Positions 1-51,540 of a stretch of DNA of 51,540 nt are shown here, piece after piece. Within the stretch, counting starts at the first letter, position 1. Every line of letters starts with the position of its first letter. The position numbers and the translations under genes are program-made. The stretch lies in IMG/VR virus record IMGVR_UViG_3300032203_000014, positions 1 through 51,540 of that record; one strand, 5' to 3'. The stretch is from a virus. Its lineage: Duplodnaviria; Caudoviricetes. A model generated the notes under the pieces. The model saw nothing but the letters and a program-made list of their open reading frames with translations, had not been told where the DNA came from and did not search any database.

Positions 1-128
1 ACTGCTCCACGGTTTTTGCCTAGCCAGAGTGAAGAGCTTTGAGGGGACTGGGCTTCCACCGCCCGCCGGATTCGGCCACCGGCGCACCGATCAGCCCACC
101 AGGCACCATCCCTCCACGAGATTGTCGT

Positions 129-500
129 CCATATTGCTCATGTTGCCCATGTAGTTCCATGTTTTCTCAAAAATCATCATTTTCATTGGGAAAATCTTAA
201 AATTCCAGTTAAAATTGGTTTGTATAAGCTTGTATAAACCTTTTATATTAAAGGTCTAGATAAAAATATATAATAAAAACAATAACTTACAACACAATCT
301 AAGGCATCTAAGGCAACTAAGCCGTGTTGTCGTGCTGAAAAACGAGTCGGAGAAAACAGTCAATATTTTTTTCCTGGTGCAATACCGAGCCAAAGGTCCG
401 TCCAGGTCCGACAAGGCTTAAGTCCTTGATTTATAACGCATACATCGTCTAGACCAGGCTTTTCAAGGGACTCAGGCTCTAGGCAGCTTTTTGCTGTATA
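129..500. other. AT-rich non-coding element, putative replication origin (or packaging site), copy 1
   Basis: AT-rich tract at ~160-300; 9-bp tandem repeats TCTAAGGCA/TCTAAGGCA/ACTAAGCCG (298-324); IHF-consensus-like sites at 277-289 and 419-431; lies directly downstream of the primase-helicase; homologous to 40595-40833. Confidence 0.55.
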
Positions 501-569
501 GACCTGACCACCGACTCTCGCCCTGGAGCATAAAGAGAGGCGGTGGCCGAGGTTGCCCTCGGTCTAGCC

Positions 570-2900
570 CTATTCAAAAGTGTCTTTTGGCCAAGGAGCT
601 TTTGCCCCGAAACGAGCGTCCATCATGTCCCTGCAATACTGCAAAGCAGGTATTTTGGACGCCGAGGCGCGGCCGCGCTTATCGACTTTGATGGAGTAGT
701 CCGAGTCATCGGGCTTCACTTGAGTGTTGACCATCTCACCGTTGAGCAGCTTATTGAGGCGCATACCAAAGGCGACCGGGTCGGCGGGGCGGTACACCCT
801 TTGCTCCCGGGCAAAATCCAGGTAGTCGGCCCGCAGGTGTTCTTTGATGATAGTCACAGTGCCTTCATGCCAATCTCCAGTGGCATTAGGCAGCATTCCC
901 TCGAGCAGCTTGTTATACCACCACCGCTCAATATCATCCATGGTCATGACCTTCTGATCGACCAAGGCGGCCGTAGCGGGAACCTCATCACGGGGCGCCC
1001 AGTCGCCGAGCGGCCGGAGCAGCAGGTCATACAACATGGCCTCGAGCCCGCTGCCTTGGTACATCTGCTTGTTGACCGCCGAGAAGAAGGCTTTGTCGCC
1101 CCGCCTTGTGCTATTCACTGCGAAGACCGCAAAGCGGCGTTCGCCGTCAAGGCCGGCTGGCACAACCCAGTCACCGTTGGCAGCCATGATAATATGGACG
1201 TGGTTCTTACCCATGACCGCATCACGGCCCTTGCCTTCATAAGCGATTGTCGGCTCAGTCACCAGTTGCTTGAGCTTTGCCTCGCCCGCCTTATCGCCGG
1301 CCCAGAATGCCTCGTCGGCAAACAGGCAAATGCAGTTCTGCAGGTGAGAGTTGAAGCGGCCCACGAGGTGCTCGGGCGATGAGATATGCAGACCGTGACT
1401 GCCCGCAAGAGAGGCCGCAGCCCGTCCGAGCGTACCTTTACCCGTCCCTTTCTCTCCTTTGAAGCACAAAGCCACTTCGGCGGCCCGTGACGGATACTGC
1501 ACCATATAGGCCAGCCAGTCCATCACATAATCGTAATAGGTCTCTTCGCCATCAACCAGGACGTCACGCACAAGCTGCTGCATGAGAGACCAGTCGCCCT
1601 TGCGAGGTTGGACTGCCCAGCCGCGCCACAGGTTCAGCCAGCCTTCGTGGTTACGTTCCGGGTCAAACACAATGCCATCATACTGACGGCGCTGTGCAGA
1701 CCTGATCCACATAGAGGACTTGGTGACCAGCTTGTCGCCGAACTCAACCAACTGGTTGCAATAGAGGTTCTCAAAATCCTCTTTGGTGGAGCGTTGGAAG
1801 AAGGGCCTCTTGAGTACTGGGTCCATCTTCTCGGTAAAGATGCGGAACTTGCCGCCTTCCATTACCACGCAGTGCTGCTCGTTCATATCCTCCATCACAG
1901 CGTCTTTTCCGATCGCCTTAGGCTCCTCGCGAAGTAAGGCATCGTCAACACCGTGGCCGAGCTCATCGGGGTCCTCATAGGCCTCAAAATCGTCTTCAGG
2001 CTGGACGCGGGCAACTTCGCCCCCGGCAGCTTGGACAACCTTATGAAGGAACTTGATCGTGACAGGGCGACCACCCTTAGAAGACGTAGCATGCAGCGAG
2101 TCCCACCGGCGGCCGATAATCCAGCCGTCGTCTTGGTACTTGGCGTCTTGAGTAGACCACTCGATGAACTCTTGCCGACCCTCACCATTGGTGGCGTGGT
2201 GACAAGCCATCATCAGGTCACGCCATTCGTCATGACCCCGGAAGTCCTCAGCGTCCAGCTGCTCGAGCGTCTCTGCCAACATCTCAGGAGTAAGCTCGCC
2301 CAGGCCGGCTGCTTCACCATGGGCGCGGGTCGGCCGACGTATCAGCCGCAGCAAAGTGGCCGGGAGCTCAGGTATCTCATCCAGAGAAGGCGCAAAGTCG
2401 TCCCAAGTGTAATGGCGGCCATTCGGATGGACCGAACCGGCGGCAACGACTTGGCGGCCGAGAGACTTGAACTCGACGCCCTGATAGTCTTCCAGGGAAT
2501 CGAGCAGCGAGACATCCGAAGGCTTGGAGAACCAGTAATGATGCCCTCCCGAGCCCGTGATGGTATGAGGAGCGGTGCCCAAGTCCAGGCCAACGTCTTT
2601 GACGAGCTCGGCCATGGAGTCGCGGCCGTCTGGGAAGTTGCGCGGGTCAACGTCCAGGACCATGATAGAGGCCGGCAAGCGGATGCCTACGTTGATGCCG
2701 TCCCGTTCAGCCAAGGTCAGCACGCCGTGGGAATCATATTCACGGGCCTGCCAGGCGCCATCACGGGGCGTCTTTCCGCGAGGCCGCTTCTTGGCATCGA
2801 CAGCATTCCAGACATGGAGAGGAATCAGCTGGAGACCTGCTGATATATACATACGCATGTCATACACGCGCGGGCGCTTATTGGAAGTAAGGGAACTCAT
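570..2900 (-). CDS. Primase-helicase (N-terminal bifunctional Prim-Pol, PriCT-2, C-terminal SF3/D5-like NTPase)
   Basis: 776 aa; Prim-Pol motifs VLDVDPRN, TGSGGHHYWF and GSVHPNG; PriCT-like WS..D.KY..RRWDS; Walker A GEKGTGKGT; Walker B LFADE. Confidence 0.9.
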   Translation of the reverse strand: MSSLTSNKRPRVYDMRMYISAGLQLIPLHVWNAVDAKKRPRGKTPRDGAWQAREYDSHGVLTLAERDGINVGIRLPASIMVLDVDPRNFPDGRDSMAELVKDVGLDLGTAPHTITGSGGHHYWFSKPSDVSLLDSLEDYQGVEFKSLGRQVVAAGSVHPNGRHYTWDDFAPSLDEIPELPATLLRLIRRPTRAHGEAAGLGELTPEMLAETLEQLDAEDFRGHDEWRDLMMACHHATNGEGRQEFIEWSTQDAKYQDDGWIIGRRWDSLHATSSKGGRPVTIKFLHKVVQAAGGEVARVQPEDDFEAYEDPDELGHGVDDALLREEPKAIGKDAVMEDMNEQHCVVMEGGKFRIFTEKMDPVLKRPFFQRSTKEDFENLYCNQLVEFGDKLVTKSSMWIRSAQRRQYDGIVFDPERNHEGWLNLWRGWAVQPRKGDWSLMQQLVRDVLVDGEETYYDYVMDWLAYMVQYPSRAAEVALCFKGEKGTGKGTLGRAAASLAGSHGLHISSPEHLVGRFNSHLQNCICLFADEAFWAGDKAGEAKLKQLVTEPTIAYEGKGRDAVMGKNHVHIIMAANGDWVVPAGLDGERRFAVFAVNSTRRGDKAFFSAVNKQMYQGSGLEAMLYDLLLRPLGDWAPRDEVPATAALVDQKVMTMDDIERWWYNKLLEGMLPNATGDWHEGTVTIIKEHLRADYLDFAREQRVYRPADPVAFGMRLNKLLNGEMVNTQVKPDDSDYSIKVDKRGRASASKIPALQYCRDMMDARFGAKAPWPKDTFE

Positions 2901-3079
2901 CGCGCTGGAGCCTCCTGCTTGGTGACCCGTGCGGCATCTTCAAGCAAGGCGCGGTGGGCATCTGCTTCAGTAACAGAATCGGGGTCTTGGCTCGACTGCT
3001 TGAGCTCGGCAAGCTTGGAGCGTATTGCTTGCTTGTGTTTATCACTCAGGCGGAGCGAGACCTGATGGCATAAAGACAT
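2897..3079 (-). CDS. Small putative ribbon-helix-helix DNA-binding regulator
   Basis: 60 aa; beta-strand pattern VSLRLSD followed by helices; AGGAG RBS; stop overlaps the primase start. Confidence 0.5.
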   Translation of the reverse strand: MSLCHQVSLRLSDKHKQAIRSKLAELKQSSQDPDSVTEADAHRALLEDAARVTKQEAPAR

Positions 3080-3150
3080 TGGCTTCTCCTTGTACGTGTA
3101 TTGGGAATATGAAAGGCAGGTTCCTACTCGAGACTTGCATAGTGCTCGAA

Positions 3151-3268
3151 ATGCAATGCGTCCGGAACCGGTGAACGCATTGCATGCTCAATAAAGGCTC
3201 AGAGGCCTAGGCGGGCATCCGTCGTTGAGTGGACGGTGGCTCCGAACGCATTGCAGCGGGAGTATACT
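3151..3268. promoter_or_regulatory. Divergent promoter region with repeated operator-like ACGCATTGCA sites
   Basis: Perfect 11-bp inverted repeat ATGCAATGCGT (3151-3161) / ACGCATTGCAT (3175-3185); third copy GAACGCATTGCA at 3244-3255, just before a TATACT -10 box at 3263-3268. Confidence 0.55.
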
Positions 3269-3311
3269 GTCAACTCCTATCATCGCTCAAACACATTGAA
3301 GGAGAGCACCC

Positions 3312-3869
3312 ATGGACATCAATCAATTCATGAAGACCAGCCTGGAAAACCAGATTGCCCACACGAGCCTTTTGGAGCGTATTGCTGAGGGCATCGAAAA
3401 CCTGGTTGCCAGCGGCATCCACGTGGCAAGCTTCCAGCTGCCTGAGAACTTCGACCTCAAGCAAGTCGGCAATATAATTCATGCGACAGGCGGCGCTCAG
3501 ACCGACTCGGCAGCTTCGGCCACCGATACTGACACGAGTGCAGTGGACGAAGCTGCCGCAAAGGCCAAGGCTGACCAGGAAGCCAAAGTGGCAGCAAAAG
3601 CCAAGGCCGATGCAGAGGCAAAAGCAGCTGCCAAGGAAAAAGCTGAAGCGGAAGCCAAAGCAAAGGCAGAGGCTGAAGTGGCTGCCTCGAAGAAGCCCAG
3701 TCTGACTGCCGATGATGCCCGTAAGGCGCTCAAGGCGTATGCAGCTATTGAGGGCAACGAGGCTGCACTCGAACTGCTGGCCGGTCTCGGCGCCGCCTCC
3801 GTCTCCGAACTGGTTGAGCAGGGTGAAGAGAAAATCGCCGCCCTCATCAAGGCAGCAGGCGGCATGTAA
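3312..3869 (+). CDS. Hypothetical protein with Ala/Lys/Glu-rich linker
   Basis: GAAGGAG RBS; AKAKAEAEAK-type repeats; small helical C-terminal domain; first gene of the replication operon. Confidence 0.7.
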   Translation: MDINQFMKTSLENQIAHTSLLERIAEGIENLVASGIHVASFQLPENFDLKQVGNIIHATGGAQTDSAASATDTDTSAVDEAAAKAKADQEAKVAAKAKADAEAKAAAKEKAEAEAKAKAEAEVAASKKPSLTADDARKALKAYAAIEGNEAALELLAGLGAASVSELVEQGEEKIAALIKAAGGM

Positions 3870-4141
3870 TGAACCAGCAGAAAACTTCCCTGCCCAACGA
3901 CGCGGCCCAGCTGTGCCTCTGGCGTACCGGCATGCAAGCCCCCACTGTCTTTGTAGTGGAGGCCCGTGAAGCCGAGAATGTGCTGACACAATATGCTGAT
4001 GGTGCGGACTGCTTGGAATTCAAGTCCTATCAGGACGGTTCCGGTCGCCGCTCCACAACGGCCGTCCGGTCAGATGCCCTGGATGGCGTAACAGTTGAAG
4101 CCGCCTCTCTTCGTATTACAGGAGTAATGCCCAATGCCTAG
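3869..4141 (+). CDS. Hypothetical protein
   Basis: Start overlaps the upstream stop (TAATG); stop overlaps the next gene. Confidence 0.65.
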   Translation: MNQQKTSLPNDAAQLCLWRTGMQAPTVFVVEAREAENVLTQYADGADCLEFKSYQDGSGRRSTTAVRSDALDGVTVEAASLRITGVMPNA

Positions 4142-5744
4142 CGCACACGCCCGTCGCAATGCCTCGGGCTCCAAGCGCTGGATGAACTGCCTCGGCTCCC
4201 TTCAGCTATCTGAAGGGCGGCCGAATAACTCCTCTGAGGCAGCACGCCTCGGAACTGCGGCTCATGCTCTCGGGGAGGCTTGCCTCCTCAACGGCAGTGA
4301 GGCGTGGGAGTGGTTAGGCGGGCACATCCATCTCGACGAGCACGAACAAGCAACAGTCTATCGTCCGCCTTCACCTGTCTCGCCCGAGACTGGCGATAAG
4401 ACGATGATTGTCCCTGTGCACACCTCCGAGTCAGCAGACCTGGAGCCTGCAGAGGGCGATTATCCTATCGACGCGGATATGACCGATGCCGTCCAGGTTT
4501 ACTTGGACGTCTGTCGGGGAGAAGCCGAACGTCTCGGACCGATGGCCGAACTCAACGTTGAGCGGAGGTTCTCGCTTAACTGGTTGGTCGGCTACGACTG
4601 GGATCAAGCGACCATCGACACCGATGGCAAGCTGCGTTCTCCCAATGGCTTGTGGCTCGATGAGAGCCGCGAGCCTGCAGTCATTCGCAACCCCGATGGC
4701 ACGGCCTCCATGGGGCCCATGTTCGGCACCAATGACTGCTCGGTCTTCCTGCCTTTCGACCATCTGACGGTGATTGACTACAAGCACGGCCAGGGGCTCG
4801 GTGTCGACGTCTACCATATTGACGAGGAGGTCTGCCCCAAGTCTGGCGAGACGATGACAGTCGAGAATGGCAACGAGCAAGAGCTCTACTATGCCCTTGG
4901 TGCTGCTTGTGACGTCGGCTGGGCATTCGAAACCCTTGACCTCATCATTGTCCAGCCTCGCCATCGCCACTCCGACGGCAGTGTCCGGCGCTGGTCAACC
5001 AACAAGGCCTACCTCAAGCAATTCGAGGAGCGTCTGCGTTGGGCAGCTATTGAAGTCGAGAAGCCCAATCAACCGCTGAAGGCTGGCGACTGGTGCACCT
5101 TCTGCCCTGCATCAGCCGTATGCCCCGAGCTCCGTGAGTCGGCCTTCCGGCTTGCATCGCTCGAATTTGCCCGTGAATTCGGGGAGGAGGATAGCGTGGC
5201 AACTTCTGATGCCGAAACCAGTGACGAGGACCTGGCGCTGCGCATGCAAGCTATTCCTCTGTTGGACATCTTTATCAAGAGCGCCAAAGCCGAGGCCATG
5301 CGACGCCTGTCTGAGACCGAGACCGGTGAGGCAGTCTTCGGCAAGCTGGTGCGTGGCAAGGCCAACAGGGCATTCCGCAAGGACCTGCCATTGATCGGCG
5401 AGGATGGCGAGCAGGTTGTCATCGACGGCGTTCCGCAGTTCATTGACCCCTTCGTCGAGCTGGAGAAGGCAGGCATTCCCAGGGACATGCTATTCAATGA
5501 GCCCAAGCCCAAGTCGCCGGCACAGGTCGAGAAGGTCCGCCCAGCTGAATTGATGATGCGCTTGAAGGCTGAGAAGGTGAGGGCTCCTGCAGCCCATATC
5601 AAGGGCCTTGTAGCTCAGTTCTCACATAAGCCTGAAGGCAAGATCAGCCTGGCACCTCTCAATGACCCACGCGACGCCGTGGCTCCTGCGATGGCGGCAG
5701 CTGATGACTTCGACTCCGTTGAAGACGATTCAAGCGACGATTAA
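4134..5744 (+). CDS. Cas4-like PD-(D/E)XK exonuclease (DUF2800 family)
   Basis: N-terminal HA..AS.SKRWMNC and GTAAHAL; GTND..VIDYKHG nuclease motif; C-terminal WCTFCPASAVC completes a 4-Cys cluster. Confidence 0.85.
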   Translation: MPSAHARRNASGSKRWMNCLGSLQLSEGRPNNSSEAARLGTAAHALGEACLLNGSEAWEWLGGHIHLDEHEQATVYRPPSPVSPETGDKTMIVPVHTSESADLEPAEGDYPIDADMTDAVQVYLDVCRGEAERLGPMAELNVERRFSLNWLVGYDWDQATIDTDGKLRSPNGLWLDESREPAVIRNPDGTASMGPMFGTNDCSVFLPFDHLTVIDYKHGQGLGVDVYHIDEEVCPKSGETMTVENGNEQELYYALGAACDVGWAFETLDLIIVQPRHRHSDGSVRRWSTNKAYLKQFEERLRWAAIEVEKPNQPLKAGDWCTFCPASAVCPELRESAFRLASLEFAREFGEEDSVATSDAETSDEDLALRMQAIPLLDIFIKSAKAEAMRRLSETETGEAVFGKLVRGKANRAFRKDLPLIGEDGEQVVIDGVPQFIDPFVELEKAGIPRDMLFNEPKPKSPAQVEKVRPAELMMRLKAEKVRAPAAHIKGLVAQFSHKPEGKISLAPLNDPRDAVAPAMAAADDFDSVEDDSSDD

Positions 5745-5811
5745 CGGGATGCAGCATTCAGGGGATGAAGTACATTTACTTCACCCCTTTTTATTTACAT
5801 AGGAGATTGAT

Positions 5812-6300
5812 ATGCGTGATCTTGATGCCAATGAGGTGAAAGCCCTTATTGAACGCGGCCGCCGCAGCCATTCCAAGTTGGGCGTAGCTGGAGCTTTTGG
5901 CACAGCCCGCCTGGGCAAGAACATCAGTTCTTCCCAAAACGATATGCTGGCAGTGCTGATGATTATTGGTGAGGGTATTGCCTTCGCTGATCCGGAAGCG
6001 CATAACGGTGTGGATGGGTATGCTGGCCTGGCAGTAGCCCTACAGAGCGCTGCGGACTTCTACCGCCACTTCTCTGAAATGCACAAAGCCGATGGCTTGG
6101 CGCCCTATCAGACGGCCTATAACACTCTGCCGGCCCATCTTTATGACATCGTGGCGCTTGACGGCGCCAGGGCCCAGCGCTTGAGCGAGCTGACCCGCCC
6201 TATCGGCTTGATTCTGGGCCAAACCCTCAACCTTAACCACCGCGTGCGTAAACTGGAGAAAAGCGATGAACCCGCATCCCAATCAGAAACCTCGGTTTGA
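5812..6300 (+). CDS. Hypothetical protein
   Basis: AGGAG RBS; 162 aa. Confidence 0.6.
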   Translation: MRDLDANEVKALIERGRRSHSKLGVAGAFGTARLGKNISSSQNDMLAVLMIIGEGIAFADPEAHNGVDGYAGLAVALQSAADFYRHFSEMHKADGLAPYQTAYNTLPAHLYDIVALDGARAQRLSELTRPIGLILGQTLNLNHRVRKLEKSDEPASQSETSV

Positions 6301-6907
6301 GGCCCTTCCCATGCAAGACGACTCTTTCAACTCCGGCCAGGAGGTGAAGAATTTGGCGGCCCAGTCCAAAAAGAATCTGGCACGCGAGATTATCCGTCTC
6401 CGCGGGCTGCTGAAGGCCTTTAATGGCACGCTGCAGGGGCAGGTCTCGGCGGCTGTCTCCAACCAGTTCCAGCACCGTGAAGCCTTCGCCCTGATGGCAT
6501 ATGTCCAGCGTGGCGTGCCTGAAGGTGAAGCGGCCGAAGTGATCCACATCTGGAACTCCCGTGATGGCGTGACGCCCTTCGTGGTCCACATCGGCGCCAA
6601 GTCCTACGAGCACGACATCATGGCCATGAGTCGCCCCCACTTCGATCTGCCTGCAACGGCAACTCATAAGTGGGAAACCCGGACCGAAGCCAAGATGATG
6701 GAAGCTTTCGGCCGCACCCTGGACCTGGCGGTCAAGCTCGGCCGCATCGAAAAGGATAAGGCGGAGAATATCCGGGGCAATGCCGAGGTGGCAGCATCCT
6801 GGAACTACCGCATTGGCCTGCGCGACCTGTCGACCGGCAATTACACCGATGAAGACCAGCTGCGTGACCCCGGGCCCAAAGTGACGGAGGCAGCTGCCAA
6901 TGCGTAA
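6266..6907 (+). CDS. Hypothetical protein
   Basis: GGAG RBS; 213 aa; phage-like codon usage; overlaps both neighbours. Confidence 0.65.
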   Translation: MNPHPNQKPRFEALPMQDDSFNSGQEVKNLAAQSKKNLAREIIRLRGLLKAFNGTLQGQVSAAVSNQFQHREAFALMAYVQRGVPEGEAAEVIHIWNSRDGVTPFVVHIGAKSYEHDIMAMSRPHFDLPATATHKWETRTEAKMMEAFGRTLDLAVKLGRIEKDKAENIRGNAEVAASWNYRIGLRDLSTGNYTDEDQLRDPGPKVTEAAANA

Positions 6908-7262
6908 GCCTTCCATCCGCTTTGTCGGCGGCGATGACAAGCACGGGCAGGTCTTTGTGGTGGAGACCCATGCACCGGCAGGCTATGAGCTGGACTCCCA
7001 CGTGCACAAGCATGCCCATACCTCCGTTTTGGTAGCAGGCAAAGCAGAAGTGATCGTGGCCGGTATCAGCCGCGTTTATGAGGGGTACAACCTCATTACG
7101 ATCCCGGCCCATACGACACACACCGTCAAGGCACTCACCGACATCACGTGGCTCTGCCTCTGGGCAGGCGACCTGGCACCAAAGGAGGAGGCGGAAGCCT
7201 CTCTCAAGCTGTCCTCGGGCAGCGCATGTGATAGTTGCCCTGGTGGTTGTACCAAGGGCTGA
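6900..7262 (+). CDS. Cupin-fold protein
   Basis: Cupin motifs SHVHKHAHTSVLVAG and IPAHTTH; C-terminal CxxCxxxC. Confidence 0.7.
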   Translation: MRKPSIRFVGGDDKHGQVFVVETHAPAGYELDSHVHKHAHTSVLVAGKAEVIVAGISRVYEGYNLITIPAHTTHTVKALTDITWLCLWAGDLAPKEEAEASLKLSSGSACDSCPGGCTKG

Positions 7263-7293
7263 TTTACCAACCAATCTCTTGAAGGAGAGAACA

Positions 7294-7839
7294 ATGTCCC
7301 AAGTATTGAAAGCACTGCCTTACGCCGTCATGGTGTCCAATCTGTTCAAGCGTGGCTCCAACCAGGTTGAAGAGCTGATGCATGCTGCCATCGGTCTGTC
7401 TGGTGAAGCAGCCGAGTTTGCCGAGGCTGATGGGCTGCAAAACGCCATCGAGGAACTGGGTGACCTGGAATTCTACGCGGAAGCCTTCCGTCAGAAGCTG
7501 GGCATCAGCGAAGAGGAGGTTGTGCTTGCTCGCATGGCCCAATCTGCGACTGAAGCCAAAGTCACGCTGGGCACCATGATCCATCACCTGTCTGTCGTTA
7601 CTGGCGACATTCTGGACCACACCAAGAAATGCTGGGTCTACGGCCACCAACCGGAATCGGCCACCTTCGTGGAGCTGTTCGGCCGCTTCGAGGGCATTAC
7701 CCTGCAAGTCCGTGACATCCTGGGTGTCAACCGGCAGGTAATCCTGGATGCCAACCAGGCCAAGCTGGGCAAGCGTTTCCCCGAGGGTGTTTATTCCGGG
7801 GCAGACGCATTGGCTCGTGCTGACAAGGCCAATGGTTGA
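7294..7839 (+). CDS. MazG-like nucleotide pyrophosphohydrolase
   Basis: HAAIGLSGEAAE...EELGDLEFY and C-terminal NQAKLGKRFPEG motifs; start moved to the ATG after GAAGGAG. Confidence 0.8.
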   Translation: MSQVLKALPYAVMVSNLFKRGSNQVEELMHAAIGLSGEAAEFAEADGLQNAIEELGDLEFYAEAFRQKLGISEEEVVLARMAQSATEAKVTLGTMIHHLSVVTGDILDHTKKCWVYGHQPESATFVELFGRFEGITLQVRDILGVNRQVILDANQAKLGKRFPEGVYSGADALARADKANG

Positions 7840-8105
7840 TGCCGACCGCTGTCATAAATCGGCGGACGGGAGCCCATTACGATGCCATGGTTGACAGGAC
7901 TTCGTTTTGGGGTAACCCGTTCTATGTCGGGGCTGATGGCACTCGTTTAGAGGTAATTGAGAAGTACCGGCAGATGGTGCTCTCTCGCCCCGACATGATG
8001 GCACGACTCCCAGAACTGAAAGGGAAAGTGCTGGGATGCTGGTGCAAGCCTAAGCCTTGTCATGCTGATATATTGGCACAACTGGCAGACAAGATTGATG
8101 GCTAA
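7839..8105 (+). CDS. DUF4326-family protein
   Basis: WGNPF...R.EVIEKY...LKGKVLGCWCKPKPCHADIL signature. Confidence 0.8.
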   Translation: MPTAVINRRTGAHYDAMVDRTSFWGNPFYVGADGTRLEVIEKYRQMVLSRPDMMARLPELKGKVLGCWCKPKPCHADILAQLADKIDG

Positions 8106-8279
8106 GGGCAGCAGCTCAGTGGTTTGCCTGGGCGTGTAGCCCTGGCATCATTCAATTTCTGTCCGGTGCTGCGTTGAGTCAGACTTTACTCAGGTTGACG
8201 ACCAGAGGCGCGACACCCGGCAGAATCTCCAAGACTAACTCGTCTATATCGTCTAACTCACCTATTAAGGAGAATCTCC

Positions 8280-8885
8280 ATGACAAAATCCAACGACCGC
8301 AAAGTCACCACCCCCAAATTCCGCGCCAGCTTCGTCTGGGTGTTCGAGCCCCAGCCTCCCATGGCAGGTAGTCAGGGCGAACCCAAGTATGGCTTGACCA
8401 TGCTGTTTGACGCGGCTGCTCAGAAAACGCCTGCCTTCGAAGCGATGAAGAAGCTAGCACTGGCCGCAGCTAAAGAGAAGTTCGGCGACAAGCTCAAGCC
8501 GGACGGCAAGGGCTGGTTCCACGGCCTGCGCAATCCTCTCCGCGATGGCGCCGAGAAGTCGGAAATGGAAGGCTATGGCGACGGTGTGATCTTCGCAGCG
8601 GCTACCACCAAAATGCAACCCGGTCTGGTGGATCAGCAGCTCAACCGCATCATCTCCAAGGACGTCGGTCCGGATGGCTTCTACAGCGGCGCTTATGCCC
8701 GTGCTACTGTCACGGCCTATGGCTATGACAAGGCAGGTAACAAGGGCGTGGCATTCGGTCTGCAGAACGTCCAGAAGCTGGGCGATGGCGAAGCCTTCAG
8801 CGGCCGCACGGCGGCTGAGGACGACTTCGAAGCAGCTGAAGACGCCTTTGGCGATGACGGCGGAGACGCTGACTTCCTGAAGTAA
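8280..8885 (+). CDS. Single-stranded DNA-binding protein (DUF2815 / T7 gp2.5-like)
   Basis: PLRDG, FYSGAYARA and GNKGVAFGLQNVQKLGDGE motifs; acidic C-terminal tail. Confidence 0.85.
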   Translation: MTKSNDRKVTTPKFRASFVWVFEPQPPMAGSQGEPKYGLTMLFDAAAQKTPAFEAMKKLALAAAKEKFGDKLKPDGKGWFHGLRNPLRDGAEKSEMEGYGDGVIFAAATTKMQPGLVDQQLNRIISKDVGPDGFYSGAYARATVTAYGYDKAGNKGVAFGLQNVQKLGDGEAFSGRTAAEDDFEAAEDAFGDDGGDADFLK

Positions 8886-8913
8886 TCCAGCAGCTAGCTG
8901 GTGAGTAAATGAG

Positions 8914-8939
8914 AGGGCCCTTCAGGGCCCTTTCTTTTT
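8914..8939 (+). terminator. Rho-independent terminator
   Basis: AGGGCCC-TTCA-GGGCCCT followed by a T-tract. Confidence 0.85.
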
Positions 8940-8962
8940 ATCTATTATTTTCCACGCACCGG

Positions 8963-8991
8963 CTCCCAGGGCGGAAAACCTGTGATATGAT
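8963..8991 (+). promoter_or_regulatory. Phage promoter family member (CTCCCA-N17-TATGAT)
   Basis: Same architecture as the sites at 16075, 20594, 40868 and 41167. Confidence 0.6.
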
Positions 8992-9022
8992 TCAATCATA
9001 CTCATCAACTGGGAGCAACACA

Positions 9023-9241
9023 ATGGAAAATACATACTGGCTCAGCAAAGTGCCGGCGAACTGCGAGACCTGCGGAACGCCCATCACAAATACCTTTTAT
9101 GATGCAGATACCGGCAGAGGTTGGGCGTGTATGTGCCCATCCTGCCAAATGCTCGGGCCGGGCAAGAACCTGCTCGGCACCGGACGCGGCCAGCGGTACG
9201 ACAAGCAGCCCGATGGCAAGTGGTTGAAAACCGCGGGCTAA
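9023..9241 (+). CDS. Small Cys-rich (putative Zn-binding) protein
   Basis: CETC...CMCPSC; GGGAG RBS; directly after the promoter. Confidence 0.65.
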   Translation: MENTYWLSKVPANCETCGTPITNTFYDADTGRGWACMCPSCQMLGPGKNLLGTGRGQRYDKQPDGKWLKTAG

Positions 9242-9243
9242 CC

Positions 9244-9432
9244 ATGACGACGATGGAATGGCACAAATACATAGAGGGTGCAGGCTTTCAGTTCTGCAAG
9301 GCTCGGGACGGCTGGGCTCTCTTTGATGAAGATAATAGGCTAGAGCTCCAAGGCACTTGGGCTCGGACAAAAGGCGAGTCGGTGTGGCTCGCTGTTGACA
9401 AGTTGGGATTGAAGGAGAATTACAATGGATGA
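9244..9432 (+). CDS. Hypothetical protein
   Basis: Fills the gap between adjacent co-oriented genes. Confidence 0.5.
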   Translation: MTTMEWHKYIEGAGFQFCKARDGWALFDEDNRLELQGTWARTKGESVWLAVDKLGLKENYNG

Positions 9433-10108
9433 TACCCGCCGCGAAAAGCTCATCTCAAAGCTGAAGAAGTGCCTTGCCCTCTCGGCATCACCGGAGCCGC
9501 ACGAGGCAGCTGCAGCGCTTCGGCATGCCCAGAAGCTTATGCGGGAATTGGACCTCACCGAGGCCGACCTGCTAGGCCTGGAACTCGCCGATGCACTCGT
9601 TAAAACACGCGAAGGCTTTGGCGCTTGCCGGACCATGAACTTCTTGGCCTCCATCATACAAGATACCTTTGGCGTACAATGTATCTTTGAGCGGAACCCC
9701 GGCTCCGCCAACCGCCTTAATGTCCGCTACGTTGGACCGCGAGATAGAGTGCTGATGGCCGAATACTCCCACAAAGTGGTGTGGAGGGCCATGCAAGCGT
9801 CGTGGGATACTGTGTTGATGAAATGGCCTCTACTGAAGGGCAATAGTGGCAAGCGGCAGGCTTTCCATATCGGTTGGCTGTGCGGCGTCCGTGAGAAGAT
9901 TGAGGCCTTGGTGCCTTCTGACGAAGAGACTGCAGCTGTCAATAGCTGGATTGCCCGCAAGTACGGCGAACTGACCCCGGGCAAAGAGGTGAGGAAGAAG
10001 CCCCTTAACGCCGCCGCATTCCACGCAGGCCAAGAGGCTGCAGCCGGGTTCAATCTGCATGTTCCCGTGGAGGAACAAGCTCTTGCCATCACTCATCAAG
10101 GAGCGTGA
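9425..10108 (+). CDS. DUF2786-domain protein
   Basis: N-terminal KLKKCLALSASPEPHEAAAALRHAQKLM signature. Confidence 0.8.
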   Translation: MDDTRREKLISKLKKCLALSASPEPHEAAAALRHAQKLMRELDLTEADLLGLELADALVKTREGFGACRTMNFLASIIQDTFGVQCIFERNPGSANRLNVRYVGPRDRVLMAEYSHKVVWRAMQASWDTVLMKWPLLKGNSGKRQAFHIGWLCGVREKIEALVPSDEETAAVNSWIARKYGELTPGKEVRKKPLNAAAFHAGQEAAAGFNLHVPVEEQALAITHQGA

Positions 10109-10109
10109 C

Positions 10110-10472
10110 ATGTTAACCGGCCCTCCCTCAATTCTTAGGCGGCTGGTATGGCTTTTGCTGACCGGAGACTTCAGGTCTCCGCTCCGCCACATACCGGAGT
10201 GTCAACCGTTCCGCCTGATACGCACCGGCCCCCGCTTTGACGTCCAAGCGATACCCGTGCAGGTTGATCCGCTTAACAAGAAAGTCTTTGCCCCCAATAC
10301 TCGGGTACGGGTACGCGTAAATGCCGGCTTTAACCGTGGGGCGCTTGGCAGGGTGGCCTATCACGCCCCCGACAACCTTGTCTGGGTTCGCCGTGACGGG
10401 GCGAGCTCTGACGTGTTCTTCTACCCCTACGAGTTGGAGGAGGTGGAAGAATGTCGCAGCGAATCTACGTAA
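10110..10472 (+). CDS. Hypothetical protein (possible SH3/KOW-like C-terminus)
   Basis: AAGGAG RBS; RVRVRVNAG..RGALGRV...VWVRRDG...FYPYELEEV. Confidence 0.55.
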   Translation: MLTGPPSILRRLVWLLLTGDFRSPLRHIPECQPFRLIRTGPRFDVQAIPVQVDPLNKKVFAPNTRVRVRVNAGFNRGALGRVAYHAPDNLVWVRRDGASSDVFFYPYELEEVEECRSEST

Positions 10473-10738
10473 TATTGGGAGGACCATTGGATGGCAAGGC
10501 ATTCCGGCCGGTAAGCAGTAAAATCCCAACCATGTATATTGACTTGGACACGTATGGCGATGAACTGGGCTCCGACACTGAATATCTCTATGAGGTAGTT
10601 CGGACGCCTCGCCCAAAGGATCCTCTCATGATACCGAAATGGGTGCTTGTGCATCCATCGGTACCAAGGGATGAGATTCTATGGTGGACATTCATGGCGA
10701 CAATGCGGGCCTTTGCTTTGGAGGTAATGAACAGATGA
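10451..10738 (+). CDS. Hypothetical protein
   Basis: GGAGG RBS; N-terminal GGPLDG motif common in small phage proteins. Confidence 0.55.
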   Translation: MSQRIYVILGGPLDGKAFRPVSSKIPTMYIDLDTYGDELGSDTEYLYEVVRTPRPKDPLMIPKWVLVHPSVPRDEILWWTFMATMRAFALEVMNR

Positions 10739-11139
10739 GCCATTGTGAGACACACAATATCAAAGAGCCCTGCATCCTGTGCGAGCGAGAAGCTTGGCCT
10801 GTCCGAGACATCTGGGCAGTGGCCGACTTCGCTGGGAACCCGGTAAATGGCTGGCCCGACGGGCTTCTTCCCGAGGTCAAGGCTATTCGGTTCAGTGAAG
10901 TGATCCGTATCATAGGGCGCAAGATTCGCGAGGTCGAGGACCACCGCCTGAAGGCAATGAAGCCCTTCCACGAAGCCAAGCGGCGCCTGCGGAATGAGGC
11001 CCGGGCAGTGGCGACCTTGAATCATGGCAAGCTGGAGTCTGCTGCGTGCTACTTGGCCCACGGGAGGCCGCCACCAGCTGACGACCAACTGATCGCCCTA
11101 TATATGCAAACTATTGAGGAAGATGAATCATCATGGTGA
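10735..11139 (+). CDS. Hypothetical protein
   Basis: GGAGG RBS; ATGA overlap with the upstream gene. Confidence 0.55.
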   Translation: MSHCETHNIKEPCILCEREAWPVRDIWAVADFAGNPVNGWPDGLLPEVKAIRFSEVIRIIGRKIREVEDHRLKAMKPFHEAKRRLRNEARAVATLNHGKLESAACYLAHGRPPPADDQLIALYMQTIEEDESSW

Positions 11140-11594
11140 CTTTAACCCATTACAACTACAAGCGGCGCTTTCCTGAATGGAGAGACCCGCCAACGTCCTG
11201 CGATTGCTGCGGCTCGAAGACCATTGAGCTGCGCAGCCATGACATCCTCTACAACGGCAGAGAGTATGGCGATTGGCCCTACATCTATTATTGTGATTGC
11301 TGCGGAGCCTCTGTTGGCCTGCATCCTTTCTCCGTTTACCCGCTCGGCACAATGGCGGACGCGGCCACGCGCTCGGCTCGCTCGGCTCGCTCGGCTCGCT
11401 CGGCTCGCTCGGCAGTACATGCCATTATTGATCCACTATGGAGGTCCGGCCGGTTCAACCGTAAGCAGGTCTATGCGATGATGGCCCGCTTGACAGGGCG
11501 CAAGACCTTCCACACGGGTGAACTATCCAAGGACGAATGCCATGCCACTGTTGTGGCCTTCCGTACCTGGGAGACGGTGGATGACTTCGCTTAG
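11133..11594 (+). CDS. DUF3268-like zinc-finger protein
   Basis: CDCCG...YYCDCCGASVGLHP...PLGTMAD...H..IDPLW...FHTG; contains an RSA tripeptide expansion. Confidence 0.75.
   Translation: MVTLTHYNYKRRFPEWRDPPTSCDCCGSKTIELRSHDILYNGREYGDWPYIYYCDCCGASVGLHPFSVYPLGTMADAATRSARSARSARSARSAVHAIIDPLWRSGRFNRKQVYAMMARLTGRKTFHTGELSKDECHATVVAFRTWETVDDFA
11370..11413 (+). repeat. 9-bp tandem repeat (CGCTCGGCT) x ~4.9
   Basis: Read directly; in frame, encodes RSARSARSARSARSA. Confidence 0.95.
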
Positions 11595-11657
11595 CTCAAG
11601 CGATAATATGGGAAGTTGAGGCGACTTCGGTCGCCAGCTTTTATTGGAGAATACTGA

Positions 11658-13886
11658 ATGGTTGAAGCACCTGCCCAGACAGTGACTGAGCCGCCCTTCA
11701 AGAAGAAATGGTCCCACACCAACCCAGACAAGGCAACGATCGACTTTGAGACACGATCGGCTTGCTCCATCAAGGATTGTGGATCATGGCGATATTCACT
11801 GGACCCGACGACACAAGCCATGTGCTTGGCGTTCCGTCTTCCCTATTGGGAGCACGGCCGGACTGCCCTATGGCACCCGGCCTTTCCTCAATTCGACATA
11901 CCAGAAGCAGACTGCCCAGAGCTTGAAGAACTGTTTGCCTGGATAGCCGCCGGCAAGTTGGTCGAGGCCCACAACACTTGGTTTGAGCGCGGCATCTGGA
12001 CCAACATCATGATGCCCCAATATGGTTGGCCCGAAGTCGGCCACCGACAATGGCGCTGCTCGGCGGCAAAAGCTGCAGCCTACTCTCTGCCTCGCTCGCT
12101 GGGCGGCTGCACACAGGCCCTGCGTCTATCCGTCAAGAAGGATAGCGAGGGGGCCAAGAACATGAAGAAGATGGCCAAGCCTCGCAAGCCAAAAAAGTTG
12201 GAGGCTAAGAACTGGCTTATTGCCCATCAGGGTTGGAATCCTAAAGATCGGGATGACAAGGAGATAATCAAGTCGCTGGACTTCACTGTCACGGTAGTAG
12301 CGGATGGCTCGGTCATTGACGCTCGCTGGTTTGATGGTGAATGGCAAGAGGGTTCCTTCAAGCTCGGCCTCTATTGGTACGAGTCGCCCGAAATGCTCGA
12401 TCGCCTCTTCTCCTATTGCCGGGTTGACGTCTTGGCAGAAGAGGCAGTATCTGAGCGCCTGCGCGACCTGTCACCCAAAGAGACTGAGGTCTACCTCATG
12501 GACCAGGCCATCAACCAACATGGCTTCCAGCTGGACCGTGAAGGCGTTGAGGCTGCACTGGATATTGTCGAAGGTCTTAACGCCGAGCTCAATAAGGAGC
12601 TGGTAGAGCTTACCGAGGGCCGCGTAGAAAAGGCGACTCAACGGGTACGCATGATTGATTGGTTCAACGACATGGGCTTGCCGTTGACCGACACTCAAGG
12701 CGGCACGATCGACGAATGGTTGCGCCGGCAAGATCTGAATCCCAAGGTACGGCGCGGTCTGGAGCTCGTCAGGTCTCTCGGCAGGACAAGTACAGCGAAG
12801 TTCATAGCTGCGCAGAACTGGGCCAGCCCGGACGCCTGGCGGGTGCATGGTGGCTTGCTCTACCACGGAGCGGGTACCGGCAGATGGTCCGGCTCGGGCG
12901 TCCAGCCGCACAACTTCCCACGCGGCAATATCAAGGATATGGAATTTGCCTGGGAAGTCATTAAGATGAGAGACGTCCAGCTCATCGAGATGCTTTATGG
13001 CGACGTGATGGAATTCCTGTCTTTCGCCTTACGTGGGATGATTATCCCGAGCAAGGGCCGGAAGCTGATGGTGGCCGACTATGCCGCTATTGAGGCCCGG
13101 GTTGTACTCTGGCTGGCCGGCGATGAAGACGCCCTTGGAGTGTTCCGCCGCGGTGAGTGCATCTACATGGCGATGGCGACTGATATTTATGGTCGCCCTA
13201 TTACGGACAAGGTAAAGCAGGCAGACGAGCGCCAGATGGGTAAGCAGGCCGTCCTCGGCCTGGGCTACCAGATGGGAGCTAAAAAGTTCCGCGGCACACT
13301 GGCGGAGAAGTGGGGCATCTTCATTGATGAGGCCTTTGCCGAGCAGATTGTTGCCAAGTACCGGGAGAAATTCTGGCGCATCAAGAAAATGTGGTGGGAC
13401 CAGGAACAGGCGGCAATTGCGGCTACCCGCGCTCCCGGTCGGACTGTTGCATGCGGGAAAGTGTCCTGGCGGGTTATTGATGGGTTCCTACACTGCAAGC
13501 TGCCGAGCGGCCGCCTGTTGGGGTATTGCGAGCCCCTCATCATCAAGAAGAAAACCCCATGGGGCGAAGAGCGCGAAGCTCTTACCTATATGGGCGTGGA
13601 CACATATACCAAGAAATGGCGCCGGCAGGATACCTATGGCGGGATGCTGGTGGAGAACATCACCCAAGCGACTGCCCGGGACTTGATGGCTGATGCCATG
13701 CTCCGTAACCATGAACAGGGGACCTACGACGTCATTCTTTCGGTGCATGATGAACTCCTTGCCGAATGTGATGAGGATGAAGGTGACATAAAGGACTTCG
13801 AAATGGCGATGGCACATACCGAAGAATGGGCTGAAGGCTGCCCGGTAGCGGCTGAAGGCTGGACAGGACGCAGGTACAAGAAATGA
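11658..13886 (+). CDS. polA: DNA polymerase, family A, with 3'-5' exonuclease
   Basis: Exo I DFETRS; Exo II HNTWFE; Exo III YCRVDV; motif A DYAAIEAR; motif B RQMGKQAVLGLGY; motif C VHDE. Confidence 0.95.
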   Translation: MVEAPAQTVTEPPFKKKWSHTNPDKATIDFETRSACSIKDCGSWRYSLDPTTQAMCLAFRLPYWEHGRTALWHPAFPQFDIPEADCPELEELFAWIAAGKLVEAHNTWFERGIWTNIMMPQYGWPEVGHRQWRCSAAKAAAYSLPRSLGGCTQALRLSVKKDSEGAKNMKKMAKPRKPKKLEAKNWLIAHQGWNPKDRDDKEIIKSLDFTVTVVADGSVIDARWFDGEWQEGSFKLGLYWYESPEMLDRLFSYCRVDVLAEEAVSERLRDLSPKETEVYLMDQAINQHGFQLDREGVEAALDIVEGLNAELNKELVELTEGRVEKATQRVRMIDWFNDMGLPLTDTQGGTIDEWLRRQDLNPKVRRGLELVRSLGRTSTAKFIAAQNWASPDAWRVHGGLLYHGAGTGRWSGSGVQPHNFPRGNIKDMEFAWEVIKMRDVQLIEMLYGDVMEFLSFALRGMIIPSKGRKLMVADYAAIEARVVLWLAGDEDALGVFRRGECIYMAMATDIYGRPITDKVKQADERQMGKQAVLGLGYQMGAKKFRGTLAEKWGIFIDEAFAEQIVAKYREKFWRIKKMWWDQEQAAIAATRAPGRTVACGKVSWRVIDGFLHCKLPSGRLLGYCEPLIIKKKTPWGEEREALTYMGVDTYTKKWRRQDTYGGMLVENITQATARDLMADAMLRNHEQGTYDVILSVHDELLAECDEDEGDIKDFEMAMAHTEEWAEGCPVAAEGWTGRRYKK

Positions 13887-15361
13887 GTGAGAATTATCCT
13901 TTACGGCTTCCCAACTTTAAGCACCAGCAGACAGAATGGGAGCGCTATCGTGATGATGACGCTCGCGCCCTTCTTTGGCAAATGAGAACCGGAAAAACTA
14001 AGGCAACACTGGACGTCGCCTGCTACCGCCACTCCAAAGGCGATATTGATGGCCTCTTGATCTTGGCTCCCAATGGTGTTCATTGTAATTGGATTCGGCG
14101 GCAGATGCCTATCCACATGTGGGAGACCATCAAATACCAGGCCCATGCTTGGCAATCGAGCGAAGCCCACAAACCAAGCCATGCGGCAAGCCTTGAGCGC
14201 ACTCTGGGCTACAGGGATGGCCTTGCCATCTTGGCGGTGAACTCCGAGTCCATCATCCACGATAAGCCAGCAGCCATCATCAAGCGGTTCCTCAAGAAGC
14301 GCAATGTGATGCTGGTCGTCGATGAGTCCCATGACTTCCGCTCGCCGGGCAGCCGCAGGACCAAGCGGGTTAAGGCCCTCAAGAACTATTGTAAGGTGCG
14401 GCGCATCCTTACTGGCACTGCGACATCCAACAGTCCGCTGGCCGCCTATAGCCAGTTCAACATCCTAGCCGATGGGGCGCTAGGCCATACCCGCTTTGCG
14501 GACTTTGAGGCTGAGTATGCCGTCTATGTAGAGAAGCGTACAAAGGCAGGAAAGTCTTACCCTTCTCTTGAGTCTTACAGGAATCTGGACGGCCTACAAG
14601 AGCAGATCGCTAAATGGGCCTCGGTGGTCCTCCGGGAAGACGTTGACGATATGCCTGCACTGCTTATGGATGAGCACACCGTGGTCCTTCCAGACCGCCT
14701 GATGGAGGCGTATCGCACGCTCGTCAAGGAGTTCATCATCGAGCTCGAAGATGGTGGTGAAGTCGAGGCCCTGGAAGGCGGCGCAAGGCTCATCAAGCTG
14801 CAGCAGATTCTTAGCGGCTGGGTTATCGACTCAGAAGGCTTTGCCCGCGACTTGGTAACTGATGAGGAAAATCCAAGGCTGCAAGGCCTGCTGGAAGAAG
14901 TCCAGTCTGCCGATCGTAAGTGCATTGTATGGTGCAAATACCGGGAGGATATTCGGCGAGTAGTTCGGACACTCACGGCTGCGGGCAAGCGCTGTGTGGA
15001 ATACCATGGAGCCATCCATTCTCAGTCCAAGCGCCAAGAAGCCATTGACCTGTTCAATATGGACCCGTCAGTGGATGTCTTTGTTGGGCAACCCAAAGCA
15101 GGCGGCCAGGGCCTCGATCTTTCGGCGGCAGACTTGATCCTGTGGTATTCCCACACATTCGACTTGATCGAGCGTGACCAGGCCAACGAGCGGGCAACCC
15201 AGATTGGCGGCAGAACTGTCACCCTTAAGGATTTTGTCACCCCCGGAACAGTCGACGAGTATATCCTGTCAAATCTGAATGACAAGCGTTCGGTATCCGA
15301 CTCACTTACCGGCCGCGGCCTCCGTGATAGGCTGCTGGCGCTATTCCGGTCTCAGCTGTGA
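13883..15361 (+). CDS. SNF2-like superfamily 2 DNA helicase
   Basis: MRTGKT, VVDESH, LTGT and GGQGLDL...QANERATQIG motifs. Confidence 0.9.
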   Translation: MSENYPLRLPNFKHQQTEWERYRDDDARALLWQMRTGKTKATLDVACYRHSKGDIDGLLILAPNGVHCNWIRRQMPIHMWETIKYQAHAWQSSEAHKPSHAASLERTLGYRDGLAILAVNSESIIHDKPAAIIKRFLKKRNVMLVVDESHDFRSPGSRRTKRVKALKNYCKVRRILTGTATSNSPLAAYSQFNILADGALGHTRFADFEAEYAVYVEKRTKAGKSYPSLESYRNLDGLQEQIAKWASVVLREDVDDMPALLMDEHTVVLPDRLMEAYRTLVKEFIIELEDGGEVEALEGGARLIKLQQILSGWVIDSEGFARDLVTDEENPRLQGLLEEVQSADRKCIVWCKYREDIRRVVRTLTAAGKRCVEYHGAIHSQSKRQEAIDLFNMDPSVDVFVGQPKAGGQGLDLSAADLILWYSHTFDLIERDQANERATQIGGRTVTLKDFVTPGTVDEYILSNLNDKRSVSDSLTGRGLRDRLLALFRSQL

Positions 15362-15495
15362 TAGCGCCGAGCCTTTCGAATAAACAACGGTACAACCAAG
15401 GCATGAGCCCACGGTACATTCTTTTCACCGACACAAGCCGTGTCGATTACCCAGCGGGTCACCGCTAACCCAAAGACTCTACGAAGGAGAGCACC

Positions 15496-16041
15496 ATGAC
15501 CGAAGCAACCACCAACGAGAACGCCGGCACCGAGAACGCGGGCGAAAACCAAAAGCCCGCCGCTCCCAAGGCCCCTGGTGTGGGCGACGTCGCCAAGGAG
15601 CTGATCCGCGGCGGCAAGACCAACGAGGAGGTGCTGGCTGCTGTCAAGGAGCAGTTCCCGGACTCCAAGACCTCCATGGCCAGTATCAACTGGTACCGCA
15701 ACAAGCTGCGCAGTGACGGTGAAGACGTGCCGACCGCCCGTGAGCTGAAGGCGGACAGCAAGGCCGAAGAAAAGGCCGCCAAGGAACAAGCCAAGGCCGA
15801 AAAGAAGGCGAAGGCTGAAGCTGAAAAGGCCGAAAAGAAGGCGAAGGCTGAAGCTGAAAAGGCTGAAAAGAAAGCTGCCGCCGAAGCCGCCAAGGCTGAA
15901 AAGAAGGCTGCCGCCGAAGCCGCCAAGGCTGAAAAGAAGGCTGCCGCCGACAAGGCCAAGGCTGATGCCGAGTTGGCGAAGGCCAAGGCCGCACCTGCCG
16001 ACAAGCCCGCTGCTGGCAAGGGCCAGGACTTCCTGAATTAA
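15496..16041 (+). CDS. Putative DNA-binding protein: helical N-terminal module plus histone-H1-like Ala/Lys tail
   Basis: GAAGGAG RBS; 33-bp tandem repeats encode EKKAKAEAEKA / EKKAAAEAAKA; N-terminal module shared with the MuF protein. Confidence 0.7.
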   Translation: MTEATTNENAGTENAGENQKPAAPKAPGVGDVAKELIRGGKTNEEVLAAVKEQFPDSKTSMASINWYRNKLRSDGEDVPTARELKADSKAEEKAAKEQAKAEKKAKAEAEKAEKKAKAEAEKAEKKAAAEAAKAEKKAAAEAAKAEKKAAADKAKADAELAKAKAAPADKPAAGKGQDFLN

Positions 16042-16074
16042 GTCGGCGCTGGACCAGTAACGGCAAATGAGGGG

Positions 16075-16103
16075 TTCCCTCCAAGCCTAGTACCTGGTAA
16101 TAT
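16075..16103 (+). promoter_or_regulatory. Phage promoter family member (TTCCCT-N17-TAATAT)
   Basis: Matches the family consensus with a 17-bp spacer. Confidence 0.5.
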
Positions 16104-16140
16104 AAGGGGACGAGTTGCGAAACTCGTCCCCTTTCTCTTT
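16104..16140 (+). terminator. Rho-independent terminator
   Basis: 13-bp stem AAGGGGACGAGTT-GCGA-AACTCGTCCCCTT followed by TCTCTTT. Confidence 0.8.
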
Positions 16141-17160
16141 ATGGAGTCCAGCATCATGACCGTACAATTTGCCCAAGTCTATTTTGTGCGCGGCGAAATG
16201 CCAAGCAGCCAGCGTACCCGATTCGAAGTAAAAGACCCGCCTACCGCGGGTTGGGGCCACGTTGCCATTATCCCCGGTCCCAAGCGATCGACCCTGTTGA
16301 GCCCGTTCTCGTTGGAAGCTTGGCAGGTCAGCAACACCTGCGACGAGCTGAAGTCCGCCAAGTATGTGGACGTGGCCCCTGAGCGCCTCGCCCACTTCAT
16401 CAATGAAGCATGGGAGCAATGCGTCAGACTTGGCTTCCAGCGAGACTTTGGTGTGGCAGCTATGATTCTCTTCGAGCTCGGCCAGCCGCAGTTCCTACCA
16501 CCACCTCCAAGCGAGCGCCATGGAGAAGAGGACAAAACCCGCGGCGGCAAGCCCGTGGCCGAAGACAGTCTCAAGCCCTGCAATCCTGACAGCAAGCGCG
16601 CAGCAGTGGCCCGCTTCTTTATGGTGGAAGAGCCTCAGTCCCTGCACGAGGCGATGGCCAAGCTGGGCCTCACCCGCTCGGGCGTTCTGTCCCACCTATT
16701 CACTCTCAACAAAGACCACGGCGTGGGGTATGAGCTAGTCCGCGATTGCGCCCGCCTCATCGTGCCCGAGGGCTTCGATCTGTTTGATTGGGTTGCTCCT
16801 GTCAAAGCCGAAAAGCCTGCGCCCGTCAATTCTGACGGCTCTCCAAAAGAGCCTCCCAAGAAGCGTACCAGTGGAAAGCCCATTGTGGAGGAAAGGCTGA
16901 AGCCCATTCCCGAGCCCGGTAAGCGCGCTCAAATTGCCCGCATCTTCCTAGACTGGGCCCCAATAGCTCAGGGGCAAGAAGCCCTCGACATCGACCGCTC
17001 CGCCGTACTGTCCCACCTCTTCACCATCAATAAAGAGAATGGGCTAGGCTACGAGCTGTCCGAGGACTCGACTCAGGCGAGGCTGCTGATACCCGATGGG
17101 CATGAGATGTTCTGTGCCAAGCAGCCGAGGACCAAGAAGGCTGCTCCTGCCTCGGAGTGA
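16141..17160 (+). CDS. Protein with two tandem winged-HTH-like repeats (putative transcription regulator)
   Basis: Duplicated ~85-aa unit containing RSGVLSHLFTLNKDHGVGYEL / RSAVLSHLFTINKENGLGYEL; the true start may be the second Met. Confidence 0.7.
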   Translation: MESSIMTVQFAQVYFVRGEMPSSQRTRFEVKDPPTAGWGHVAIIPGPKRSTLLSPFSLEAWQVSNTCDELKSAKYVDVAPERLAHFINEAWEQCVRLGFQRDFGVAAMILFELGQPQFLPPPPSERHGEEDKTRGGKPVAEDSLKPCNPDSKRAAVARFFMVEEPQSLHEAMAKLGLTRSGVLSHLFTLNKDHGVGYELVRDCARLIVPEGFDLFDWVAPVKAEKPAPVNSDGSPKEPPKKRTSGKPIVEERLKPIPEPGKRAQIARIFLDWAPIAQGQEALDIDRSAVLSHLFTINKENGLGYELSEDSTQARLLIPDGHEMFCAKQPRTKKAAPASE

Positions 17161-17164
17161 CCGA

Positions 17165-17428
17165 ATGGTCCGATTAACAGAGGCCCAAGTAGCGGGGAAT
17201 GTCTTAGCTCAAGCCGGCATTCCCTTCACTGTGCAGAGGGGCAAAAAGCACAACAAAGTAAGATGGGAGATAGGCGGCAAAGCCTACTCCTATTCTTGCG
17301 CCTTAACGCCGTCGGATTGGCGGGCAAGCAAGAACTGCCAATGCGCGGTCCGACGAGTACTGCGGGCGGCCGGGTTTAACCCAGATGCCCATCAAGTGAT
17401 AGAAGATGGCTCGAGCAGAGAAGCTTGA
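17165..17428 (+). CDS. HicA-like (dsRBD-fold) small protein
   Basis: GKKHNKVRW...TPSDWRASKN...VRRVLR pattern typical of phage HicA-like proteins; GGAG RBS. Confidence 0.55.
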   Translation: MVRLTEAQVAGNVLAQAGIPFTVQRGKKHNKVRWEIGGKAYSYSCALTPSDWRASKNCQCAVRRVLRAAGFNPDAHQVIEDGSSREA

Positions 17429-17475
17429 GCCTCATAATAGAACCTTAAATAACCCGCTCAATAGGAGAGCACTGA

Positions 17476-18234
17476 ATGACTTCCTCCCATATCAATAACG
17501 CCTTTGTCGCTGCCTTTGTCGCCCGCCTCTTGGCCGGCGCCGATAAGTTCAATCGTGAGGTGATCGACCTGCCCATCCCGGAAACGCCCAAGCTGTTGTC
17601 CACGCAGCGTGGCAAGTTCGCCATCGGCGCCCTGCAAGAAGAATTGACTGAGTTCTCCGAGGCCCTAGTTGACAAGGACATCCTCGAGGCCAGTGACGCA
17701 TTGATTGACCTTATCTACTTCGCCATCGGCCGTCTTGTTGAAATGGGCGTGCCGGCCGGCTTGGTGTTTGATGAAGTACAGCGGGCCAACATGGACAAAG
17801 AGCGGGGTGAACTGTCCAAGCGCGCCAACTCTCTGGGCTATGACGCCGTGAAGCCCAAAGGCTGGAAGGCTCCTGACCATTCGGCTCTACTGACCTTCGA
17901 CAAGAGCGCGGTGGAACGTGCGGCTCAGTTTGAAGCCATGTCCCCCATCCTTAAGAAGGCCGTTGCTCTACGTGCCAAGAAAGGCAATGACTACAACTCA
18001 GGTCCGACACTGCACGACTACTTCCCCTTTGGGCACCTGTCTTATGCACAGATGCTCCATGTGAAGATGCTCCGCATCCATTCACTGCTGGCCGTTATCG
18101 CCAAGGGTGGCAAGCCGAATTTCGAGGGCATCAGTGATACCCTAGAAGACCTTATCAACTATATTTCCTTCTATGCTGAAGCCATTGCTGATGGTTCAGC
18201 CGATCAACCCACCTACGGAGCTATTGCAAAATGA
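17476..18234 (+). CDS. Fusion of a MazG/dUTPase-like pyrophosphohydrolase and a DUF1599 (Nmad1)-like domain
   Basis: N-terminal QEELTEF...DALIDLIYFAIG...EVQRANMDK...KPKGWKAPD; C-terminal KKGNDYN...KMLRI...EGISDTLEDLINY. Confidence 0.8.
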   Translation: MTSSHINNAFVAAFVARLLAGADKFNREVIDLPIPETPKLLSTQRGKFAIGALQEELTEFSEALVDKDILEASDALIDLIYFAIGRLVEMGVPAGLVFDEVQRANMDKERGELSKRANSLGYDAVKPKGWKAPDHSALLTFDKSAVERAAQFEAMSPILKKAVALRAKKGNDYNSGPTLHDYFPFGHLSYAQMLHVKMLRIHSLLAVIAKGGKPNFEGISDTLEDLINYISFYAEAIADGSADQPTYGAIAK

Positions 18235-19109
18235 GCAGAATCAGCTTACCCTTCTATGACATTTATGGCGCCTTGATGTCATGGATTATCACCTCTGGCG
18301 TGGAAGAGAAGAACGTCAGGACCGGCCACCGTGTGAAGGTTGGGCGCGGGGGCACGTCCTTCCGCCTCGACTTGGCAGATGGCCTACTTCCCACGGCAGG
18401 CTTCCGCAAGCTCTTCCCCAAGAGCGCTGCTGCCGAAGTCGCATGGTTCCTTATGGGCACCCAGGATGCCACATTCATCCGCAAGTATGCTCCTTTGTGG
18501 GATAAGTTCGTGGAGCTTGTGGACATCAAGGGTGGCAAATGCCGGGAAGACCGGGTTGTCGAGGGTATCAAGGCGGCCTACGGCTATCGCTGGCGCACCC
18601 ACTTCGGCCGGGACCAGCTGATTGACGCAGTAAACGCGCTGTCAGCTGATCCGTCTGATCGCCGTTGTGTCGTCGTGGCCTGGGACCCAGCAGAAGACGG
18701 CTGCGGAGCCGAGGGGCAGAAGAACGTGCCATGCCCCATGGCCTATACCCTGTCAGTCACCAATGGCGAGCTGCATTCCAGCTTGTTCATCCGGTCCTCA
18801 GACGTCTTCGTCGGTCTGCCCTATGATGTCATGGGCCATGCTTTGCTGATGGACGCTATCGCGGCCTCTCTGCGGGTGAAGCGTGGCGTGATGCACATCA
18901 CCCTGGCTCATCCTCACCTCTATGAGGATCATTGGGAGATGGCTGCAGAGAGCCTTCGCCAGGAGCCCGTTGTGCCAAAGCTCCAGCTGCCCGGCTTCAA
19001 CCTGCGGCAGATCATCCGCGCCCCTGATGACTATGTGGAGCGTGTTGCCGCCGAAGCCAAGACAGTTGAATGGCCTGCCTTCAACCCCAAGCCTTTTATT
19101 GTGGAGTAA
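18231..19109 (+). CDS. Thymidylate synthase-family enzyme with dCMP-type active site (candidate dCMP methylase/hydroxymethylase)
   Basis: AYGYRWR, DQL, SDRR, catalytic PC (Cys168), RSSD..VGLPYD (Asp199), H.HLYEDH. Confidence 0.9.
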   Translation: MSRISLPFYDIYGALMSWIITSGVEEKNVRTGHRVKVGRGGTSFRLDLADGLLPTAGFRKLFPKSAAAEVAWFLMGTQDATFIRKYAPLWDKFVELVDIKGGKCREDRVVEGIKAAYGYRWRTHFGRDQLIDAVNALSADPSDRRCVVVAWDPAEDGCGAEGQKNVPCPMAYTLSVTNGELHSSLFIRSSDVFVGLPYDVMGHALLMDAIAASLRVKRGVMHITLAHPHLYEDHWEMAAESLRQEPVVPKLQLPGFNLRQIIRAPDDYVERVAAEAKTVEWPAFNPKPFIVE

Positions 19110-19112
19110 GCA

Positions 19113-19604
19113 ATGACTGAAGCCCCGATACGCCGGTCCCAAGCTGAATGGGACGCTTTCTTCCTGGACTTTGCAGATAAAGTCGCCGCCCTGTCCAAGG
19201 ACCTGGACCGGCAGGTCGGGGCCGTCCTGGTATCCCAAGACAAGCGGCAACTGTCCATCGGCTATAATGGGTTCCCACCTGAAGTCGATGACTTGCCCTC
19301 TTTGCTGGCAGACAAGCAGTTCAAGCTGGCCAATATGGTGCATGCCGAGGAGAACTGCCTGCAGCAAACTCCTTTCAATCCAGCAAGCTGCACCATGTAC
19401 GTCACCAGGTTCCCTTGCCATCATTGTGCCGAAAAGATCATCAATGCAGGAGTCCGCCGTGTGGTATCTCCGGGGCCCGACCTCGGCCACGCGCGGTGGG
19501 GCTCGTCTTGGCAGACCTCTCTCAACAACTTCCGCCGCTTCTCGGTAGAAGTCACCTTTGTCGACGTCGTAGACCTCGATCAACTGGAGTTACCTTTAGC
19601 ATGA
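19113..19604 (+). CDS. dCMP deaminase (ComEB/T4 Cd-like)
   Basis: SKD..QVGAV, GYNGFP, HAEEN and PCHHC zinc motifs. Confidence 0.9.
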   Translation: MTEAPIRRSQAEWDAFFLDFADKVAALSKDLDRQVGAVLVSQDKRQLSIGYNGFPPEVDDLPSLLADKQFKLANMVHAEENCLQQTPFNPASCTMYVTRFPCHHCAEKIINAGVRRVVSPGPDLGHARWGSSWQTSLNNFRRFSVEVTFVDVVDLDQLELPLA

Positions 19605-20068
19605 AGAAACTCAACCTACTCATGGCTGTCTCCTTTGACGGCTTTGCGGCACGCGGGCCCGAGGACAATATGAACTGGACGGGCTACGAGGATAAGGCCC
19701 TGTTCAAAGCCCTCACCATGTCTTCACCTCACCCGCTGCTGGTAGGACGTCGGACCTTCGAGCAGATGCCCAAGCTCGAAGGGCGTGAACTGGTGCCGAT
19801 CAGCCGCAATCCTGAGCTCGGCATGTCTCTCGAGCGGGCGGCGGAGCTGTATCCCGGCGCCTGGCTTATCGGAGGCATGGAGGTCGCCCGAGCAGCGCTG
19901 CAGGCCGGCCTGGTCGGCTTGGTCTATCAGTCTCGTGTACCGGCCAAGCTGAAAGAAGGCATCCCTTGGCGGCCTCTGGAAAAGTTCCTGCAGAAGCAGA
20001 CCAAAACCGACTTCTGGATTGATACCGGCGTGCATGTGCGGGTCCATGGGGTGAATCGTGGCTCGTGA
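19601..20068 (+). CDS. folA: Dihydrofolate reductase
   Basis: MAVSFDG...MNW...DKALFKALT...VGRRTFEQMP.L.GR...IGG; ATGA overlap with the deaminase. Confidence 0.8.
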   Translation: MKKLNLLMAVSFDGFAARGPEDNMNWTGYEDKALFKALTMSSPHPLLVGRRTFEQMPKLEGRELVPISRNPELGMSLERAAELYPGAWLIGGMEVARAALQAGLVGLVYQSRVPAKLKEGIPWRPLEKFLQKQTKTDFWIDTGVHVRVHGVNRGS

Positions 20069-20510
20069 GGTTCGCCTATGGGAATGGCTCCGTGATGGGC
20101 TGAAGCCTGTCAAGGGCCTTCACATGCGGCGGGTGGAGAACCTGGTGAGTGAGGGCGATCCAGACGTAGATGGCTGCTGGAATGGCCGCTACTTCGAGCT
20201 GGAGCTCAAGGGCTGCGACCGGCCCGCACGTGGCGGCCTCCTCAACTTTGAGGTGCGGCAGTCCCAGGTTATATGGCACCGTAAGCGGTGGCGGTCCGGC
20301 GGCAACATCTGGCTCTATATAAGAGTAGGTAGGGGCCGTGAGACCAAGCGCTATCTGGTGAGCGGTGTCTATACCGGGCAGATCAAGGAGGGCGTAACAG
20401 AGGCACGACTGGCTGAACTGGCCGCCTTACCACCTGACCATACTCCACTGGAGATGCTTGAGCGGGCAGCGGTACGAATAGGTGACACGGCCCCTACTTC
20501 CGGCATATAA
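20058..20510 (+). CDS. PD-(D/E)XK nuclease, Holliday junction resolvase / VRR-NUC-like
   Basis: RVEN..SEGDPDVDG...FELELK...SQVIWH. Confidence 0.8.
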   Translation: MAREVRLWEWLRDGLKPVKGLHMRRVENLVSEGDPDVDGCWNGRYFELELKGCDRPARGGLLNFEVRQSQVIWHRKRWRSGGNIWLYIRVGRGRETKRYLVSGVYTGQIKEGVTEARLAELAALPPDHTPLEMLERAAVRIGDTAPTSGI

Positions 20511-20530
20511 CACATTCCCATCAATCCGAG

Positions 20531-20554
20531 AGCCCCGAAAGGGGCTTTTTCTTT
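20531..20554 (+). terminator. Rho-independent terminator
   Basis: AGCCCC-GAAA-GGGGCT followed by TTTTCTTT. Confidence 0.85.
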
Positions 20555-20593
20555 GCCTCGAAAAAAATATTTAATTTATTTGCCATCAGGGGG

Positions 20594-20622
20594 CTCCCAA
20601 CAAGGGATTGTTGTGTTAATAT
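20594..20622 (+). promoter_or_regulatory. Phage promoter family member (CTCCCA-N17-TAATAT)
   Basis: Family consensus; AT-rich UP-like tract upstream. Confidence 0.6.
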
Positions 20623-20659
20623 CTAATCATACCAACGAGCAACACGAAAGGAACACGAT

Positions 20660-20881
20660 ATGAACAAAGACCAAGCCATCGAAAAGATGATCCAGCGTAA
20701 AGTGAAGGGCGGCTGCAATGAAGTGCTGGCGCGCCGAGAGCTCAACTCCTTGATCGCCGATGCTGGCAAATACAGAGCTTCGGGTGAGGTGAGCTTGGCA
20801 CTGGACCTTGAGCATAACGGCTTCGCGGCTTCCGCCAAGGGCGCAGCCAAAATGGCTTCGATCGTACTGCCCACCGCTTAA
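20660..20881 (+). CDS. Hypothetical protein
   Basis: AAAGGA RBS directly after the promoter. Confidence 0.65.
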   Translation: MNKDQAIEKMIQRKVKGGCNEVLARRELNSLIADAGKYRASGEVSLALDLEHNGFAASAKGAAKMASIVLPTA

Positions 20882-21001
20882 CCCCTTGAACCAACGCATT
20901 GCGTGAGAATGATGGGTTGTTTGGGCACTACATCTCCCCACCAACCCGTCTATAATGAAACCTACGGCACAACTGCCTTAACCTTGATTTTGGAGAATAC
21001 C

Positions 21002-21670
21002 ATGACCTTGAACCTTGAAGCCCTTAACATGATGACCCTTGTTGCTATCCACAACTCGATCAGCGATAAGCCTGCAGCCATGAAGACCTTTTCCCAACGT
21101 TCCAAAGCGGTCGCCCGCATTGAGAAGATCGCCGCTGAAAAAGGCATCGACCTCAGCGAGCGCTTTGAAGCCGATGGCCAAGTAAAGGTTACCAAGACGG
21201 TAGACCTCATGCCAGCAGATACCAAAGAAGAGACCACGCCGGCCAATGGCCTCTCTTCCACGCTCGCTCAGTTGGGTAGCGCAGGCAAAGCCACCGCCAA
21301 GCCGAAGGCTGACAAGCCGGCCAATGGCCTCTCTTCCATGCTCGCTCAGTTGGGTAGCGCAGGCAAAGCCACCGCCAAGCCGAAGGCTGACAAGCCGGCA
21401 GCAAAGCGGGCCGAGAAGGCTGAAAATAAAGAGAAGGGCCCGGTCATTCGAGTTGTGGCAGAAGCCTTGCTGTTGGAAGTCATTACTCACGATGAGGATG
21501 GGCGCCCGTACGGCCACCCGTACGACGTCATTCTCAACAAGATTCATGAGCAGTTCCCCGAGAGCAAGACGTCGGTAGCTTGCCTCCGCTGGTATGCTGT
21601 CCACATGCGTGAAAGAGACGAGCGAGTGCCCAACCGCCGGCGGGCAGTTGCCAAGAAGGCTGCCGAGTAA
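21002..21670 (+). CDS. Hypothetical protein with internal 26-aa duplication and C-terminal shared helical module
   Basis: GGAG RBS; TATAAT at 20951; FPESKTSVACLRWY resembles the module in 15496 and MuF. Confidence 0.7.
   Translation: MTLNLEALNMMTLVAIHNSISDKPAAMKTFSQRSKAVARIEKIAAEKGIDLSERFEADGQVKVTKTVDLMPADTKEETTPANGLSSTLAQLGSAGKATAKPKADKPANGLSSMLAQLGSAGKATAKPKADKPAAKRAEKAENKEKGPVIRVVAEALLLEVITHDEDGRPYGHPYDVILNKIHEQFPESKTSVACLRWYAVHMRERDERVPNRRRAVAKKAAE
21238..21399 (+). repeat. 78-bp tandem duplication (2 copies, 1 mismatch)
   Basis: Units start at 21238 and 21316; encode PANGLSS[T/M]LAQLGSAGKATAKPKADK. Confidence 0.95.
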
Positions 21671-21807
21671 TGCGGCGCGGGGTACCGATCAGACACAGGT
21701 GCCCTCACGGGCTCCATACGCAAGAATGCTTTACTTGTGTAGGAGCTCGTGAAGCGGCAAATGATTATGCACGAAGAAAGCGGGCAGAAAAGCCCAAGGA
21801 GAGCAAT

Positions 21808-22086
21808 ATGGCAAAGATGATGACAATTGTAGTGGGCGGGCGCTATCATGATGGCGCCGTCAAAGCGACGGCAAAGCTCAAGAAGGGCGAGGAGCTGTGG
21901 CTCATTCGGGAGACCAACAACCCGCATGACAAGAACGCGGTGGCGGTGCATACTGCGGAAGGGCAGAAGCTGGGCTATGTGCCTCGGCAGGACGCTCCTG
22001 CTATCACCAAGGTGCTCGACACCGAAGTCCCCTGCAAGGCGACTGTTCGCGTCGCCGGCAGCACCAGCATTGATATTACTTGGTAA
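21808..22086 (+). CDS. HIRAN-domain protein
   Basis: VVGGRY...L.LIRETNNPHDKNAVAV...KLGYVPR; AAGGAG RBS; an alternative start at 21670 would add a Cys/His-rich extension. Confidence 0.85.
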   Translation: MAKMMTIVVGGRYHDGAVKATAKLKKGEELWLIRETNNPHDKNAVAVHTAEGQKLGYVPRQDAPAITKVLDTEVPCKATVRVAGSTSIDITW

Positions 22087-22099
22087 ATAGGAGAACACC

Positions 22100-22447
22100 A
22101 TGAGCAACGACAACCAACGAGACGACGACCTGCCAGAGGGCCTTTCTGACGAAGCCTTTATGCAAGTTATTGCCGCCTTGACTCGTGGCGGGAAATGCTC
22201 CCACGCCAAACATCTTAAGCACCTTTTGCAGGTGATTGGCGCTCACTTGCTTCAAGTGGAAGGAGGCAGGATTGAAGTCGACATGACTGTCCTGACGGAG
22301 GAGTCTACCCGCGATAAAGGTGTCATCATGTACGCCCTCAAGGACCACCCGGACGTGGTGGTCATTGAGCTGAGCAACGAGGAGCCCGGCGAGAAGGCCA
22401 AAGAGCCGCCGGTCTTCATCCACGCCACTTCCAAAGGAGTCCACTAA
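22100..22447 (+). CDS. Hypothetical protein
   Basis: AGGAG RBS. Confidence 0.65.
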   Translation: MSNDNQRDDDLPEGLSDEAFMQVIAALTRGGKCSHAKHLKHLLQVIGAHLLQVEGGRIEVDMTVLTEESTRDKGVIMYALKDHPDVVVIELSNEEPGEKAKEPPVFIHATSKGVH

Positions 22448-22641
22448 TGAAGGCGATTCTATCCGCGGTAGCGGTGGCCGCCATCGCTCTCTTGTTTGCT
22501 TGGGGTATTACGGTGTGGGCCGATATGCCTCTCGTCTACAAGAGCTGGTCCACCCAGGAATGCGTCAAGGTGGAAGATCCTGCAGGAAAGTACTCCTGCG
22601 ACAACCTGCCCGGCCGGTATGAGCTGGTCTGGGCCAAATAA
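22447..22641 (+). CDS. Small membrane-anchored/secreted protein
   Basis: N-terminal hydrophobic helix; two Cys; AAGGAG RBS. Confidence 0.65.
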   Translation: MKAILSAVAVAAIALLFAWGITVWADMPLVYKSWSTQECVKVEDPAGKYSCDNLPGRYELVWAK

Positions 22642-22651
22642 GGAGTAAACC

Positions 22652-22885
22652 ATGCGCCCGTCGACGATCATGCTTTGCCTTGTAGTAGTTTCTGCCTTGT
22701 ATGTAGGAGGCTCTGCCGCTCGTGCTTTGTGGTTGTCACTGGGCGAGGTCGGCCACCGCCTTGCTTGTGTCACGGCTCAGATTGATGGGCAAGAGGCAGA
22801 AGAGGGCGGCTTGGCCTGCACCAAAGCTAAAAAGCCTTCCGAGCGCGGCCTGTTCGCTCAATCCCGGGCTGTTCAGGCGAGCTAG
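22652..22885 (+). CDS. Small membrane protein
   Basis: AAGGAG RBS; N-terminal hydrophobic segment. Confidence 0.55.
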   Translation: MRPSTIMLCLVVVSALYVGGSAARALWLSLGEVGHRLACVTAQIDGQEAEEGGLACTKAKKPSERGLFAQSRAVQAS

Positions 22886-22961
22886 GTTGATTAAGGTGGC
22901 CTTGGCCCAGGTGCTTAGCAGCGCTACATGATCCGAGCTGCCTACGGCTCACCTGAAGCTT

Positions 22962-22999
22962 AAAAAGACGCCCTCCATAGCCTACTATGGAGGGCGTTA
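22962..22999 (-). terminator. Terminator between the convergent early and lysis/late operons
   Basis: 13-bp stem ACGCCCTCCATAG-CCTA-CTATGGAGGGCGT with an A-tract on its left side. Confidence 0.8.
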
Positions 23000-23054
23000 A
23001 AGTATCCGGACGGCGAAGGAGAGCAGCCGTGGACCGCCCGGAGGGCCTTTCGGC

Positions 23055-23327
23055 TTACTTGGTCACGAACTCCTTGATACCCAGCCATGCGGCGGCAAGG
23101 AGGCCTGAGACTATGACGCCCGTGGCGGCGAGCGCCCCTTTACTCTTTATCGACTCCGTGGCCTGCCGCCACTCACGAAGGTGCTGGAAGTCCCGCTGGA
23201 CTTCAATCGGGTCATCAATCTTGACGCCCAGCATGAGAAACGTTTCTCGCACAGTCTCACGTATGACTGTCCGGGCCTCCTCCGCAGTAATGTTCTGCAG
23301 AGGCGGACGTGGTTGTTGGTCGCTCAC
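23055..23327 (-). CDS. Small membrane protein at the end of the lysis cassette
   Basis: C-terminal TM helix GALAATGVIVSGLLAAAWLGI; ATGA-type overlap with the o-spanin. Confidence 0.7.
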   Translation of the reverse strand: MSDQQPRPPLQNITAEEARTVIRETVRETFLMLGVKIDDPIEVQRDFQHLREWRQATESIKSKGALAATGVIVSGLLAAAWLGIKEFVTK

Positions 23328-23629
23328 TTGGCCCCCTCCGTAGTGCGCTGTTCACGATAGAATCTGATCTGATAAGCCGCCTCGCTTATCCAGCGGGTAA
23401 GGTCTGCCACGTTTCTGGACAGAGCCTCATACCCGCGACTGGTCAAGGCAAACAGGGCTTCGCCTTCCACCTCGACAACCTGCCATTGCACTGACTCCAT
23501 TTTAACGGGAGCCGGTTCCGGCAGCACTGCCAGCGGGGGCTGCTTGGGCAGTTCCGGCACCGGTTCCTTCTGAGGCAGACTCGAGCAGCCGCAGAGCGCG
23601 ATCAGTGCCAGCATTGACACGGTTTTCAA
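23324..23629 (-). CDS. Rz1: Outer-membrane spanin (lipoprotein)
   Basis: Lipobox ALCGC; Pro-rich; overlaps the 3' end of Rz; start placed at a TTG (uncertain). Confidence 0.75.
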   Translation of the reverse strand: MKTVSMLALIALCGCSSLPQKEPVPELPKQPPLAVLPEPAPVKMESVQWQVVEVEGEALFALTSRGYEALSRNVADLTRWISEAAYQIRFYREQRTTEGAK

Positions 23630-23975
23630 TAAGCCCCGGCTTACGCTTGGCGAGCGCGCCGAGGTCATGCTTGGATAGGACATCCTTGAGCTCCCTCTGG
23701 TAATGGCTCGCCTCACGCTGCGCCTGGGTAAATTGGTTTAGGGCTTCGCGTTGGGTTTCCGCTGCTTTATCCCACGTGTCGATTGTCTTTTCGAATGCTT
23801 CTGCTCGAGCCTTCTCCCGAGCAACGTCTGCCGTAAGAGCAGAGACACGGGTGGAGAGCTCAACCTTGGCCTCGACCAAGCCATTATAGTGCCGGTAGCC
23901 CAGGAAGACGGCGGTAGCGCTTGCCGCCACGACCGCCGTCCAGATGCCGATCTTCGTCCAGTTAATGGCGATCAT
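23502..23975 (-). CDS. Rz: Inner-membrane spanin
   Basis: N-terminal TM helix then coiled coil; downstream of the endolysin. Confidence 0.8.
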   Translation of the reverse strand: MIAINWTKIGIWTAVVAASATAVFLGYRHYNGLVEAKVELSTRVSALTADVAREKARAEAFEKTIDTWDKAAETQREALNQFTQAQREASHYQRELKDVLSKHDLGALAKRKPGLIENRVNAGTDRALRLLESASEGTGAGTAQAAPAGSAAGTGSR

Positions 23976-23987
23976 GGCTTCTGCTCC

Positions 23988-24482
23988 TTAGCGGTAGACC
24001 ATAGACGGCAGTTCAAAATGGGGACCGTCTAGGAAGGCTTTCAGCCCCTTGGCGCGGCGACGGGCAGCATAGTCGGCCACGGCGTCTTCCGGGTCTCCAA
24101 TCTCCGCCAGGGGCACGTCCCAGACACCGCCCCAGCGCACAGGCACTTTCTCGGCAATGCTTGCAGCCTGCATGGCCTGGGCGACCTTGTAGCAGAGAGG
24201 CCAGTCCCACCGCAGCTCGGCTTTGCCGTCGCCATCAAAGTCGATAAGTGGCACCAGGTCGACAGCGTGGCCGACCCCGTTGCGGTTAGGAATGTGGCGA
24301 GAGTCCATGGTGCGACTGGCACCCTGAGCCACCAGTTGGCGTTGGCGGGCTTCGGTACGCAGGCCTTCAAAGACCTGGAAGTCGACAGTCGTCAGGGCGA
24401 TGGCGTGCTCGACAACCCGGACGAGGTCCGGGTGCACACCTTTGAGATTGGAACGGGATTTAGTCCCGAGAATGAAAGTCAT
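23988..24482 (-). CDS. Endolysin, M15-family (L-Ala-D-Glu) peptidase
   Basis: GVHPDL, EGLRT..RQ, SRH...GHAVDL, RWGGVW and DGPHFEL motifs. Confidence 0.9.
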   Translation of the reverse strand: MTFILGTKSRSNLKGVHPDLVRVVEHAIALTTVDFQVFEGLRTEARQRQLVAQGASRTMDSRHIPNRNGVGHAVDLVPLIDFDGDGKAELRWDWPLCYKVAQAMQAASIAEKVPVRWGGVWDVPLAEIGDPEDAVADYAARRRAKGLKAFLDGPHFELPSMVYR

Positions 24483-24793
24483 GGCATATCCTCCACAATA
24501 GGGCTAGCAGGAGCCTTGGAGGCTTGATTGCGTGCCGGATACCGGGAAGCTACTGCGGCAGAGCCCATGATCCTCTTGGTGGCAACATCTTCCCACGTAG
24601 CGCCAAATACATAGCTGCCCACGATGCCGATGAGAGTCAAGAAAGCCATGGTCATGGCAGTGTCTGCAGGCCCGGTGTCCAGATCCCGAATGAGGATATA
24701 CCCAACGACGAGCATGCAAAAGCCCGACACCACAAACATAAAGCGGCGCCGGACTGCCCAGCAAAAATGCTCCTCGGTGGGTTGTTTAGCCAC
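24479..24793 (-). CDS. Putative holin
   Basis: Two TM segments; directly upstream of and overlapping the endolysin; GTG start after GGAG. Confidence 0.65.
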   Translation of the reverse strand: MAKQPTEEHFCWAVRRRFMFVVSGFCMLVVGYILIRDLDTGPADTAMTMAFLTLIGIVGSYVFGATWEDVATKRIMGSAAVASRYPARNQASKAPASPIVEDMP

Positions 24794-24865
24794 GACAGCT
24801 CCAAGACGTTGATAATAATGTCTTGAATAATGCCAGCACTGGCAGGCGAAGTACGCCATTGCTCG

Positions 24866-25231
24866 TTAGACGGCTACTCCAGCAGTCCAGACTCCTGCAA
24901 GGAATGTTGTCCGCAGACCTTCATCTTCAACCAATACTGAATAGCCGGTGCGGGGCTTGTAGAACTCCCAGGCCTCGCCAGACCATATTGCCAGGTTGTT
25001 GTCACGGCCTTCCCAGGCATCAAGGGCAGCTTCGGCCACTAGGTAACCGTCTCCCGCTTCTGGGGCATGAGACAGGGTTGTCGGGTCAGTTACGGCGCGG
25101 CTCTTTACAACCGGGTGGAATCCGACCCGCCCGATCAAGAGCAGGTTGTGATCCATACCAGTATTCCAGCCGTTTTCGCCATAGCCCCACCCATAAAGCA
25201 GATTAGAGCGAGGCTCAAGTTTTCCAGGCAT
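24866..25231 (-). CDS. DUF2793-like tail fibre-associated protein
   Basis: GDGYLVA..A.DAWEG.DNNLAIW.GEAWEFYKP..G pattern. Confidence 0.75.
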   Translation of the reverse strand: MPGKLEPRSNLLYGWGYGENGWNTGMDHNLLLIGRVGFHPVVKSRAVTDPTTLSHAPEAGDGYLVAEAALDAWEGRDNNLAIWSGEAWEFYKPRTGYSVLVEDEGLRTTFLAGVWTAGVAV

Positions 25232-25246
25232 TTCAATTCTCCTATA

Positions 25247-26599
25247 TTAAGGGGACGCAGGGATGACTGCATCTTCAAGTTGTACAACCTCGGAGCCTTC
25301 GCCAACACAATACACGATAGCCGGCTCAGTATTGGTCACCAGGAGCTCGAAGGCCCCTGATACTCCGCTTTTTGCTTCCGCGATAGTGCGGCCAGTACGA
25401 CGATTTATGGCCCTAACCATACGCTCGAGCGGGGCACCAGTGTCCTTGTCCTTCACTACACCAGCGAACCGGCGCAAGGCCCCTCCAGGCATTATGCCGA
25501 TAGTCGTTCCGCTAAAGAAGAATCCCAGATTATATGGAACACCTATCATGCTGACCGTTTTGTCTGGATTTACGCGGAACATAATGGGCCCGGCTCCGAC
25601 CTTGTTTGGGGGATAAAATGTCGCACTAGCTGATGTAGTAGCAATATATAGGATCAACAGGTCAGAACCCATCCAGTATGCGACCCTATCAGTGCCATTA
25701 GTGGATGTCCCATAAGGCCAGGTATCTTTTGTGAGCACCTTCGGGGCCTCGGGGTTAGATATGTCTAAAAAGTTAAAACGATTAGTTCCCGAGGTATCTC
25801 CGGTTATAAACATCGTATTACCATCGGAGCTTATTTCCATAAGGCGCCTAGAATCGCTACTAGACAGCCCTAAACGTGCGAACGGCAGAGAATGCCATTG
25901 CCAGTTGGAGGTGTCAAAATACCCAAAATACCTAGCAGTGGAAGAACTATAGTATGATATGGCCCACAGCTTAGTCCCGTCTGGAGAGAAGCAGAGACCC
26001 GTGGCACAAGTGACTGACAAAGCGCCACCGGTTCCCTCAGATACAGGTATCTGAAGCAATTCAACTCTCGTCGCTCCTGTGAGCAGGTTATATACGAAAA
26101 TGCCATTATCAGTACGCGTTGCCGATGAGGCATAGTTGAGCGCCAAATACCGGCCATCAGGAGAATATGTGGCCAAATTTACAGCTACTCCCGGAGACGG
26201 TGCTACGTCAGTAAGCTTCGCCCCTGACCTAGAATAGCGGCTAACAAAAGGAGCCGTCGCATGGCAGACGGTGAACTCGGTACTGTCGGGGCGCCAAGCC
26301 AGAGCTTCTGTTACCGGGTCTCCGGGAGTGGGAATTGCTACGGCCTCCAGAGTCCCCGTAGGCACATCCAATATTTGCGTACGCAGAAGAGCGGTTGAAC
26401 TTAGTGTCAGGGCTATCTTCAGCCCGTCCGGAGAAGGCTTTATGTTTTCCCAGTCATCGGAATGTGCAGACAGTCTAGTATTCCCCGGCGTGAAAGCGGG
26501 GCTGCCCAATCCGGGCTGCAGGGGCTGACGTACGCCTGGCACCCCGTTGCCAGAGCCCTGAGTATAGATAATGTCCCCTGGAAGGAAATTGTTTTGCAT
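25247..26599 (-). CDS. Putative receptor-binding protein (beta-propeller-like repeats)
   Basis: Repeated SPDG/RPDS blade motifs (PSPDGLK, WRPDSTE, YSPDGRY, FSPDGTK, ISSDGNT); position after the tail tip gene; visibly lower GC. Confidence 0.65.
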   Translation of the reverse strand: MQNNFLPGDIIYTQGSGNGVPGVRQPLQPGLGSPAFTPGNTRLSAHSDDWENIKPSPDGLKIALTLSSTALLRTQILDVPTGTLEAVAIPTPGDPVTEALAWRPDSTEFTVCHATAPFVSRYSRSGAKLTDVAPSPGVAVNLATYSPDGRYLALNYASSATRTDNGIFVYNLLTGATRVELLQIPVSEGTGGALSVTCATGLCFSPDGTKLWAISYYSSSTARYFGYFDTSNWQWHSLPFARLGLSSSDSRRLMEISSDGNTMFITGDTSGTNRFNFLDISNPEAPKVLTKDTWPYGTSTNGTDRVAYWMGSDLLILYIATTSASATFYPPNKVGAGPIMFRVNPDKTVSMIGVPYNLGFFFSGTTIGIMPGGALRRFAGVVKDKDTGAPLERMVRAINRRTGRTIAEAKSGVSGAFELLVTNTEPAIVYCVGEGSEVVQLEDAVIPASP

Positions 26600-26608
26600 T
26601 AAATACTC

Positions 26609-29461
26609 CTATATCTCGAAAATAATCATATCACCAGCAGGAGGCACGGCCGTGTCGCCCATTATAAACTCTAGGCTGTCTCCGCCAGACTCTGCTATAC
26701 CCACTGGAATAGTTACCCGCTGAAAGCTCTCCAGTCCGTCGCGCTCTGAATATACCTCAACTGTGCCACGGCCTCCGCTTGAAAGCTCTGCCAATATTCC
26801 TAATGGTATGCTGAAGTTCTGTCCTGTAACACCACCTTGAGAGAATATGTAGTTACCTCCTACGTCCTTCACGGCCACGGCATAAGTGGTTCCAGCTTCC
26901 GGCGAGGATATGCCTCCATCCTCGAACCCAATCAGGGCCCCGCCAGTTTGCTGAAGCCTGTTGCGGTGCACCCAAGATAGATCGACAGAAGACAGGAGTC
27001 CTGTGGGGAAAAAGAACCCGTTCACCAGTATGCGAGCCGGCGGGTAAGGCCTAGCAGCCCGCCCCACCAGTGGCACTGACAAGGCTGTCGCATCAGACAG
27101 TGCCACTTCCCCGCTTCCAGACACTGGGGTGATCTTTATATTGACCGTTTCCCCGCTAATGTATTCAGTCTCTTCAGCCGAGGCGAATTCATCCCAGAAA
27201 GTGATGACTGACCCGGCAGCATGCTGAGCTGGCACAGTATCAAGCACTCCGCGCTTTATCGTCATCTCTCCGGTAGAGATATTCAAGGACTCCACCGACA
27301 CTAGCTCATCCCCTATTTGAGCCCAGGTGCCCTCCACAACCTCAGCTAGGGCTATGCCCGCCGTTAGAGTGACTTGAGTATCAAGCCAGTCTAAGGTCTC
27401 GACTATCTTGGCCCCGGGGCTGAAGTCTACAAGCCCGCTGTCGTCATACCCGGTTCCACTGTCGACATAGAACCGAGCATTTATAGCCGACCCGCCAGGG
27501 GATACCGCTGCACCGCCCGCATAAGAAGCTTGCGGGTTATTGGCCAGCAACTGGTCTACCACATCTTGGCTTTGCCGTTGTACGAGCTCCAAATACGGTA
27601 CTTCAAAAGCCAGCTGAAGCGTGGCCGGTTTCGGCGGCTGTGCAGGGTTCTCCCACACTGGATCGCTTGGCGCAACAGGCGACACCAAAGGCATAGAGAA
27701 TGAATCCTCTATGCAAGTGATCTTGATGCGGTTAGTTTTCCCATTACCATAAGCCATTGCCACAACACGCATTACCGCATCATATAGGCTGTACTCCGGC
27801 CAGGTGACCTTGAACACGTCTCCAATCTCCAGGTCACGAGCCTTGCGATCTGCATAGATGTCGCAAGTAGCATACTGACCTGAAAGAGCCCGAAGGTTAA
27901 GCATGGCGACACGCCCCGCCATACCTGCATCTGGCAGACCGACAAACTGCAAGGTTGTAGCAACTGGCGCCCCTTGCATAGCAGCAAGCGCTGGGTCCTG
28001 AGCAGTCACAGAGGCTTGGGAGCCTGTGGTAACACTCCAATAATTGACCGTGACAGAGGTTGTCAGCTCGCCGAAAGTGGGGCGCTTGAAATTCTCCACT
28101 TTCTGTATATTGCCTTCATCAAGAGACCATATAGAATTGACATCATAGTCATCCCGTATAAGCTTGATCTTGAATAACCCGGTATGCCTGTCCACAAATA
28201 GGGCAGCGTTGGCATGCTTCAGAAGCTCCATCGTAAAGTCCTCGATGGACTTCTGCCGGTCCCATATCATGCAGATGCCAAGACGCTCTGCCCGCAGCTG
28301 TCTTGCGGCGGCCCGGAAGCTTGCGTCATCAAGGTCGCTATCCATGTAGCCCATGCCCCAGTCCGGGTCTGTCAAGGTTTCCCGTATGGCGTGGACTACG
28401 TTCATGGCAGAAGATTCTCCCATGAAGGCAAAAAAGATGGCGTTGTAGAGAGCCGATGGATCGGAGCCATCTACTACAGGCACTCCGACGTCCGGAGTAT
28501 TTATCATCTGCTTAGTATAGCCTACGTCATCCAGGTCGATATTTACCCCGTAGACTTCCACCTCATTATTACCCGACCAGTCTCCCTGCCTGTTGAGCAG
28601 AGGAGCGGCTTCGGCCAGTGTGTCTGGAAAACTGCTGACAGGTCCAGGCTCTCCATCTGTCACGAGGCACATGACATTATGCCGTTCTCCACTATGGGGA
28701 GAAAACCAAGTTTTAGCGTAGGTGAAAGATGAAGTAAAGTTAGTCCCTCCCGGCGAAGTCGATAGCCCGGCGACAAAGGTTTTCAAGCTGTTAATGCCTG
28801 CTTGGTCAACAGTTGTCCGGGACATCGGACGCCCGTTTATGGTATGTATGGCAATGTCTACTGGAGCGGGAGAGTCTTGGGCTAAGAAGGCAAGCTCATC
28901 TAGTACCTGTAGCATGTTGTCTTTCATGACGTCCATGCGTGAGCGACCGCCTCCCGCCACGGTATCCATAGAGCCTGAATCATCTAAGGAGAATAGAATA
29001 CGCTGGCGGATAGCAAAAGCTGTGGCTGTCGGGATGACAGCCATCTGAGAATACCATTGGGGAATACCGTCTTGGCGAACAAGAACCCGTGAGACCCGAA
29101 AGTCCCACTTCTTCAAGTACTGGCTCATGCCAATATACATCTGACGGAGTACTACCCCAACTACTCCACGGAAAGCGGGTACGAGCCCACCTAGCCTGGA
29201 TTGTAGGTAGTCATTCACGCCCTGAGTCGGTTCTCCCGGCTCAAAGTCTAAGTCTCCTTGGATGCCTCCTTCACGAGACTCTCCGCCAAATAAATCTGCA
29301 CGGTTTATATGGATTCGCCCAGCTCGGCGGGAGCCGAGCCAGGCGTCTTTCTCATCTACCCTGATGCGGACAATCTTATCGACAGGCCCATGGCAGAGAA
29401 TCATGTGGATGCCAATGTAGTATTTATATCCTACCGTGACCTTCTTGCTACGTCCGCCCAT
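26609..29461 (-). CDS. Tail tip / central fibre protein with inserted von Willebrand factor A domain
   Basis: N-terminal MGG.SKKVTVGYKY...HMILCHGPVD; phage tail-tip region; MIDAS DDSGS...T...TDG. Confidence 0.85.
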   Translation of the reverse strand: MGGRSKKVTVGYKYYIGIHMILCHGPVDKIVRIRVDEKDAWLGSRRAGRIHINRADLFGGESREGGIQGDLDFEPGEPTQGVNDYLQSRLGGLVPAFRGVVGVVLRQMYIGMSQYLKKWDFRVSRVLVRQDGIPQWYSQMAVIPTATAFAIRQRILFSLDDSGSMDTVAGGGRSRMDVMKDNMLQVLDELAFLAQDSPAPVDIAIHTINGRPMSRTTVDQAGINSLKTFVAGLSTSPGGTNFTSSFTYAKTWFSPHSGERHNVMCLVTDGEPGPVSSFPDTLAEAAPLLNRQGDWSGNNEVEVYGVNIDLDDVGYTKQMINTPDVGVPVVDGSDPSALYNAIFFAFMGESSAMNVVHAIRETLTDPDWGMGYMDSDLDDASFRAAARQLRAERLGICMIWDRQKSIEDFTMELLKHANAALFVDRHTGLFKIKLIRDDYDVNSIWSLDEGNIQKVENFKRPTFGELTTSVTVNYWSVTTGSQASVTAQDPALAAMQGAPVATTLQFVGLPDAGMAGRVAMLNLRALSGQYATCDIYADRKARDLEIGDVFKVTWPEYSLYDAVMRVVAMAYGNGKTNRIKITCIEDSFSMPLVSPVAPSDPVWENPAQPPKPATLQLAFEVPYLELVQRQSQDVVDQLLANNPQASYAGGAAVSPGGSAINARFYVDSGTGYDDSGLVDFSPGAKIVETLDWLDTQVTLTAGIALAEVVEGTWAQIGDELVSVESLNISTGEMTIKRGVLDTVPAQHAAGSVITFWDEFASAEETEYISGETVNIKITPVSGSGEVALSDATALSVPLVGRAARPYPPARILVNGFFFPTGLLSSVDLSWVHRNRLQQTGGALIGFEDGGISSPEAGTTYAVAVKDVGGNYIFSQGGVTGQNFSIPLGILAELSSGGRGTVEVYSERDGLESFQRVTIPVGIAESGGDSLEFIMGDTAVPPAGDMIIFEI

Positions 29462-29633
29462 TGGCTACCTCCACCACTTGCCGAGCCATCTCGTCACCAG
29501 TGCCGAGTAACTCTTCTTCATCAATACCCTCTTTCAAGAAGGTATCCCAGTCCAAGCCATGCTTCTTGAAAAAGTCGCGAGTACCGCGAGAGCACATCTT
29601 GGCCTGCCGAATATGTTCCATTCTGATCTTCAT
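29448..29633 (-). CDS. Small tail assembly protein
   Basis: MCSRGTRDFF..HGLDW..FLKEGI motif; coupled overlaps with both neighbours. Confidence 0.7.
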   Translation of the reverse strand: MKIRMEHIRQAKMCSRGTRDFFKKHGLDWDTFLKEGIDEEELLGTGDEMARQVVEVANGRT

Positions 29634-29866
29634 TTCTTACCGCCTTTCTTCTTGACTGCGACGGCTCGAAAGTCCCCATACCAGACTACATTGGGGCCGG
29701 TAATATCCTTTGTGCCAAAAAGCACAGGAATCTCCCGCCCGTCTTCTGCGGTGGGCAAAGAGAAGTCGCCCAGTCCAGCAGGCGGCGCAGACTGGGCTTT
29801 TGGTGTTGCCATCGTGAACCCGATGACAAGGGCGGCCACGAATACCGCCGCAAAAATCCATGCCAT
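29630..29866 (-). CDS. Small tail tip protein
   Basis: PTAEDGREIPVLFGT..ITGPNVVWYGD...KKKGGKK. Confidence 0.75.
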   Translation of the reverse strand: MAWIFAAVFVAALVIGFTMATPKAQSAPPAGLGDFSLPTAEDGREIPVLFGTKDITGPNVVWYGDFRAVAVKKKGGKK

Positions 29867-29875
29867 GTTTATCTC

Positions 29876-31327
29876 CTATACAATCGAGGAGCCATTAAAA
29901 GGGTTCCTTGATGGAATCCAATCAAAGCCACCATAATTGGGCAAATTATTAAACCGATCATTGCAAGTCTGCCGATCGCGAGGGCATCCAGGGTACAGAG
30001 TCACTGCCAGCCCTCCATAAACCATCCCGTATGACTGGCCATAGCCCTGCTCATTGAAAAGCTTATTGAGAGAGACTGACCCGCGCATCATAACGATAGT
30101 GGACCCTGAATGGCTGGCGATAAGCCTGGACGTCCCATCAGGCAGTTCAATAAGCCCCATGGCAAAATATCCTGGAGGGTAGTTGGCTGCTTCGGGTACC
30201 GTGACTGATACTCCATTGACACCGGTCGGCACAGCTCGTACTGCAAAGTTCGCTTTAGGCACTTTACACCGGCGTCCATATAGAAAATGCCGGCACATAC
30301 GCTGATACCGTGCGCCTAGTCCAGGACGCTGCAGCGAGGTGAATACCGAGTCAAAGGATAGCACTATCTCGGCCCCCTTGGGCTTTGTGCCAGCTAGGCG
30401 GCCTTTCCATATAACGTGGGTATCTCCACCATCGTCAGAGTCGTCCTGCTCCCAGATAGTAAGTCCCACCATGGTCTCAATCGAGTCTTTGAGCCACCGG
30501 CTGGCTGCTTCATTCTGAATATCAAAGGTCACGTCAAGATCAGCCCGGGCAACATCTTGCTTGGACTCGACCTCACTATGGGATACCGCCGCAGGTAGGT
30601 ACACCTCATTATTGAATTCTATTGGGTAAGGGGCATTGGTGTATGTCCACACCAGCCGCTCCTCATAGTCTTCAGTAAGCAGGGCATTATAAAGGTCGTC
30701 ACCCGAGCCAAGTGTTATGGCTTGCACGCCATCCCTTGGAGTATTGTCTAGCATATCGAGATACGGTGTCTCGAGGATAGCCACGGCCACCGCGTGAAGA
30801 TTCACGTCATTGTCATTGGCCTTGGAGAAGGCTCCTTGCCGGCGGATCATGTCTCCGCCAATACGTGCAGCCGAAGTAGCCGAGCTTTGGGGTTCTGGCT
30901 CCCCATCCGTTATCATGAAGGCGGCTCGCCGGAAGCCTGGAGTGCGTGTGGTGAAGTGATCGACAATTTGCCTCATGAAACGGTCGTAAGGAGTGCCGCC
31001 ATTGGCAGTCAGCCCGGATACAAAAGCCTTCAAGGCGGCAATGTCGTCCGTGTTGACGTTCCAGCGTGTTTCCAGCAAGTTGCGAGAAGAGCTGAAGGCG
31101 TGAATGCCGATGTGCATGGCAATCTCTCGCTGCTGGCGAATCTCGTCCAAGCGGTCCAGCACTGCCCGCATCTGGGTTTTTACCAGGTCCAGCCGGGTAC
31201 GAGTACCGACTACCAGCTCATTCATGGAGCTAGAGACGTCGATAACAAAAAATAGGTTGTTATTGCGAGAAAAGGGGTCCACAGGCCCCCCCTCGGCAAA
31301 ACGGTAGAAAGCGGTAAGAGCACTCAT
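29876..31327 (-). CDS. Tail hub/tip protein (DUF2163/BR0599, lambda gpL-like) with inserted vWA domain
   Basis: CRHFLYGRRC...PGCPRD..TCNDRFNN..NYGGF..IP C-terminus; MIDAS DVSSS...TDG near the N-terminus. Confidence 0.85.
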   Translation of the reverse strand: MSALTAFYRFAEGGPVDPFSRNNNLFFVIDVSSSMNELVVGTRTRLDLVKTQMRAVLDRLDEIRQQREIAMHIGIHAFSSSRNLLETRWNVNTDDIAALKAFVSGLTANGGTPYDRFMRQIVDHFTTRTPGFRRAAFMITDGEPEPQSSATSAARIGGDMIRRQGAFSKANDNDVNLHAVAVAILETPYLDMLDNTPRDGVQAITLGSGDDLYNALLTEDYEERLVWTYTNAPYPIEFNNEVYLPAAVSHSEVESKQDVARADLDVTFDIQNEAASRWLKDSIETMVGLTIWEQDDSDDGGDTHVIWKGRLAGTKPKGAEIVLSFDSVFTSLQRPGLGARYQRMCRHFLYGRRCKVPKANFAVRAVPTGVNGVSVTVPEAANYPPGYFAMGLIELPDGTSRLIASHSGSTIVMMRGSVSLNKLFNEQGYGQSYGMVYGGLAVTLYPGCPRDRQTCNDRFNNLPNYGGFDWIPSRNPFNGSSIV

Positions 31328-32481
31328 GATCCAGGCACCTCAATAATTGGCATGGAGACAGTAGCACCGCCTCCGTCTGTATAGCTAATCTCGACACGAT
31401 CGGAATCGAACCGTACACATGTCATGATGCTGACACGGCGGAGTTCAGGCAGCGTCCAGGCTGCTCCAGAAACAGGCGACAGGCGCAGAGCGGTCTGGCT
31501 ATTCGCGACGATAGAAGCTGCCAGAACTCGGTAGAACAGGAGCTCCCCGGTATTCCTCTCCACTACAATGTCAAAGGGCACATTGGCGGACATTCCCGCT
31601 ATAGGCGAGTTGACCATCAGCAGGTGAAAGCCCGGGTCGTCGGGATTGGGAGCAATACCGCTAGTTGGCTCAAAATCCCTATTGTGGGACCGGTACCAGA
31701 ATGCGCGGCGCTTTCCTCGACGGGAATGCACCCATTCGAGCATGCGCAAGCGCTCTACCCTATCAAGAGGAGACCAGGACATGACGCTATTGGTCTGGGC
31801 CTCGGAATACAGGGGAGAACCCACGATAATGCCTGTCTGGTTGTCTACCTCGTCCAGTTCGCGAAAATGATTCTCGGTAAGATCGGAGACCAGTATGTTG
31901 TCATCCAGTAGAACATCTTTGCCCCTATATTGTGGGTAAGTATAATTGGGCCGCAGTTCAAGAGCTCCAACCGCTTTAAGCACCAGCTGGGCGTTGACAA
32001 CTGCCTGTGTGCTGAGTGTATAGTCAGGGCTCTGGGACCACCGAACGGCCTGCAGAGGCAGCACGCAGGCATCTTGAAGGGTCGAAGCAGGGCCCTCCTT
32101 CAAAGTGATACCCGCGGCGTCCCAAACGGCCACGGTTGTGGTGTGGTAAGCCCTATCAGACTCCCACACTACAACCGCTTGGCCGACTCCGAAGAAGCGA
32201 GCGTCAAAAATACCGGCAATGGCATCTTGGCCTGCCACCACATTCCCGACGTTCTCATAATGCTGCCACATCGGGAAAAGAAAGTCCTGAGCCTGTGTGC
32301 GGGAGAAGACCTTGGCCCGGCCGTATTGCTCCGGGTCAAGGTAGCACGAGACTTGATAGGACTGGCGAGGCAGGTGCCTGAGAGCAATGCGATCCTCTCC
32401 CGCCTTGCAGCGGATGACGTCCGTCAGCCACTCGAGGCTCTCAGTAATGCCCCGCTGCGGGATAAAGGGCCACAATTCCAC
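31324..32481 (-). CDS. Distal tail protein
   Basis: ESLEWLTDVI...EDRIALRH.PR; directly follows the tape measure gene. Confidence 0.7.
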   Translation of the reverse strand: MELWPFIPQRGITESLEWLTDVIRCKAGEDRIALRHLPRQSYQVSCYLDPEQYGRAKVFSRTQAQDFLFPMWQHYENVGNVVAGQDAIAGIFDARFFGVGQAVVVWESDRAYHTTTVAVWDAAGITLKEGPASTLQDACVLPLQAVRWSQSPDYTLSTQAVVNAQLVLKAVGALELRPNYTYPQYRGKDVLLDDNILVSDLTENHFRELDEVDNQTGIIVGSPLYSEAQTNSVMSWSPLDRVERLRMLEWVHSRRGKRRAFWYRSHNRDFEPTSGIAPNPDDPGFHLLMVNSPIAGMSANVPFDIVVERNTGELLFYRVLAASIVANSQTALRLSPVSGAAWTLPELRRVSIMTCVRFDSDRVEISYTDGGGATVSMPIIEVPGS

Positions 32482-32484
32482 AGG

Positions 32485-34821
32485 TTAACCTCCTATTGCC
32501 ATATTCCTAATGGTCGTGCGATTGCGGTGCACAACGTTCATCAAAAGCTCCTCGCCAGCGGCTGTCGACAGGTAGTCTCCAATGACTCCGGTGTCGAAAG
32601 CATTCACCTGCTTCAGGTTGAGTACCGGGGCGGCTTGTTGCGCAGTTGGAGCACCTTCAGGGTAAGCCCTGGAAGTCAACTCCCGCCCACGCACCGACGC
32701 CGGCCCGCGAACCAGTTCAGGCCCATACTCACCAACAATGCCAATCTTGCCCGCTGGAATCTGCCCGCCCTGGTCATAGGCTCCAGAGAATTGGGCGCCA
32801 TTGATCTGGGCAAGTATCCCTACGCCAGTCGCTGCCACCCGCGCCATCTCCGCCAGGTTGGCGGGGAAGCCCAGTTCTTGGGCCTTGGCGATACCGGTCG
32901 CGATCGACATAGCGGCTTGCGCTACCGAGAAAGCTTTGCTCACCGCAAATAATGCCCTATAAGCGGAAGACTGCTCGCCAGCGTAGGCTTTTGCAAGACC
33001 CGCTAGACCGTTGAACAGCTGCTCACCCGTCTGGAGCTGTGTCTGAAGGCGCTGGTTTTCCAGAGCATCCGTCTCGGCATCAAACTGTTGCTTGAGCCGA
33101 CGCAACAGGTCCTGGCGCTCCAGCTCAGTTATTTCCTCGTTCGCGAGAATCAGTTCTTTCTTGCGATCGTAGGACCGCTGCAGAGCCTCCTCTTCATTCA
33201 GCAGTCCGTTATAGAGAGCGTCTACACTTGCCTGCCGTTGGCGAGCGAGGTCGGCCAGCTCCTTATCCCGAGCCTGCGTGACCTTATCTGTCATGCGCTG
33301 CTGAATCTCGGAACCCACTTCGGTATTGTTCCGGATGATGTCAATGCGCCGCTGGTAGGATTCGGCGATGGCCTCCTCCTGGGTCAGCAGGGACCGGCGA
33401 AGCCCTTCTACTTCCGAGTTGCGAGACTCGCCCAGCTTAGCCAGCTCTTGGGCACGCCGCTTGGCTGCTGCTTCTGCTGCCTTGGCTGCAGCTTTGTCCA
33501 CTTTATCTGCCGCAGTCGGGTCTGCCCCTACCCCGAACTGGATAAGGCGGTCTCCGCCAGCCGCGCGACGAGCGGCCGCCGCATCGTCATACTCCTTGCG
33601 GAGCTTCTTGGTGGCAGTGATCTGATCTTCAACCGCGTTAATGGTAGCCTGACGCTCGCCCATGATCTGGGCGATTGAATCTGCCCGAGAAGCGGCGATG
33701 CCATCAAGCGAAGACTGCAGGCGAGAGCCGGCGTCCGCGAAGGTGTCATCCGTGAAGATGGCCTTGACTCCATCAACGAATGCCTGAGCGTACGCCCGAA
33801 TGGCATTGAAGCCAGACAGGAACTCCACAACCAGAATCTGGATCATCGCCCGGACGTTCTGGGGGAACTGCTTGAAGGCGTCAATGAGGAACTCGACGAC
33901 AGCCAGGCCTTCATCGCCCCACTCGCCAAAGGTATCCTTGAGCCATTCAGTGATGAGGCTGACAGTCATCTCTATGTCAGTGCCCCAGTCACGGAAAGCG
34001 ATCATAATGGCTTTGAGGTATCCCTGCATCTCACCAGAGGCGATCATGTCAGTAAGACCTTCCAGTGCCTCCGAAGCCACGTTGACAGCATCAGTGATCG
34101 CATCGCCAATGCCCTGTTGCGAGATAGTACGCCACAAGCCGTCCCAGGAGTCACCCAGGCCGGCGATGGCACCATCGAGCGAGTCCATCCGGGTTGCCAT
34201 AGCACTGGCGAACTCGTTTTCGCCCAGGGCCATGAGGTATCCCTCAATCTCCTTGGCGTTATTGCCAATCGTGGTCGTTGTGCCGCGGAAGGTTAGGGAG
34301 ACTTTATCCCCCTCCTGCTTAGCCTTGATACCGAATTCTTTCAACCGCTCGAATTCACCAGTGGCAGCATCGGCCACTGCTTCGATCATCTGGTTGAGGT
34401 CCTTGCCCATCGCAGAGGCGGTGTTGCCATAGGACACCATCGCCCGCTCAGACGGCTCAAGGCCCAGGTTCACCAGCTTAGTGAAACCTTCAACCGCTTG
34501 CTGCAGCCCGTAGGGTGTCTGTGTAGCGAAGTCGTTCAGCGCTTCGAAGGCGACTGCCGCCTTCTCAGTCGACCCCGTGGCCGTGATAAGACCAGCGTTC
34601 AGAACGCCAAATTCCCGCTGCACGGAAATGAGCTTGTTGAACGTTCCAATAACGGCGACGGCCGCAGTAAGCGGCCCGAGGAGTTTGGTGAAAGAGCCCA
34701 TCAATCTAGAGGTGGCCCGTTCAGCCGAACCTCCGGAAGTGGACATGCCCTTCAACCGCCGATCGGCGGTTTGTACTTGGTCACTGCTGACACAGACTAC
34801 TAGATTGGCTACGTCAGCCAT
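32485..34821 (-). CDS. Tape measure protein
   Basis: FATQTPYGL, IEAVADAATGEFERLKEFGIKA; Ala-rich and helical; C-terminal GAYDQGG.IPAGK.GIVGEYGPE. Confidence 0.92.
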   Translation of the reverse strand: MADVANLVVCVSSDQVQTADRRLKGMSTSGGSAERATSRLMGSFTKLLGPLTAAVAVIGTFNKLISVQREFGVLNAGLITATGSTEKAAVAFEALNDFATQTPYGLQQAVEGFTKLVNLGLEPSERAMVSYGNTASAMGKDLNQMIEAVADAATGEFERLKEFGIKAKQEGDKVSLTFRGTTTTIGNNAKEIEGYLMALGENEFASAMATRMDSLDGAIAGLGDSWDGLWRTISQQGIGDAITDAVNVASEALEGLTDMIASGEMQGYLKAIMIAFRDWGTDIEMTVSLITEWLKDTFGEWGDEGLAVVEFLIDAFKQFPQNVRAMIQILVVEFLSGFNAIRAYAQAFVDGVKAIFTDDTFADAGSRLQSSLDGIAASRADSIAQIMGERQATINAVEDQITATKKLRKEYDDAAAARRAAGGDRLIQFGVGADPTAADKVDKAAAKAAEAAAKRRAQELAKLGESRNSEVEGLRRSLLTQEEAIAESYQRRIDIIRNNTEVGSEIQQRMTDKVTQARDKELADLARQRQASVDALYNGLLNEEEALQRSYDRKKELILANEEITELERQDLLRRLKQQFDAETDALENQRLQTQLQTGEQLFNGLAGLAKAYAGEQSSAYRALFAVSKAFSVAQAAMSIATGIAKAQELGFPANLAEMARVAATGVGILAQINGAQFSGAYDQGGQIPAGKIGIVGEYGPELVRGPASVRGRELTSRAYPEGAPTAQQAAPVLNLKQVNAFDTGVIGDYLSTAAGEELLMNVVHRNRTTIRNMAIGG

Positions 34822-35146
34822 TGCGCACCTTCCAGAATATGCGGTCGAGGGACTTCAGCAAGTCCCGCTCCCATCCTTTCAGGCCCGGGCCTGCTGGAGG
34901 CAGCGACCAATAATGAATTTCCGAGAAGGTCAACGGCTCACCCGTGAACATCTCCCTATACCACTCCCATATATACCTCAGTTCCTCGGGGCATTCGGGC
35001 GCTTCCGCCAGATGCTTCGGCTTTCGCTTCAGCGTCTTCCATACCTGGAGGAGGCTCGCCCGGAGTGTTTGCTTAGACCCCTTTGGTATCAGGTCGAGGC
35101 GGAACTCGTGCTCGGCGTATTTGCCGAGCTGCTCGACCTTCCTGCG
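34814..35146 (-). CDS. Tail assembly chaperone, -1 frameshift extension (gpGT-like T segment)
   Basis: Open -1 frame after the slippery T7C run (35146-35153): RRKVEQLGKYAEHEF...YIWEWY...LTFSEIHYW...DRIFWKVRNG*; stop overlaps the tape measure start. Confidence 0.75.
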   Translation of the reverse strand, partial: RRKVEQLGKYAEHEFRLDLIPKGSKQTLRASLLQVWKTLKRKPKHLAEAPECPEELRYIWEWYREMFTGEPLTFSEIHYWSLPPAGPGLKGWERDLLKSLDRIFWKVRNG

Positions 35147-35538
35147 AAAAAAAGCGAACGCTTGGACGCCGCTGCGTCAAGGGCATCAGCAATCTGCGGA
35201 GCCTCTTCAAGGAACGCCACGATATTCGCTTCAGTGCACTCCTGCTCGAAACTCCAGGCGATGACCAGGGCTGCGATGAGCTTGCGTTTGGATAGCTCTA
35301 CCTCTGCCAGCCGTTCCCGCGGGTTTTCGATTTGCGCAATACGCATCACATCCCGCTTAGAGCCGGCTTCGGCCAGGCGGAACTCATCCGAGTCTACCCC
35401 GCGAATCTGAATCCAATGTTCGGTCTTGTCCCCCTGCGGGGTGTACAGCGGCACCTTGATGCCTTCGTTGGCGGCCTTGCGGGTATGGAACATCTCCATA
35501 CCACTTGGGGCCGCGACGCTCTCCTTCTTATCCGTCAT
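35089..35538 (-). CDS. Tail assembly chaperone (gpG-like)
   Basis: Between tail tube and tape measure genes; IRGVDSDEFR; slippery site near the 3' end. Confidence 0.8.
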   Translation of the reverse strand: MTDKKESVAAPSGMEMFHTRKAANEGIKVPLYTPQGDKTEHWIQIRGVDSDEFRLAEAGSKRDVMRIAQIENPRERLAEVELSKRKLIAALVIAWSFEQECTEANIVAFLEEAPQIADALDAAASKRSLFFAGRSSSSANTPSTSSAST

Positions 35539-35540
35539 TT

Positions 35541-36479
35541 TTATGCCTCTTTGCGGTCAATGATAATGTTGGTGCCCGTGGCGGCATCAAGCAGTGCCTG
35601 GAAGGGCATGCTCAAGGTGATCGGGCCTTCGCCGTCGACGTCGGGCTGACCACCGTTGTACTTGATACGCGGCAGGGTCACCGTGTACTTGTTGCCCAGG
35701 GCATCGGGTAGCTCGAAGACAATGTTGGACTCAGTTTCATTGACGAACTTGTCCAGCAGAAGAGAGTCTTCGAAGTACGCCGTGATGGTACCCGAGACGT
35801 TCGACCGACCGATGGACGGGCGAATGGTCTCCTTCGAGCCAACAACAAAGCGCGCCTCCAGCCCGTTTTCAACGTTCAGCTGAATCTCAGTAATGACAGC
35901 AATGGGCTTGCTGGCCTCATTGAGGGTTCCAGTAAACGAGTCAAGCGGAGAGGTCGTCGTAGGCTGGCCGTAGGTAGCGCCTGCGATGATGGCCGTGTCG
36001 GTAGCAAAACCTTTGCCCAATACTCCGAACGTCCCAGTAATCATTGTGTTAGCATTGATTGCCAGAGCTAGAGTATTGAACTCCACACCCGTGAAGCGGT
36101 GGTATGGCCGATCAGAGGTCAGGATGTCACCAAAGAAGCGTTCGACCGTGAAGGAGCGGCGCAGTACGCCGGCCTTCAGGCGATCGACGCCGGACCCACC
36201 TCCGTCGACTTCCCAGGTGCCAAGCGTTACCGCTTCCAACAGGTCGTCGAAGCTGCCATAGGAGAGCTCCAGGTTGATGTCCCCTCCAGTCTGTCGAGCT
36301 CCGTGACGGAAGTCAGCAATCTGACGATCCGCGCGAATCTCTTCGGACTGAAGGGCTTCTTTGGTCAAGGCCAAGGTTGTGCCGGTGTGGCGGATGGGCT
36401 TGAAAGCGGGCGTGGCCGGGGTCACCCCGTAGGAAGTCTCGGCCACATAGCGCATGGAGTGGCGGCTGCCGTTTGCCAT
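35541..36479 (-). CDS. Major tail tube protein
   Basis: YVAETSYGVTP...SEEIRADRQ..D.RHG...GGDINLELSY; 312 aa. Confidence 0.88.
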   Translation of the reverse strand: MANGSRHSMRYVAETSYGVTPATPAFKPIRHTGTTLALTKEALQSEEIRADRQIADFRHGARQTGGDINLELSYGSFDDLLEAVTLGTWEVDGGGSGVDRLKAGVLRRSFTVERFFGDILTSDRPYHRFTGVEFNTLALAINANTMITGTFGVLGKGFATDTAIIAGATYGQPTTTSPLDSFTGTLNEASKPIAVITEIQLNVENGLEARFVVGSKETIRPSIGRSNVSGTITAYFEDSLLLDKFVNETESNIVFELPDALGNKYTVTLPRIKYNGGQPDVDGEGPITLSMPFQALLDAATGTNIIIDRKEA

Positions 36480-36497
36480 GATGTATGCTCCTATATG

Positions 36498-36920
36498 TTA
36501 AGGATTACGGGGGATTCTGGCGAACCAGGTAATCGTCATGCTCACACGGTACCATCCATCAACCTCTCGCCCGCGTGAACGTCCACAAGAGGAAACTGTC
36601 GCGTATGCTCCCTGATAGGAGAGTCTGCGCCCAGCTTTGAAAAACGAGGCTACTTGGTCAGCTTTAGCCCTTACGGCTGCCTCGCCTTTGCCCAATGGAT
36701 AGTTCAAGTCGATCTGGACTATCCCATCATGAGCGTCTTCCCCCTCATAGCCGAGTGTGGCAACTGAAGGCTGATTTGGAAGAATGAATACCGCAGCCCA
36801 GGGGCTGCCGTCTGTTGGCTTGTTTGGAAAAGAGGCATTCTCAATGCCGATAGGCATGCCCAGGGTGGCATCTACTACGCCCTGCATCAATGCCGCATGA
36901 AGCTTGCTTGATTCTGCCAT
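36498..36920 (-). CDS. Tail terminator (DUF4128-like)
   Basis: EN..F...W...LPNQP...GIVQIDL.YP.G.G; start moved to the ATG at 36920. Confidence 0.7.
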   Translation of the reverse strand: MAESSKLHAALMQGVVDATLGMPIGIENASFPNKPTDGSPWAAVFILPNQPSVATLGYEGEDAHDGIVQIDLNYPLGKGEAAVRAKADQVASFFKAGRRLSYQGAYATVSSCGRSRGREVDGWYRVSMTITWFARIPRNP

Positions 36921-36921
36921 A

Positions 36922-37326
36922 TCACTTTGCCAGGGCTCTCGCCTTGGCCTCCACAATCCGTCCCCACATTGCCACATGCCGTCGGACCATGCCCTCTGGC
37001 GCTTGTGCCGACCAGCCGTCAAATTCAATTCGCTCGGCATACGGCAGATTGTTAGAAAAATAAACCACGTCTAACAGTCCGCCCATATTAGCCGTTACTT
37101 CTGCCAGCGCGATACCACCGTTGGGGTCTAATCTATCCAGCTCAGACATCGCTGGAGAGTTCATAGTTGTCTGCCAGTTACCCCGAAGCCTGCCCGAGTC
37201 GACCGGTGTTGCCATGATGACCAGCTTAAAGAGCTCAAGAATAGAAGCTCTTCGTACCTGGTCCACATCCCTCATGGCCTTCGCATGGAAGGCGTCAAGG
37301 TCACGTTGGAATGGTCCTGTAGCCAT
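36922..37326 (-). CDS. Tail completion/neck protein (HK97 gp10-like)
   Basis: TPVDSGRLRGNW...NNLPYAERIEF.GWSAQAPEGMVR. Confidence 0.85.
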   Translation of the reverse strand: MATGPFQRDLDAFHAKAMRDVDQVRRASILELFKLVIMATPVDSGRLRGNWQTTMNSPAMSELDRLDPNGGIALAEVTANMGGLLDVVYFSNNLPYAERIEFDGWSAQAPEGMVRRHVAMWGRIVEAKARALAK

Positions 37327-37329
37327 GGC

Positions 37330-37689
37330 TTACCTCCGAACTTGAAGGATATACACCAGAGCGAGGCCGGCGGGGTTGACTGCTTGAACATTGACCACTG
37401 ACCAGCTGCCTCCCAGCTCGACAAAGGTGTCCCCGAATTCAGGCTCAATTACGGCTTGCACGATTGCCTGGCGGTCGCCTCGCATGATGGTTGCGCCATC
37501 CACGAGTTTCTCCTCGTAAGAGACCAGTACGCCGAGGGCATTGGTGACTTGCTCGCCACCACCAGAGGGGGTACCGGTTACAGTGTCCACTGTGCCAGGC
37601 ACGCTCCTCGTGATCTGGCAGTCTGTGCCGAACTCGGCCAGCAGCTCATCGACGTCGAGCTTGAGGCCAGCATAATCAAAGGTCGCCAT
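37330..37689 (-). CDS. Head closure / head-tail joining protein
   Basis: VDG.TIMRGD...VNPAG..LVY.LQVRR; position in the neck cluster. Confidence 0.75.
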   Translation of the reverse strand: MATFDYAGLKLDVDELLAEFGTDCQITRSVPGTVDTVTGTPSGGGEQVTNALGVLVSYEEKLVDGATIMRGDRQAIVQAVIEPEFGDTFVELGGSWSVVNVQAVNPAGLALVYILQVRR

Positions 37690-37691
37690 AA

Positions 37692-38219
37692 TTACCCCCT
37701 CACCAGAACACCTGAGCCACCGGACATAACGAGGCCTGCTGCTTTGAGCATCAAATCTACCTCGGGATAAGCCGGTACGGATGCGCCCGGGCTGCCTGAA
37801 ACGGCCTCGGCGAAGGTCAGAGATACCTCGATAGGTCCGACCTTTTTGGTGCTGCCTGTGACCTTCTGGCCGCTCGGGTCGAAAGTCGGATCAGGCATAA
37901 GGGGCTTGCCTGCCAAAGCACGCTGCGCCATCAGGCAACATGCGTTCTTCAAGGCCAGAGGCAGGCCGCGAAGAAAAGAAGACGGCAAGCCGCCGCGGGG
38001 CCATTGCGTGCCTTGCAGACGGTGCCGTTGATAGCCAACCCAAGTATAGCGGCTGTCAAGGAAGTCCGTCGCTTTGACGATGGACACCTCCAGCTCAGTA
38101 TCTGTCTTGGCGGAAAGGTCGATGCCGCGGTCATCCCAATAGGCCTTCATTTCCGCAACGGAGACATAGGCATTGGCGTGTTCCACGGTCCCGTCAGCAT
38201 TCTGCGGTTTGAAGGCCAT
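37692..38219 (-). CDS. Head-tail adaptor (DnaT-like ssDNA-binding family)
   Basis: ANAYVSVAE...RG...ATDFLD...Q..QWPR...KKVGPIEV. Confidence 0.8.
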   Translation of the reverse strand: MAFKPQNADGTVEHANAYVSVAEMKAYWDDRGIDLSAKTDTELEVSIVKATDFLDSRYTWVGYQRHRLQGTQWPRGGLPSSFLRGLPLALKNACCLMAQRALAGKPLMPDPTFDPSGQKVTGSTKKVGPIEVSLTFAEAVSGSPGASVPAYPEVDLMLKAAGLVMSGGSGVLVRG

Positions 38220-38231
38220 AGGATTCTCCCG

Positions 38232-38468
38232 TTATTCGATCTTTAAGTCAGACGCATTTTGAGCGATAACCTCGCTGGTGTTGCGCCAATTGGAATCAGT
38301 CACCGAGGCAACAACCCCATTGGCGACCTTGCGGATGGTGACCTGCCCGCCGGCAGGGACTTTTACAGTCTGCTGCCCAGCAGGAGCGGAGGGAGCCTTG
38401 ACAGGTTGGGCCGCAGCCTTGCCTGCCGTTTTCGGTTTCAGCATGTCCTGAGCGGAATAGCGTGTCAT
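38232..38468 (-). CDS. Hypothetical virion-module protein
   Basis: AGGGG RBS; co-oriented with the head genes. Confidence 0.6.
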   Translation of the reverse strand: MTRYSAQDMLKPKTAGKAAAQPVKAPSAPAGQQTVKVPAGGQVTIRKVANGVVASVTDSNWRNTSEVIAQNASDLKIE

Positions 38469-38477
38469 AGTTTCCCC

Positions 38478-39101
38478 TTACTGCTTAGCTGCGCGGGCTT
38501 TCGCGCGGGTGTAGCCTTCTGCCACCTCGTTGACCTCAGCACGGGTCACGGCCTTGCCAGTCAGGTCTGCCAGGGTATCGATAGCCGGCAGGTTGTTCGA
38601 GGTCCAGTGGTCGTCCACTTCCGTGTCCAGCGAGCCGATAGCTTCGGCCAGGGTTAACTTCTGGGCCGGGCCGTCTTGCGGGTCGGCAGCAGGCATGTCA
38701 GACTGGTCAGCTGCTGGCTGAGCGGCTGCAGGCGTCACGGGTCGGTCAGCTGCTGGCTGATCGGATGCCTGGGCTTCCGACTGGTCGGCCTTCTGGCTGT
38801 CCTGCTGCTGCTGCTGCTGCTGCTGTTGGGCTTCATATTGCGCCACGGCGTCCTGCTCTTCGCTAGAGCCATTGGCCTTGAGGTATTCCAGCTGGTAGGC
38901 TTTGGCGTCCTCGACGGGCAGCGCGGCATAGCGCTTGAAAATCTTTGCCAGTGAATCGACTTGATGCGCAGGGCCCTGGAAAGTGTACTCGCCATCAACA
39001 AACGGATGGCCGTTCACATTGAGGGTTTTGCCCAGATGCGGGCCGACAAGAACAAAGCGTTGGACCTTTGTTTCTTGTTTCTGTTGGATGATAGTTGTCA
39101 T
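38478..39101 (-). CDS. Hypothetical head-module protein with poly-Gln linker
   Basis: AAGGAG RBS; CAG run at ~38803-38826; C-terminal LD..VDDHWT..NLP motif. Confidence 0.7.
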   Translation of the reverse strand: MTTIIQQKQETKVQRFVLVGPHLGKTLNVNGHPFVDGEYTFQGPAHQVDSLAKIFKRYAALPVEDAKAYQLEYLKANGSSEEQDAVAQYEAQQQQQQQQQDSQKADQSEAQASDQPAADRPVTPAAAQPAADQSDMPAADPQDGPAQKLTLAEAIGSLDTEVDDHWTSNNLPAIDTLADLTGKAVTRAEVNEVAEGYTRAKARAAKQ

Positions 39102-39130
39102 GGTGCTCTCCTTCTGTTGAGTCGGTGTTG

Positions 39131-39358
39131 TTAGTTGGTCAAGAAAATCGGAGATGCCAGAGTGGCTTCTGTCAATTCGGTTACGGGTGCGTCGTCCCAG
39201 ACACCTGCGGGACCGCCATGGGAAGCCTTCACCATCTCACGAGCGGCTACTTGCGGGTTTTCAACCTCGTCATCCACGAAGACCGGCGCCGTGTTGCGGT
39301 TGTTGACCAGAGTCTGGCCTGTGTGGCCTGGGTTCATGTGAACGATATATGCGGGCAT
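39131..39358 (-). CDS. Hypothetical protein
   Basis: GGAG RBS before the ATG at 39358. Confidence 0.55.
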   Translation of the reverse strand: MPAYIVHMNPGHTGQTLVNNRNTAPVFVDDEVENPQVAAREMVKASHGGPAGVWDDAPVTELTEATLASPIFLTN

Positions 39359-39394
39359 AATATTTCTCCAATAAAAAGCTGAATACCTAAATAC

Positions 39395-39437
39395 CAGAAA
39401 GCCCTCCACGGGCTTATAGCTCGGAGAGGGCTTTCTG
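39395..39437 (-). terminator. Long hairpin/terminator after the major capsid gene
   Basis: CAGAAAGCCCTC...GAGGGCTTTCTG with inner stem CGGGCT/AGCTCG. Confidence 0.7.
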
Positions 39438-39453
39438 TGCTGGTCAGACCAAC

Positions 39454-40383
39454 TTACGCGGTGACGCCTTTCAGCATCGCCAAGCCCTTCTCGCTGAAGA
39501 GGGCCAGACCGCAGTACCAGGTGATACGGGTGATGCTTTCGTCAGCATCTTCCTTCTCACCCACGTACTTGATCTTGATGCCGGCTTCGGTGGATGCCGT
39601 CAGACCTGCGATGCCGTGGGTACGGCTACCGTCATCGAGGGTTCCTGCAAACACCGAGGTGGCGTTGATCGAGGAGCCTTGGGTCTGGTTGATCGGAATC
39701 CAGTCATTGCGGAAGATCGGAATACCACGATAGGCCGGAACCTGGCGACCGGAAGGCATCGTGTAGATGTCGCCGGGCGAGGTGCCGCCGAGAGCACGCA
39801 GCAGCGCCAGATACTTGCGGCGGGTGCGGCCGTGCATCATGATATAGTCCACCTGGCCATCCTTGTCGGTCACCAGGTCAATCAGGGCATCCAGGTCTTC
39901 GAAGGACAGGGGCGCGCCGTTCGCAGCACCATCATTGGCCCCAATGGTCTGGCCGGCCGCCACCAAGCCAATCAGGCCGGTGAAGGTGTTGCTAGTGCCG
40001 TCGCCGTTGATGAGCTGGTCCTGGTATTTGCGACCGGCGCTTTTTGCCTTGGAGGCAACTTGCACCGCGGTCTGGTCATTGCCATCACCGGAGCGAGTGG
40101 CTTGAATCAGGCCGTTGACCTCGGCGTCGCCGATGATCGTGGTCAGGGTGGAGGTCACATGGGTAAACGTGGCCGGGTTCTTCGCGGTGATGGTCGTGCC
40201 AACGCCCGCGACTTGGACGTCGCCCAGGACGTTCTCGCGGTTGTAGGCAAGAGCGTTGCCGTCGATGCCGTCGAAGGGCAGTAGGTCGAACATCTCGTTG
40301 ACGGTGATGACGTTTTCAATCACGCCAGCGACGAGCTCATCCTGGGCCAGCTTTGCCGACTCGGTGAGGGTTACTGAAGTCAT
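39454..40383 (-). CDS. Major capsid protein (HK97 fold)
   Basis: 309 aa; VTLTESAKLAQD...GVIE...LPF..IDGNALAYNRE...YRGIPIFRND...RITWYCGLA; strongly biased codon usage. Confidence 0.92.
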   Translation of the reverse strand: MTSVTLTESAKLAQDELVAGVIENVITVNEMFDLLPFDGIDGNALAYNRENVLGDVQVAGVGTTITAKNPATFTHVTSTLTTIIGDAEVNGLIQATRSGDGNDQTAVQVASKAKSAGRKYQDQLINGDGTSNTFTGLIGLVAAGQTIGANDGAANGAPLSFEDLDALIDLVTDKDGQVDYIMMHGRTRRKYLALLRALGGTSPGDIYTMPSGRQVPAYRGIPIFRNDWIPINQTQGSSINATSVFAGTLDDGSRTHGIAGLTASTEAGIKIKYVGEKEDADESITRITWYCGLALFSEKGLAMLKGVTA

Positions 40384-40428
40384 ATTAGCTACTCCTAACT
40401 ATTGGGTTGTGTGATAGGTCTGGGTGGT

Positions 40429-40471
40429 GCCGGATCGCCCGACGATTCGACGCCCTCCAGGCGTCACGCCT
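40429..40471 (-). promoter_or_regulatory. Pair of GYGAY-loop hairpins/palindromes in the capsid gene leader
   Basis: Minus strand reads AGGC-GTGAC-GCCT and GTCGG-GCGAT-CCGGC. Confidence 0.45.
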
Positions 40472-40594
40472 CGGTTAGGGGGTCAGCAAGTGGAGGTGGC
40501 CGAAGCCGCGCCCGCGCACTATGGGATAGATAATGCGGTGTTCCAGATAGCGCGTAACCCCTTTAACCTATACCAGCGCGCAGAATCTTGGCCT

Positions 40595-40833
40595 CCTGAG
40601 CCCAGTAAAAAGCCAGTCTAGACGAAGAAAGCTTTACGCATCAAGGACTTAGGCCCTGTTTAGGCTGTACGAGGCTTTAGCTCTGTATTGCACCAGGAAA
40701 AAGATACCTGACGAATCGGCTACCTCGGCCACCGGCTCACGAATCAGCCCTAGAAGCCCTAGTTGCCCTAGAAAGCTTTATACAACAAGGACTTAGATAC
40801 TTTTTACTCTTTAGATTTACTCTATAAAGGGTT
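40595..40833 (-). other. Origin/packaging-like non-coding element, copy 2 (inverted homologue of 237-476)
   Basis: Ungapped inverted match to copy 1 (paired coordinates sum to 41070); 9-bp triple repeat at 40746-40772; IHF-like sites at 40639-40651 and 40783-40795. Confidence 0.7.
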
Positions 40834-40867
40834 AGATAAAATAAAAAGAAAATAAAGGGAAAAGGTA

Positions 40868-40896
40868 TTCCCTTCCCAGCGTTTACCCACTATAAT
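40868..40896 (+). promoter_or_regulatory. Phage promoter family member (TTCCCT-N17-TATAAT)
   Basis: Perfect -10; part of a ~70-bp promoter+RBS cassette repeated at 41158-41230. Confidence 0.75.
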
Positions 40897-40926
40897 TCAC
40901 TCATACCCAACCACAAGGAGCAAATC

Positions 40927-41142
40927 ATGGCTATCAATCAAGCATCTACTGAGAAAGCGAAAGCCTTTCTTGCCAAGAACCCCACTTTCCTCGGCCGCGT
41001 CCATGGAGTCGATCTGTATGAGTCTCCTACCCGTGGCGACGAAAGCCCTCTCATAGCTATCACTGCGGACGGACGAGTCAAGAAGACTGACCATTGGGAA
41101 GTCCCCTCTTTCTTCGAAGGTCTTGACTTGGCGTATCTGTAA
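40927..41142 (+). CDS. Small hypothetical early protein
   Basis: AAGGAG RBS within the promoter cassette. Confidence 0.7.
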   Translation: MAINQASTEKAKAFLAKNPTFLGRVHGVDLYESPTRGDESPLIAITADGRVKKTDHWEVPSFFEGLDLAYL

Positions 41143-41166
41143 GAAGCGTAATAGGAAGGGAAAGTG

Positions 41167-41195
41167 TTCCCTTCCCAACGTTTCCACTGTATAAT
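41167..41195 (+). promoter_or_regulatory. Phage promoter family member (TTCCCT-N17-TATAAT)
   Basis: Perfect -10; cassette homologous to 40859-40931. Confidence 0.75.
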
Positions 41196-41225
41196 TCATC
41201 TATACCTAATCACTTGGAGTAAATC

Positions 41226-41447
41226 ATGGCCTACCAACTAGGAAGTAAGATTGAAGTCAGCAGCCGCCTCCTGCGATCCGACGGCCTCGTCGATGTTCAA
41301 ATATTCGAAGTGGTCATAACCTATATAGACGACTACCGAGCCGAGTACCGAAAGGAGCGCACGCTGTTCTCCGAAAACGTCCTCCGAGAGATAAACCGAG
41401 GAGGTTTCTCGCTGGTGGTGCCCGTTCGCCATATCCGAGCCATATAA
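41226..41447 (+). CDS. Small hypothetical early protein
   Basis: GGAG RBS within the promoter cassette. Confidence 0.65.
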   Translation: MAYQLGSKIEVSSRLLRSDGLVDVQIFEVVITYIDDYRAEYRKERTLFSENVLREINRGGFSLVVPVRHIRAI

Positions 41448-41458
41448 GGAGAAAGACC

Positions 41459-41752
41459 ATGCTTCCAACAAAAGAAAAGCTCGCTGCCGCCTTCATCGCT
41501 CAATTGCGGGAAGACCTCTCTGCTGAGGAGTTTGCCGAGATGGTTCAAAAGCAGAAGGCTGAACCCATAGAGGGCATGTGCTACTACCACGACTACTGTG
41601 ACGCCAACATGTCTATGTCCGCGGCCTTTGAGTCTTTCGGTATCGGCCCGCTGGAATATGGCTACACCGAAGAGGGTGGCATGTCTCAAGAGGTGTGCGG
41701 CCTGTGGAACTCCGCATGGGACCGAGCAAAGGAGATGATTGAGTCCCTCTAA
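41459..41752 (+). CDS. Hypothetical protein
   Basis: AAGGAG RBS; C..HDYCDANM.M..AF...WNSAWD.AK motif. Confidence 0.7.
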   Translation: MLPTKEKLAAAFIAQLREDLSAEEFAEMVQKQKAEPIEGMCYYHDYCDANMSMSAAFESFGIGPLEYGYTEEGGMSQEVCGLWNSAWDRAKEMIESL

Positions 41753-41826
41753 TCAATGGCATTTCAATAAGAGGAGGGGGAGTACCATTCACTTACCCCT
41801 TCAACTGTTAAACCAAGAGGCCATAT

Positions 41827-42705
41827 ATGAACCTTAAGCAAAGAACTGAATCCCGCGGCTGGAGCATGGCCGGATGCAGCCCCGTGACCGGAGCGCCGCG
41901 TAACTGCTCCCGCTGGACACCGAGCGAAGAGTCTGACTTGACGATCGCCTTCAACTATGGGCTAACGCTCTCTCGCATCTGCGAATTGTTTGGCCGTACC
42001 CGTGAAGGCATACTCTGCCGTCTCGACGAGCTGGGTTTGGTCGAGTACCATGTCGCCGCAAGCCGTCCGGCACCGAATGTCCGGCGTCGTGCATCGTCTG
42101 AAGACAACGTGCGCTTCGACTTTCACCTGATTGAGCAGAGAACCAGCGTCGAGCCGGTTTCTGCTCCCCCGCAACACATGAATTGCCGTTCTTCTATCAA
42201 ACCCGTAACCACTGAGGTATCTACTGTGAAACTGACTGCCAACAAACTTATGCTTCTTCTCTTCATCTACCGTGGCTCCTATGCTTCGGACCTGAAAGCG
42301 GGGACAGTGCATGTCGACCTCTGCCATCTGCAGGTCAATGCTCTCATCCGCCTGGAAGGTGGCGACTTCGTGTGCACTGATGAGGGTAACAAGTTGGTTA
42401 AGCACTTGCTGGACAAGACTGACCTCGGCCCGCAGACGTCCACCCAATTCACCGAGCGCGGCACCGACGTCCTTTCCGACGGCGCCTTCTATATGGTTGC
42501 CAATGGCGATGTCTCGCGGGCAGGGCTCAACGGACACGGCCAGCCGCCGTTGAAGTATGCGCCGAAGGTTGTTCAACCCACTCAACTGGTGGCCGAGAAG
42601 GAGGCGCAGCGTCTTGCCAAGGCCCATCCGGGACAGAAGTTCTTCGTGCTGAAGGCGGTGTCTGTCCATCAGGTCACTACGCCGGTTATCTCCACGCGTC
42701 TGTAA
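41827..42705 (+). CDS. Multi-domain hypothetical protein with N-terminal HTH
   Basis: RWTPSEESDL..AF..GLTLSRICELFGRTREGILCRL..LGL; C-terminal AEKEAQRLAKAHPGQKFFVL. Confidence 0.65.
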   Translation: MNLKQRTESRGWSMAGCSPVTGAPRNCSRWTPSEESDLTIAFNYGLTLSRICELFGRTREGILCRLDELGLVEYHVAASRPAPNVRRRASSEDNVRFDFHLIEQRTSVEPVSAPPQHMNCRSSIKPVTTEVSTVKLTANKLMLLLFIYRGSYASDLKAGTVHVDLCHLQVNALIRLEGGDFVCTDEGNKLVKHLLDKTDLGPQTSTQFTERGTDVLSDGAFYMVANGDVSRAGLNGHGQPPLKYAPKVVQPTQLVAEKEAQRLAKAHPGQKFFVLKAVSVHQVTTPVISTRL

Positions 42706-42773
42706 GGCGTAGTGTATAAAGGTCGAGACTGGCTTGCCGGTCTTGGCCCATTTCAATGTTCACAGGAGGTCTT

Positions 42774-43262
42774 ATGACCAAGACTCCAATAGAGAAGTTT
42801 ACCCTATTCTATGGTGGGGTGTTCAGCCAATGGTATGCCTGCGACCTCGTCATTGACGGGGAGACCTACAATTGCGCGGAGCAGTACATGATGGCTCAGA
42901 AGGCTCGATTGTTCGGAGATCATACTATGCTGGACTGCATCATGGCCACTAATGACCCGAGCGCGCAGAAGGCTTTCGGCAAGAAGGTCCAAGGCTTCCA
43001 AGTCGAGGTATGGGAAGCGGTTGCCCGCGATATTGTCATGCGTGCCAACTTGGCGAAGTTCACGGACAGCCCGAAGCTGCGGGCCAAGCTGCTGATGACT
43101 GAGGGCACAACCCTCGTGGAGGCAAGTCCTACCGATCGGATATGGGGCATTGGCTTGTACGAGAATGACCCTCGAGTCCATTTCCGTAACCAGTGGCAGG
43201 GCCGTAATTGGCTTGGGCAGGTGCTGACTGACCTGCGCGAACACCTGCAGGTTATCCACTAG
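42774..43262 (+). CDS. NADAR (YbiA/DUF1768) family protein, putative ADP-ribosyl-guanine hydrolase
   Basis: FSQWY, AEQYMMAQKARLFGD, P..QKAFGKKV, N.AKF, LVEASPTDRIWGIG, GRNWLGQVL; AGGAGG RBS. Confidence 0.92.
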   Translation: MTKTPIEKFTLFYGGVFSQWYACDLVIDGETYNCAEQYMMAQKARLFGDHTMLDCIMATNDPSAQKAFGKKVQGFQVEVWEAVARDIVMRANLAKFTDSPKLRAKLLMTEGTTLVEASPTDRIWGIGLYENDPRVHFRNQWQGRNWLGQVLTDLREHLQVIH

Positions 43263-43275
43263 CCTATAAGAGGGC

Positions 43276-43305
43276 AAAGAAAAAGGGAGCCCAGCTCCCT
43301 TTCTC
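43276..43305. terminator. Bidirectional terminator between the NADAR and scaffold genes
   Basis: AAAGGGAGC-CCA-GCTCCCTTT with an A-tract on the left and a T-rich right side. Confidence 0.8.
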
Positions 43306-43321
43306 ATTTAAGCCTTTAGGC

Positions 43322-44101
43322 TTAGTGGCGACGCTTCGCCAAACCAGCTGCAATCTTCTCGGTAGGAGACAGCTCGCGGTTGGTCGACTTCGGCTTGCCT
43401 TGATTGCCGGGGCGAACACCGGAACCACTCGGGGCCTCGCTCTCGAAGGCGCGGCCGAAAGTGGCATGGGCCTTCAGCTCCTTGACCAGGTCCTCGACCG
43501 TCATGAAGCCACCGGAAGCATTGCCGCGGGGATCGCCAGACTCGTCGACCACGCGGACCACATAGTCTTCGCCGTCCTTGATGACCTTGGTCTTTGCTTG
43601 GATATGGGGCAGCAACAAATCGGGCACGCCCTTATGGGCAGCGATTGCCTGCACAGCCGCAGTGGTCACCAGGTACTTCTGCAGTGTCTTGCTCATAGCC
43701 TGGAGCTCGCCATCTTTCGCCGACAGCTTGGTGTTGAAACCGCCTTCCAAGTCACGCTTCATCTTGTCCCAGTTGACCTTGCCATCTTTGGACTCGGAGA
43801 TGATACGCTCGACCGCCCCGCGCAGGGCTTCGGCGGAAGCGGCGTCTTCACCTTCAAGACCGAGCAGCTGGCCGACTGCGGAGAAGCCTGTCAGGTCAGG
43901 GCGGTTGCGCTTGGCTTCGTCGGCATCACGGCGGGCAGCCTTGAGGGACTTGTTCAGACCGTCAACTGCTGCGCCCACGCCGGAGTAAGCTTCACCCAGG
44001 GTAAAGCCGCCTTCATCGCTGGCGGTATACAGCCCGCGGAATTGTTCGGGAACCCTGTCGAGGGTTTCCACTGTGGTATTCTTTTGGAACTCGAAGTCCA
44101 T
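43322..44101 (-). CDS. Capsid scaffolding protein
   Basis: LDRVPEQFRGLY N-terminus; coiled coil; C-terminal SGSG...LSPTEKIAAGL; AAGGAG RBS. Confidence 0.8.
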   Translation of the reverse strand: MDFEFQKNTTVETLDRVPEQFRGLYTASDEGGFTLGEAYSGVGAAVDGLNKSLKAARRDADEAKRNRPDLTGFSAVGQLLGLEGEDAASAEALRGAVERIISESKDGKVNWDKMKRDLEGGFNTKLSAKDGELQAMSKTLQKYLVTTAAVQAIAAHKGVPDLLLPHIQAKTKVIKDGEDYVVRVVDESGDPRGNASGGFMTVEDLVKELKAHATFGRAFESEAPSGSGVRPGNQGKPKSTNRELSPTEKIAAGLAKRRH

Positions 44102-44114
44102 CTTGCTCTCCTTC

Positions 44115-44146
44115 GTGCATCACGCACATTGTTGGGCATCGCGCCC
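44115..44146 (-). promoter_or_regulatory. Pair of GYGAY-loop hairpins/palindromes abutting the scaffold RBS
   Basis: Minus strand reads GGGC-GCGAT-GCCC and GTGC-GTGAT-GCAC. Confidence 0.45.
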
Positions 44147-44200
44147 GGGTAACTGTGAATGAGAATCTAACGCAGGATCCATTGCTTGGGTAGCCATCGT

Positions 44201-44479
44201 TTAGAGTGCTCCAGGTAATTCGGCGCCAATAAAGGCTCCCAATGCGTCGTACCATCCCTCCTTGTAGATGGCAGAACCGGCCACCGCCCCAAGGTCTTCG
44301 AGAGTTACCTCTCCGCGAGCAGTAGAGCCGTCCTTCCACCGGGTAAGGGTGTAGACACGGCCCAATAATGCCTGGTAGTAGAGCTCTGGAATCGCCTCAG
44401 GGTCATCCGGTACACCTGGGGCGAAGGACATTTTGTCTTCCCAGTCGGGACTGGGTTCAAACTTATCAGAATCGGCCAT
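44201..44479 (-). CDS. Small acidic protein directly downstream of MuF-ART (candidate immunity protein)
   Basis: Starts 1 bp after the MuF stop; GAGG RBS; 92 aa; acidic. Confidence 0.6.
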   Translation of the reverse strand: MADSDKFEPSPDWEDKMSFAPGVPDDPEAIPELYYQALLGRVYTLTRWKDGSTARGEVTLEDLGAVAGSAIYKEGWYDALGAFIGAELPGAL

Positions 44480-44480
44480 C

Positions 44481-47400
44481 TTAAACCTCTGTCACTGTGA
44501 TGATATATTTCCCGCCTTCGTTTTTCACTTCGTCGATGCGGAACCTGGTACCGGGCATAAACAAGACCTCCCGCTCTCCCTGGTATTTAGAATACTGGGA
44601 GACGTTCACACCAGTCTTGCCGTTAACCCGCATATACACGTTGCCAGAGAAGGCTGCCTGCTCGTCATAGGAAGTCGAGACAAAGGCGGAGTCTTCAATG
44701 ACCGCGCCTTTCCTGTACGTGGCGAGGACCTTCTTCAGCTCTTCTTGCCCGAAGCTCATGCCGCGCGAAGAGATGCCTTGATACTTCGGCATCTTGGCAA
44801 GACCATGCTGGGCGGCCTCTACATAGGCCTGCAGTGCGGTGTCTCCCGCATACTTCCCATCACGTAAGGCGTTGTTTAGCTGCTTATACGCACTGCCAGT
44901 GTAAGTCGTAATGGCCGATGCCTCTACCTCTGTTAGCTCAGGCAGGTTGAGCCTACGCTGGCTGGCGTTGATCGAGTCGAAGACCAAGGTAGGAATGCGG
45001 CCCGAGTATTTACGGATGCCAGCTTCGCGCTGGGCGTCTGTAAACCTTGGGGGCGGAGGAATCCCTTCCCGCGGAGTAGCGGCAGGCCGAGCAGGCGTCA
45101 AGTCAACCTCGGCAGCCGAAGCTGGTGGCGGGGCCGTCACAGAGGGCTTAGGCGCCACGGCCGCTTGTGACGGGCCTCCCTTCTTCAGCTCGTACGCCGC
45201 AGCCTCTTTCAGCTTGACCTTGGCCGAGGCTGACGGCTCATATCCTGCCAGCTGCTTCACCAGCTTGTTGGTCTTGACAGGACCAAAGCCGGCTGCTTGG
45301 GCCTTCTTATAGGCCTCCAGAGCAGCTTTACCCTTGGCATCGAGGCCTGCCATATACTTCTCGATCGTCGGGCTGGCAGTGAACCCCTGGGGAGCCTTAA
45401 AGGCCGCATTCAAGTAAGGCTTGCTCGCCGCCTTGGATGTGGCGAGCTGGTATTGCGCCAGTTCCAGCAAGTCGGTTGCGCCAGGCTCTTTAAGGGAGCC
45501 AAAGACCGCCTTCATGGCGTCGAAGGCATCGGCAGGTGTTCCGCCTGCCGCTAGTACCGACTTCACCTTGTCCAGGGCTTTTGCCGAGGTGCTGCCCAGG
45601 GTAGTGCCTGCCAGCTTTGGTGGCGATACGGGGCCAGAGGTTGCGGCCTTTACCGTCGCGCTCTCTGCCAGCCCAGTTGCTTTGGCAAAACCTGCAGGGT
45701 CGGCCTTCTTCCACAGGCTCTTCCATGTAGCGACCTTGCCCATGTTCAAGTCTGCGGCATTGAGCGGGTACTGTTTTGCCAGTGACTCGATAACTGCCTT
45801 GCTATCCAGCACGCCCTGTGCCATCAGCTCCAAGCCCTTTGCTTTCAGCTCAGACTGCCCAAGCTTGAGAGGCGATGGCGCTGCAGCCACTTCAGCCGGT
45901 GCCGCGACAGCCGCCTGCGGAGTGACCGGTGTGGGGACCACATCAGGAATCACCTTGGCATTGACAACAGGGGTGGCCGCCTTATTGGGTAGCAGGCCGT
46001 CCTTCTTGAGCTGACTCTTATAGCTCTGAATGGAGGCCAGTTTGGTCTTGGCCTGCGGGAACTCTGCTAGTACCGAGTCCAGGACCTGGGCATCAGGCAT
46101 CCCTTGCTGTAGCAGGGCTTTTGCCAGGCTTCCGACTGTCGTGTGCTTGCCAGCTACCTCAAAGGGCAAAGCGGGGCCACCGGGCAAAGCTGGCTTGGCA
46201 TTGACAGAAGGAATGGGGAACTTGTCCGCCATAGCCTTCTTGGCCGCCTCGATGGCTGGAGCAAAGACCTTGTTGAACTCCATGGCGCTCAGGCCTTGAG
46301 ACGTCAGAGCGCTCGGGCTTAATGCCTGGGCGTAGACCTCTGCCACGAGCTCATCAGCACTGCTCAGATAGTACGAGTAGAGCTTACGAGCGTCTGGCGT
46401 CATGGCCTTCGCCGAAGCCTTCAGGCTTGCCAGAACCTGGTCCGGCAATAGGAGGTCGTGCTGCTTGTGAAGCAGGTGGCCGAGCTCGTGCGCCGCGACC
46501 TGTTGGGCTTGAGCAGCAGGTATGGCGGACAACTTGGAGCCACTCAGCATCACCCCTTTGCCGGCCTGATAGTACCCATAAGCGCCCGGCGAGCCATCAA
46601 GGGAATCTACGACGGTAGACCATTGCCCACTAATAGCATGTTTGACATTGGCTGGCAGGGAAGCGTCCAGATTGTCCACGACATCGGCCACGGTTTTGGC
46701 TTGCTTCAGGGCTCCTGCCGGAACCTTGAACTCGGGCGCGATATTAAGGGCGCCTGCCTTGTTCAGCTCGGACTTGTAGGAAGCGATCGACGCCGCCGAA
46801 GTGCTCGCATCGGGGAACTCAGCTTTGGTCTGCTCCAGCACCTCACTTGAAGAGAAACCCTGCTGAAGCAGGGACTTGGCTTTCAAACCTACGCCTGGCT
46901 GGATGACGTTCAGCTTGTCTCCAGCCACCTCGGCTTGAAGCTGCTGGAGTGAGTATGGTTTACCCCGCTCGTCGACGAACTTATCGAGGGGCATGCCTTT
47001 GCGGAACAGTTCAGCCTTGCCCTTGCCCAGCACTTCATCCTGGAATGAGGAAGACTGGCCCTTCAGCCAGGTCTGGTAGTTCATAGAGGAGGGAGCCTGC
47101 CCAATATTCTCGGCTGTCCACTTATCACGCGCTTTCTTTATCGCGGCATTCCGCTCAGACACGCTCATCTTCTTCCATGCCACATCGCCCGCATCAGCTT
47201 TGGCATTGGCCCTGAAGTCGACCTCTCGCTGTGCACGCGTACGAGTATCCGTCACATAGGGGCGATCGCCAACAATCTCCTCGCCTTTAAGCACCGGGAC
47301 CACCGTGGAGCGGCAGTTGGGATGGGCTGGAGGGCGCGGCCCCTTGTCGATAGGGTAGACACAGCCGTCCCGCGATTGGCACACGGGAGAAGTGCGGCCG

Positions 47401-48071
47401 TCCAGGGTAGCTACCCAGCGCACACCTTCGATGATGTCTGCGTTGGCATCCCAGGTTGCCTGCCGAGCTGCGTTGGATACGTGGTTGGCAGTCGTGCGGG
47501 CGATCATTTCAGCTTCCCGCTTAGTGATGTCCAGCACCCCATCCTTGTAGTTATTGGCCTTGGTGCCGCGAATACGCCTCACCAACTGGTCATTAGTCTC
47601 TCCAGCCAGGATGCCAAGACGCATCTGCTGCTCGATGCGGGTGACATCATTCACCACCATCTTGCCTAGCCAACCAGACAGGGGGACGCCTGTGACGGGA
47701 GACCCGGCCACCGCCTTGAGTACCGAGACAGGTACCGTATTCAGAGACAGAGCGACAGGGGAAGCACCCGAGATGGCTGCGAGCTCCCACTCAGCCTCGG
47801 TCTTTGCCAGGCCTTCCATATCGGAATTCAGGGAGTCATTGATCTTGGCCACCATACCTTCACGGAGCCGCTGCACTTCAGCCATCAGGCTGCGCAAGCG
47901 GGCTTCCGTTGCTTCGGTCAGGTCTGCCACTTGTAGCTTAGCCAGTAACTCAGCATTGGATGCTGCAAGCAGGTCTGCCGCTGCCTGAGCTTCTCCCTGG
48001 GAGAAGCGCAGCAGCTTGATTTGATGCCTTATGGTGGCATCAAGCAATTCTTCGTTGGCCGTCTTCGCCAT
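44481..48071 (-). CDS. MuF (SPP1 gp7-like) minor head protein fused to helical repeats, a HExxH metallopeptidase-like region and a C-terminal VIP2-like ADP-ribosyltransferase
   Basis: MuF motifs WVATLDGRTSPVCQSRDG and PPAHPNCRS; AAHELGH...ELVAE; ART motifs YTGSAYKQLNNALR, SSRG, FVSTS, EREVLF.PGTRF. Confidence 0.9.
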   Translation of the reverse strand: MAKTANEELLDATIRHQIKLLRFSQGEAQAAADLLAASNAELLAKLQVADLTEATEARLRSLMAEVQRLREGMVAKINDSLNSDMEGLAKTEAEWELAAISGASPVALSLNTVPVSVLKAVAGSPVTGVPLSGWLGKMVVNDVTRIEQQMRLGILAGETNDQLVRRIRGTKANNYKDGVLDITKREAEMIARTTANHVSNAARQATWDANADIIEGVRWVATLDGRTSPVCQSRDGCVYPIDKGPRPPAHPNCRSTVVPVLKGEEIVGDRPYVTDTRTRAQREVDFRANAKADAGDVAWKKMSVSERNAAIKKARDKWTAENIGQAPSSMNYQTWLKGQSSSFQDEVLGKGKAELFRKGMPLDKFVDERGKPYSLQQLQAEVAGDKLNVIQPGVGLKAKSLLQQGFSSSEVLEQTKAEFPDASTSAASIASYKSELNKAGALNIAPEFKVPAGALKQAKTVADVVDNLDASLPANVKHAISGQWSTVVDSLDGSPGAYGYYQAGKGVMLSGSKLSAIPAAQAQQVAAHELGHLLHKQHDLLLPDQVLASLKASAKAMTPDARKLYSYYLSSADELVAEVYAQALSPSALTSQGLSAMEFNKVFAPAIEAAKKAMADKFPIPSVNAKPALPGGPALPFEVAGKHTTVGSLAKALLQQGMPDAQVLDSVLAEFPQAKTKLASIQSYKSQLKKDGLLPNKAATPVVNAKVIPDVVPTPVTPQAAVAAPAEVAAAPSPLKLGQSELKAKGLELMAQGVLDSKAVIESLAKQYPLNAADLNMGKVATWKSLWKKADPAGFAKATGLAESATVKAATSGPVSPPKLAGTTLGSTSAKALDKVKSVLAAGGTPADAFDAMKAVFGSLKEPGATDLLELAQYQLATSKAASKPYLNAAFKAPQGFTASPTIEKYMAGLDAKGKAALEAYKKAQAAGFGPVKTNKLVKQLAGYEPSASAKVKLKEAAAYELKKGGPSQAAVAPKPSVTAPPPASAAEVDLTPARPAATPREGIPPPPRFTDAQREAGIRKYSGRIPTLVFDSINASQRRLNLPELTEVEASAITTYTGSAYKQLNNALRDGKYAGDTALQAYVEAAQHGLAKMPKYQGISSRGMSFGQEELKKVLATYRKGAVIEDSAFVSTSYDEQAAFSGNVYMRVNGKTGVNVSQYSKYQGEREVLFMPGTRFRIDEVKNEGGKYIITVTEV

Positions 48072-49567
48072 TACTCGTCTCCAGCGCCAGGCTCAATTAC
48101 CAGGTCAGGATCAGGCAGAGGGTTGAGAGTGGGCGTCTGCGTCCCATTGCCATTGTTGAACATGCCTCCCAGAGTGTTGGAGCCTTCTTCCTCCAAAAGC
48201 TCCTGGTCTGCCTCCTCATCGAAGTCGTCGGAGAGGATACCGCGCGCCTGCATTTCCCCGAGGAGAGTCTTACGGGAGATGTCCCGGGCGGCCCGCATCT
48301 TCATGAGGGTGTCGAGGGCGGAAGCATCGGTCTCGGAGATGCCCAAGTTATGGTTGAGGACAACAGACCCCCCATCATCTTGACACAGCCAATCCGCCGT
48401 ATACTGCAGAGCCAGCTCAATCGCATCCTGGAAGTCCATGACTGTGGCACCCAGATAGGAGACGGCTTCCGCGCTGTCCAGGGCCCGACCGGTGGCGGTC
48501 TCGTTGCCCGTCTTCTTGCGAAGGAACTCAGCTCCATAAGATGCCATCTGGTTTTCAAGGCTTTCCAGGTCAGTCTGGCCTGCCGAGATGGCTGCGCCCG
48601 TGTGCTCGACATAGTACCATTTGCCCTCAGGTTCTTCAGTCGTCAGAAAGCGGTTGGGGCCAATCTCAATTTTGTAGTCTGAGGGTACCCCAGAGCCTGC
48701 CAGGATGGGGAAGCGAGAGACAGTCAAGACGTTGCGCTGGTCACTGCTGGATCGCCAGTGCGTGACGTTCAGGTGAGCCAGGTCGGTCAGCGGGGGCTTG
48801 CATTCCATCAAGCCAGTACGCTTGGCAGTGTAAAAAGTCACGAGAGGGATATAGTTGAGGTCGGTCGTGCCTTCGCTCTCGATAACCCACTCCTTGTCCT
48901 CTTTGCCGGCTTCCCTGGGGGCCCATACTTGCCAGATGCCGGGCTCCAGTACCCTCACGCGGGTCTTGACCACTTCTTCCCAGCCAGACTGCTCTACAGA
49001 GGTCTCCAGGATGCGGACATGGGTCAATGTCTCCTTGCCATGCAGCATCTGGGCGTATGCGGCAATGATGCACTCAGGAGAGATATGCACCCAGAAGGGG
49101 CGCAAGCCTTCTTCCCGGTCGTCTGCCAAGGTGCGCAGCTCGCCGTCTTCAAGGGGCTCAGGAGTGGCATGCTCCACCAGGACGTGGGAGAAGCCTTTGG
49201 CCCAGGCGTCGCGGAACCAGGCGCGGCAGAAGGCTTGGAGGTTGTTGCCCTGCTGATCGACGTCCTCGAGAAGGTCTGCAATCTCGGGGGAGACATCATC
49301 GCCCAGGACGATCTGCTCTTCAAAGGGCTTGCCTGCTAGGGAATTCAGCGTCTGCTCCGTCATGTTGAAGAGCGCGGCCGAAGACAGGCGATTCTCGTAG
49401 GACTTATTGGATTCGGCGTCATACTGGGGCAGGTACTTACTCCCTGCCGCCCGCATCGCTTCCGTGCCGCCCAGGAGGGCGTCAATCATGTCCCAGCACG
49501 GGACCATACGTTGATAGGCCGACGATGGAGTCGCCACGTTGGCCTTCTTGGGGGTTGTGTCAGCCAT
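48071..49567 (-). CDS. Portal protein (DUF4055-type)
   Basis: LLGGTEAMRAAG.KYLP...Y..RL..A.LFN; PPLTDLAHLN..HWRSSSDQ; directly upstream of MuF. Confidence 0.9.
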   Translation of the reverse strand: MADTTPKKANVATPSSAYQRMVPCWDMIDALLGGTEAMRAAGSKYLPQYDAESNKSYENRLSSAALFNMTEQTLNSLAGKPFEEQIVLGDDVSPEIADLLEDVDQQGNNLQAFCRAWFRDAWAKGFSHVLVEHATPEPLEDGELRTLADDREEGLRPFWVHISPECIIAAYAQMLHGKETLTHVRILETSVEQSGWEEVVKTRVRVLEPGIWQVWAPREAGKEDKEWVIESEGTTDLNYIPLVTFYTAKRTGLMECKPPLTDLAHLNVTHWRSSSDQRNVLTVSRFPILAGSGVPSDYKIEIGPNRFLTTEEPEGKWYYVEHTGAAISAGQTDLESLENQMASYGAEFLRKKTGNETATGRALDSAEAVSYLGATVMDFQDAIELALQYTADWLCQDDGGSVVLNHNLGISETDASALDTLMKMRAARDISRKTLLGEMQARGILSDDFDEEADQELLEEEGSNTLGGMFNNGNGTQTPTLNPLPDPDLVIEPGAGDE

Positions 49568-49649
49568 CACTGGGCTCCTATCGCAAGTTAAACTATACTC
49601 CGCAATGGTAGCCCAGTTCTGGACTCAGTGAAGCCAGCAAGCGCTGGAC

Positions 49650-50078
49650 TTAGACTGCCAAGCTTATCGGGATAAGCCAAGTAACCCAGAAGAATCCATC
49701 ATTGCAAGGCCCAATGATGCCCGCGTCGTCCATGCTTGGGTCCCACTCGATTCGGCCACCGCGTCCGACGACAGTATGATTGACGCCTGTGGCAGATGTC
49801 CCTCCGAGTAGACAGCGGGCATGGGGATTCAGATGCCCTTGCATGGCGAGTAGCTGTTCCAGGGTGCAGTCATAGACAACCTCAACGGGCATCAACCCTT
49901 GAGAGTTGAGATACTGCTCGGCGGCTTTGCTGAAGGCCGGGCCATCATTCCAATGCTTCTCACCAAAGTGCGGGACTTGCTCAGGCTCCAGGTCAAGTAG
50001 GCGGGCAATCGCCGTGCGATGGCAATCACCTATGCTGCCCTGGTCCGGGAGATGGTAGAGCTGTTTGTTGTACTTCAT
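49650..50078 (-). CDS. Hypothetical protein
   Basis: GDCHRTAIA.LLDL...VPHF...NHTVV...WDP; ATGA overlap with the ligase stop. Confidence 0.7.
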   Translation of the reverse strand: MKYNKQLYHLPDQGSIGDCHRTAIARLLDLEPEQVPHFGEKHWNDGPAFSKAAEQYLNSQGLMPVEVVYDCTLEQLLAMQGHLNPHARCLLGGTSATGVNHTVVGRGGRIEWDPSMDDAGIIGPCNDGFFWVTWLIPISLAV

Positions 50079-50972
50079 AGGTCACCTGCCATGCGCTCGC
50101 CCAAGAAGACTGGAAAGCGGGGGGCATCCTTGGAGCCAATGGGGAAGAACTTGTACTTGACCACCTTGCCAAGCCATGCCTCACGAGCCAGCCAGATGAG
50201 GCGGCGTGTAGCAGCGTCGAAGCCGGTGCCAATGTTGAACTCTACACCTGCGAATGGTCCATTGAGACCGCGCACCTTCAGGGCGCCCAGTGTATCCATG
50301 CCAACCATTCCAGCCTTCGAGTGGCCGCGCTCGGTCTGCCCGAGCAGTCCAACTGTTGCCTCGTTGGCATTGTGCATCAGCTCTTCAAAGCCGATGACAA
50401 TCGCCTCTGCGTCCTCAAAGCGCTTCAGCTTGAGAAGGTCCTGCTTGGTGACTGTGCCGCGGCCGAACTTATAGGGCGAGGCATAATGGCGCAGCATCAC
50501 ACCCTCAAAGCCATTGGCAAGCTGCTCGGCCTCATAGGCGTCTAGCTCCATCATCGTGGTAATCATTTCCTGCTCGACGATCAAGCTGCGCCCTGAGCCG
50601 GTCACCAAGTCACGAGCACGTCTCAGGCGACTGTGGTAGGGCTCATTGGGCTCGCGGCAGCAGTCGAATACATGGAACATGGAACATGGCGTCAGGGTCT
50701 CCCTCGATGGACATGACTCCAGAGGAGGTCTGGCGGAAGGCATCCTTGGCTGTAGGGTCTCCAACAATCAGCTCTCCATCCAAGCCATTCAGGAAGTTCT
50801 TCCCAAAGATGGCTTGGATGCGGCGGTTGGGAATAGGCTTGAGATTACGGGACACCACAACGCCATCAATCACGATGGCCCGTATGCCGTCCAGTTTAGG
50901 GCTTCCGAGTAGAGGCAGGCGAAGCTTCTCGAGGTCGGCTGTGCCTGCCAGCATTGGCTTGAATTGGCTCAT
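50075..50972 (-). pseudogene. lig: ATP-dependent DNA ligase disrupted by a 7-bp duplication (or an assembly error)
   Basis: Motifs I (SPKLDGIR) and III (LDGEL) lie in ORF 50643-50972; FHVFD, EGVMLR, LLKLK and PRFPVF lie in ORF 50075-50767; removing one CATGGAA at 50671-50684 gives a single 891-bp ORF. Confidence 0.85.
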
Positions 50973-51039
50973 TCTTCAATCTCCTTAGTTGCATAGGGCG
51001 CCGAGTGGGCGCCCATTAAGGGATATATTAGAGTGGAAG

Positions 51040-51312
51040 CTACTTGGAGGGAGTCAGTGTTGTGAGAGCCTCGCGCATTCCATCCTCGAATGGCGATGGG
51101 GCAAAGCAGACACCTTCTTCCCACTCCTGCCATAGCCGGGCGGTTATGGCAGAGCCTGTGCCCTCCTTCTCCAACGTGTCCTTAACATAGGAATAGCCTT
51201 CTTGGTACTGTGACCTTGCACGGTCTTCCCGGTACGACTTAATCACGCGCTTCAGGACGTCCCAGGCGATGCCTGTGGCTACGGCGACAAGAAACCAGGT
51301 AACCAGGCTCAT
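51040..51312 (-). CDS. Small membrane-anchored protein
   Basis: N-terminal TM helix; AGGAGG RBS. Confidence 0.6.
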   Translation of the reverse strand: MSLVTWFLVAVATGIAWDVLKRVIKSYREDRARSQYQEGYSYVKDTLEKEGTGSAITARLWQEWEEGVCFAPSPFEDGMREALTTLTPSK

Positions 51313-51506
51313 GACTCCTCCTTATCGTCTGTGCGAGCTGTCAGGAAGATACGGGGACGGCCTCCGATGACCTCACAAAGCATTTCCCTTTCTTCCAGTT
51401 CAGGCTTCCAGCGGAGAGCTGAGCAGCCCATAGGCATGATGCCGTAGCAGTCCATTTCCTGGTAGGCTTTGCGCCACTGCAGCTTGCCCTCGAACTCGAC
51501 TTGCAT
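51309..51506 (-). CDS. Hypothetical protein
   Basis: ATGA overlap with the next gene. Confidence 0.45.
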   Translation of the reverse strand: MQVEFEGKLQWRKAYQEMDCYGIMPMGCSALRWKPELEEREMLCEVIGGRPRIFLTARTDDKEES

Positions 51507-51540
51507 TTCATACCGTGCAAGGTTTTCGTTATAGCGGATA

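Follow-up and report, generated by a model that had tools for sequence, protein, structure and literature searches.

The DNA of Xanthomonas phage Xp12 contains 100% 5-methylcytosine (5mC) in place of cytosine, as listed from LC-MS in Table 1 of the accessible part of PMC7653180. Kuo and Tu 1976 is cited in PMC8543423 and PMC11946847, as is Kuo et al. 1982 ('A new thymidylate biosynthesis'); a citation of Wang and Ehrlich 1982 was also found. PMC12088426 reports the Xp12 deaminase as specific for 5m-dCTP. According to the available portion of bioRxiv 2024.12.05.627091, the Xp12 thymidylate synthase (TS) homologue made 5mdC in E. coli together with T4 gp1 kinase, five of the seven Asp-type TS tested made 5mdC while two gave none, and phage PaMx74 is stated to be fully 5mC. 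The same portion shows that deaminase mSCD-B5 acted on 99% of 5m-dCTP versus 4% of dCTP, with no detectable activity on dCMP or 5m-dCMP; its authors propose conversion of 5m-dCTP to dTTP, bypassing a dUMP-type TS. Selectivity for 5mC was polyphyletic there, occurring in 34 of the 56 active deaminases. In the text available from PMC8670742, TS positions 177 and 147 were the top two separating modified from unmodified contigs.

Here we analyzed a window of 51,540 nucleotides carrying a block that, by sequence comparison, is an orthologue of the Xp12 5mC cassette, and thus belongs to a system already known. The cassette is one more member of a pathway known since 1976–1982, whose cloned genes were tested in 2024; what is new is a lead on the nucleotide kinase that this pathway lacks.

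Results

An Xp12-type cassette in a Mallos-like phage

The window is the whole of a linear virus record that is 84% complete, so about 16% of the genome is absent. The phage is Bradleyvirinae-like and near Xanthomonas phage Mallos (ON189047, Bradleyvirinae, Mallosvirus), to which 88% of the window aligns at ~80% nucleotide identity and whose cassette proteins are 70–90% identical to those of the window. The window TS is 87–89% identical to that of Mallos and 84% to that of Variovorax phage V45iii, followed by other Bradleyvirinae, including Xp12 at about 64–65%; identity to the PaMx74 TS is 69%. No base analysis of Mallos was found in the literature searched.

The tightly packed MazG-Nmad1, TS, deaminase and DHFR block proposed in the preliminary description was recovered with its coordinates and coupling intact (Table 1); the first two genes overlap by 4 nt, as do the last two, and 3 nt separate the TS gene from the deaminase gene. 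Pfam assigned the four ORFs to PRA-PH (MazG-like), Thymidylat_synt, dCMP_cyt_deam_1 and DHFR_1. Promoters and terminators in the window were at chance level (3 versus 1.8 and 7 versus 5.5, respectively).

Table 1. Features of the cassette and of the second MazG-like gene in the window
Feature	Position	Strand	Details
MazG-like NTP pyrophosphatase + Nmad1/DUF1599 fusion	17476..18234	+	252 aa
MazG-like part; Nmad1/DUF1599 helical domain	in 17476..18234	+	aa ~25-142; aa ~150-240
Nmad1 domain	17917..18210	+	candidate non-P-loop 5m-dCMP kinase, from gene-slot exchange alone
dCMP methyltransferase (putative), TS homologue	18231..19109	+	292 aa; C168, P169, D191, D199
Zn-dependent deoxycytidylate-family deaminase	19113..19604	+	163 aa; H77-A-E79, C102xxC105, W129
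Dihydrofolate reductase (DHFR)	19601..20068	+	155 aa from ATG; DHFR_1
Second MazG-like protein, outside the block	7297..7839	+	phrog_229

We aligned the window TS with E. coli ThyA and T4 gp42, using reference sequences from annotated records. C146/C148 of these proteins corresponds to C168 (TGC at 18732), H147/T149 to P169, D169/D171 to D191 and N177/D179 to D199 (GAT at 18825), with 31 residues separating Cys168 from Asp199; the earlier placement of Cys168, Pro169 and Asp199 at ThyA C146, H147 and N177 was therefore correct. The DHFR matches DHFR_1 (E 4e-7) and phrog_13578 (E 8e-41) and is 45% identical to the Xp12 gene product. The MazG-Nmad1 protein is 53% identical to its Xp12 orthologue, and the best PDB match of its MazG domain is DR2231 (profile E 3e-15; by fold, Z 11.2, rmsd 5.9 over 130 aligned residues), the closest solved MazG relative, crystallized with dUMP and dUMPNPP. 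For the second MazG, a longer ORF (7078-7839) matches phrog_229 MazG-like at E 5e-24; this gene is present in Mallos, V45iii and PaMx74 and was not detected in Xp12 by tblastn.

We consider it highly probable that the block works as its Xp12 orthologue does, converting dCMP to 5-methyl-dCMP, so that the genome carries 5mC for C, with thymidine derived from 5m-dCTP deamination. In the proposed scheme, the TS homologue would methylate dCMP with methylene-THF, as demonstrated for the Xp12 orthologue, and DHFR would recycle the dihydrofolate, a role in keeping with an AXL1 relative that behaves as a working DHFR. The 5m-dCMP would then be raised to 5m-dCTP, the first phosphorylation possibly being carried out by the Nmad1 domain (the weakest step), and a family-A polymerase would incorporate the product. 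The deaminase would turn part of the 5m-dCTP into dTTP, as reported for Xp12 and demonstrated for mSCD-B5, and because of this conversion a dUMP-type TS would not be needed. Finally, MazG may remove dCTP and/or dUTP, its candidate substrates. Such a substitution would likely serve escape from restriction enzymes.

Thymidine is probably made at the triphosphate level

The preliminary description had offered two models: (a) a 5mC-substituted genome and (b) thymidylate synthesis in the order dCMP, 5m-dCMP, dTMP. Each is in print, but they do not stand as alternatives, since Xp12 shows both a fully 5mC genome and 5m-dCTP deamination; the two are thus known and coexist. The monophosphate route of model (b), moreover, is probably set at the wrong level because mSCD-B5 acts at the triphosphate, and on 5m-dCMP no activity was detectable.

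The window deaminase adjoins the Asp-type TS, has an intact zinc site (HAEE at 77, PCHHC at 101), is 58–59% identical to the Xp12 deaminase and groups with it in a tree, with support of only 81/93. Its W129 aligns with Xp12 W128 but is not diagnostic, since the YuA, PaMx11 and KL1 deaminases carry it too. We regard action on 5m-dCTP as likely. Among the other readings the best survivor, though still an unlikely one, leaves the TS product and the 5mC genome unchanged and has the deaminase act on 5m-dCMP to give dTMP, or serve as an unselective dCMP/dCTP deaminase. It would fit the Pfam assignment as a dCMP deaminase, the best PDB match (deoxycytidylate deaminase 2w4l), the varying selectivity across this family and the finding that six basic Xp12 residues (K33, R75, R83, R109, R120 and K130) have no basic counterpart in the window.

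GC-only palindromes and the proposed fate of 5m-dCTP

We then considered whether the cassette might serve thymidine supply alone, running from dCMP through a 5m-dC to a dT nucleotide while the genome keeps ordinary cytosine. The preliminary description had noted that no dNMP kinase was visible in the window and had taken this as mildly favoring model (b); searches of this 84%-complete record indeed found none. That step does not hold, because the fully substituted Xp12 is also without a recognizable kinase, as are the complete Mallos and PaMx74 genomes, and because triphosphate-level deamination requires a kinase too. Such deamination would, in addition, put 5m-dCTP into the nucleotide pool regardless.

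The palindrome pattern also resembles that of 5mC phages. For GC-only 6-bp palindromes, the window had 172 observed against 183 expected, a ratio of 0.94, and the corresponding ratios were 0.96 for Xp12, 0.91 for PaMx74 (38 kb of genome) and 0.89 for Mallos. Five hand-picked phages, whose hosts differ, served as controls, and these do avoid such palindromes: PaMx11 (0.02) and YuA (0.58), which we take to be thymine-modifying relatives of the same family, and PA73 (0.37), KL1 (0.35) and Xp10 (0.74), presumably phages with unmodified DNA. The slight palindrome avoidance in the window fits protected cytosines. This signal is supportive but not specific, since over all C-containing 6-mers summed the control Xp10 (0.85) and the window (0.87) are alike; counts of 4-mer palindromes did not split the phage groups. 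On these grounds we judge a role in thymidine supply alone to be very improbable, and keep to a cassette that would feed 5m-dCTP both to the polymerase and to the deaminase.

Chemistry of the TS homologue

The dCMP-methylase assignment of the preliminary description appears right, the TS of the Xp12 orthologue having made 5mdC in E. coli. Of the 12 ThyA residues near dUMP C5 listed in the available section of PMC13326640, 11 are the same in the window and Xp12 TS, the exception (I187 versus L189) being conservative. Both TS fall within a single 14-row clade (SH-aLRT 96).

A somewhat fainter possibility than thymidine supply alone is that the enzyme is a dCMP hydroxymethylase or hydroxylase, with 5hmC or 5hoC in the genome. 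Asp at position 177 is common to all dCMP-acting homologues, and E161 fell in the MAFFT column of L143. However, that column lies at a gap introduced by MAFFT at ThyA 142-143, for which reason we counted both positions back from the Cys. By this count, the residue three before the Cys is N165 (its MAFFT column is ambiguous at the gap), an Asn as in Xp12 and invariant in an eight-sequence alignment, and the acid at ThyA 143 that marks T4-type hydroxymethylases is absent from the window TS. The D169N signature of hydroxylases or 5-hydroxy-dCMP synthases (RB69/DLP3 type) is likewise absent, since D169 is retained as D191. Identity to T4 gp42 is 19% versus 65% to Xp12, no sugar transferase was found, and the adjoining DHFR is required solely for reductive methylation. 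Among the ORFs scanned, no glycosyltransferase, carbamoyltransferase or TET had a match.

It is hardly credible that the protein is an ordinary TS acting on dUMP, alongside a dCMP deaminase and DHFR. Many GenBank records still annotate such genes in this way, PMC9206674 so describes those of AXL1, and the best PDB sequence matches are ordinary TS. But D199 and P169 stand in place of the canonical Asn177 and His147, Asp177 occurs in the window protein as in all 126 related loci, and the same paper reports that of 31 restriction enzymes only 5 cut AXL1 DNA. No second TS was found in the record.

The Nmad1 domain as a candidate 5-methyl-dCMP kinase

A kinase acting on 5m-dCMP, induced by Xp12 and absent from uninfected cells, was reportedly described in 1982. 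We searched for a dNMP kinase gene in the record (84% complete) and in those of Xp12, Mallos and PaMx74, which are complete, and found none; one scan covered 50 ORFs drawn from Xp12 and Mallos. A GxxxxGK[ST] scan of the window, Xp12 and Mallos likewise returned no kinase but was rejected as evidence, as this pattern cannot match a GKD-type kinase. The PF21448 profile missed the positive control in Rhodobacter phage RcRudolph, which makes it weak evidence of absence, and a custom profile was therefore used in its place.

RcRudolph joins the equivalent MazG domain to a P-loop domain, with no Nmad1 there, and 31 of 31 aligned members of this P-loop slot domain match PHROG 139, deoxynucleoside monophosphate kinase. 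We analyzed the slot between MazG and TS in 126 TS(Asp) loci, not deduplicated. Besides RcRudolph and JWX, the set took in 44 viral contigs and the best 80 of 112 metagenome matches; D169 and D177 were present in all 126. The slot held Nmad1 in 48 loci, a P-loop dNMP kinase in 45, and a DUF6378-like domain in 7; the other 26 loci lacked all three, and two of the three were together in 0 of 126. Among the 26, four had PF18909 in the slot, 10 had fewer than 200 bases upstream and 12 had nothing recognized. When the loci, with the window and Xp12 added, were clustered at 95% TS identity, 103 clusters resulted, of which 41 had the kinase, 38 Nmad1, 4 DUF6378 and 20 no label. In a quick tree built from the 83 labeled clusters, the slot label changed 7 times (minimum 2), and strongly supported branches forced at least three changes for the kinase and at least four for Nmad1.

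We also analyzed whole records, hand-picked from longer contigs and named phages, several of them only 52–71% complete. The kinase profile matched 7 of 30, all with the kinase in the slot, and 0 of 19 Nmad1-cassette records, while the Nmad1 profile matched 20 of 32 and none of the seven kinase records. A PF18909 profile matched 0 of 25 records but also none of its controls, so that its absence shows little. Exclusion between Nmad1 and kinase inside the fusion is partly positional.

Nmad domains were reportedly defined by Iyer et al. in 2013. The call of a MazG-Nmad1 fusion in the preliminary description fails by Pfam cut-off in the window protein itself, where PF07659 (DUF1599) reached E 0.09–0.16, but stands through homologues and fold. 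Of 81 aligned homologues (picked among 120 matches listed), 15 matched the profile at E<=0.01, and the domain has an Atlas match at 0.94. Its AlphaFold model (pLDDT 89.9) found the Nmad protein of Serratia phage Muldoon by Foldseek (E 2e-5, TM 0.78), many further viral Nmad1 models being in the top 50; DUF6378 models matched more weakly. Against the PDB, the fold gave generic helical hairpins at best (no E<=0.001, best Z 7.1), MazG rows being weak (E>2), and the Nmad1 profile had no significant match to four DUF6378-like sequences. Ten polar positions (K169, D172, Y173, K197, R200, D221, D225, N228, Y229 and E235) show no departure from the majority residue across all 80 homologue rows, as would be expected of an active site.

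From this gene-slot exchange, we suggest that Nmad1 fused to MazG is a candidate 5-methyl-dCMP kinase of Xp12-type phages, all-helical and non-P-loop, a proposal that we hold tentatively, at a little below even chances. The same degree of caution applies to its component that Nmad1 has been swapped repeatedly with the P-loop dNMP kinase, DUF6378 and PF18909 in a single slot. For a small non-P-loop kinase, T7 gp1.7 may offer a precedent by analogy: YuA and PaMx11 show a weak match to DUF3310 next to the TS genes they carry, and PMC10700055 connects DUF3310 with the nucleotide kinase T7 gp1.7. Nmad1 compared with the gp1.7 family gave no significant match (hhalign probability 0.5%), the gp1.7 alignment being shallow.

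Contrary to this lead, the Nmad1 gene of Muldoon adjoins its dCMP hydroxymethylase, and Muldoon also carries a T4-type dNMP kinase (E 2e-72). Since the slot occupant PF18909 is named after a diphosphohydrolase, the helical slot domains could instead be second pyrophosphatases, with host kinases phosphorylating the nucleotide. Other kinase candidates are conserved hypothetical genes, such as those at 6266-6907 and 16141-17160. Our literature search, which covered few subscription journals, found no kinase role assigned to Nmad1, and one may already be published. If Nmad1 is indeed the 5m-dCMP kinase, a gene still missing from a classic pathway would be named, with a new kinase fold in a 10-kDa domain; the Xp12 pathway would be complete within the operon, and a function would follow for several widespread viral domains that now have none assigned.

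Comparison with known systems

T4 gp42 shares with the window TS the catalytic Cys and the cytosine-selecting Asp at equal spacing, but differs in its 19% identity, in having an acid rather than Asn three residues before the Cys and in its product. RcRudolph and the RDJL-type roseophages share the gene order, with MazG-X, TS(Asp), deaminase and DHFR, but X is a P-loop dNMP kinase there and Nmad1 in the window. In the neighborhoods of mSCD-B5 and of the MetaGPA set, as described in the available parts of bioRxiv 2024.12.05.627091 and PMC8670742, an Asp-type TS has a PF00383 deaminase and a PRA-PH gene for neighbors, as here, and H147 and N177 are both altered, as in the window. The window deaminase is another candidate for 5mC-selective sequencing enzymes. 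As for AXL1, its DHFR was able to raise trimethoprim resistance, according to the excerpt of PMC9206674. PaMx74 has the cassette gene order of the window. Finally, Xp12 (MT664984) carries QNN97215 (hydrolase), QNN97214 (TS/dCMP methyltransferase), QNN97213 (deaminase) and QNN97212 (DHFR) in identical order, at 53, 65, 59 and 45% identity to the window's MazG-Nmad1, TS, deaminase and DHFR. Ribonucleotide reductase genes, and a gene for an HhH-GPD glycosylase immediately upstream, are seen in Xp12 and not in the window, the second MazG occurs in the window and was not detected in Xp12, and GC content is 56.5% in the window versus 68.2% in Xp12; the two phages share the MazG-Nmad1 fusion, with no recognizable kinase in either.

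A fourth domain in the kinase slot and Asp-type TS relatives on large contigs

We examined the position between MazG and the thymidylate synthase homologue (TS), the kinase slot, whose other occupants are a P-loop dNMP kinase, Nmad1 and DUF6378. At four loci (L086, L088, L112 and L125), PF18909 (dGTP_diPhyd_N) lies immediately 5' of TS, in three of them as a fusion with MazG, and is a fourth kind of domain filling this slot. Nmad1 also occurs as a stand-alone gene in Serratia phage Muldoon, a T4-like phage whose genome also encodes a gp1-type kinase. Asp-type TS relatives (51–55% identical) were further found on four contigs (L077, L079, L080 and L132), the shortest measuring 177 kb and the longest 1.86 Mb; no deaminase, DHFR or MazG match was detected at ≤5 kb from these TS genes, which may encode cellular dCMP methylases.

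Features of the window and of related phages
Feature	Location	Strand	Remarks
Second MazG-like gene	window 7297-7839	+	common to Mallos, V45iii and PaMx74
DHFR	window 19601-20068	+	
NADAR-domain gene	window 42756-43262	+	Pfam E 4e-49
MuF minor head protein, 1196 aa	window 44481-48071	-	C-terminal ADP-ribosyltransferase domain; Pfam E 1e-15
DNA ligase gene, in two parts	window 50075-50990	-	frame change near 50,680
HhH-GPD glycosylase gene, Xp12	L001:16329-16811		immediately 5' of MazG fusion
Stand-alone Nmad1 gene, Muldoon	L146:4836-5300		directly 5' of dCMP hydroxymethylase

Accessory genes compared with those of Xp12 and other phages

The ligase frame change falls within a short 7-base tandem repeat, and represents either an assembly error or a genuine break; the Mallos ligase is intact, and each window part is 87–90% identical to it. 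Overall, the window has a GC content of 56.5%, compared with 68.2% for Xp12 and 61.8% for Mallos; it falls below Mallos despite ~80% nucleotide identity between the two.

The NADAR gene, on the strand opposite to that of the structural genes, is kept in Xp12 and Mallos. The MuF–ADP-ribosyltransferase protein, whose Xp12 orthologue is 71% identical, is likely an enzyme carried in by the virion to target the bacterial host. The second MazG-like gene had no detectable counterpart in Xp12, and no HhH-GPD glycosylase gene was found in the window; in Xp12, this glycosylase could repair T:G mismatches arising by 5mC deamination. Finally, the window DHFR falls in the same clade as the AXL1 and DLP4 phage enzymes, for which one study reports higher trimethoprim resistance (PMC9206674).
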